From a virus (lineage: Duplodnaviria; Heunggongvirae; Uroviricota; Caudoviricetes), in the IMG/VR virus record IMGVR_UViG_2547132218_000005, positions 1 through 4,140 of that record: 4,140 bases of DNA; one strand, written 5' to 3'. Within the stretch, counting starts at the first letter, position 1. Each line of letters opens with the position of its first letter. Below are positions 1 through 4,140 of this stretch, piece after piece. The position numbers and the translations under genes were made by a program. The notes below the pieces were generated by a model. The model was not told where the DNA came from. It saw nothing but the letters and a program-made list of their open reading frames with translations, and did no database searches.

Positions 1-20
1 CAGCAAACCGTTTTGCCCGA

Positions 21-36
21 TATGGGAATTCCCATA
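21..36. repeat. 16-bp perfect palindrome TATGGGAATTCCCATA
   Basis: Self-complementary over all 16 positions, lying 11 nt downstream of the small hydrophobic ORF stop. An adjacent imperfect inverted repeat gcaaa-ccgt-tttgc lies at 3..16. Candidate protein-binding site (operator-like) or RNA hairpin. Confidence 0.55.
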
Positions 37-46
37 CGGAATGAAT

Positions 47-151
47 TCAGTTCCCCAGGCGCTCCATCAAAAACACAACCAGGCAGTAAACACCCACAAC
101 AGCAATAACAGCCAGAGCGCCTTCCATTACCAGTGAAATATCATCCGACAT
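47..151 (-). CDS. Small hydrophobic peptide (34 aa, one predicted transmembrane helix); candidate small membrane protein
   Basis: Not in the ORF track (too short). ATG 151..149 is preceded by TCACACCAAGGGAGGGAAT (strong SD, 3-4 nt spacer). My manual translation is MSDDISLVMEGALAVIAVVGVYCLVVFLMERLGN, stop TGA at 49..47. An acidic N-terminus, a ~20-residue hydrophobic stretch and a short polar C-terminus are typical of small phage/prophage membrane peptides and type I toxin-like peptides. The frame is open upstream, but the only other in-frame starts (GTG 196..194, TTG 202..200) lack an SD. Confidence 0.4.
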   Translation of the reverse strand: MSDDISLVMEGALAVIAVVGVYCLVVFLMERLGN

Positions 152-260
152 ATTCCCTCCCTTGGTGTGAATCCCGGCGAACGTTTTTACCCCCACCGAC
201 AAATAACATATACTAGAAAAGCAATAGCTATAGCAACGCCTGCAAATGCATCTGGCCGGC

Positions 261-824
261 TCATTGGTTCTCCCCCTGTGTCGCTTCTACTGCGATCTGA
301 CTGGCGTATTCGTTAATGGTAACGATAAGTTCTTGCTCGGCCTCATCCAGACAACTACCGATACCTCGCCTGTCCACTTCAGAAGCATCGAAATCTGCAC
401 GAAGCCTGGCGACCTTCAGGATTGCGGACAACACCTCATCAGGGATTGCCGGAGAGTTGGTTGACGTTTCCGAGATTATCCGAAAATTATTGGTTGACGA
501 ACCCTTATTTTCCCGAAAGTTTCCAGCCTGAAGCATGGCGGCGCGGTGACACCAGATAATCCAGCCAAGCGCCATATCCCATGCCATGTATTCTCTATCG
601 CCATTTTTTGCTCTGCGGCGATCTACAGATTCCCCGAAACGCTTCTCCATAAATAATTCATAGGCTGCCCGTTCATCCGATACTGATGCCAGTGATGCCA
701 GTGCAATTTTTAATGCGGTAAGCATGTTGTTTTGATCTTCATCGAGTCCGAACGGTATTTCATCCCGTGATGACTCAATTCCGGTAATCGTGTTCTGTAG
801 CCATTCTTTGGTTAATTCAGTCAT
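261..824 (-). CDS. Hypothetical protein (187 aa)
   Basis: ATG 824..822; long open frame with balanced composition. Weak SD (GTAGTGAAAA) and a GC stem-loop 9 nt upstream of the ATG. No family recognised. Stop TGA 263..261. Confidence 0.65.
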   Translation of the reverse strand: MTELTKEWLQNTITGIESSRDEIPFGLDEDQNNMLTALKIALASLASVSDERAAYELFMEKRFGESVDRRRAKNGDREYMAWDMALGWIIWCHRAAMLQAGNFRENKGSSTNNFRIISETSTNSPAIPDEVLSAILKVARLRADFDASEVDRRGIGSCLDEAEQELIVTINEYASQIAVEATQGENQ

Positions 825-833
825 TTTTCACTA

Positions 834-849
834 CCGCCCTTTCGGGCGG
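834..849. other. GC-rich stem-loop (6-bp stem CCGCCC/GGGCGG, 4-nt loop), function unassigned
   Basis: ccgccc-tttc-gggcgg at 834..849. On the minus-strand transcript it reads CCGCCC-GAAA-GGGCGG (GNRA-type loop) and ends 9 nt before the ATG of the 187-aa gene. No U-tract follows on either strand, so it is not a canonical intrinsic terminator. Confidence 0.5.
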
Positions 850-950
850 TCTCCTGATGTTCTGAGGGTGCAGGAATCCCTCCGGTTAAGGATTTAATAA
901 AAATCATTTCTGATTTAAATTTTCAGTGTTTAGTTGTTGGTTTATAGCCT

Positions 951-1262
951 TTATGCTTCGGCCTTATTTCTCAGCCATACACAAACAGGACCATCTTCGG
1001 TGTCATGTATCGAACCGATAAACCATCCCTCACCTTCTGGTCGCTCAGGTTCCCATGCTGAAATATCAGGGCCATCTGCGTCCAGATTAAAATCATCTTC
1101 ATCCATACTACGGATAGCCCACTGAAGATTATTTTTCTCCATCCAGGCGTTAAACTCTTCCGTTGAAATATATTCCCGACCATCACAGAATTTTTCATAT
1201 TCAGGATGCGTCCAGCAGCCATATTCATTACGTTCCACTGGCATTTCTTTAATTACGCTCAT
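951..1262 (-). CDS. Hypothetical acidic protein (103 aa)
   Basis: ATG 1262..1260 preceded by ATAAGGGGGGTAA (SD-like). Acidic, Trp-rich sequence (EYGCWTHPEYEKFCDGREY ... WEPERPEGEGWFIGSIHDTEDGPVCVWL). I do not recognise the family with confidence; resemblance to small phage DUF-type proteins is only a vague impression. The alternative 85-aa ORF at 971..1228 is in another frame of the same region and is less protein-like. Confidence 0.65.
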   Translation of the reverse strand: MSVIKEMPVERNEYGCWTHPEYEKFCDGREYISTEEFNAWMEKNNLQWAIRSMDEDDFNLDADGPDISAWEPERPEGEGWFIGSIHDTEDGPVCVWLRNKAEA

Positions 1263-1447
1263 TTACCCCCCTTATTTAATTTTCTACGACACTTTTTACA
1301 ATCATCTGGACTTTCGAATGTATCCGGCTCACGCTCATTGCCAAAATACATCCACCCACCGCAAATACTTGTTATTTCACCTTCAGCAAAATAATGATGT
1401 TTTTTCGCCATAAGTGACCTTGCCCAGCCCGGATTCGTTTTACTCAC
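1259..1447 (-). CDS. Small Cys/His-containing protein (62 aa), possible metal-binding, GTG start
   Basis: GTG at 1447..1445 is preceded by TCGCAAAGGAGGCAACAA (AAGGAGG about 6 nt upstream), a very good SD. An alternative internal ATG lies at 1411..1409. Contains HH...C(GGW)...C-K-K-C, which could form a small zinc-binding knuckle. Stop TGA 1261..1259 overlaps the next ATG (ATGA). Confidence 0.55.
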   Translation of the reverse strand: MSKTNPGWARSLMAKKHHYFAEGEITSICGGWMYFGNEREPDTFESPDDCKKCRRKLNKGGK

Positions 1448-1800
1448 TTGTTGCCTCCTTTGCGAAGCTCTGCGACTAACTCGTCACATATGTGCGTCAA
1501 AGAGCAAAGTTTGATTGCTGGATGTTCGCGCACCATCTCCACACCCTGCGCCCGCAATTCTGCCAGAAAAGCGTAGGGGTCAGTTTTTTCACTGTGGTAC
1601 ATGGCATCATAGATAATCATTGCAGCGACACCTGCCTGTCCTGCATCTGTGACGGATATATGCTCAAGGGCTACGGCCATTGCGTGTTTCAACCTCTCAT
1701 TTTCCACCTCAAGCACCACACGATTAGCCTCCAGCTCTTCTATGCGTTTTTTTGCTGCTCCCAGCTCAACACGCAGCTCCTGATAGTTAATCTCGCTCAT
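1444..1800 (-). CDS. Hypothetical protein with N-terminal coiled-coil (118 aa)
   Basis: ATG 1800..1798 preceded by GCGGGAGGAAGGAGA (strong SD). N-terminus ELRVELGAAKKRIEELEANRVVLEVENERLKHAMAVALEH has heptad-like charged/hydrophobic periodicity. Architecture is like prophage Ea22-type coiled-coil proteins, but I cannot assert family membership. Stop TGA 1446..1444 overlaps the next start (GTGA). Confidence 0.65.
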   Translation of the reverse strand: MSEINYQELRVELGAAKKRIEELEANRVVLEVENERLKHAMAVALEHISVTDAGQAGVAAMIIYDAMYHSEKTDPYAFLAELRAQGVEMVREHPAIKLCSLTHICDELVAELRKGGNK

Positions 1801-2021
1801 TCTCCTTCCTCCCGCACTGCTGTTTTATATGCCCGAAGCACATGCGATGTTTTTCCTGACACAGTGCTTCTCAGAAAGAAAATTCCACTGGTGTTTATTA
1901 CCAGATACGGGTCAGCAAGACGCAGCATATCCAGTATGTGATTATGTTTTCTTGTTTCCAGCACCGTACTTGAAATAAGCATATGTGACACGGGGCCGAA
2001 ATCATGATATCTGATTTTCAT
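1797..2021 (-). CDS. Hypothetical protein (74 aa)
   Basis: ATG at 2021..2019 preceded by CAGCAGGGTGATGAT (moderate SD), 21 nt downstream of the preceding gene's stop. Its stop TGA (1799..1797) overlaps the next gene's ATG (1800..1798) as ATGA. No recognisable motif; the composition is less protein-like than its neighbours, hence the lower confidence. Confidence 0.45.
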   Translation of the reverse strand: MKIRYHDFGPVSHMLISSTVLETRKHNHILDMLRLADPYLVINTSGIFFLRSTVSGKTSHVLRAYKTAVREEGE

Positions 2022-2042
2022 ATCATCACCCTGCTGTAAAAA

Positions 2043-2753
2043 TTACCCGTTATCTCCTGTCGTTATTTTCTGTATGACATCACGATGCTTATTAATTTCC
2101 CGCAGCGCGGCGCATAAGCGCTCCCACTTCTGAACCTGACCTTTTGCCCGGCGCAGCTCGCGGTTAGCCACATGCAGCGATGGTAAAATCAGACCATCCG
2201 GATGCTTTCTGGTGAACGACGGCTGTGACTGCACTGTGACCGCCACACTTTCCGTTTTTATTTCTTCCTGTGTTTCCGCTTCCCCGACTGGTAACGCAAC
2301 ACCTGCTGGCTGAGGAAAGGCTTTACCATCCGTTTCCGTTATGGATGCGGCTTTCGGCTCTGCCGGTAAATCAGCGCCCGGTATGCAGTACCGAAATTTA
2401 CCGCCCTGATTCACGCGAATCAGACGCCCTTTGCTGATTGCCATGGCCAGTGATGAATTCGCCCGGCGGGAGGTAATCCCGAACATCAGTGCCAGCTCAT
2501 CCGCCGTTTGTGGGCCATGATGTTCAATCGCCTCAGTCAGCATTTGCGCTGTCACTTTCGGTACCGGTGACACTGGTTCACTTTCACCAGTCTGAGTCAG
2601 CCACCACATCGACCCCTTGTTATCCGCTTCACCACGGCGCTTCAGTTTCCACAGTTCGTTGACAGCATCTTCGCGGCTGATTCCAAGGCGCGATGCCACT
2701 ACCTGTGAAGAGGCTTTTTTCAGTGCTTTCAGTGCGTCAAATACGGTTTCCAT
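2043..2753 (-). CDS. Hypothetical DNA-binding-like protein with two winged-helix-like segments separated by an acidic/Pro-rich linker (DUF1627-like, tentative)
   Basis: The track ORF is 2043..2771, but its first codon is TTG with no SD. The first ATG is at 2753..2751 ([13 protein letters not shown]...) and is preceded by GTCGGAGGAAATATTA (GGAGG about 8 nt upstream), so I place the start at 2753. Two segments ([36 protein letters not shown] and [46 protein letters not shown]) have the helix-turn-helix then basic wing pattern typical of winged-helix domains. The DUF1627 label is from memory and unverified. Stop TAA at 2045..2043, 33 nt after the P-like stop. Confidence 0.65.
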
Positions 2754-2786
2754 TAATATTTCCTCCGACAAAATCGTTTCTCAGAT

Positions 2787-3449
2787 TCAAATAAAACCAG
2801 CTGCCTTCCGGCGTTCGTATTCCTGTTTCAGCCGTTCAATTGGCGTTGGCCCTTGCGGGTGTTTCGCCCCTTCCAGTTGTCGTCGCACTGGCGGAACACT
2901 CATCCCGTTACCAACATGCTTTGCCCATTTCGTCAGTTGCCGTTCCGCAAGTCGTTTTAACTCACCTTGCGTCATCTGGCGCTCAATCCCTCTGGTACGC
3001 ATTTCGAGGCAGATGTGGTACAGCACAGGCTGTGGCCACGGGTATTTATCACTCCCGTCGTATCGCCAGGATTCATTGCGCCAGCGCCGGTACTCTTCCA
3101 TCACGGCATCCACCGTAAGACCAAATGGATTTGCCCCACTCTCCGAAATCAGCGCAACAAACTCAGCCAGGTCCGGGGGCCACGTTTCACCCGCCCGGCA
3201 GCGGTCCATGCACTGACGGCACACCAGACGGATTTGCTGTTCAGTCATCGCACCAATCTGGGCAATCCAGAGCTTCGAAGGTGCGGCCCCGTTCTTCTGA
3301 GTCCAGCGGTTCGAATACACCTCCCCCATGAGCTCCCACAGCTTCCAGGCCGTTTCCGTTGCTGATAAATCCGTTGTCACGTTCCCACTGTTCGCGTGCA
3401 GCCCGGATTTCCTGAACTGCCCGTGATGCCGTGCCACCTGATGCTGCAT
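2787..3449 (-). CDS. Replication protein P-like DnaB helicase loader
   Basis: 220-aa ORF. The C-terminal ~150 aa align with lambda P as I recall it (DKYPWPQPVLYHICLEMRTRGIERQMTQGELKRLAERQLTKWAKHVGNGMSVPPVRRQ versus ESYPWKSNAHYWLVTNLYQNMRANALTDAELRRKAADELVHMTARINRGEAIPEPVKQ, and PPDLAEFVALISESGANPFG versus PSPGQFVAWCREEASVTAGLP). ATG at 3449..3447 is preceded by CAGCAAGGGGGGAAGCC (SD-like, ~5 nt spacer). An alternative start is the internal ATG at 3248..3246 (Met68), which sits 2 nt upstream of the initiator stop codon (ATGACTGA) but has a weak SD. Start-site choice is unresolved. Confidence 0.8.
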   Translation of the reverse strand: MQHQVARHHGQFRKSGLHANSGNVTTDLSATETAWKLWELMGEVYSNRWTQKNGAAPSKLWIAQIGAMTEQQIRLVCRQCMDRCRAGETWPPDLAEFVALISESGANPFGLTVDAVMEEYRRWRNESWRYDGSDKYPWPQPVLYHICLEMRTRGIERQMTQGELKRLAERQLTKWAKHVGNGMSVPPVRRQLEGAKHPQGPTPIERLKQEYERRKAAGFI

Positions 3450-4140
3450 GGCTTCCCCCCTTGCTGACTGGTTTTACCTGTGCCCTGACGTGCTGCACGT
3501 GGCGGGCAAATTTCTGCTCCCACTGAACCTGCGTGAAAACCTTCCCCTCCGCCATCCAGTAATCCCGGAATGCGGCAAGCTCAGCAGGTGTAAATTCCGG
3601 CTCAGGCAGAGCCATACCCCACACTGCTGCCCGTTGTCGAAAATCCGGCGACGGCTGCCAGACAGTAGTCATCGAAAATTTCCCGATCGGTTCGCTCAGG
3701 CCGTCCAGGTATTCAGGTTCGGCTGTCTGCAACGGCGCACCATTCGACTCACTGGTCGGAATACTCTCGCGCGCGTTATGTGTGGGGTTTAATTCTGTAT
3801 CTGTATCTTTATCTGTATCTTTATCTGTCGTGACTTGTCGTGACAGATGCGTGACACGTCGTGACTCATCGTGACAATCAGCATTATGTTTCCGCAGCTT
3901 TTCCCGCTCCCGCTGCGCTCTCTTGCGCTCTGCCGGGGATTTTGCCGTTTGCGAAACGTTACCATTGTCCTCTTTCAGCACCTGACGTTTTTCCCATCCG
4001 GAAATAAGGTCACCATCCAGAACCCGCCCCTGCATTGCATGCAAAATTGAATCAATTACGTCTTCCGTCACATCAAGCGCACTTGCTAAATCTTCCGTCG
4101 TGACATCAATGTGACCACGTAGTGACACGCCGTGACATGT
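3241..4140 (-). CDS. Replication initiator (lambda O-like role), 5'-partial, with C-terminal DnaT-like (primosomal protein I) domain
   Basis: ORF track gives 3241..4128, but its first codon is GTG and the frame stays open upstream to the window edge (in-frame codons 4140..4129 read T-C-H-G), so the true start is beyond 4140. The segment IGKFSMTTVWQPSPDFRQRAAVWGMALPEPEFTPAELAAFRDYWMAEGKVFTQVQWEQKFARHVQHVRAQV aligns closely with the C-terminal domain of E. coli DnaT as I recall it ([63 protein letters not shown]). Position directly upstream of a P-like loader gene fits the lambdoid O-P arrangement. The middle of the protein is low-complexity (K/R/E-rich, TDKD repeats) and coincides with the DNA repeats described below. 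Stop TGA at 3243..3241. Confidence 0.8.
   Translation of the reverse strand, partial: TCHGVSLRGHIDVTTEDLASALDVTEDVIDSILHAMQGRVLDGDLISGWEKRQVLKEDNGNVSQTAKSPAERKRAQREREKLRKHNADCHDESRRVTHLSRQVTTDKDTDKDTDTELNPTHNARESIPTSESNGAPLQTAEPEYLDGLSEPIGKFSMTTVWQPSPDFRQRAAVWGMALPEPEFTPAELAAFRDYWMAEGKVFTQVQWEQKFARHVQHVRAQVKPVSKGGSHAASGGTASRAVQEIRAAREQWERDNGFISNGNGLEAVGAHGGGVFEPLDSEERGRTFEALDCPDWCDD
3794..3829. repeat. Tandem hexamer repeat (TCTGTA/TCTTTA) x 6, AT-rich, abutting iteron cluster A
   Basis: tctgta tctgta tcttta tctgta tcttta tctgtc at 3794..3829, about 70% A+T. On the coding (minus) strand it encodes the TDKDTDKDTD segment of the initiator. Confidence 0.8.
3828..3875. repeat. Iteron-like direct repeat cluster A: 5 x (T/G)CGTGAC at 10-11 bp spacing; candidate origin iterons
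   Basis: Units ctgTCGTGAC (3825..3834), ttgTCGTGAC (3835..3844), agatGCGTGAC (3845..3855), acgTCGTGAC (3856..3865), tcaTCGTGAC (3866..3875). GTGAC cores end at 3834, 3844, 3855, 3865, 3875. Because the spacing is not a multiple of 3, the same DNA motif is read in all three frames of the initiator gene (C-H, S-R, V-T, L-S-R, V-T), so the repetition is at the DNA level, not a peptide repeat. Confidence 0.6.
4098..4136. repeat. Iteron-like direct repeat cluster B: 4 x GTGAC at 10-11 bp spacing, may continue beyond the window end
   Basis: ccgTCGTGAC (4095..4104), atcaATGTGAC (4105..4115), cacgtAGTGAC (4116..4126), acgcCGTGAC (4127..4136). Same orientation and core as cluster A; flanking bases are more variable. 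The window ends 4 nt after the last copy. Confidence 0.5.

Follow-up and report, generated by a model that had tools for sequence, protein, structure and literature searches.

A mosaic accessory gene in a lambdoid prophage of the Escherichia coli O157:H7 type, and the hairpin-containing leader at its translation start

Gene content of the locus

The window analysed here, a stretch of 4,140 nucleotides (positions 1 to 4,140 of IMG/VR record IMGVR_UViG_2547132218_000005), comes from the early-right side (replication to nin-like) of a lambdoid prophage belonging to the E. coli O157:H7 type. The minus strand carries every gene of the window and neighbouring genes mostly overlap stop to start (Table 1); in one complete genome the prophage adjoins mtfA and tRNA-Ser. 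Our focus is an ATG-started open reading frame of 187 aa that neighbours hokD and two small membrane peptides. An unannotated 25-aa hydrophobic ORF overlaps its stop codon and is kept in relatives in a 27-aa version, while on the upstream side a spacer of 126 nt (825–950), with a GC content of 28–30% over 871–960, separates it from the preceding gene, in line with the AT-rich spacer that a first-pass annotation had pointed out.

The 187-aa ORF is a real gene and, as that annotation held, a well-formed one. It is 100% identical to the RefSeq CDS WP_000137954.1 ("hypothetical protein"), whose UniRef counterpart is likewise uncharacterised, and an accession search returned no literature mention of WP_000137954.1. 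Of 5426 complete E. coli genomes, 344 contain region 1–950 at ≥99% DNA identity, and at least 1000 contigs on record carry the exact protein. This presence in 344 genomes, the pN/pS of module B described below, and the exchange of ATG for GTG that is tolerated in relatives all count as points for a real gene.

Table 1. Features of the window and its flank. Positions are those of the window; aa numbers are those of the 187-aa protein.
Feature	Position	Strand	Remarks
DnaT-like O-type initiator gene	3241–4128	-	Internal iteron-like repeats
Lambda-P-like helicase loader gene		-	In window
DUF1627 protein gene		-	In window
Four small hypothetical genes		-	On the upstream side of the 187-aa ORF in the gene list
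Portable leader cassette of ~100 nt	825–926	-	Alignment A3; similarity starts at palindrome CTGAAAATTTAAATCAG
UCCU, possible anti-SD	889–892	-	Invariant in 28 leaders; predicted 4-bp pairing with AGGA
Stem-loop 1, GAGGG / CCCUC stem, 9-nt loop	864–882	-	99.3% of cells paired (28 leaders)
Shine-Dalgarno (SD) AGGAG	851–855	-	At 5' foot of hairpin; AGGA invariant in 28 distinct leaders
Stem-loop 2, 7-bp G+C stem, GAAA (GNRA) tetraloop	833–850	-	Between SD and AUG
A-rich unpaired spacer AGUGAAAA	825–832	-	Unpaired probability 0.62–0.99; variants AAUGAAAA and AAUAAAA
CDS, 187 aa	261–824	-	Identical to WP_000137954.1 / A0A152VMV1
Module A, aa 1–47, acidic helical N-terminus	684–824	-	Ends at hinge KIALASLA; PHROG 3323/5117, alignment A1, tblastn against phages
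Module B, aa 48–99	528–683	-	Core PDER.AYE.FMEKRFG..VDRRRAKNGD.EYMAWDM..GW; phrog_660
Linker, aa 100–128, AGNFRENKGSSTNNFRIISETSTNSPAIP	441–527	-	Predicted disordered; AF2 pLDDT 29–33
Module C, aa 129–181, acidic helix-loop-helix	282–440	-	Alignment A2, phrog_14306
Tail TQGENQ and stop, aa 182–187	261–281	-	Homologous to PQEVRQ* of DUF551 relatives (alignment A2)
25-aa hydrophobic ORF MSRPDAFAGVAIAIAFLVYVICRWG, unannotated	187–264	-	ATG overlaps stop of 187-aa ORF (ATGA)
Small hydrophobic ORFs			Downstream of the 187-aa ORF; beyond the window follow hokD, DUF968, RusA and Q

The protein belongs to a pool of mosaic phage accessory proteins

Family searches with the 187-aa ORF revealed no match in Pfam at E ≤ 0.1, none in NCBIfam, and no defence component in PADLOC-DB at E ≤ 0.1. 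To this extent the earlier statement that the protein has no recognisable family stands, but five PHROG families match it segmentally (at aa 1–47, 48–98 and 93–181, with one full-length; all without assigned function) and a homolog search with the protein returned 4326 proteins at E ≤ 1e-3. Among the best 120 of these, most carry the DUF551 domain (PF04448), and the part in common, which lies on the N-terminal side, covers 53–97% of the query at 57–99% identity. The DUF551 domain itself, of about 68 aa (...PVTPDGWISCSERMP...HWMPLPEPP), is absent from the 187-aa ORF by Pfam and by alignments A1 and A2, which place module C there instead. Queries of the PDB sequences with the whole protein, a module C profile (A4) and a profile for modules A and B (A5) gave nothing at E ≤ 10 except two chance matches with E of about 1. 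The profile of Ead_Ea22 (PF13935) likewise gave no match at E ≤ 0.1, so that the ORF is not placed in this family, a result that we count against the explanation favoured below.

Three helical modules are joined by two conserved hinges, KIALASL(E/A)A and RAAMLQ...NSPxIP. Module A is 55–60% identical over aa 1–49 to the N-termini of P22-like EaA / DUF550 proteins. Module B (...AYELFMEKRFGESVDRRRAKNGDREYMAWDMALGW...RAAMLQ) is 95% identical over 63 aa to a DUF551 protein labelled "Ea22" in phage PAS61 and is also found as near stand-alone proteins of 69–98 aa; the linker that follows it is of low complexity (GNFRENKGSSTNNFRIISETSTNSPAIP). Module A and the C-terminal module (aa 129–187) each have a pI of 4.1, with 4.6 for the whole protein, which bears out the acidic N-terminal third described from the sequence.

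With module C as the sole homolog query, the word index limited the yield to 9 proteins, and a search of cluster representatives was used instead. Many of the 1049 query-matching representatives contain it, in proteins ranging from 69 to 463 aa. It forms the C-terminus behind no fewer than three other N-termini (185, 250 and 277 aa), stands nearly alone in a 90-aa Enterobacter protein, and also lies inside longer proteins, where DUF551 follows. Domains co-occurring with it among 82 proteins were DUF551 (22/82), Ead_Ea22 (5/82), a MazZ-type pyrophosphohydrolase (1/82) and Lar (1/82), and another module-containing set held Ead_Ea22 in 1 of 59 proteins.

Proteins extracted from 80 loci in IMG/VR for module comparison, together with the other relatives, mostly continue with a DUF551 domain after the linker or after module C; the other domains joined to the modules are a DUF550/MazZ-type pyrophosphohydrolase, an Ead_Ea22 region, an HTH domain and Lar. 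Phage annotators have named these relatives EaA, Eaa, DUF551 or DUF550, and two of them that depositors labelled "Ea22" and "EaA" are DUF551 proteins with no Ead_Ea22 domain (Pfam gives DUF551 only). In phage PAS61 a true Ead_Ea22 gene lies two genes away from the DUF551 protein labelled "Ea22", and one relative sits in the ea region beside Eae and YfdR. Judged by these sequence comparisons, the 187-aa protein is a mosaic within the EaA / DUF551 / Ead-Ea22 accessory-gene pool of lambdoid phages, and its gene is a new combination of modules inside a known, uncharacterised mosaic pool.

Module C and the DUF551 core as alternative cassettes

The slot directly upstream of a 34-aa ORF and hokD, after the replication genes, is occupied in O104:H4 C227-11 (WP_000206792.1) and in another STEC genome by a DUF551 protein of 194–195 aa. 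DNA alignment A2 between this slot-mate and the 187-aa gene revealed near-identity in module B and the linker, the identity amounting to 93–97% for module B, the linker and the last ~6 codons. It stops at ...STNSP|AIPDE versus ...STNYP|VTPDG and returns about 20 nt before the stop codon, from where it runs on through window positions 3–250. It follows from this break and resumption that one site accepts either of two cassettes, module C or the DUF551 core. As the alignment has it, module C (55 aa) stands where sister prophages have the DUF551 core, with one breakpoint inside the linker and another some 6 codons ahead of the stop. Megablast matches of window positions 443–707 end at 443, the boundary between linker and module C, and because the DNA of the linker is near-identical across otherwise unrelated relatives, the linker is likely a recombination joint. 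The tail codons have been kept for an evident reason: they supply the ribosome-binding site (RBS) of the overlapping, translationally coupled 25-aa ORF, whose SD, GGGGGAG (AGGAGG in relatives), lies in the tail region.

A simple C-terminal truncation of a DUF551 gene was considered and rejected, since module C is a widespread cassette that ends proteins with varied N-termini, and occurs near stand-alone and inside longer proteins in many representatives, and since the 3' tail of the gene is homologous to the DUF551 tail. A survey of genomic context also bears on the idea that homologs of the protein go together with the small hydrophobic ORF. Small ORFs follow 19 of 19 relatives that end in module C, as against 12 of 48 that end in DUF551, and a functional linkage was rejected: the small ORFs belong to the hokD-side slot and not to the protein family.

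Selective constraint and predicted structure

Comparison of close copies gave pN/pS values of 0.07 (module B), about 0.9 (module A), 1.3 (linker) and 0.6–1.2 (module C, where the counts are small). Module B is therefore the conserved and most constrained core of the protein, whereas modules A and C and the linker are either weakly constrained or diversifying, or offer too few data to tell. The range of about 0.6–1.3 in the latter three is among the observations that we count against the favoured explanation. Within module C, the second helix (CLDEAEQELIVTIN) is invariant across variants, and the copy in the window carries F148S, D149E, G150V and D157S, four departures from the family consensus at loop positions that hardly vary otherwise.

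Two AlphaFold2 runs, with 18 and 80 sequences, gave all-helical models with a mean pLDDT of 52 and 53, in which the linker (100–128) is disordered and module C reaches 70–74. Foldseek comparison of the AF2 model with BFVD and PDB revealed no match at E ≤ 1e-3; the best viral matches, non-significant, were uncharacterised single-module homologs, from Erwinia phage Midgardsormr38 and gp45 of N15. The low mean pLDDT and the lack of a significant fold or PDB match also weigh against the favoured explanation. Taken together, these sensitive profile and structure-based searches yielded no confident match to a characterised housekeeping phage family, nor to any characterised phage family in Pfam, NCBIfam, PHROG, PDB or Foldseek, and the earlier view of the locus as a prophage accessory gene is upheld: the 187-aa ORF belongs to the accessory, non-housekeeping genes of an E. 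coli O157-type lambdoid prophage and is uncharacterised.

A structured and portable leader at the translation start

On the mRNA the elements of the leader follow in the order ...AAUCCUUAACC-GGAGGGAUUCCUGCACCCUC-AGAACAUC-AGGAG-[ACCGCCC GAAA GGGCGGU]-AGUGAAAA-AUG. The hairpin at 833–850 (18 nt) has a ΔG of -14.1 kcal/mol and a pairing probability of about 1, and it occurs once in the window against an expectation of about 0.01. The first-pass annotation had described a hairpin instead of a clean SD; the hairpin is real, but a canonical AGGAG lies just 5' of it. From this AGGAG to the AUG at 822–824 the distance is 26 nt on the linear sequence and 8 nt with the hairpin closed. In the fold model the AUG and the A-rich tract are open and the SD, paired with UCCU, has an unpaired probability of 0.1–0.3. 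Such AGGA–UCCU pairing, a weak helix of 4 bp, would argue for repression rather than enhancement, and we count it too against the favoured explanation. That UCCU acts as an anti-SD making translation conditional is a speculative extension of the model.

In the 28 distinct leaders compared, pairing extends to 98.4% of stem cells overall and to 96.9% in stem-loop 2, and AGGAG directly touches the 5' foot of the stem in 26 of the 28. Changes within the stems are wobble-compatible or single mismatches, with 8 extra pair types (wobble), and the closing pair shows one A-U / G-U / G-C series. Covariation analysis of these 28 leaders revealed no double-sided compensatory change and no signal above shuffles, the element being too young and too narrow in its distribution for such a test. 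The lack of compensatory changes in the stem is a further observation on the negative side of our account.

An nhmmer search of the fetched loci found 77 copies of the leader, 32 of them distinct. After every one of the 77 the coding sequence opens with M-(T/A)-E-L-T-(K/R)... and continues into widely differing protein bodies. More diverged copies stand ahead of a DUF7167 gene (60 aa; 6 nt from stem to AUG) and a DUF4014 gene (72 aa; 5 nt), such that the stem-to-AUG distance stays at 5–8 nt across fusions to three unrelated gene families. One relative has GUG at the same start instead of AUG, and relatives with no portable leader have an ordinary SD, AAGGUGAAAUAGCUAUG or AAGGAGUAACACAUG. A scan of one genome per species detected the leader in E. 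coli, Shigella flexneri and Citrobacter braakii and nowhere else. In every copy from E. coli and Shigella, an A-rich, not U-rich, tract and then AUG or GUG at 5–8 nt come after the hairpin. The homologous hairpin of Citrobacter braakii has a terminator-like look, with a U-rich stretch, UUGUUUGUU, after it and no ORF. This hairpin with no ORF likewise counts against the favoured explanation.

Regulatory signals of other kinds were sought as well. No sigma-70-like promoter was detected in the spacer or in two other leader versions, and no intrinsic terminator in positions 1–1400 or in the same two versions, the hairpin here being followed by AGUGAAAAAUG with no U tract. Covariance models of Rfam had no match anywhere in the window at E ≤ 1. 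The leader contains AUCCUUAAC, which we take to resemble boxA. A lambda-type nut site (boxA plus boxB), expected in two copies per phage just downstream of the early promoters, was nevertheless rejected: the hairpin is single-copy in 20 kb of prophage, the immunity region included, and its place is at the far end of the nin-like block.

The suggestion that the gene is independently regulated is not borne out at the level of transcription, as scans of three leader versions found neither promoter nor terminator. Since the genes of the window are co-directional and mostly overlap stop to start, read-through from the early-right operon is the simpler reading. Translation initiation, on the other hand, would be independent, with the gene's own structured RBS and not coupling to the upstream gene. 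The unusual start context of the 187-aa gene is genuine and largely explained, the seemingly missing SD being probably a hairpin-bridged SD of a known kind.

Proposed explanation and its rivals

The account that we lean towards, with modest confidence, is that of a functional, non-essential gene of the EaA / DUF551 / Ead-Ea22 pool that belongs to early-right transcription, starts translation from a hairpin-bridged SD in a portable leader and encodes an Ea22-like adaptor protein. The gene would be transcribed within the early-right (replication to nin) operon, and closure of the GNRA-capped 18-nt hairpin would bring the SD, too distant at 26 nt to work, to within a workable 8 nt of the AUG. On the model of Ea22, the protein would have no catalytic domain and serve as an adaptor, in which the helical N-terminal half with module B may provide folding, oligomerisation or a site for a common partner, and the flexible linker may present the exchangeable acidic C-terminal module to a host or phage partner. 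A non-enzymatic adaptor of this Ea22-like kind is our best guess at the function of the protein.

Two other readings of the protein have to be weighed. It could be a decaying remnant, a DUF551-family gene that lost its functional C-terminal domain by illegitimate or homologous exchange and now drifts, hitch-hiking in a successful O157 prophage. The lack of the DUF551 domain that most relatives carry, the pN/pS of about 0.9–1.3 for modules A and C and the linker among close copies, and the four loop deviations of module C would all fit such decay, but the frame is intact in 344 genomes, module B is under strong constraint (pN/pS 0.07), the second helix of module C is invariant, the design ending in module C recurs with several unrelated N-termini and near stand-alone, and both the structured RBS and the stop-start overlap have been kept, all of which makes decay improbable in our judgement. 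Alternatively, the gene could encode an effector in an arms race, acting in superinfection exclusion, in defence or as an anti-defence decoy, with its modules shuffled under diversifying selection. Extreme module shuffling, the raised pN/pS outside module B and the acidic modules point in this direction, as do the occurrence of the modules elsewhere beside the restriction-alleviation domain Lar and a MazZ-type dNTP pyrophosphohydrolase and the position of the gene next to hokD and two small membrane peptides. Yet the associations with Lar and MazZ amount to one protein in 82 each, the small-ORF neighbourhood is a property of the slot and not of the family, PADLOC was negative, and BFVD and PDB searches revealed no likeness to characterised anti-defence proteins. 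We consider such an effector quite unlikely, and the defence-related role floated in the first-pass annotation finds no positive evidence here.

The remaining alternatives concern the leader. The hairpin may not be an RBS element at all but an RNA-stability or processing structure (5' or 3'), a remnant terminator or a regulator site, with translation starting from the A-rich tract and no part played by the distant AGGAG. The terminator-like hairpin of Citrobacter braakii, the absence of compensatory covariation and the predicted partial sequestration of the SD by UCCU would agree with this, and translation without an SD is reported to be possible at unstructured, A-rich starts (PMC3121790). 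Against it stand the negative terminator scan, the A-rich tract with AUG or GUG at 5–8 nt in all E. coli and Shigella copies and before three unrelated gene families, and the direct contact of AGGAG with the stem's 5' foot in 26 of the 28 leaders, so that we hold this alternative to be rather unlikely. A doubtful further possibility is that the leader is a mobile, regulated RBS cassette that lambdoid prophages graft onto unrelated genes (the EaA-type mosaic, DUF7167 and DUF4014), with the hairpin-bridged SD driving expression and the UCCU anti-SD and/or a factor binding the GNRA loop making it conditional; the RBS would then be portable and regulated, not tied to a particular gene.

Implications

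Placing a widespread O157:H7 "hypothetical protein" in the EaA / DUF551 / Ea22-type mosaic pool is mainly a matter of tidying up, but the mapped module boundaries and joints point to its pieces, namely the constrained core, module B, and the alternative to DUF551, module C. The portable structured leader is the most interesting remaining element. If confirmed experimentally, it would carry the split RBS beyond two T4 genes into temperate enterobacterial phages and would mean that a hairpin-bridged RBS can move between genes as a cassette. This matters for the annotation of gene starts, as rules on SD spacing miss such starts, and for the design of structured RBS parts.

Comparison with known systems

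The closest known counterparts of the protein are the DUF551 prophage proteins (PF04448), which include YfdS of the E. coli prophage CPS-53 and WP_000206792.1 of O104:H4 C227-11. The latter occupies the same slot and has module B, the linker and the last ~6 codons in common with the 187-aa ORF; the difference is that DUF551 proteins have the PF04448 domain where the 187-aa ORF, which lacks it, has the 55-aa module C. P22-like EaA / Eaa proteins (eaA of BTP1; eaa1 of ST64T and Emek, with DUF550) resemble it in their N-termini, 55–60% identical to module A, but everything past the hinge differs, and they are products of non-essential early genes in the ea region of the early-left side.

Ea22 of lambda and its Stx-phage variants V1–V3 are built from a helical part at the N-terminus, then a mobile linker and one of several interchangeable acidic C-terminal domains (CTDs), DUF551 among them, and they are tetrameric and pro-lysogenic (PMC10834534). 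Sensitivity to H2O2 is a phenotype reported for both YfdS and Ea22. The 187-aa ORF appears to be constructed along similar lines, its mosaic gene encoding a short segment at the N-terminus, a long helical region, a flexible linker and an exchangeable acidic CTD, a likeness drawn here from low-confidence AF2 models (mean pLDDT 52–53) and the pI of 4.1. Its modules also occur in some Ead_Ea22 proteins (5/82 and 1/59), which links it to the Ea22 pool. It differs from Ea22 in having no PF13935 match and in its nin-side location, Ea22 being encoded in the exo-xis region.

For the leader, the precedent is the split RBS of phage T4, where experiments have shown that closure of a stem shortens the SD–AUG distance from 22 to 5 nt in gene 38 and from 27 to 11 nt in gene 25 (PMC3014915). 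Unlike these, the leader described here, known from sequence and fold prediction, lies in a temperate lambdoid prophage, forms a cassette of ~100 nt that moves between unrelated genes, and has a second upstream stem-loop and a possible anti-SD. The T4 sites are also treated in Nivinskas et al. 1999 and Malys & Nivinskas 2009. In its arrangement the leader resembles the T4 type: the SD lies far from the AUG (26 nt, where more than 15 nt is expected of a split RBS), and a stable hairpin wholly inside this interval would bring the spacing to 8 nt, within the 5–11 nt that T4-type sites have after closure, the other fusions of the leader falling at 5–8 nt.

A possible independent hairpin-bridged Shine-Dalgarno sequence and leader variants

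In the leader of the 187-aa gene a stable hairpin parts AGGAG from AUG. An unrelated viral contig (L141; IMGVR_UViG_3300006920_004308, ~4065-4098, plus strand) reads AGGAG-CGCCCGC-GAAA-GCGGGCG-GAUAAAAA-AUG and matches this layout with a different stem. This AGGAG-hairpin-AUG order precedes a 69-aa ORF (MSTQLRF...) and may be an independent case of a hairpin-bridged Shine-Dalgarno sequence, a single and biased observation because the search pattern by which it was found fixed the Shine-Dalgarno sequence, the loop and the A-tract.

In four IMG/VR loci (L077 and L081-L083; ..GGTAATGAAAAGTGACTGAA..) the 277-aa-type gene, whose product has another N-terminus, follows the conserved leader with GTG in place of ATG, and simple ATG-based ORF calling therefore gives a 250-aa product that begins at an internal Met. 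Citrobacter braakii ATCC 51113 (L209, ~1279-1320, minus strand) possesses a leader with both stem-loops present, the hairpin having a G-C closing pair and being followed by CAAUUGUUUGUUAGUU with the start codon absent; here the hairpin context is terminator-like. In Shigella flexneri SFBU1023 (L206) and E. coli ECMA0423 (L208) the resemblance of the leader to its other copies stops at the last base of the hairpin 3'-arm (..GGGCGG, then GGAGCAGTCACAC..), which suggests a recombination or insertion breakpoint within the leader element.

Other features of the window

Additional features of the window
Feature	Position	Strand	Description
Near-perfect palindrome	18-44		EcoRI site at centre; core TATGGGAATTCCCATA at 25-40, inside CGATATGGGAATTCCCATACGG
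34-aa ORF	47-151	-	Hydrophobic, single helix, MSDDISLVMEGALAVIAVVGVYCLVVFLMERLGN; strong Shine-Dalgarno sequence GGAGGG
25-aa ORF	187-264	-	Hydrophobic, unannotated, MSRPDAFAGVAIAIAFLVYVICRWG
118-aa protein	1444-1800	-	Coiled-coil-like; weak Ead_Ea22 match; phrog_492 and phrog_368
Iteron-like direct repeats	3794-3876 and 4094-4137		Inside DnaT-like O-type initiator gene

The stop codon of the 187-aa gene overlaps the ATG of the 25-aa ORF (ATGA), whose Shine-Dalgarno sequence lies within the final codons of that gene, and a 27-aa version (MNWPEAFAITGVAMAITFLVYVICRWG) is conserved among relatives with an invariant C-terminal half. The product is probably a small, translationally coupled membrane peptide.

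Because the 118-aa protein weakly matches Ead_Ea22 (E 0.004, under the Pfam cut-off), the nin-like block of the same prophage may hold a second ea-type accessory gene. The repeats in the initiator gene, which comprise three copies of TCT(G/T)TATCTGT spaced 12 nt apart as well as 22-mers with CGTGAC, are probably the replication origin of the prophage.

The 34-aa ORF corresponds to WP_001278460.1, annotated in RefSeq only as hypothetical and with no match in a Pfam search, and hokD lies directly downstream of it in the full prophage. Positioned right past the stop codon of this ORF, toward hokD, the palindrome could be either a protein-binding site or an RNA hairpin of a hok-type mRNA leader.

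Follow-up and report, generated by a model that had tools for sequence, protein, structure and literature searches.

The window, the 4,140-nucleotide stretch of viral DNA analysed here, carries a succession of genes on its minus strand, which are described below in the order of their transcription. At the upstream end, the window edge cuts off an O-like replication gene (3241..4128), the product of which has a DnaT domain. It is followed by a lambda-P-like gene whose extent depends on the choice of start (2787..3248 or 2787..3449). Next comes a DUF1627 gene (2043..2753), matched by Pfam family PF07789 with an E-value of 1.3e-78 and called by PGAP in two related loci, L001 and L058. It is followed by a block of four small genes, which we refer to by the lengths of their products in amino acids: g74 (1797..2021), g118 (1444..1800), g62 (1259..1447) and g103 (951..1262). 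Three of these begin with ATG and g62 begins with GTG. An intergenic region of 126 nt (825..950) separates g103 from a gene encoding a protein of 187 amino acids (261..824).

The block is 100% identical to genes ECs_2757–2760 of the lambda-like prophage Sp14 of Escherichia coli O157:H7 Sakai, with g103 corresponding to ECs_2757, g62 to ECs_2758 (50 amino acids in the annotation), g118 to ECs_2759 and g74 to ECs_2760. The wider context is provided by L001, a close relative of Sp14, in which the order of transcription is Cro-like, YdaT, O-like, P, DUF1627, the block, the 187-residue protein, hokD, DUF968, RusA and Q; three tRNA genes lie beyond Q, with the lysis genes further downstream. A previous sequence-only reading of this DNA had placed the four genes directly downstream of the replication genes. 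This needs to be amended, because the DUF1627 gene intervenes between P and g74, with its end 21 nt ahead of the start of g74. The same reading assigned the block to a nin-like variable accessory position, and here the L001 map agrees with it, as the block lies between O/P/DUF1627 on one side and DUF968-RusA-Q on the other.

The nin region of lambda and P22 (ninA–ninH, spanning P/ren to Q) has the corresponding place on the map, with the replication genes before it and the RusA/Q-type genes after it. In lambda, the genes of this region are small and closely packed and many of them overlap; they are dispensable, and their set differs from one lambdoid phage to another. The likeness of the block to this region is one of position only: no match to NinB, NinE, NinF, NinG or NinH above threshold was found in Pfam or NCBIfam.

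Gene junctions in the block

Successive genes of the block are joined by 4-nt stop/start overlaps, all on the minus strand. The coding-strand sequence is ATGA at the g74–g118 junction (1797–1800; tcat on the plus strand), GTGA at the g118–g62 junction (1444–1447; tcac) and again ATGA at the g62–g103 junction (1259–1262; tcat). A Shine–Dalgarno (SD) sequence lies inside the upstream gene in each case: GGGAGGAAGGAGA at 1801–1813, within g74, serves the g118 start, AAGGAGG at 1454–1460, within g118, the g62 start, and AAGGGGGG at 1266–1273, within g62, the g103 start. The duplexes that these sequences are predicted to form with the anti-SD have energies of −10.3, −11.6 and −11.8 kcal/mol, respectively. 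Inspection of the window sequence, together with these energies, confirms the three overlaps and their SD sequences as the earlier reading had located them. A stop/start overlap combined with an SD sequence inside the upstream gene is the layout of a translationally coupled operon, and such an arrangement would allow ribosomes to re-initiate at each junction. Promoter-like or terminator-like sites above the chance level were not found within the four-gene run; to judge from the layout, the genes would have no promoters of their own and would be transcribed by read-through from the early promoter.

To what extent do these overlaps bear on the functions of the products? Across the whole prophage as annotated by PGAP, 6 of the 32 same-strand junctions are 4-nt overlaps, and the counts in comparable runs of small early genes are 7 of 13 in a Trabulsiella locus (L047) and 6 of 14 in an AlpA/primase element (L056). 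For an operon of this kind, three 4-nt overlaps in a row are within expectation. Moreover, the homologues of each of the four genes overlap unrelated neighbours, by 1, 4, 8 or 11 nt. We conclude that the overlaps represent the compact arrangement usual in phage early operons, in which the genes are probably coupled in translation. Their re-formation with other partners, taken with the background rates, indicates that they tell of the mode of expression and not of a partnership between the products.

Coding status and character of the four proteins

Each of the four proteins matches a PHROG family, with E-values from 7e-24 to 4e-55, and every one of these families is listed as 'unknown function'. 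The dN/dS ratios are 0.08 for g62, 0.24–0.35 for g103 and 0.29–0.68 for g74. AlphaFold2 (AF2) gave models with pLDDT values of 88–90, providing confident predicted structures for two of the proteins, g74 among them. On this comparative evidence, all four open reading frames are real protein-coding genes.

The contrary idea, that one or more of the frames is untranslated, would apply especially to g74 and to the 12-codon N-terminal extension of g62, and we regard it as barely credible. In the case of g74, a word-index search returned just three clusters, and the closest pair of sequences has a dN/dS of 0.68, both of which count in favour of the idea. However, the word-indexed search made the family look tiny, for an exhaustive HMMER search recovers about 20 representatives of 73–77 amino acids, with identities down to 31%. 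The protein also has a confident AF2 model, and the dN/dS for a pair of g74 paralogues is 0.29.

In the case of g62, doubt arises because PGAP starts the gene at an internal ATG, which shortens the product to 50 amino acids. This internal ATG is preceded by a weak SD sequence (−5.7 kcal/mol). The N-terminal motif of the longer form, 'AGWARP', is retained at the protein level as GWAR(P) in 17 homologues, and g62 homologues begin with ATG in an E. coli O91:H21 prophage (L002) and in loci from Trabulsiella (L047), Scandinavium (L048) and Salmonella (L049). In the O91:H21 prophage, this ATG stands at the exactly homologous codon and forms an ATGA overlap with a different upstream gene, encoding a DUF4406 protein. 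The conserved N-terminus, the homologous ATG in O91:H21 and the weak SD sequence at the internal ATG lead us to favour the GTG start. As a by-product, the start of ECs_2758 is corrected, giving a protein of 62 amino acids from GTG rather than one of 50.

The sequence-only reading could give none of the proteins a confident family assignment, and the searches are in accord with this. Scans of all four against Pfam and NCBIfam (E up to 0.1) yielded no family above threshold, a PADLOC scan at the same E-value limit matched no defence or toxin–antitoxin model, and sequence and profile searches of the PDB returned chance-level matches only. The characteristics that it had noted in three of the proteins also stand: g103 is acidic and rich in Trp, g62, described there as a putative metal-binding protein, has invariant His and Cys residues, and g118 has a coiled-coil-like N-terminus.

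The g74 protein (phrog_1001) is basic, with a pI of 9.6, and its AF2 model is a predicted β-β-α-β-β-α sandwich. As a small α/β sandwich it resembles the ACT and ferredoxin-like folds of aspartokinase regulatory domains and BMC shell proteins, at sequence identities of just 7–15%. The Pfam ACT profile does not match g74, and the order of strands and helices in the model differs from the classical ACT topology, which is β-α-β-β-α-β. We infer that g74 may be a small ACT/ferredoxin-like α/β domain. Such folds would typically serve in ligand binding or dimerisation, but the ferredoxin-like fold is very common, so no function can be deduced from it for g74.

For g118, the coiled-coil-like character of the N-terminal segment comes from weak matches to coiled-coil profiles only. 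The protein aligns over residues 12–82 with the Pfam family Ead_Ea22 (PF13935) at 18.1 bits and an E-value of 0.0041, which is under the 27-bit gathering cutoff, and it matches phrog_492 (E = 6.8e-24) and phrog_368 (E = 4e-19). Its C-terminal part is shared more widely. Residues 54–118 are 58–86% identical to the C-termini of proteins from phages HK629, ev099, D6 and phiKDA1, and the last 43–65 residues form a module held in common with annotated ead/Ea22-like or Eae proteins. Pieces of g118 DNA also turn up within ead/Ea22-like genes, in many E. coli genomes as well as in plasmids of about 94 kb, and the source annotations name the protein 'eae-like protein'. A phmmer search of all PDB chain sequences with g118 gave five weak matches (E up to 10), with no Ea22 chain among them. 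An Ead_Ea22 protein encoded upstream of the g62 homologue in Trabulsiella was considered as a counterpart of g118 and rejected (BLASTP E = 0.2).

The short N-terminus, coiled-coil-like segment and C-terminal module of g118 recall the three-domain scheme described for lambda Ea22 (PMC10834534). Lambda Ea22 is reported to form a tetrameric coiled coil, and a pro-lysogenic role has been reported for it (PMC7093339, PMC10834534). In contrast to Ea22, which lies between exo and xis, g118 is found in the rightward nin-like region, and it has 118 amino acids. The protein would be a coiled-coil oligomer with an Ea22/Eae-type C-terminal module and, by analogy with lambda Ea22, it would modulate the lysis/lysogeny decision through a host interaction.

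The basic protein g62 matches phrog_2358 across residues 1–60 with an E-value of 2e-30, and neither a Pfam nor a PDB profile match was obtained for it. Its family comprises 16 clusters, and His17, His18, Cys29, Cys50 and Cys53 are invariant in an alignment of 17 homologues (alignment A2). The conserved residues include a Cys50-x2-Cys53 pair; a zinc-ribbon or treble-clef mini-protein would have four Cys/His ligands spaced as two knuckles. On the strength of the invariant His/Cys3 pattern, we consider g62 a probable zinc-binding mini-protein.

Conservation of the block and exchange of its genes

The intact block (positions 951–2021, at least 80% coverage) occurs in about 333–340 E. coli genomes (in one search, 333 of 5,426 complete genomes), and all the copies listed are at least 99.5% identical in DNA sequence. 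One further copy is contained in an Sp14-type prophage in which IS600 is inserted in g62. Some 560 other E. coli genomes give partial matches only, most of these to g103 alone at 82–88% identity; others involve the last 43 codons of g118, lying inside different Ea22-like genes. Judging by the near-identity of its copies, the intact block represents one prophage lineage.

Diverged relatives of the genes are found in other company. In the O91:H21 prophage, the g62–g103 pair follows genes for DUF4406, HTH and DUF977 proteins in place of g74 and g118. In E. coli E2348/69 (L004), g103 is preceded by a pseudogene and a DUF977 gene, and the next gene after it is Q. Another type of E. coli prophage (L050–53) has the order DUF1627, g74, a gene for a 102-residue HTH protein, a g74 paralogue (38% identity), g103 and a gene for a DUF551 protein, the first 100 residues of which are common to the 187-residue protein of the window. 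In a collection with one genome per species, the g103 profile located 41 loci in 41 genomes, and g74, g118 and g62 were not detected by tblastn or profile HMMs within 6 kb of any of them. In all, 50 g103 loci were examined, and outside E. coli none has g74, g118 or g62 within 4–6 kb; the co-occurrence tests covered this distance on each side and used single-sequence or small-profile searches, which could miss very distant analogues.

The families of g62 and g74 are similarly dispersed. The g62 homologue of Trabulsiella lies in an int-proximal 'ea'-type region, that of Scandinavium near an integrase gene and that of Salmonella in a Mu-like prophage, between Gam and GemA/Mor, and at these three loci no g103, g118 or g74 is found nearby. 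The g62 family is also present in virulent coliphages. Genes of the g74 family are located about 2 kb from one end of the genome records of Stx phages and of Fels-1. In phage TL-2011c, the match is next to a DUF4222 gene, and genes of this kind were encountered in int-proximal early regions in the present analysis. The AlpA/primase element contains a further member of the g74 family.

These distributions bear directly on the proposal, made from the sequence alone, that the four genes are expressed together as a single functional cassette and that their products cooperate, for instance in taking over the host, in countering its defences or in excluding superinfecting phage. The three consecutive stop/start overlaps with their strong SD sequences, the placement in a variable accessory region and the several hundred genomes in which the block is intact can all be read in its favour. 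Nevertheless, we regard the cassette as highly improbable. Intact copies that are at least 99.5% identical reflect common descent of one prophage and not selection to keep the genes together, the diverged homologues of any one gene never keep the other three and have other partners instead, the overlaps are re-formed with unrelated genes, and neither PADLOC nor any other search produced a defence-related match. Co-occurrence of the block in other prophages had been chosen beforehand as a test of the proposal, and among diverged loci the block is not conserved as a unit. A co-acting four-gene unit is therefore not upheld.

Smaller functional pairs, g62 with g103 or g74 with DUF1627, deserve separate consideration. 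The g62 and g103 genes are adjacent and share an ATGA overlap both in L001 and in the O91:H21 prophage, despite the different genes upstream. Similarly, g74 follows the DUF1627 gene in L001 and in the L050–53 prophages, the two g74 sequences being 88% identical and the DUF1627 proteins just 37% identical to each other; in the latter prophages, a g74 paralogue is also directly upstream of g103. Against the first pair, 47 of the 50 g103 loci are without g62, the three g62 loci examined from genera other than Escherichia are without g103, and most g103 copies in E. coli match the g103 part of the query alone. Against the second, the O91:H21 prophage has DUF1627 without g74, and no DUF1627 gene was seen in the regions around the g74-family members of the Stx phages, Fels-1 and the AlpA/primase element. 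Linkage alone can explain adjacency among close E. coli relatives, and we consider such pairings unlikely.

The reading that we prefer, and hold to be very likely, is that the block is an ordinary early-operon stretch of an Sp14-type lambda-like prophage, made up of four independent, exchangeable accessory modules. These modules would come from a pool of small 'ea/nin-type' accessory genes, which recombination at gene boundaries, or close to them, passes between temperate phages, the lambdoid phages included. Recombination in this region has been reported: in O157:H7 strains of bovine origin, a large chromosomal inversion had its crossover point in a 174-bp repeat at ECs_2759/ECs_2760, common to prophage Sp6, which was mapped with ECs_2759/ECs_2760 primers (PMC7430833). 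The region is thus a substrate for inter-prophage recombination, which fits a recombining mosaic. A literature search with the ECs locus tags showed this inversion paper alone to name the genes, and nothing was found with the WP accessions of the proteins.

The g103 family in phages and conjugative plasmids

Of the four genes, g103 can be followed furthest across mobile elements. Its product has a pI of 4.2, six Trp residues and a predicted α/β structure, and an invariant C-terminal motif, W-P-x2-P-x-G-x-GWFIGSIHDTEDGPVC-WLR, characterises the family, which comprises 160 clusters across the Enterobacterales. No fold relative of g103 was found in the PDB, and Pfam revealed no fused domain in longer members of the family or in extended reading frames.

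The intergenic region that follows g103 in the window (825..950, minus strand) travels with the gene, with a mean column identity of 93% over four differently arranged loci (alignment A5), and it is found at 1,536 places in 834 E. coli genomes. It contains a hairpin, ACCGCCC-GAAA-GGGCGGT, situated 11 nt ahead of the start of the next gene, and the RNA fold z-score of the region is −3.2. An Rfam search of the whole window (E up to 1) gave no match. A small RNA of the Pas type was also considered for the window and discounted, because Pas small RNAs, the subject of a preprint that mentions DUF1627, adjoin holin/lysozyme genes, which lie outside it.

A tblastn search of PLSDB located the g103 family on 2,029 plasmids, of which 1,756 are predicted to be conjugative and 1,496 are from Klebsiella; the homologue on Klebsiella plasmids has the accession WP_004152383.1. 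In an IncFII plasmid of Klebsiella pneumoniae, g103 is the last in a series formed by traI, traX, finO, a PIN-domain gene, a hypothetical gene and a DUF2726 gene, and its homologue there shares a 4-nt overlap with the DUF2726 gene. At 16 loci from Pantoea, Erwinia, Enterobacter, Citrobacter, Siccibacter and Atlantibacter, g103 is embedded within an F-type transfer operon, in the order TrbI, TraW, two or three unknown genes, g103, TraU, TrbC, TraN. In other prophages, excisionase and integrase genes lie downstream of it on the same strand, at distances between a few hundred bases and about 3 kb.

A similar distribution is known for TraR and lambda Orf73, which are likewise common to the F-plasmid transfer operon and to lambdoid early accessory regions (PMC9239242). 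The analogy is one of distribution only, there being no sequence or fold similarity between g103 and TraR/Orf73 and no match of g103 to the Pfam DksA/TraR family, so binding of g103 to RNA polymerase is not implied. Since g103 also occurs in conjugative plasmids, we propose that it would probably bind a host factor important to mobile elements in general. A fuller version, which we offer tentatively and consider rather unlikely, is that g103 may serve mobile elements generally by binding a host protein or nuclease and so promoting establishment or countering defence, with the adjacent g62 perhaps assisting it in some phages. It can also be speculated that g103 and the DUF2726 gene just ahead of it in the Klebsiella plasmids are partners, with g103 providing immunity, an idea that stays speculative because the phage copies of g103 have no DUF2726 neighbour. 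A literature search with the Klebsiella plasmid accessions and DUF2726 found neither accession in any paper, those retrieved mentioning DUF2726 only.

Overall, the finding is an ordinary one, a textbook mosaic accessory region in a lambdoid prophage of a much-studied, fully sequenced pathogen, and its four genes are uncharacterised members of a well-known kind of region. Besides the corrected start of ECs_2758, the analysis provides definitions of the families and, for two of the uncharacterised proteins, structure models of high confidence. The g103 family is common to phages and to thousands of conjugative plasmids, which often carry resistance genes, and it would reasonably be included in a screen for accessory functions of mobile elements.

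Start codon of ECs_2758

The gene at 1259–1447 on the minus strand, ECs_2758 in the Sakai Sp14 prophage, is annotated by PGAP and in RefSeq as a 50-aa product begun at an internal ATG. The sequence-only reading had instead proposed a 62-aa gene with a GTG start, and this proposal is backed by conservation among homologues and by the homologue in the E. coli O91:H21 prophage (L002), which has ATG at the codon homologous to the GTG. These comparisons support the 62-aa, GTG-started form of ECs_2758 rather than that of 50 aa, and with this start the 4-nt overlap is restored.

The 103-aa and 74-aa families and the region 825–950

The wider occurrence of the 103-aa family (gene at 951–1262, minus strand) is illustrated by 16 of the loci L020–L042, and by L035 and L054. 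The family is also carried by 2,029 plasmids, 1,756 of them predicted to be conjugative and 1,496 from Klebsiella. F-type tra operons of Pantoea, Erwinia, Enterobacter and Citrobacter house the gene between TraW and TraU; at the distal tra end of Klebsiella IncFII plasmids, a DUF2726 gene is followed by the family member WP_004152383.1.

One E. coli prophage type (L050–L053) has two paralogues of the 74-aa family, at 5001–5225 and 5527–5754, which are 88% and 38% identical to the 74-aa protein of the window. A 102-aa HTH gene lies between them, and the second is directly upstream of a 103-aa homologue.

After the 103-aa gene comes an intergenic region of 126 nt (825–950), for which the mean column identity is 93% across four differently arranged loci, making it at least as well conserved as the 103-aa gene itself. 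Its copies number 1,536 across 834 E. coli genomes, with a maximum of 4 per genome. The region contains a hairpin, ACCGCCC-GAAA-GGGCGGT, 11 nt ahead of the next start codon, and its RNA fold z-score is −3.2; it has no match in Rfam. Because the hairpin is not kept in L050, a structural role is uncertain. Regulation is one possible function of the region, and linking in recombination another.

Iteron-like array in the O-like gene

Inside the O-like gene, at 3794–3876 and about 4098–4140, are repeats that include an iteron-like array. At 3827–3876 it comprises 4.9 copies of GTCGTGACAC, and TCGTGAC occurs five times, against 0.45 expected by chance. At 3794–3828, a 12-nt tandem repeat, TCTTTATCTGTA, is present in 2.9 copies and encodes the protein repeat TDKD. 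This is probably the replication origin, lying within the initiator gene, a placement for the putative origin that resembles that in lambda.

Mosaicism within and between genes

In O157:H7 strains of bovine origin, a large chromosomal inversion had its crossover at a published 174-bp repeat that is common to prophages Sp14 and Sp6 and lies at ECs_2759/ECs_2760 of Sakai, window 1444–2021 (PMC7430833).

Another prophage, in L050, encodes a 176-aa DUF551 protein (6189–6719). Residues 1–100 of the window's 187-aa protein (261–824, minus strand) are 86–87% identical to the N-terminus of the DUF551 protein, whereas the C-terminal halves are different; the mosaic therefore reaches inside genes. Among complete E. 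coli genomes, the whole window (1–4140) is matched at no more than 96.6% identity, whereas many O157:H7 genomes match the block 951–2021 at 100%. It is therefore chiefly the O/P/DUF1627 part that sets the source prophage apart from the reference copies, and this is further evidence of a mosaic.

Follow-up and report, generated by a model that had tools for sequence, protein, structure and literature searches.

Do two adjacent replication genes of a tailed phage truly share a long stretch of DNA in two reading frames, or has one of the frames been misread? The question is raised by the minus strand of the window (the whole 4,140-nt stretch analysed here), where the ORF listing gives an initiator ORF of 295 aa (3241..4128), open to the window edge, and a P ORF of 220 aa (2787..3449). 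These coordinates reproduce the 209-nt overlap at 3241..3449, and the initiator frame open to a TGA at 3243..3241, that were reported in a preliminary description of this DNA. The shared DNA comprises the last 69 codons of the initiator and the first 68 codons of P, with the P frame at +1 relative to the initiator codon start and the P wobble position at the first codon position of the initiator. Long overlaps between co-directional genes in bacterial sequence are commonly written off as mispredictions (PMC2478687), and the preliminary description had left three readings side by side: a genuine long overlap, a P start at the internal ATG at 3248, or a frameshift in one of the frames. Conservation, start signals and frame-specific selection favour the first, and it is likely that the 209-nt same-strand overlap is genuine and has been maintained in evolution, with both genes translated separately. 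The anatomy of the overlap, its conservation, its start signals, the frame-specific selection and its modular distribution are shown here, and we infer that both products are translated in vivo. No account of this overlap was found in the literature searched, which consisted of open-access texts.

The initiator, the putative origin and the loader

The replication initiator gene (3241..4140, minus strand) extends beyond the window edge by its N-terminal ~52 codons, and the full-length PGAP protein from a 100% identical O157:H7 locus has 347 aa (WP_001262402.1). The protein is annotated by phrog_1408/3992 as a replication initiation or primosomal protein. A DnaT-like DNA-binding domain at 3478..3678 (minus strand; aa 151-217 of the 295-aa fragment) matches PF17948 with 63 bits against a cut-off of 25, placing the initiator among DnaT-like phage replisome organizers, and is modelled by AlphaFold2 (AF2) with a pLDDT of 72-85 over aa 150-218. 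Beyond this domain, a tail helix is predicted at fragment aa 233-251 (TASRAVQEIRAAREQWERD; 3376..3432, minus strand) with a low pLDDT of 45-56, and the C-terminal end (aa 252-295; 3244..3375, minus strand) is predicted to be disordered (pLDDT 29-40), with its frame kept open.

The hexamer GTCACG occurs in eight copies against 1.6 expected, a count reached in none of 200 shuffles. Five of the copies form an iteron-like series at ~10-11 nt spacing inside the initiator gene (3829..3875, minus strand), followed directly by an AT-rich GATAAAGATACAGAT repeat (3794-3828, minus strand), and repeat families D1-D3 are found in the same repeat region. Judged by its sequence, this array of iteron-like repeats within the initiator's own gene is probably the origin of replication.

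The downstream gene (2787..3449, minus strand) encodes a predicted P-family DnaB helicase loader of 220 aa. Residues 58-187 match Phage_lambda_P (PF06992) with 57.9 bits, above the Pfam gathering threshold of 26, and phrog_109 ('P-like helicase loader') covers residues 18-220 (E = 1.5e-62). The top three Foldseek matches of the full-length model are the lambda P chains of 9oa1 (E ~1e-5, probability 1.0, 193-227 aligned columns), with TM-scores of only 0.4-0.5, as expected for flexible multi-domain chains. The AF2 model resembles lambda P in fold and in the order of a disordered leader, helical domains II and III and a C-terminal helix; its confidence is low over aa 1-24, and helices run from aa 25. 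The N-terminal leader (aa 1-24; 3378..3449, minus strand) is predicted to be disordered (pLDDT 39-52) and would be the counterpart of lambda P domain I (residues 1-29), which is described as likely intrinsically disordered in PMC12661323, the source of the lambda P domain limits used here. Residues 25-67 (3249..3377, minus strand) would form the first part of the domain II equivalent and contain three predicted helices (25-45, 47-53 and 59-67; pLDDT ~81). Residues 31-67 are among the best conserved of the protein, with M41, R48, W49, K52, N53, G54, P57 and W61 nearly invariant.

The preliminary description saw weak similarity to lambda P beginning upstream of Met68, and this is now well founded, given the Pfam match from aa 58, the phrog_109 match from aa 18, the Foldseek matches and an alignment to phiV10 P from aa 18. 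Identity to lambda P itself is low (phmmer E = 0.0025); P aa 69 aligns with lambda P residue 81, and a start at Met68 would therefore remove the equivalent of residues 30-80 within lambda P domain II, deleting three confidently predicted helices.

Conservation and frame-specific selection along the overlap

The replication module belongs to a lambdoid, Rac/PPompW-type prophage, and the overlap joins its two core genes. Many independent O157:H7 assemblies match the window with 100% identity. Of 5,426 complete E. coli genomes, 1,209 (about a fifth) carry the module, in up to six copies each and with 2,386 E. coli copies altogether, and it also occurs in many other Enterobacterales. The same layout, in which the initiator runs 149-224 nt past the homologous P ATG in a constant relative frame, is found at ~32 loci spread over more than 15 Enterobacterales genera: Escherichia, Citrobacter, Enterobacter, Klebsiella, Pluralibacter, Phytobacter, Kluyvera, Scandinavium, Salmonella, Pectobacterium, Serratia, Erwinia, Rouxiella, Samsonia, Limnobaculum and Buttiauxella. 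The initiator stop lies in the same alignment column in 25 of 32 loci and ~12 codons earlier in L026, L040 and the Salmonella bongori-type P0202/P0247, where the overlap with P is still at least 149 nt. Apart from these few early initiator stops, both frames stay open in relatives, where a stop within either frame had been named as evidence that would speak against the overlap.

Four loci without the architecture were set aside from the overlap set and are not taken as counter-examples: L031 and L039 are remnants of prophages that were cut off beside ttcA or a PTS gene, and L038 and L041 are degraded, with frameshifts in both genes. L031 keeps traces of the tail frame. Loci L042-L045 were left out, as they match P residues 92-220 only and lack the WPPDLAEF motif.

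In this single sequence, the double-open stretch is marginally unusual, with p ~0.02 for 69 open codons at the +2-frame stop density of 0.053 per codon in the P-only part of the gene family, and p = 0.058 when conditioned on the P protein and family codon usage by exact dynamic programming. Across 16 diverged loci, the product of per-locus open-frame probabilities reaches 5e-24 over the full overlap and 4e-12 over the 3' half, where the per-locus probability of the initiator frame staying open is 0.2-0.28; these products overstate significance, since the loci are phylogenetically related and not fully independent (P wobble-site pairwise difference mean 0.54, minimum 0.27). It is therefore the conservation across lineages, rather than single-sequence statistics, that marks the overlap as non-chance, and both frames are open across diverged relatives beyond chance, as in a functional same-strand overlapping pair. 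Stops are also avoided in the initiator frame, where T occurs at 0 of 85 stop-prone P-synonymous sites, compared with 26.5% in a control.

Selection was measured with OLGenie-type ratios from pairwise counts, dNN/dSN for the P frame and dNN/dNS for the initiator frame. The 5' part of the overlap has an initiator-frame dNN/dNS of 0.32-0.45. At P aa 2-18 this ratio is 0.32 [0.13-0.63] and the P-frame dNN/dSN is 0.86 [0.37-1.68], and at P aa 7-18 the differences at p1/p2/p3 are 0.04/0.49/0.07, the variation falling on the initiator wobble position. P residues 1-30 show no clear amino acid constraint (P-frame dNN/dSN 0.86-0.99). At P aa 36-67 the pattern is reversed: the P-frame dNN/dSN of 0.21 [0.11-0.33] is identical to that of the P-only control, and the initiator-frame dNN/dNS of 1.08 [0.58-2.09] is the same as that of the non-coding control. 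Between them, at P aa 19-35, the ratios are 0.53 and 0.58 in the two frames, and simultaneous constraint on the same codons is marginal. A fake P frame in the initiator-only region gives 0.98, and a fake initiator frame in the P-only region gives 1.27. The pattern is repeated in 13 distant loci, where the tail helix has an initiator-frame dNN/dNS of 0.64 [0.49-0.81], and is the same in six close E. coli-like sequences, which hold too few changes for ratios.

Two further signals were considered and rejected. The excess of SN over NN in the 5' part was not accepted as proof of selection on P, given the 0.98 of the initiator-only control and a marginal difference (bootstrap 0.045), and amino acid selection on P residues 1-18 is not claimed, as the NN < SN signal vanishes in the distant set. 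The initiator motif ..EPLD.EER.. is not independent evidence for the end of the tail; its conservation is induced by the conserved SNRWTxKNG of P, which fixes two of every three bases.

Purifying selection thus acts in each frame within the overlap, but in different halves. Selection is divided rather than doubled, with the 5' ~90 nt held in the initiator frame and the 3' ~115 nt in the P frame. The 69 codons described as readable in two frames are indeed open in both, and the comparison of synonymous sites per frame proposed earlier does reveal constraint in both; the codons are not doubly constrained, however, as the constraint switches frame near P codons 19-30. Likewise, the view that the last ~65 initiator residues lack homologous support has to be divided. 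It fails for aa ~233-251 (TASRAVQEIRAAREQWERD), a conserved segment with purifying selection in the initiator frame on DNA that also encodes the unconstrained P aa 6-25, and it stands for the last ~40 residues, which have no constraint of their own. Given this lack of selection and the ~12-codon truncation in some lineages, the overlap of these last ~40 residues may be tolerated rather than used. In the structural models, each protein is predicted to be disordered where the other is constrained.

The start of P and the competing readings

The ATG of the 220-aa form (3447..3449, minus strand) is embedded in the initiator codons CAT|GCA. It is preceded by the Shine-Dalgarno-like (SD) AAGGGGGGAAG (3452..3462, minus strand), which lies within the initiator coding sequence over codons K-G-G-S and agrees with the good SD described earlier. 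The initiator codons across the P start are NAT|Gnn in all 32 loci, with four different first bases, whereas NAY codons elsewhere end in T in 47% of cases. A GGAGG-like SD (at least five of the six bases of AGGAGG) stands 5-9 nt before the ATG in 24 of 32 loci, and no second start that precedes the conserved P residues 31-40 is kept among the 32 loci. The downstream gene hence has conserved start signals of its own inside the upstream gene, and the P start at 3449 is selected at the nucleotide level, against the synonymous freedom of the initiator. Openness of the P frame over residues 1-30 is weakly informative (~0.64 per locus, product 7e-4), and these residues are without clear amino acid constraint, so the case for the long start rests on the conservation of the ATG and SD together with residues 31-40.

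Reference annotations place the start elsewhere. PGAP and Rac-SA53 use the Met68 ATG (3246..3248, minus strand), which forms a ATGACTGA arrangement with the TGA at 3243..3241, for a P of 153 aa; RefSeq P has this length at all E. coli loci inspected, without the leader at the N-terminus and with roughly half of the domain II equivalent missing. Under this model, termination-reinitiation coupling would start P at 3248 with an overlap of 8 nt, and the upstream frame would be a leftover. The annotation is consistent, and its ATG-ACT-GA is reminiscent of the ATGA coupling in lambda O/P and phiV10; but P homologues do not uniformly start at Met68, an outcome that had been named as speaking against the overlap, with an ATG at this position in only 23 of 32 loci and Leu, Phe or Cys in the other nine. 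P residues 36-67 are under P-frame purifying selection equal to that of the rest of P (0.21 and 0.21), eight residues upstream of Met68 are nearly invariant, and the upstream residues form confidently predicted helices and align with lambda P domain II and phiV10 P, which makes this model very improbable. The Met41 ATG (3327..3329, minus strand) is a somewhat better candidate, as it is an ATG in 31 of 32 loci, coincides with the beginning of phrog_33198 and with the 180-181-aa P called by RefSeq/PGAP in other genera (Citrobacter, Klebsiella, Salmonella, Enterobacter, Brenneria and Pectobacterium), and follows residues 1-30 that have no measurable amino acid constraint. It is nevertheless unlikely that P is made mainly from Met41 (ATG 3329) as a 180-aa protein with an 89-nt overlap, with ATG 3449 minor or non-functional. 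Residues 31-40 (..AWxLWExM) upstream of it are conserved with P-frame periodicity, the predicted helix 25-45 spans it, the only SD-like bases before it in the window (GGGAG) stand 3 nt from the ATG, and ATG 3449 and its SD are kept at the nucleotide level despite the synonymous freedom of the initiator; even if this reading were true, an 89-nt overlap would remain. A shorter isoform from Met41 may coexist with the long form.

A broken frame (a frameshift mutation, a sequencing error or a decaying cryptic prophage), or a programmed frameshift that yields an initiator-P fusion, would also place two open frames on the same DNA. Rare fused ORFs do exist (P0178, 496 aa; P0201, 481 aa; P0106, 333 aa), phrog_15931 (482 positions) matches both proteins, and some loci are clearly degraded (L038, L041). 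The fusions, however, occur singly or in pairs, for the most part in raw read assemblies, and switch frame at differing points, whereas the two-ORF clusters hold hundreds to thousands of members. The identity of the window to independent O157:H7 assemblies and the intact state of both frames across genera likewise speak against an error or decay, and the conserved SD, 5-9 nt ahead of an ATG, is more in keeping with initiation than with a shift site, leaving a frameshift of any kind with very little probability. Reference annotation hides the overlap by calling a truncated P.

For the genuine overlap, the following course of events is proposed. Ribosomes translating the initiator would read on to the TGA at 3241, and separate ribosomes would start independently at the internal SD and ATG 3449, in the +1 frame, to make the 220-aa P-type helicase loader. 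The first ~90 nt would be held by the initiator, as a short conserved helix after a flexible linker that follows the DnaT-like domain, and would provide P with only a sequence-free disordered leader, like lambda P domain I. The last ~115 nt would be held by P, as the first three helices of domain II, and would give the initiator a disordered C-terminal end that is free in sequence, with its frame kept open.

Known systems and the distribution of the tail

In lambda, O (38686-39585) and P (39582-40283) overlap by only 4 nt (ATGA), in contrast to the 209 nt here, and the initiator here carries a DnaT-like C-terminal domain instead of that of lambda O. The two modules share their gene order, in which an origin-binding initiator whose gene contains iterons precedes a P-family DnaB loader, and P here passes the PF06992 threshold and its model matches the lambda P chains of the DnaB-P complex 9oa1. 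The disordered leader followed by a helical domain also corresponds to lambda P domains I and II (PMC12661323). DopC/DopE of Cellvibrionales and Oceanospirillales, a domesticated chromosomal lambda O/P-like pair (Brezellec et al. 2017, PMC5509034), similarly place an HTH initiator-like protein with a DnaT C-terminal motif beside a P-family protein; by the paper's description, they differ in being chromosomal and domesticated, with iterons not reported and an overlap not mentioned.

Closer counterparts are found in the Uetakevirus phages phiV10, epsilon15 and Tyrion, where a DnaT-like initiator (51% identity over the DnaT-like domain) precedes a PF06992 loader that aligns from residue 18 of P here (BLASTP to phiV10 P). 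Their genes overlap by only 4 nt, their P has 261 aa, and their initiator stops ~25 residues past the DnaT-like domain with another shared tail (VPHWNSPEAWEDFL); in phiV10 and Tyrion, this other tail accompanies another P subfamily. The arrangement looks like the un-overprinted state of the same module.

Classical same-strand phage overlaps include phiX174 D/E and A/B/K, MS2 L and lambda Rz/Rz1. Overprinted pairs have one constrained frame and another whose product is disordered or compositionally odd (PMC8227390), and the overlap here likewise reads one DNA stretch in two frames and sets a constrained frame against a disordered product. It differs in that neither gene is nested, the 3' end of one essential replication gene joining the 5' end of the next, and in that the constraint is partitioned along an overlap that coincides with a recombination-module boundary. 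Palleja et al. 2008 asked whether co-directional prokaryotic overlaps of >60 bp are functional or mispredicted (PMC2478687); the overlap here is co-directional and exceeds 60 bp, but it is the short-overlap annotation that appears to be the misprediction.

Initiator bodies bearing the tail were surveyed from genome loci, since a protein search with the 80-aa tail alone retrieved only eight short E. coli fragments and was uninformative on bodies. The tail is found on bodies with DnaT, DUF1376+DnaT, DUF1376 alone, Phage_rep_O, HTH_36/DnaD_N or no Pfam domain, and even where the bodies are unrelated, its motif is subject to initiator-frame purifying selection. An HTH_36 body paired with a DnaC-like ATPase loader has a different end, without the tail and without overlap with the loader. 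Being encoded inside the P gene, the tail is inherited with P whatever initiator body recombines upstream, and its distribution indicates that it travels with the loader and not with the initiator body. From this distribution we infer that the tail is a loader-docking peptide. One step further, and more tentatively, the overlap could be a co-inherited interaction cassette, with a loader-docking helix written in the alternative frame of the loader's own 5' end, a reading that we regard as possible but rather less than even. If it holds, any body recombining just upstream of the P SD, whether DnaT-like, DUF1376, lambda-O-like or HTH_36/DnaD-like, would gain the cognate peptide automatically. With the P start site under translating ribosomes, such an overlap might in addition hold down the output of a loader that could be toxic.

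In practical terms, cloning or modelling these loaders from RefSeq would yield a truncated protein. With its many members, deep conservation and clean internal controls, the overlap runs counter to the view that long co-directional overlaps are mispredictions, and it illustrates how two proteins may share DNA by pairing a predicted ordered segment of each with a predicted disordered segment of the other. The recombination boundary between initiator body and loader module falls inside a gene, which offers a testable explanation for the survival of initiator-loader specificity through module shuffling; the cassette, if real, would be a physical way to keep two interacting proteins matched in mosaic phage genomes.

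Anatomy of the initiator and loader genes

The window matches prophage DNA of O157:H7 E. coli strains at 100% identity and numerous further E. coli prophages, phage Rac-SA53 and PPompW prophages at 85-98%, and it carries all the genes discussed here on its minus strand. The identical locus contains, in order, genes for a LexA-like repressor, Cro/CI, YdaT, the DnaT-like initiator, 'replication protein P' and DUF1627, and the window is a lambdoid replication module. The initiator ORF (3241..4128, minus) encodes 295 aa of a 347-aa protein, is still open where the window ends and carries a DnaT DNA-binding domain (fragment aa 151-217); the ORF of the lambda P-like helicase loader, P (2787..3449, minus), encodes 220 aa with a Phage_lambda_P domain (aa 58-187), both Pfam matches being well over threshold. 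The two ORFs share 3241..3449 (minus), confirming the 209-nt overlap in two frames reported in the preliminary description. The P frame opens at 3473 (minus) and contains the starts ATG 3449, GTG 3437, GTG 3380, ATG 3329 (Met41), GTG 3320 and ATG 3248 (Met68), with AAGGGGGGAAG (3462..3452, minus) directly upstream of ATG 3449. For this single sequence, two frames open over that length are only mildly unusual (p ~0.02; +2-frame stop density 0.053 per codon), and given the P protein and the codon usage of the family p = 0.058.

Iteron-like GTCACG/TGTCACG repeats are present at 3794-3875 and 4094-4137 (minus; eight, versus 1.6 expected), five of them ~10-11 nt apart and followed by an AT-rich 12-nt tandem repeat, GATAAAGATACA, that encodes DKDTDKDTDT. 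All lie within the initiator gene, and the region is probably the replication origin, placed as ori-lambda is inside gene O. Downstream of P, the DUF1627 gene (2043-2771, minus) starts at TTG in the ORF listing (242 aa) versus 238 aa in the RefSeq pipeline PGAP, and its winged-helix-like N-terminal region weakly matches Ren-like exclusion proteins and MarR/TrmB-type regulators. Beyond the module, a series of small genes (951-1800, minus) is joined by 4-nt ATGA-type junctions at 1797-1800, 1444-1447 and 1259-1262; short coupling overlaps of this kind are usual, unlike the 209 nt shared by initiator and P.

Conservation of the overlap and of the loader start

An alignment of 31 P proteins, the most distant at 46% identity, shows conservation upstream of Met68: M41, R48, W49, K52, N53, G54, P57 and W61 are near-invariant and AWxLWE is conserved just before Met41, with residues 1-30 variable and containing indels. 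The homologs do not uniformly start at Met68, and many relatives have Leu, Phe or Cys in its place. A DNA scan with one genome per species yielded 38 loci, and in ~32 of these, from >15 genera, the initiator ORF continues in the same relative frame for 149-224 nt beyond the homologous P ATG, and both frames read in the preliminary description are open in relatives also; the initiator stop falls in one shared alignment column in 25 of 32. Four loci without this architecture were rejected as counter-examples, being prophage remnants or pseudogenes. In an Erwinia sp. and a second Erwinia isolate (L031, 1285-2184; L039, 516-2120), the P gene directly adjoins ttcA or a PTS transporter gene and still shows degenerate remains of the initiator's tail frame; these appear to be prophage remnants cut exactly at the initiator. 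Among 5,426 complete E. coli genomes, 1,209 contain the overlap region, which was located at a total of 2,386 places.

For a given P protein with synonymous codons chosen freely, the probability that the initiator frame remains open across the 3' half is 0.2-0.28 per locus. At P-synonymous wobble sites where T creates an initiator-frame stop, T occurs at 0/85 sites in 16 diverged loci, versus 121/456 (26.5%) at the corresponding sites of the P-only region. The mean difference at P wobble sites among these loci is 54%, and they are therefore largely, though not fully, independent. This avoidance of stops indicates that the initiator frame is kept open to a fairly fixed end, which in some lineages lies about 12 codons earlier.

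All 32 loci contain the ATG homologous to 3449, whose bases fall in the initiator codons NAT|Gnn (CAT, AAT, TAT or GAT, then GCA, GCG, GTA, GTG, GAG, GAA or GGT), such that the initiator amino acids vary but A-T-G is constant; where these genes do not overlap, T is the last base of only 47% of NAY codons. In 24/32 loci an AGGAGG-like motif (at least 5/6 bases) precedes the ATG by 5-9 nt, mostly encoded as the initiator Gly-Gly codons GGA GGT. The only other widely conserved starts are Met41 (31/32) and Met68 (23/32). Translation must start before the conserved, P-frame-constrained residues 31-40 upstream of Met41, and by sequence comparison ATG 3449 is the only conserved candidate start before them.

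Partition of constraint and alternative explanations

Sites and differences in all sequence pairs were classed as nonsynonymous or synonymous per frame, following OLGenie logic (PMC7531306), with bootstrapping over codons. In the main set of 19 sequences with DnaT-type initiators, constraint was on the initiator frame (dNN/dNS) 0.32 [0.13-0.63] and on the P frame (dNN/dSN) 0.86 [0.37-1.68] at P aa 2-18 (dNN 0.156, dSN 0.180, dNS 0.484), 0.58 [0.40-0.86] and 0.53 [0.28-0.94] at aa 19-35 (0.251, 0.470, 0.431), and 1.08 [0.58-2.09] and 0.21 [0.11-0.33] at aa 36-67 (0.124, 0.595, 0.115). Corresponding controls gave 1.27 (fake frame) and 0.21 in the P-only region (0.145, 0.681, 0.115), and 0.36 and 0.98 (fake frame) in the initiator-only region (0.241, 0.247, 0.674). 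Differences at codon positions 1/2/3 of P aa 7-18 are 0.04/0.49/0.07, placing variation on the initiator wobble, and P position 3 dominates from about aa 31 on. Thirteen distant loci with other initiator bodies gave 0.70 [0.56-0.84] for the initiator frame and 0.99 for the P frame at aa 2-30, and 1.03 and 0.50, respectively, at aa 31-63. This switch, in the ratios of both sets and in the codon profiles of the main set, indicates that the overlap is partitioned rather than doubly constrained, and the idea of 69 codons constrained in both frames does not hold.

The AF2 model of P is of low confidence over aa 1-24 (pLDDT 39-52) and has helices at 25-45, 47-53 and 59-67 (pLDDT ~81). The initiator model has a confident DnaT-like domain, a linker, a helix predicted with low confidence (fragment aa 233-251) and a disordered-looking end (fragment aa 252-295). 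Each protein is thus predicted to be disordered where its partner's frame is constrained. The best Foldseek matches of P are lambda P chains of the DnaB-P complex 9oa1 (193-227 columns aligned), and phmmer places P aa 69 opposite lambda P residue 81. In lambda P, residues 1-29 (domain I) form a disordered N-terminal 'lasso' and residues ~30-119 (domain II) build the loader spiral; domain III and a lasso at the C-terminus follow (PMC12661323).

By this alignment a Met68 start would delete half of the domain II equivalent, and production of P from Met68 only, which conservation and selection also oppose, is very improbable. In all E. coli loci opened (e.g. L003 2393-2854, L004 1485-1946), PGAP has P begin at Met68, which makes it 153 aa long and the overlap 8 nt; Rac-SA53 P is likewise 153 aa, and in one Stx-phage record P begins at an ATG further downstream (140 aa). 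For other genera, PGAP starts P at Met41 (180-181 aa). Protein databases disagree on the start, with forms of 216-223, about 180, 153 and 140 aa, and the Met68 and Met41 calls appear to be N-terminally truncated. A shorter Met41 isoform may be made, but an 89-nt overlap would remain. Frameshift or initiator-P fusion readings draw on the few fusion ORFs P0178 (496 aa), P0201 (481 aa) and P0106 (333 aa); these are singletons that switch frame at differing points within the overlap, most from raw read assemblies, and such an origin of the overlap is scarcely credible.

The profile phrog_15931 (482 positions) matches both window proteins, with both readings in the same columns (279-347). Dozens of 'partial' initiator proteins (P0129-P0139 and others) differ in length by one residue (318-329 aa), suggesting that assembly from short reads regularly breaks off within the iterons or between prophage copies that are nearly identical.

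In bacterial annotation, a long co-directional overlap is usually suspected of being an error (PMC2478687), and overprinting in phages is well known (PMC8227390). The initiator/P overlap itself was not found described in the open-access literature searched, and the related DopC/DopE study (PMC5509034) contains no mention of an overlap.

Association of initiator tails with the loader

The tail, the C-terminal end of the initiator encoded inside the 5' part of P, has the motif ...S.AvQ.IRAARe.WER... then G..G..l.epLd.EER..., and is borne by bodies with DnaT alone, DUF1376 plus DnaT, DUF1376 without DnaT, Phage_rep_O, HTH_36/DnaD_N or no Pfam match, similarity among them starting just upstream of P's SD. 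An HTH_36-type body carries this tail in L025 and L040 and also occurs beside a DnaC-like ATPase in L046, where the initiator (886-1848) ends ...NHISEPDTEIPPGFRG and does not overlap the loader gene. The SPN1S initiator ends as in L046, and the ending EPD(S/T)EIPPGFRG is found in SPN1S and beside the DnaC-like ATPase. The phiV10 and Tyrion initiators have other N-terminal bodies and the same DnaT-like domain; they share a third tail, VPHWNSPEAWEDFL, paired with a different 261-aa P subfamily and a 4-nt P overlap. L048 (1267-2082), L047 (1246-2073) and L049 (1321-2088) complete this comparison. phiV10 P aligns with the present P from residue 18 and is not overlapped, so that in the 3' half the P frame is the older one and the initiator end was overprinted on it.

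This distribution across bodies and loaders indicates that the type of C-terminal tail follows the loader and not the initiator body. Lambda O binds P through its C-terminal part, and by this analogy, together with the tail distribution, the tail helix would dock the cognate P-DnaB complex. The overlap is tentatively viewed as an interaction cassette, a possible but somewhat doubtful reading, that keeps initiator and loader matched through module exchange, and the loader-specific tail types may constitute a general docking-peptide code.

Follow-up and report, generated by a model that had tools for sequence, protein, structure and literature searches.

In E. coli DnaT, mutation of Y127, W128, K133, F135, K143 or R146 abolishes binding to single-stranded DNA (ssDNA) (PMC4132743). 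Another report (PMC13377028) describes the DnaT C-terminal domain as the domain that forms an ssDNA filament and docks on PriA. The filament wraps ssDNA, with two bases per interface, and the authors liken it to DnaA in marking a loading site. Recruitment of DnaB/DnaC by DnaT is there tentatively assigned to the N-terminal domain.

Related domains occur in other initiators. Brezellec et al. 2017 described DopC, which has an O-like helix-turn-helix N-terminus and a DnaT C-terminal domain (PMC5509034). Its gene lies immediately upstream of that for the lambda-P-like DopE. The DopCE pair, from Cellvibrionales and Oceanospirillales, is resident in the chromosome, lacks iterons and is thought not to be an origin. 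Phage phiV10 (gp43/gp44) and its relatives Tyrion, TL-2011b, Rac-SA53 (YdaU/YdaV) and Chris1 (O/P) also encode a DnaT-domain initiator followed by a Phage_lambda_P protein. DnaT-like C-terminal domains are likewise found in the initiators of Aeromonas phage pAEv1818 (gp25/gp26), where the neighbour is a DnaC/IstB-like ATPase, and of epsilon15 and SPN1S, which have no loader neighbour.

We analysed a 4,140-nucleotide stretch of viral DNA (the window; IMG/VR record IMGVR_UViG_2547132218_000005). Prophage DNA of E. coli O157:H7 matches the window at 100% identity. There, cro/ydaT-like genes flank the module on one side and a DUF1627 gene on the other. The prophage is defective, with integrase and recE both present as pseudogenes. 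We conclude that the locus is the origin, initiator and loader module of an E. coli O157:H7 cryptic prophage that is lambdoid, Rac-like and of the CP-933O type. The initiator and P-like genes are both intact in hundreds of genomes. Our scan of genome contigs matched a single locus, from E. albertii. Rfam, promoter and terminator scans of the window returned nothing relevant.

The gene order resembles that of lambda O/ori/P: cro/cII-like genes are followed by the initiator and then by a P-family loader. In lambda, too, the part of the initiator gene that codes for the interdomain linker contains the iterons, and an AT-rich region comes next. Exchange of the N-terminal half and iterons independently of the C-terminal half and P is likewise common to both. 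Conversely, the prophage N-terminal domain is not Phage_rep_O and the C-terminal domain has no relationship to its lambda O counterpart. The prophage has five direct 6-bp iteron cores at 10–11-bp spacing, whereas lambda has four 18-bp sites. The initiator and P genes overlap by 209 nt in the prophage but by 4 nt in lambda.

The pairing of genes matches that of DopC and DopE, likened here by their description, but the module lies in a prophage and carries iterons. Phages phiV10, Tyrion and TL-2011b differ in having a 23–30-aa initiator tail, a P of 258–261 aa and an overlap of 4–29 nt. The long tail and overlapping 220-aa P seen here recur in Rac-SA53 and Chris1, but with different N-terminal domains.

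RefSeq names the two genes "DnaT-like ssDNA-binding domain-containing protein" and "replication protein P". The first name is borne by a family with thousands of database members. The phiV10 GenBank record carries the same annotation, citing the HAMAP DnaT family and PF06992. Hence, the belief in the preliminary description that such prophage proteins had been annotated before was correct, and Brezellec et al. had already published the architecture. The observation is real but ordinary, because the protein family and its pairing with a P-type loader were both annotated and published earlier. As a discovery it has little importance; its value is as a pointer to a widespread class of prophage initiators. 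Our literature search found no experiment on any phage DnaT-like initiator, and this class has apparently had no biochemical study. The search also found no paper treating DUF1376 together with DnaT.

Table 1. Positions of the features discussed (window coordinates)
Feature	Position	Strand	Remarks
Lambda-P-type helicase loader ORF	2787..3449	-	220 aa from ATG 3449; RefSeq start 3248, 153 aa
Replication initiator gene	3241..4140	-	codons 49-347 and stop; first 48 codons past window end
Out-of-frame overlap, initiator tail and first 69 P codons	3241..3449	-	209 nt
Initiator C-terminal tail, aa 271-347	3244..3474	-	77 aa; predicted helix, then disorder
Shine-Dalgarno-like AAGGGGGGAAG ahead of ATG 3449	3452..3462	-	by sequence
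DnaT-like three-helix-bundle domain, aa 199-270	3475..3690	-	profile, PDB and structure matches
Conserved box TTAAACCCCACACATAACGCGCGC	3769..3792	-	codes ELNPTHNAR; left edge of C-terminal module
AT-rich block, three 12-bp repeats (ACAGATAAAGAT)	3794..3828	-	putative DNA-unwinding element
Putative origin iterons, five direct GTCACG repeats	3829..3875	-	spacing 10, 10, 11, 10 bp
Basic helix, aa 117-134 (KRAQREREKLRKHNAD)	3883..3936	-	AlphaFold model
N-terminal DNA-binding domain (aa 1-~104), window part aa 49-104	3973..4140	-	probably winged-helix
Upstream cluster of GTCAC(G/T) repeats	4099..4140	-	10-bp spacing; continues past window end (L001 5985-6042)

Domain layout of the initiator

The initiator is 347 aa long, and its last 299 codons make up the ORF in the window. 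The sequence is identical to WP_001262402.1 and matches phrog_1408 'replication initiation protein' (E 1e-104). From N- to C-terminus, the protein consists of a DNA-binding domain, a disordered linker, a three-helix bundle of the DnaT type and a tail of 77 aa. Overall confidence in the AlphaFold model is low (mean pLDDT 55). The N-terminal domain, modelled as helices and a beta-hairpin, has pLDDT 80–89. Foldseek gave only weak, non-significant matches of this domain to MarR/CAP/ArsR winged-helix folds. No Pfam family was assigned to it, and it is not Phage_rep_O. The model suggests that it is probably a winged-helix DNA-binding domain. In the tail, one helix is predicted (aa 288–303; window 3376–3423), followed by a disordered stretch. 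The tail terminus is acidic and aromatic (...CPDWCDD).

The C-terminal half had been proposed to look like that of DnaT, and the searches bear this out. Pfam PF17948 (DnaT DNA-binding domain) scored 62.9 bits (gathering cut-off 25, E 2e-17). The match covers full-length residues 203–269 and profile positions 1–63 of 69. Searching the PDB with phmmer matched only DnaT C-terminal domains (6aep, 4ou6, 9zbt and 2ru8; E 1e-20 to 6e-17). The clean alignment, at ~55% identity over 70 residues, shows that the resemblance is not low-complexity noise. Using Foldseek, the AlphaFold model of the domain fitted DnaT84–153 (4ou6_B) with an rmsd of 1.3 Å, a TM score of 0.89 and a probability of 1.00, the pLDDT here being only 63–71. 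Predicted helices span residues 215–221, 233–246 and 252–270. The domain is thus the same three-helix bundle as in 4OU6, 2RU8 and 9ZBT (55–58% identical, 1.3 Å rmsd). The range first given for the similarity, ~145–225 in the numbering of the window fragment, contains the match; its limits are refined to 151–222, equivalent to full-length 199–270.

All six ssDNA-binding residues of DnaT are kept, as Y242, W243, K248, F250, K258 and R261. The same is true of the interface residues E131 and A130 (PMC4132743). Among 23 homologues, the first five of the six are invariant and R261 is nearly so.

The remainder of DnaT is not represented. NCBIfam NF002770 (DnaT primosomal protein I equivalog) scored 94.7 bits, below its 201-bit cut-off. 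The match is confined to profile positions 82–156 of 179, with none at positions 1–81. Hence, the N-terminal oligomerisation domain of DnaT is absent from the initiator. The acidic PriB-binding linker (D66, D70) is also absent, and a disordered linker encoded by origin DNA is present instead. Unlike DnaT, the prophage protein has its domain fused to an origin-binding domain, with the loader gene adjacent.

These comparisons bear on the possibility that the domain mimics host DnaT. It would dock on PriA, perhaps taking ssDNA from PriB, and phage replication or fork restart would proceed via the host restart primosome. We consider this decidedly unlikely. Both the DnaT N-terminal domain and the PriB-binding linker are missing, and the module has its own P-type loader, the lambda counterpart of which delivers DnaB to the O-bound origin. 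The idea draws on the unusual closeness to host DnaT (55–58% identity) and on the existence of DnaT-domain initiators with no loader gene of their own. It also fits the conserved hydrophobic surface by which the DnaT C-terminal domain docks on PriA (PMC13377028).

The initiator C-terminus had also been described as not lambda-O-like, and we agree. BLASTP detected no similarity between the initiator and lambda O. Pfam PF04492 (Phage_rep_O) gave no match to the initiator at E <= 1; lambda O itself scored 123 bits in the same search. By eye, the DnaT domain faintly resembles the C-terminal domain of lambda O (F..W....FW / KLR.KW). Distant homology was rejected, however, as hhalign gave a probability of 0.06% (E 0.73) for the DnaT-like alignment against the lambda O C-terminal alignment.

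Putative origin and mosaic joints

The DNA coding for the disordered interdomain linker contains five GTCACG repeats. There are 16 GTCACG matches in 13.4 kb, where 5.2 are expected; none of 200 shuffles reached 16. Nine of these matches form two same-strand clusters within the initiator gene. The AT-rich block is placed relative to the iterons as in lambda ori. Judged by sequence, the repeats and AT-rich block are a putative replication origin.

The conserved box beyond the AT-rich block is common to the window, Rac-SA53 and TL-2011b, and occurs partly in Chris1. Residues N166–N170 are invariant in the alignment of initiator homologues. The N-terminal domain, iterons and AT-rich block of the window recur in phages Evi and Tritos. 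In Rac-SA53 the shared part runs from the AT-rich block through the DnaT-like domain and tail to P; its N-terminal domain is a DUF1376 domain and its repeats differ. Comparison with Evi, Tritos and Rac-SA53 mapped mosaic joints on both sides of the AT-rich block. Hence, the module is mosaic, as the preliminary description suggested. We also considered whether the iterons co-vary with the type of N-terminal domain. Repeat searches in Rac-SA53, Chris1 and TL-2011b found weak two-copy families only. This left the mosaic joint itself as sole support for such co-variation.

The loader gene and its overlap with the initiator gene

The next gene had been taken for a lambda-P-type loader, and its matches confirm this. 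The ORF scored 57.9 bits against Pfam Phage_lambda_P (PF06992; cut-off 26), over profile positions 31–161 of 162. It also matches phrog_109 'P-like helicase loader' (E 1.5e-62) and lambda P chains in the PDB (8v9t_V; E 0.0025). Identity to lambda P is 25% over 113 aligned residues. W90 aligns with F99 of lambda P, an ssDNA-contact residue (PMC12661323), so the aromatic is kept.

Databases disagree on the start of this gene. Homology to phiV10 P and phrog_109 starts at aa 18, and there is purifying selection in the P frame upstream of 3248. The ATG at 3449 and the purine-rich stretch ahead of it are kept, while the G run varies (GGGGGG, GGGGGT, AGGGGT or GGGGGGG). These comparisons place the start of the P-like gene at 3449, not 3248. 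In many E. coli genomes RefSeq thus leaves out the first 67 codons of the gene.

Consequently positioned, the gene shares its beginning with the initiator tail. In the overlap, synonymous changes make up 59% in the P frame, compared to 23% in the control (p 5e-5). In the initiator frame the figures are 33% and 14% (p 0.016). Variation in both genes is concentrated at third codon positions. These substitution patterns indicate that both reading frames are constrained in the overlap. The initiator frame is free of stops for 63–70 codons in seven diverged lineages; beyond this there is ~1 stop per 15 codons. The last ~40 residues of the tail have no constraint of their own and are disordered according to AlphaFold. 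Of the 22 variants in this stretch, 18 leave the P protein unchanged and only 3 the initiator. Hence, instead of a docking element, the tail could be read-through that is tolerated.

An alternative interpretation is that the module is a decaying cryptic-prophage remnant. The long tail and overlap would be accidents of a lost stop codon, with no present function. The pseudogenes in the same prophage, the unconstrained and disordered end of the tail and the differing P starts in databases all fit. However, hundreds of genomes carry both genes intact, and purifying selection acts on them. The chance of the stop-free initiator frame is ~1% per lineage. Furthermore, tail and overlap are kept in complete phages and in Citrobacter, Klebsiella and other lineages. 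The DnaT domains in these lineages are only 54–68% identical to that of an Aeromonas phage. We regard decay as highly improbable.

Helicase recruitment and a proposed mechanism

The preliminary description suggested that helicase recruitment may work through a DnaT-like interaction. We examined 178 distinct DnaT-domain initiators. Some have a 220-aa P as neighbour, others a 250–260-aa P or a DnaC/IstB-like ATPase, and some lack a neighbouring loader. In TL-2011b the DnaT-like domain is 82% identical to that in the window, the P is only 29% identical and there is no long tail. Hence, there is no correspondence between the DnaT-like domain and loader type. The suggestion is unsupported because the N-terminal domain to which recruitment by DnaT is tentatively assigned is absent, the neighbouring loaders are diverse and the TL-2011b P is divergent.

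The same evidence bears on whether the DnaT-like domain itself recruits the P–DnaB complex, replacing the C-terminal domain of lambda O. It does hold the position of that P-binding domain. In addition, the domain, tail and P exchange together, independently of the N-terminal domain, and DopC and DopE are always adjacent and co-evolve (PMC5509034). Even so, we think this unlikely. In pAEv1818 a domain of this family lies beside a DnaC-like loader, in epsilon15 and SPN1S there is no loader beside it, and an 82%-identical domain works with the divergent P of TL-2011b. In DnaT, the C-terminal domain binds ssDNA and PriA (PMC13377028), with loader recruitment assigned elsewhere.

The explanation that we favour, by a modest balance of probability, is a lambda O/P-like module with an added ssDNA-coating step and the tail as candidate loader dock. 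Briefly, the N-terminal domains would bind the phased GTCACG iterons and, like lambda O, build up an oligomer at the origin. The adjacent AT-rich block would then open. The DnaT-like domains, clustered by the first step, may coat one opened strand in the manner of the DnaT C-terminal domain at a fork. Such coating would keep the bubble open and mark the helicase site. Finally, the P-like protein with host DnaB would dock on the initiator, the tail being a likelier site than the DnaT-like domain, and place DnaB on the single strand. We know of no ssDNA-binding step for lambda O. The 2026 preprimosome structures contain a DnaT C-terminal ssDNA filament that marks the helicase-loading site. They therefore provide a direct, testable hypothesis for the widespread prophage initiators.

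Because the DNA of tail and P overlaps, the two are bound to be inherited together, which is no proof of interaction. Among initiators with a 72–79-aa tail, 117 unique sequences were scored as having an overlapping P of ~220 aa, and five were first scored 'none/other'. Of these five, L169 lacks a P-like ORF before the next gene, L181 and L185 are relatives outside our inspection, and L182 and L184 also have a ~220-aa P, behind a longer upstream ORF.

A broader scenario can be offered tentatively, as possible rather than expected. A DnaT-type filament of the initiator's own C-terminal domains would coat the opened origin and the disordered tail would catch the loader. Since the tail DNA also codes for the loader N-terminus in another frame, recombination in mosaic phages could then never part the two interacting ends. 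As a corollary, host dnaT–dnaC and DopCE would be domesticated phage modules, with the DnaT domain inherited from phages and not added later. The authors of the DopC study read its DnaT domain as a substitution of phage features (PMC5509034). In our opinion, the DopC architecture probably came ready-made from phages, and is not a substitution made after domestication.

Fusion of the two proteins was also considered. A 482-aa phrog_15931 covers both, and a G6 run precedes the P ATG, prompting the idea of a programmed frameshift that yields an O–P fusion. This was rejected, the G run not being conserved. The only two fused O–P proteins seen, P0047 and P0068, derive from one or two Logan assemblies. 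We read them as assembly errors or rare indels, because the assemblies are few and the frames are joined at different places.

Domain identity of the initiator and its neighbour

Every long ORF of the window is on the minus strand. Positions 2700-4140 are 100% identical to prophage DNA of many E. coli O157:H7 genomes. Here, the RefSeq order is 'DnaT-like ssDNA-binding domain-containing protein', 'replication protein P' and 'DUF1627 domain-containing protein'. The initiator ORF extends beyond the window end and residues 49-347 of the 347 aa lie inside. In strain TR01, cI/cro-like and ydaT-like genes are found upstream of the module. Both the integrase gene and recE have become pseudogenes in this prophage (locus L001, 299-2071), so the element is a cryptic Rac-like lambdoid prophage. 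Such decay might suggest that the module is a dead remnant; the replication module is intact, and we consider this reading improbable. Downstream of P, the minus strand of 261-2771 encodes ordinary lambdoid early-region genes and nothing unusual.

Features of the window and predicted regions of the initiator
Feature	Window position	Strand	Initiator residues	Remarks
Initiator gene	3241-4140	-	49-347	WP_001262402.1
P-like gene	2787-3449	-		220-aa form
DUF1627	2043-2771	-
Coiled-coil Ead/Ea22-like fragment	1444-1800	-
Small PHROG families without assigned function	1259-1447, 951-1262, 261-824	-
N-terminal domain			1-~100	helices and hairpin; AlphaFold, confident
Basic helix			117-134	AlphaFold
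Disordered linker			135-196	AlphaFold
DnaT-like bundle			199-270	AlphaFold
Tail			271-347	single helix (288-303), then disordered end; AlphaFold
Five direct GTCACG repeats	3829-3875			10-11 bp spacing; within linker-coding DNA
Three 12-bp AT-rich repeats	3794-3828			directly after GTCACG repeats
Second GTCAC cluster	4099-4140 and beyond			~270 bp upstream; same strand; 10-11-bp spacing

The similarity of the initiator to DnaT is strong and specific. The protein matches Pfam PF17948 with 62.9 bits (cut-off 25). The NCBIfam DnaT profile is also matched (E 5e-27), though only at profile positions 82-156 and far under the equivalog cut-off. A PDB sequence search returned only DnaT C-terminal domains (E 1e-20, ~55% identity). 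Overall confidence in the AlphaFold model of the full-length protein is low (mean pLDDT 55). However, it contains a three-helix bundle at residues 200-270 that fits the crystal structure of DnaT84-153 (4ou6_B) with an rmsd of 1.3 A. Conversely, no Phage_rep_O domain was found in the initiator and BLASTP detected no similarity to lambda O. Aligning the profiles of the DnaT-like domain and the lambda O C-terminal domain with hhalign gave no match (probability 0.06%). By these searches, neither end of the initiator is lambda-O-like. The N-terminal domain is predicted to be winged-helix-like; no significant structural match was found for it.

The neighbouring gene is assigned to the lambda P family by its matches to the Pfam family (57.9 bits, cut-off 26), phrog_109 (E 1.5e-62) and lambda P chains in the PDB (E 0.0025). 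Its 220-aa form is recorded as AAG56164.1, an 'unknown protein encoded within prophage CP-933O' of strain EDL933. Residue W90 (window 3180-3182) aligns with lambda P F99, an aromatic reported as an ssDNA contact. Hence, the preliminary description was right that a C-terminal half resembling DnaT, and distinct from lambda O, is followed by a lambda-P-like loader.

A putative origin and recombination joints

In 13.4 kb, GTCACG occurs 16 times against 5.2 expected, and 9 of the 16 copies are in the two same-strand clusters. As in lambda, the iterons lie inside the initiator gene and an AT-rich region adjoins them. By analogy, we infer a lambda-like putative origin embedded in the initiator coding sequence.

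DNA comparisons place recombination joints on both sides of the AT-rich block. Phages Evi (L093, 2364-3434) and Tritos (L094, 2373-3443) encode initiators of 356 aa. They share the N-terminal domain, iterons and AT-rich repeats with the window, after which the sequences differ. No Pfam family matches their C-terminal half, and the initiator gene is followed by LygF/DUF977 rather than by a loader. In Rac-SA53, the N-terminal domain is DUF1376 and the repeats differ; window sequence is joined at the AT-rich block. Beyond this point the DnaT-like domain, tail and P are common to both (87%). In every DnaT-type module examined, the box TTAAACCCCACACATAACGCGCGC (window 3769-3792, encoding ELNPTHNAR) delimits the C-terminal module on its left. 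It is kept among initiators with unrelated N-terminal domains and can form an imperfect hairpin. The box may belong to the origin or be a favoured site of crossover in module exchange. A third joint is immediately past the DnaT-like domain. In TL-2011b the domain is 82% identical, the tail is short and the 258-aa P is only 29% identical.

The initiator tail overlaps the P gene

The same 209 nt (window 3241-3449, minus strand) encode the tail in one frame and the 69 initial codons of P in another. RefSeq/PGAP starts P at 3248 (153 aa), but an open frame of 220 aa extends from ATG 3449, with AAGGGGGG ahead of it. Versions of P with 180 and 220 aa are also in databases. In the long ORF, homology to phiV10 P and to phrog_109 sets in at residue 18, and the long form matches 20 more Pfam profile positions than the short.

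To assess constraint, we compared 53 different natural variants with 90-100% identity across this region. Changes synonymous in the P frame made up 59% in a 206-nt overlap segment and 23% in an upstream control (p 5e-5). For the initiator frame, the values were 33% and 14% in a downstream control (p 0.016). Only 8% of overlap changes altered both proteins, compared with 48% expected by chance. Between 3449 and 3366, synonymous changes numbered 10 for the initiator frame and 5 for the P frame; between 3365 and 3244, the counts were 3 and 18, respectively. Constraint passes from the initiator frame to the P frame, in these two intervals, within the overlap.

In seven diverged lineages, no stop interrupts the initiator frame over its first 63-70 codons within P; further on, stops appear roughly every 15 codons. 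In lambda, phiV10 and Tyrion the frame closes within 4-10 codons. The overlap also occurs in Citrobacter, Klebsiella and further diverged lineages, and both proteins align across the diverged lineages. P keeps the motif AW.LWE.M..IY.NRW..KNG; the tail keeps its helix, a G..G motif, EERG and an acidic and aromatic end. These comparisons lead us to place the start of P at or near 3449 and to regard the overlap as real and old. In many E. coli genomes, the 153-aa annotation thus probably omits 67 codons. Selection acts on the first part of the tail. Its last ~40 residues may be functional or merely tolerated.

Rare 'fusion' proteins of 481-496 aa (P0047, P0068) occur in Logan assemblies only, with the initiator and P frames joined at differing points. 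One PHROG family, phrog_15931 (482 aa), covers both proteins. An O-P fusion made by programmed frameshifting was rejected; no slippery site is conserved and the fused ORFs look like assembly or indel artefacts.

Partners and proposed role of the DnaT-like domain

A DnaT-like domain is encoded in 54 records of the phage collection. Neighbours were inspected in several. A P-family protein is adjacent in Rac-SA53, Chris1, TL-2011b, phiV10 and Tyrion, and a DnaC/IstB-like ATPase in Aeromonas phage pAEv1818. Beside the DnaT-domain initiators of epsilon15 and SPN1S there was no loader. We also compiled a census, a biased sample, of 178 distinct DnaT-domain initiators from three viral-contig scans and reference phages. 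A 72-79-aa tail with an overlapping P of ~220 aa was found in 117. Short tails accompanied a 250-260-aa P in 13 and a DnaC-like neighbour in 7, while 28 had a short or absent tail and no adjoining loader. Five further long-tail initiators initially scored 'none/other'. Follow-up covered three of these. L182 and L184 carry an overlapping P behind a longer upstream ORF, and L169 has no P-like ORF ahead of the DUF1627-like gene. The other two, L181 and L185, are relatives.

The C-terminal domain of DnaT binds ssDNA (Y127, W128, K133, F135, K143, R146), forms a helical filament around the lagging strand and docks with PriA (PMC4132743; PMC13377028). The acidic linker binds PriB, and the N-terminal domain mediates oligomerisation and is the proposed DnaB/DnaC recruiter (PMC4132743; PMC13377028). 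By alignment, the phage initiator retains 6/6 of the ssDNA-binding residues. The NCBIfam match indicates that the DnaT linker and N-terminal domain are absent. Together with the partner census, this absence argues against helicase recruitment by the DnaT-like part, as had been suggested. The domain is unlikely to be the dock for P. PriA docking by DnaT raises the prospect of PriA mimicry, which is similarly improbable.

The best-supported picture adds inferred functional steps to the observed domains, repeats, joints and overlap. N-terminal domains on the iterons would gather several DnaT-like domains next to the AT-rich block. The DnaT-like domains would then coat the opened strand. Another element, most plausibly the tail, would capture P-DnaB. 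Tail and P are always inherited together because they share DNA.

As anticipated, the family, and the finding as first described, are already known in annotation and print. The phiV10 record refers gp43 to the DnaT family and gp44 to PF06992. A large protein database holds 1780 relatives with at least four different N-terminal architectures. These are named 'DnaT-like ssDNA-binding domain-containing protein', 'phage replisome organizer', 'primosomal protein I' or 'DUF1376 domain-containing protein'. Among the open-access papers searched, we found none on phage 'DnaT-like' initiators as such, and we found no biochemistry on these proteins. The closest published description is DopC, an O-like HTH protein with a DnaT C-terminal domain, encoded beside lambda-P-like DopE and domesticated with it in Cellvibrionales and Oceanospirillales (PMC5509034). 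The authors regarded the DnaT domain of DopC as a replacement of phage features (PMC5509034). The same architecture is present, with iterons, in our module and many phage relatives. Hence, DopC probably inherited it.

Follow-up and report, generated by a model that had tools for sequence, protein, structure and literature searches.

The origin from which a lambdoid prophage starts its vegetative replication most probably lies in the 4,140-nt stretch of DNA analysed here (the window), within the candidate gene for the prophage's own initiator. The original prediction had proposed that phased iterons and, next to them, an A+T-rich unwinding tract make up an origin inside an initiator gene, and this core claim was supported by every computational test run. 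The repeats form arrays of 5 and 6 GTCACG cores in the same orientation, where at least three are expected of an origin, and an A+T-rich tract directly adjoins them. As in other origins of this kind, repeats lie in the part of the gene that links the segments for the DNA-binding and C-terminal domains, and a helicase loader is encoded downstream; one of the two arrays (cluster B) departs from this arrangement and lies inside the N-terminal domain.

Iteron arrays and A+T-rich tract in the initiator gene

The candidate initiator gene, assigned from the open reading frame list, RefSeq annotation, translation and PHROG, occupies 3241..4140 on the minus strand and runs on to the position equivalent to 4284. 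The 347-aa product is identical to WP_001262402.1, which is annotated as 'DnaT-like ssDNA-binding domain-containing protein / phage replisome organizer' in a RefSeq record identical over window 3200-4140, and it falls in PHROG 'replication initiation protein' families. The N-terminal domain (residues 1-100; residues 49-100 are coded in the window at 3985..4140, minus strand) had a winged-helix fold similar to those of RepA_N initiators and the DnaD N-domain. The C-terminal half contains the DnaT DNA-binding domain (Pfam PF17948, above threshold), with a structural match to solved DnaT C-domains; this DnaT-like ssDNA-binding domain (residues 203-269) is coded at 3478..3678 on the minus strand and was the only domain detected in a Pfam scan of the full initiator at E <= 1. 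A lambda-P-like helicase-loader gene (2787..3248, minus strand; Pfam Phage_lambda_P, E = 1.3e-15; RefSeq 'replication protein P') overlaps the initiator stop codon by 8 nt. The neighbouring genes in a 10.9-kb stretch were cro/cI-like, YdaT-like, P-like and DUF1627.

Membership of the lambda O family was rejected, since Pfam at E <= 1 gave no O-family match; some phage records name relatives 'DNA replication protein O', which is a label and not a sequence match. The O157 protein gave no match at E <= 1 to Pfam PF09681 (Phage_rep_org_N; gathering threshold, 23.3 bits), and the homologue of phage Evi aligned over the full model length (1-118) with 12.8 bits (E = 0.12), which is below that threshold. 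By these profile scores, a distant kinship of the initiator to Phage_rep_org_N is possible. NCBI names many members of the family 'phage replisome organizer'. None of the five records inspected carries an origin annotation at the initiator gene.

The plus-strand word GTGAC was located at 3830, 3840, 3851, 3861 and 3871 (cluster A; 3829..3875, minus strand) and at 4100, 4111, 4122 and 4132 (in-window part of cluster B; 4099..4136, minus strand). These positions exactly reproduced the nine same-orientation copies in two clusters that had been predicted, and the copies elsewhere in the window were scattered as described (7 on the plus strand, between 546 and 2567). On both strands together, GTGAC occurred 21 times compared with 7.35 +/- 2.7 in dinucleotide shuffles, and none of the 200 shuffles reached 21. 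The window contains a run of five copies at 10-11 bp, whereas not even three consecutive copies were obtained in 20,000 mononucleotide shuffles. Chance therefore fails to explain the phased GTGAC arrays. Tandem Repeats Finder independently called 10-bp arrays at both clusters and a 6/12-bp repeat in the A+T tract. Frame assignment confirmed that the repeat word is read in all three codon frames, and a peptide repeat was excluded because, in addition, the 10/11-bp period is not a multiple of three.

Records that are 100% identical over window 3200-4140 showed two more cores of cluster B past the window end, which correspond to 4142 and 4152 in window numbering. Among complete E. coli genomes, none matched the whole window better than 96.6%, and hence the extension past 4140 is read from these 3200-4140-identical records. 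The count of nine thus holds within the window, but the full array comprises 11 cores (cluster B, six, of which four are in the window; cluster A, five). The core proposed earlier, TCGTGAC, was likewise correct in its GTGAC part, whereas the conserved core proved to be the hexamer CGTGAC (GTCACG on the gene strand). Among 230 units from 28 loci, G followed GTCAC in 199, and of the spacings between units, 118 were 10 bp and 37 were 11 bp. In both arrays, the GTCACG cores lie one helical turn apart in the same orientation.

Cluster A codes for residues 137-152, in the predicted disordered linker (predicted disorder, residues 142-187). Cluster B codes for residues 43-62 (ASRNVTTCHGVSLRGHIDVT), a predicted beta-hairpin of the winged-helix domain with strands at residues 47-50 and 53-56. 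The position of this upstream array, within the coding region of the DNA-binding domain, is unusual. The stretch between the clusters, described in the original prediction as a K/R/E-rich linker of ~220 bp, is 229 bp long and encodes the HTH, the wing and a basic helix. A single inverted core is present at 4067..4071 (plus strand GTCAC; GTGAC on the gene strand, gene nt 214), within Asp-Val-Thr codons. The Val codon is GTG in 32 of the 33 GTCACG-class loci with 'DVT', and the third positions of the adjacent Asp and Thr codons vary freely.

The A+T-rich tract, a candidate DNA-unwinding element, extends from 3793 to about 3825-3827 and reads (GATAAAGATACA)n on the gene strand. A hexamer tract of ~70% A+T after cluster A had been predicted; the measured content was 73% A+T, with 76% purine on the coding strand. 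The tract is the lowest-GC stretch of the profiled 800-base region (about two-thirds of the gene), and the most A+T-rich 40-nt window of the gene falls on it. Among 65 homologues, 64 were richer in A+T over the 40 nt that follow cluster A than over the gene on average (68% vs 46%), and in 53 of them the 40-nt window with the highest A+T content of the gene started at that point. The composition is kept while the encoded peptide varies (TDKDTD, QIREDKK, DKDKDK, EKRREEE), and the tract is present even in hosts in which the whole gene is 31% A+T. Together, cluster A and the tract code for residues 137-164 of the disordered linker.

No DnaA box with one mismatch or fewer was detected in the origin region; the nearest, TCATCCACA, is beyond the gene, at what would be position 4432. 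A promoter and terminator scan of 3600-4140 gave nothing above chance, and no Rfam RNA family matched in the window.

Selection on the repeats and inheritance of the cassette

The two arrays were found at the same two gene positions in about 65 non-redundant homologues, from Enterobacteria to Pseudomonas, Bordetella and Sphingomonas, with few exceptions. The 28 GTCACG-type loci with this layout (Escherichia, Shigella, Rahnella, Serratia, Aquitalea, Chromobacterium, Bordetella, Pseudomonas, Gilvimarinus and Acidovorax) had almost no copies outside the gene, and the layout was shared by Aeromonas phage pAEv1818 and by phages Evi and Tritos. Across the 40 kb of the complete Evi genome, GTCACG clustered only at these two sites, and no second, distant origin-like array analogous to oriR of phage SPP1 was found. 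Three homologues (L032, L034 and L039) showed no clear cluster B and had degenerate cluster A words, which suggests that two arrays may not be obligatory. The copy number of cluster B was 6 or 4 with the gene retained.

Pairwise identity at third codon positions was 0.92 in the cores and 0.43 elsewhere (Mann-Whitney p about 5e-7 for 25 non-redundant genes, without phylogeny correction). For pairs encoding the same amino acid, it was 0.965 in the cores vs 0.51 elsewhere. Amino-acid identity was 0.83 in codons touching a repeat core and 0.60 elsewhere, and the spacer nucleotides between cores varied, as did the peptide of the A+T tract. These alignments indicate that the repeats are under DNA-level selection, as had been proposed from the window alone. 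The comparison of core positions with other synonymous sites in homologous genes was the check suggested at that time; its named refutation, peptides kept with the repeats lost, was looked for and the opposite was seen, in that the repeats were kept at synonymous sites.

Distant homologues carried GTAACG, CGAACGC or TAACGC instead of GTCACG. In more than 60 non-redundant loci, four word classes were distinguished, and both arrays always shared one word; the spacing in the variant classes was 10-11 bp, with 21 bp in parts of the GTAACG class. GTAACG was never found in the frame that would give a TAA stop (0 of 49), which shows a mutual constraint between reading frame and DNA word. The repeat word and the initiator N-domain co-varied as a specificity pair, to which physical linkage contributes. 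Specificity-determining residues outside the hairpin were sought by comparing the consensus sequences of the few classes, but none stood out firmly on the highly conserved N-domain scaffold; the hairpin encoded by cluster B was the most class-specific part of the domain.

Over gene nt 1-492 the O157 gene was homologous to that of Evi, and from nt 461 onwards its homology was to Rac-SA53 ydaU. The overlap between these BLAST breakpoints (gene nt 461 and 492) coincides with the A+T tract, which by this alignment is a mosaic recombination joint. The N-domain coding region and both arrays thus appear to move together as a specificity cassette with the A+T tract as its boundary, and this cassette seems to have been recombined onto different C-terminal and loader modules. 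Since the arrays are inside it, linkage in part obliges them to be inherited together with the N-domain, and co-inheritance alone is no proof that the initiator is the binder. The cassette was detected in 2129 of 5426 complete E. coli genomes, in up to five copies per genome and including several co-resident lambdoid prophages of O157:H7; 3055 of the 3062 places were chromosomal.

Proposed origin firing and alternative readings

Judged from these comparisons, the initiator would bind the arrays and fire the origin as follows. Monomers of the winged-helix N-domain may bind the hexamers head-to-tail on one helix face to form an O-some-like complex, and looping may join the two arrays, which are 229 bp apart. 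Strain in this nucleoprotein, together with rightward transcription through the gene, would melt the adjacent A+T tract. The DnaT-like domain might then hold the exposed single strand, contact the P-like protein, or both; the P-like protein would bring the host DnaB helicase, and assembly of the host replisome would come next.

A more tentative and rather unlikely extension is that cluster B serves both as DNA to be bound and as the coding sequence of a hairpin that helps to read it, forming a self-referential module of initiator and origin co-evolution, possibly with looping between the arrays. If the hairpin does recognise DNA, the change from GTCACG to GTAACG would, depending on the frame, replace His (CAC) by Asn (AAC), be silent, or be forbidden (TAA), and site and reader could change in a single mutational step.

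Instead of forming an origin, the arrays might bind the initiator or another regulator for control of expression or copy number, as an autoregulatory roadblock of the replication operon or by handcuffing, with the origin elsewhere, or cluster A and the A+T tract alone might be the origin and cluster B regulatory. In iteron plasmids, iterons act in both initiation and negative control, and such a role would fit the 229 bp between cluster B and the A+T tract, the absence or degeneracy of cluster B in L032, L034 and L039, and its copy number of 6 or 4 without gene loss. We nevertheless consider a regulatory role distinctly unlikely: one word is used in both arrays of each class under equal synonymous constraint, and a conserved A+T tract abutting cluster A is a hallmark of origins. 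No further cluster exists in the whole Evi genome, and if both arrays were purely regulatory, the replicon would be left with no recognisable origin.

It is very improbable that the repeats arose as a by-product of protein-level selection or low-complexity slippage with no DNA function. The encoded peptides (SRNVTRGH.DVT) are fairly conserved, as the amino-acid identities given above show, the D/K/T linker specified by the A+T tract is of low complexity, and the copy number shifts by whole repeat pairs, all of which would suit that explanation. However, with a 10/11-bp period and three frames the peptide is not repetitive, synonymous positions in the cores are near-invariant compared with about 50% identity elsewhere, the second array carries the word too although it encodes an unrelated disordered peptide, and a change of word from one class to another affects both arrays together. 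A plasmid-type centromere, serving partition of an extrachromosomal prophage, is the least probable reading and carries hardly any weight. Phased direct repeats of 10-12 bp in two clusters are known from R1 parC and from tubC, the latter bound by the winged-helix protein TubR; the two clusters phased at ~10-11 bp resemble these sites, and TubR (3m9a) was among the weak Foldseek matches to the N-domain (E about 6). The partition NTPase and adaptor that adjoin parC- or tubC-type centromeres were looked for in the 10.9-kb stretch around the gene, and no ParA, ParM or TubZ-type NTPase was annotated there, whereas the protein has a DnaT replication domain and the next gene is a helicase loader. Moreover, these are integrated lambdoid prophages, chromosomal in nearly all places, and an A+T tract has no role in centromeres. 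A replication origin is the preferred reading of the arrays and the tract.

An origin within the initiator gene is well known, for instance from phages lambda and SPP1. For this initiator family, a full-text literature search found no description of such an origin and located no binding, unwinding or origin-firing data, and a 2025 survey of lambdoid phages does not mention this origin. Replication amplifies phage genes (PMC7466680), which makes the origin relevant to prophage induction and Shiga-toxin phage biology; the window itself has no stx gene. The origin classes bear on cross-talk or incompatibility between co-resident prophages with the same iteron word, and a known origin with its specificity classes would aid genome annotation. 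The words GTCACG, GTAACG and CGAACGC are naturally occurring single-base specificity variants, set against a protein scaffold that hardly varies and located in the initiator's own gene, and therefore offer a compact model of initiator and origin divergence under dual coding constraint.

Comparison with known origins

Lambda iterons are ~19 bp long with internal dyad symmetry, and in lambda, 82 and phi80 the N-terminal domain and the iterons are exchanged as a specificity unit. The same exchange is seen here in the mosaic halves of the gene, but the iterons differ, being 6-bp cores arranged head-to-tail every 10-11 bp. The lambda origin, with its iterons and A+T tract, occupies a mid-gene position in O, in the segment coding for the inter-domain linker (PMC7466680), and the prophage resembles it in having both elements in the linker-coding middle of the initiator gene, a P-family helicase-loader gene immediately downstream, and the same map position downstream of cro/cII-like genes. 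Unlike lambda, it has an initiator that is no O homologue, with a winged-helix fold and a DnaT-like C-terminal half, and eleven iteron copies in two arrays, compared with four to six in one array (lambda; six in Stx-phage variants), one of the two being within the coding sequence of the DNA-binding domain.

With E. coli DnaT (primosomal protein I of the replication-restart primosome), the initiator has only the DnaT domain in common, scoring 94.5 bits against the 201-bit cut-off of the NCBIfam DnaT equivalog. It differs in its N-terminal half, a winged-helix domain that is probably sequence-specific and has cognate iterons, and in its likely function, origin-specific initiation instead of PriA-dependent restart. 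The likeness of the N-domain to the DnaD N-domain and RepA_N initiators is in fold only (8-12% identity), and generic winged-helix regulators of the Crp family scored as high or higher.

In SPP1, the 'replisome organizer' G38P binds the origin, G39P is the loader and G40P the helicase. Homology of G38P to the N-domain was rejected (hhalign probability, 0.1%; E = 0.44), and G38P, although assumed to define Pfam Phage_rep_org_N, matched Phg_2220_C only. The C-terminal domains accordingly differ, being Phg_2220_C in G38P and DnaT-like in the prophage initiator, and SPP1 has its own DnaB-type helicase whereas the prophage has a gene for a lambda-P-like protein that would load the host helicase. 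The second SPP1 origin, oriR, is intergenic and about 13 kb away (PMC6316719); in contrast, the second array of the prophage is 229 bp upstream, inside the coding region of the DNA-binding domain. The resemblance to the lambda origin noted in the original prediction holds for the layout, but with its 19-bp iterons lambda is a less close counterpart than SPP1 oriL, a validated origin inside gene 38 (PMC6316719, PMC5615212), which is the closest experimentally characterised layout. SPP1 oriL contains 4.6 copies of an 11-bp repeat (L281 938-988), followed by an A+T-rich tract of 9-bp repeats (L281 996-1027; GC, 0.20) that serves as the unwinding element. Like oriL, the prophage origin proposed here lies in the middle of the initiator's own gene, with an array of ~11-bp period followed by an A+T tract, and the next gene encodes the helicase loader.

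Iteron arrays and A+T-rich tract of the initiator gene

Every sizeable gene in the ORF list of the window lies on the minus strand. The initiator gene extends from 3241 to beyond 4140 and encodes a DnaT DNA-binding domain in its C-terminal half (Pfam E = 2e-17); downstream of it on the same strand is a lambda-P-family helicase-loader gene (2787-3248). Over 3200-4140, the end with the candidate origin, the window matches more than 230 complete-genome records at 100% identity, among them prophage regions of many E. coli O157:H7 genomes, but the best identity of the whole window to any complete E. coli genome is 96.6%. The source of the window is thus a mosaic without an exact representative among complete E. 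coli genomes, and the sequence past 4140 was therefore taken from records identical over 3200-4140, here the O157 record L001 (L001 position = window position + 1801). In O157:H7 records, the gene product (347 aa) carries the annotation 'DnaT-like ssDNA-binding domain-containing protein', and Cro/CI-like and YdaT-like genes precede the gene. None of the five records inspected annotates an origin feature at the initiator gene.

The nine same-orientation GTGAC cores of the original prediction, spaced by 10-11 bp in two clusters, were confirmed on the plus strand at 3830, 3840, 3851, 3861, and 3871 (cluster A) and at 4100, 4111, 4122, and 4132 (cluster B). Seven more plus-strand copies are scattered outside the clusters. 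Both strands of the window together contain 21 copies, against 7.35 +/- 2.7 expected from dinucleotide shuffles, and runs of at least three copies at 10-11 bp spacing occurred in none of 20,000 shuffles, the run in the window being five. The count of nine holds within the window, but two more cluster B copies lie past 4140, and the full array comprises 11 cores: six in cluster B (gene nt 129-185 of the full gene from L001) and five in cluster A (gene nt 410-455). As had been claimed, cores are read in all three codon frames (0, 1, and 2), and the encoded peptide is consequently non-repetitive. In 32 of 33 loci, the choice of GTG as the valine codon preserves a single inverted core (4067-4071) approximately 30 bp downstream of cluster B, while the third positions of the flanking Asp and Thr codons are free to vary. 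Two plus-strand GTGAC copies 11 bp apart in the DUF1627 gene (2225-2240), with no array around them, are most likely due to chance.

The A+T-rich repeat expected after cluster A (approximately 70% A+T) was located at 3793-3825, where it immediately follows cluster A in the sense of transcription. This (GATAAAGATACA)n tract is 73% A+T, and purines make up 76% of its coding strand. Within the 800-base region that was profiled, GC content is lowest here, and of all 40-nt windows in the gene the one richest in A+T begins here. In a set of 65 non-redundant homologues, mean A+T content was 68% over the 40 nt that follow cluster A and 46% gene-wide; the former was above the gene average in 64 genes, and in 53 the 40-nt window with the highest A+T content of the whole gene began at this place. 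The peptide encoded by the tract differs among homologues (TDKDTD, DKDKDK, QIREEE, and PDTDTD).

Conservation and change of the iteron word

A scan using one genome per species revealed 37 homologues of the N-terminal domain (45-92% amino-acid identity) in Enterobacterales, Pseudomonas, Bordetella, Aquitalea, Chromobacterium, Gilvimarinus, Acidovorax, Sphingomonas, and others. GTCAC arrays (GTGAC on the opposite strand) occupy the same two gene positions (~nt 129-160 and 387-451) in approximately 24 of them, and the 3-kb flanks hold a few copies at most. These homologues, the O157 record, and phages Evi, Tritos, and pAEv1818 gave 28 loci with 230 pooled units, in which G followed GTCAC in 199 and the spacing was 10 bp in 118 cases and 11 bp in 37. 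The predicted GTGAC thus lies inside the core, which reads as the hexamer CGTGAC (GTCACG in gene sense) instead of the TCGTGAC originally proposed. In Aeromonas phage pAEv1818, only 112 bp can be aligned to the window, yet 4 + 3 cores and the A+T tract are kept.

Synonymous conservation in homologues had been set beforehand as a refutation test. When 25 non-redundant GTCACG-type genes were codon-aligned, the pairwise identity of third-codon positions was 0.92 within cores (0.965 for same-amino-acid pairs) versus 0.43 at the remaining third positions (0.51), with a Mann-Whitney p of ~5e-7 in statistics that ignore phylogeny. This result favours selection at the DNA level.

The more distant homologues have no GTCACG, its two places being taken by another word: GTAACG in Pantoea, Enterobacter, Marinobacter, and viral contigs, CGAACGC in ~24 non-redundant environmental viral contigs and metagenome-assembled genomes, and TAACGC in a Sphingomonas-type group. 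In every case both arrays carry one word, and their cores recur every 10-11 bp; parts of the GTAACG class depart from this with 21-bp steps, and cluster B of this class often shows such two-turn steps in a single frame instead of 10/11-bp steps. At gene nt ~120-470 of GTAACG- and TAACGC-class loci (L025, L028, L204, L205, L037, L038, and others of the two classes), GTAACG was in codon frame 2 in 0 of 49 cases and TAACGC was never in frame 0, because a TAA stop would arise. This is direct evidence that the DNA word and the open reading frame are satisfied simultaneously. Erwinia L027 (GTCACG) and Pantoea/Enterobacter L025/L028 (GTAACG) share one protein sub-scaffold with different words; at an extra core in the helix-turn-helix coding region (gene nt ~220-230), His (CGT CAC GTT, ERHV) stands against Asn (CGT AAC GTT, ERNV), and the site change is here a protein change as well.

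Cassette exchange and the modelled protein

BLAST analysis revealed that the two halves of the initiator gene move independently of each other. Phages Evi, Tritos, and others carry the N-terminal third, including both arrays (3793-4136), at ~85% identity with different C-terminal halves, and the C-terminal two-thirds occurs in ydaU of Escherichia phage Rac-SA53, joined to a DUF1376 N-domain. The breakpoints are at gene nt 492 and 461, and the A+T tract is their overlap. Cluster B (4099-4136 and beyond) numbers six cores in O157 and E. albertii but four in most other taxa, Evi, Tritos, and Shigella included (L002, 1800-1850, compared), the difference being a 21-nt in-frame indel of two repeats or seven codons (TCHGVSL). 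The N-domain/iteron cassette (query 3793-4140) is very common in E. coli, being present in 2129 of 5426 complete genomes (39%) with up to five copies each; O157 strain TR01 has three. Co-resident prophages sharing an iteron word could cross-activate or compete for initiator.

The ydaU gene of Rac-SA53 (L004, 2155-2187), with its DUF1376 N-domain and the same DnaT-like C-half, contains no GTCACG arrays. It has a perfect 10-bp inverted repeat (TGTTCAAACA / TGTTTGAACA, 13-nt gap) adjoining the same GATACAGAT A+T tract on the upstream side in gene sense. This repeat is a candidate for an alternative cassette of origin specificity and may be related to the classical Rac oriJ. Separately, Serratia and Pantoea loci (L040 and L042, gene nt ~300-700; proteins P0100, P0139, P0169, and P0193) have an inserted ~130-aa domain after the N-domain (YVYYVA..GISRNPWAR..), like T5orf172 / GIY-YIG, with 'CTACGTA'-type repeated words, and HNH endonuclease domains (PF01844 and PF14279) are fused to some metagenomic N-domain homologues.

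In an AlphaFold2 model from 90 sequences (mean pLDDT 72; N-domain blocks 84-98), three helices (residues 4-11, 16-25, and 29-45) precede a beta-hairpin (47-56), after which come two more helices (63-70 and 74-84) and a wing; residues 117-137 form a basic helix, 142-187 are disordered, and a DnaT-like domain occupies ~200-270. According to this model, cluster B would code for the hairpin between helix 29-45 and the helix-turn-helix, the 21-nt indel would lengthen that predicted hairpin, and cluster A with the A+T tract would encode a disordered inter-domain linker. The scaffold is near-invariant across iteron classes (WLRLWHDMPNDPKWR..., EDxASALD, AMQGRVLDG..GW.KRQ), and the hairpin and basic tail are the class-specific parts.

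Interpretation and comparison with known origins

The arrays and the A+T tract in the initiator gene most probably constitute the prophage origin of replication. The analysis shows how the sequence is built, that it is constrained as DNA, that the words covary, where the cassette ends, and which domains the gene encodes. For initiator binding, unwinding, and firing, we infer a scheme in which winged-helix N-domains would bind the phased hexamers, the A+T tract adjoining the bound array would melt, and the DnaT-like domain with the P-like loader would recruit host DnaB. A coding by-product is a weaker explanation of arrays whose cores fall in all three frames and are conserved at synonymous positions. 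A centromere, or a function of one array or both in regulation only, is likewise weaker than an origin, for which the A+T tract and the neighbouring loader gene also speak; cluster B may have a regulatory or auxiliary role on top of origin function.

An origin within the initiator gene, with iterons and an unwinding element exchanged as a cassette, is already well known. As far as our searches show, this initiator family, which combines a winged-helix N-domain with a C-half that is DnaT-like or of another type, the classes of its hexamer iterons, and the bipartite layout, in which one array in the DNA-binding-domain coding region specifies a beta-hairpin, are new to the literature. In lambda, iterons and an A+T tract lie mid-gene in O, with P downstream (PMC7466680). 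The initiator showed no sequence homology to lambda O or SPP1 G38P and fell below the threshold of Pfam Phage_rep_org_N. In the Pfam version used, G38P itself matched only Phg_2220_C (C-terminal) and not Phage_rep_org_N, and therefore the 'replisome organizer' label of the E. coli proteins is not based on detectable similarity to the SPP1 prototype. Unlike SPP1, which has a second origin of the oriR kind, phage Evi has no distant GTCACG cluster in its full 40-kb genome, the only two being those in the initiator gene. SPP1 oriL in gene 38 consists of direct repeats bound by gp38 and an A+T-rich unwinding element (PMC6316719); mid-gene in gene 38 (L281, the SPP1 record, 579-1349), 4.6 copies of an 11-bp repeat are followed by a 9-bp-repeat tract with 20% GC, which is the same layout as that of cluster A and its A+T tract.
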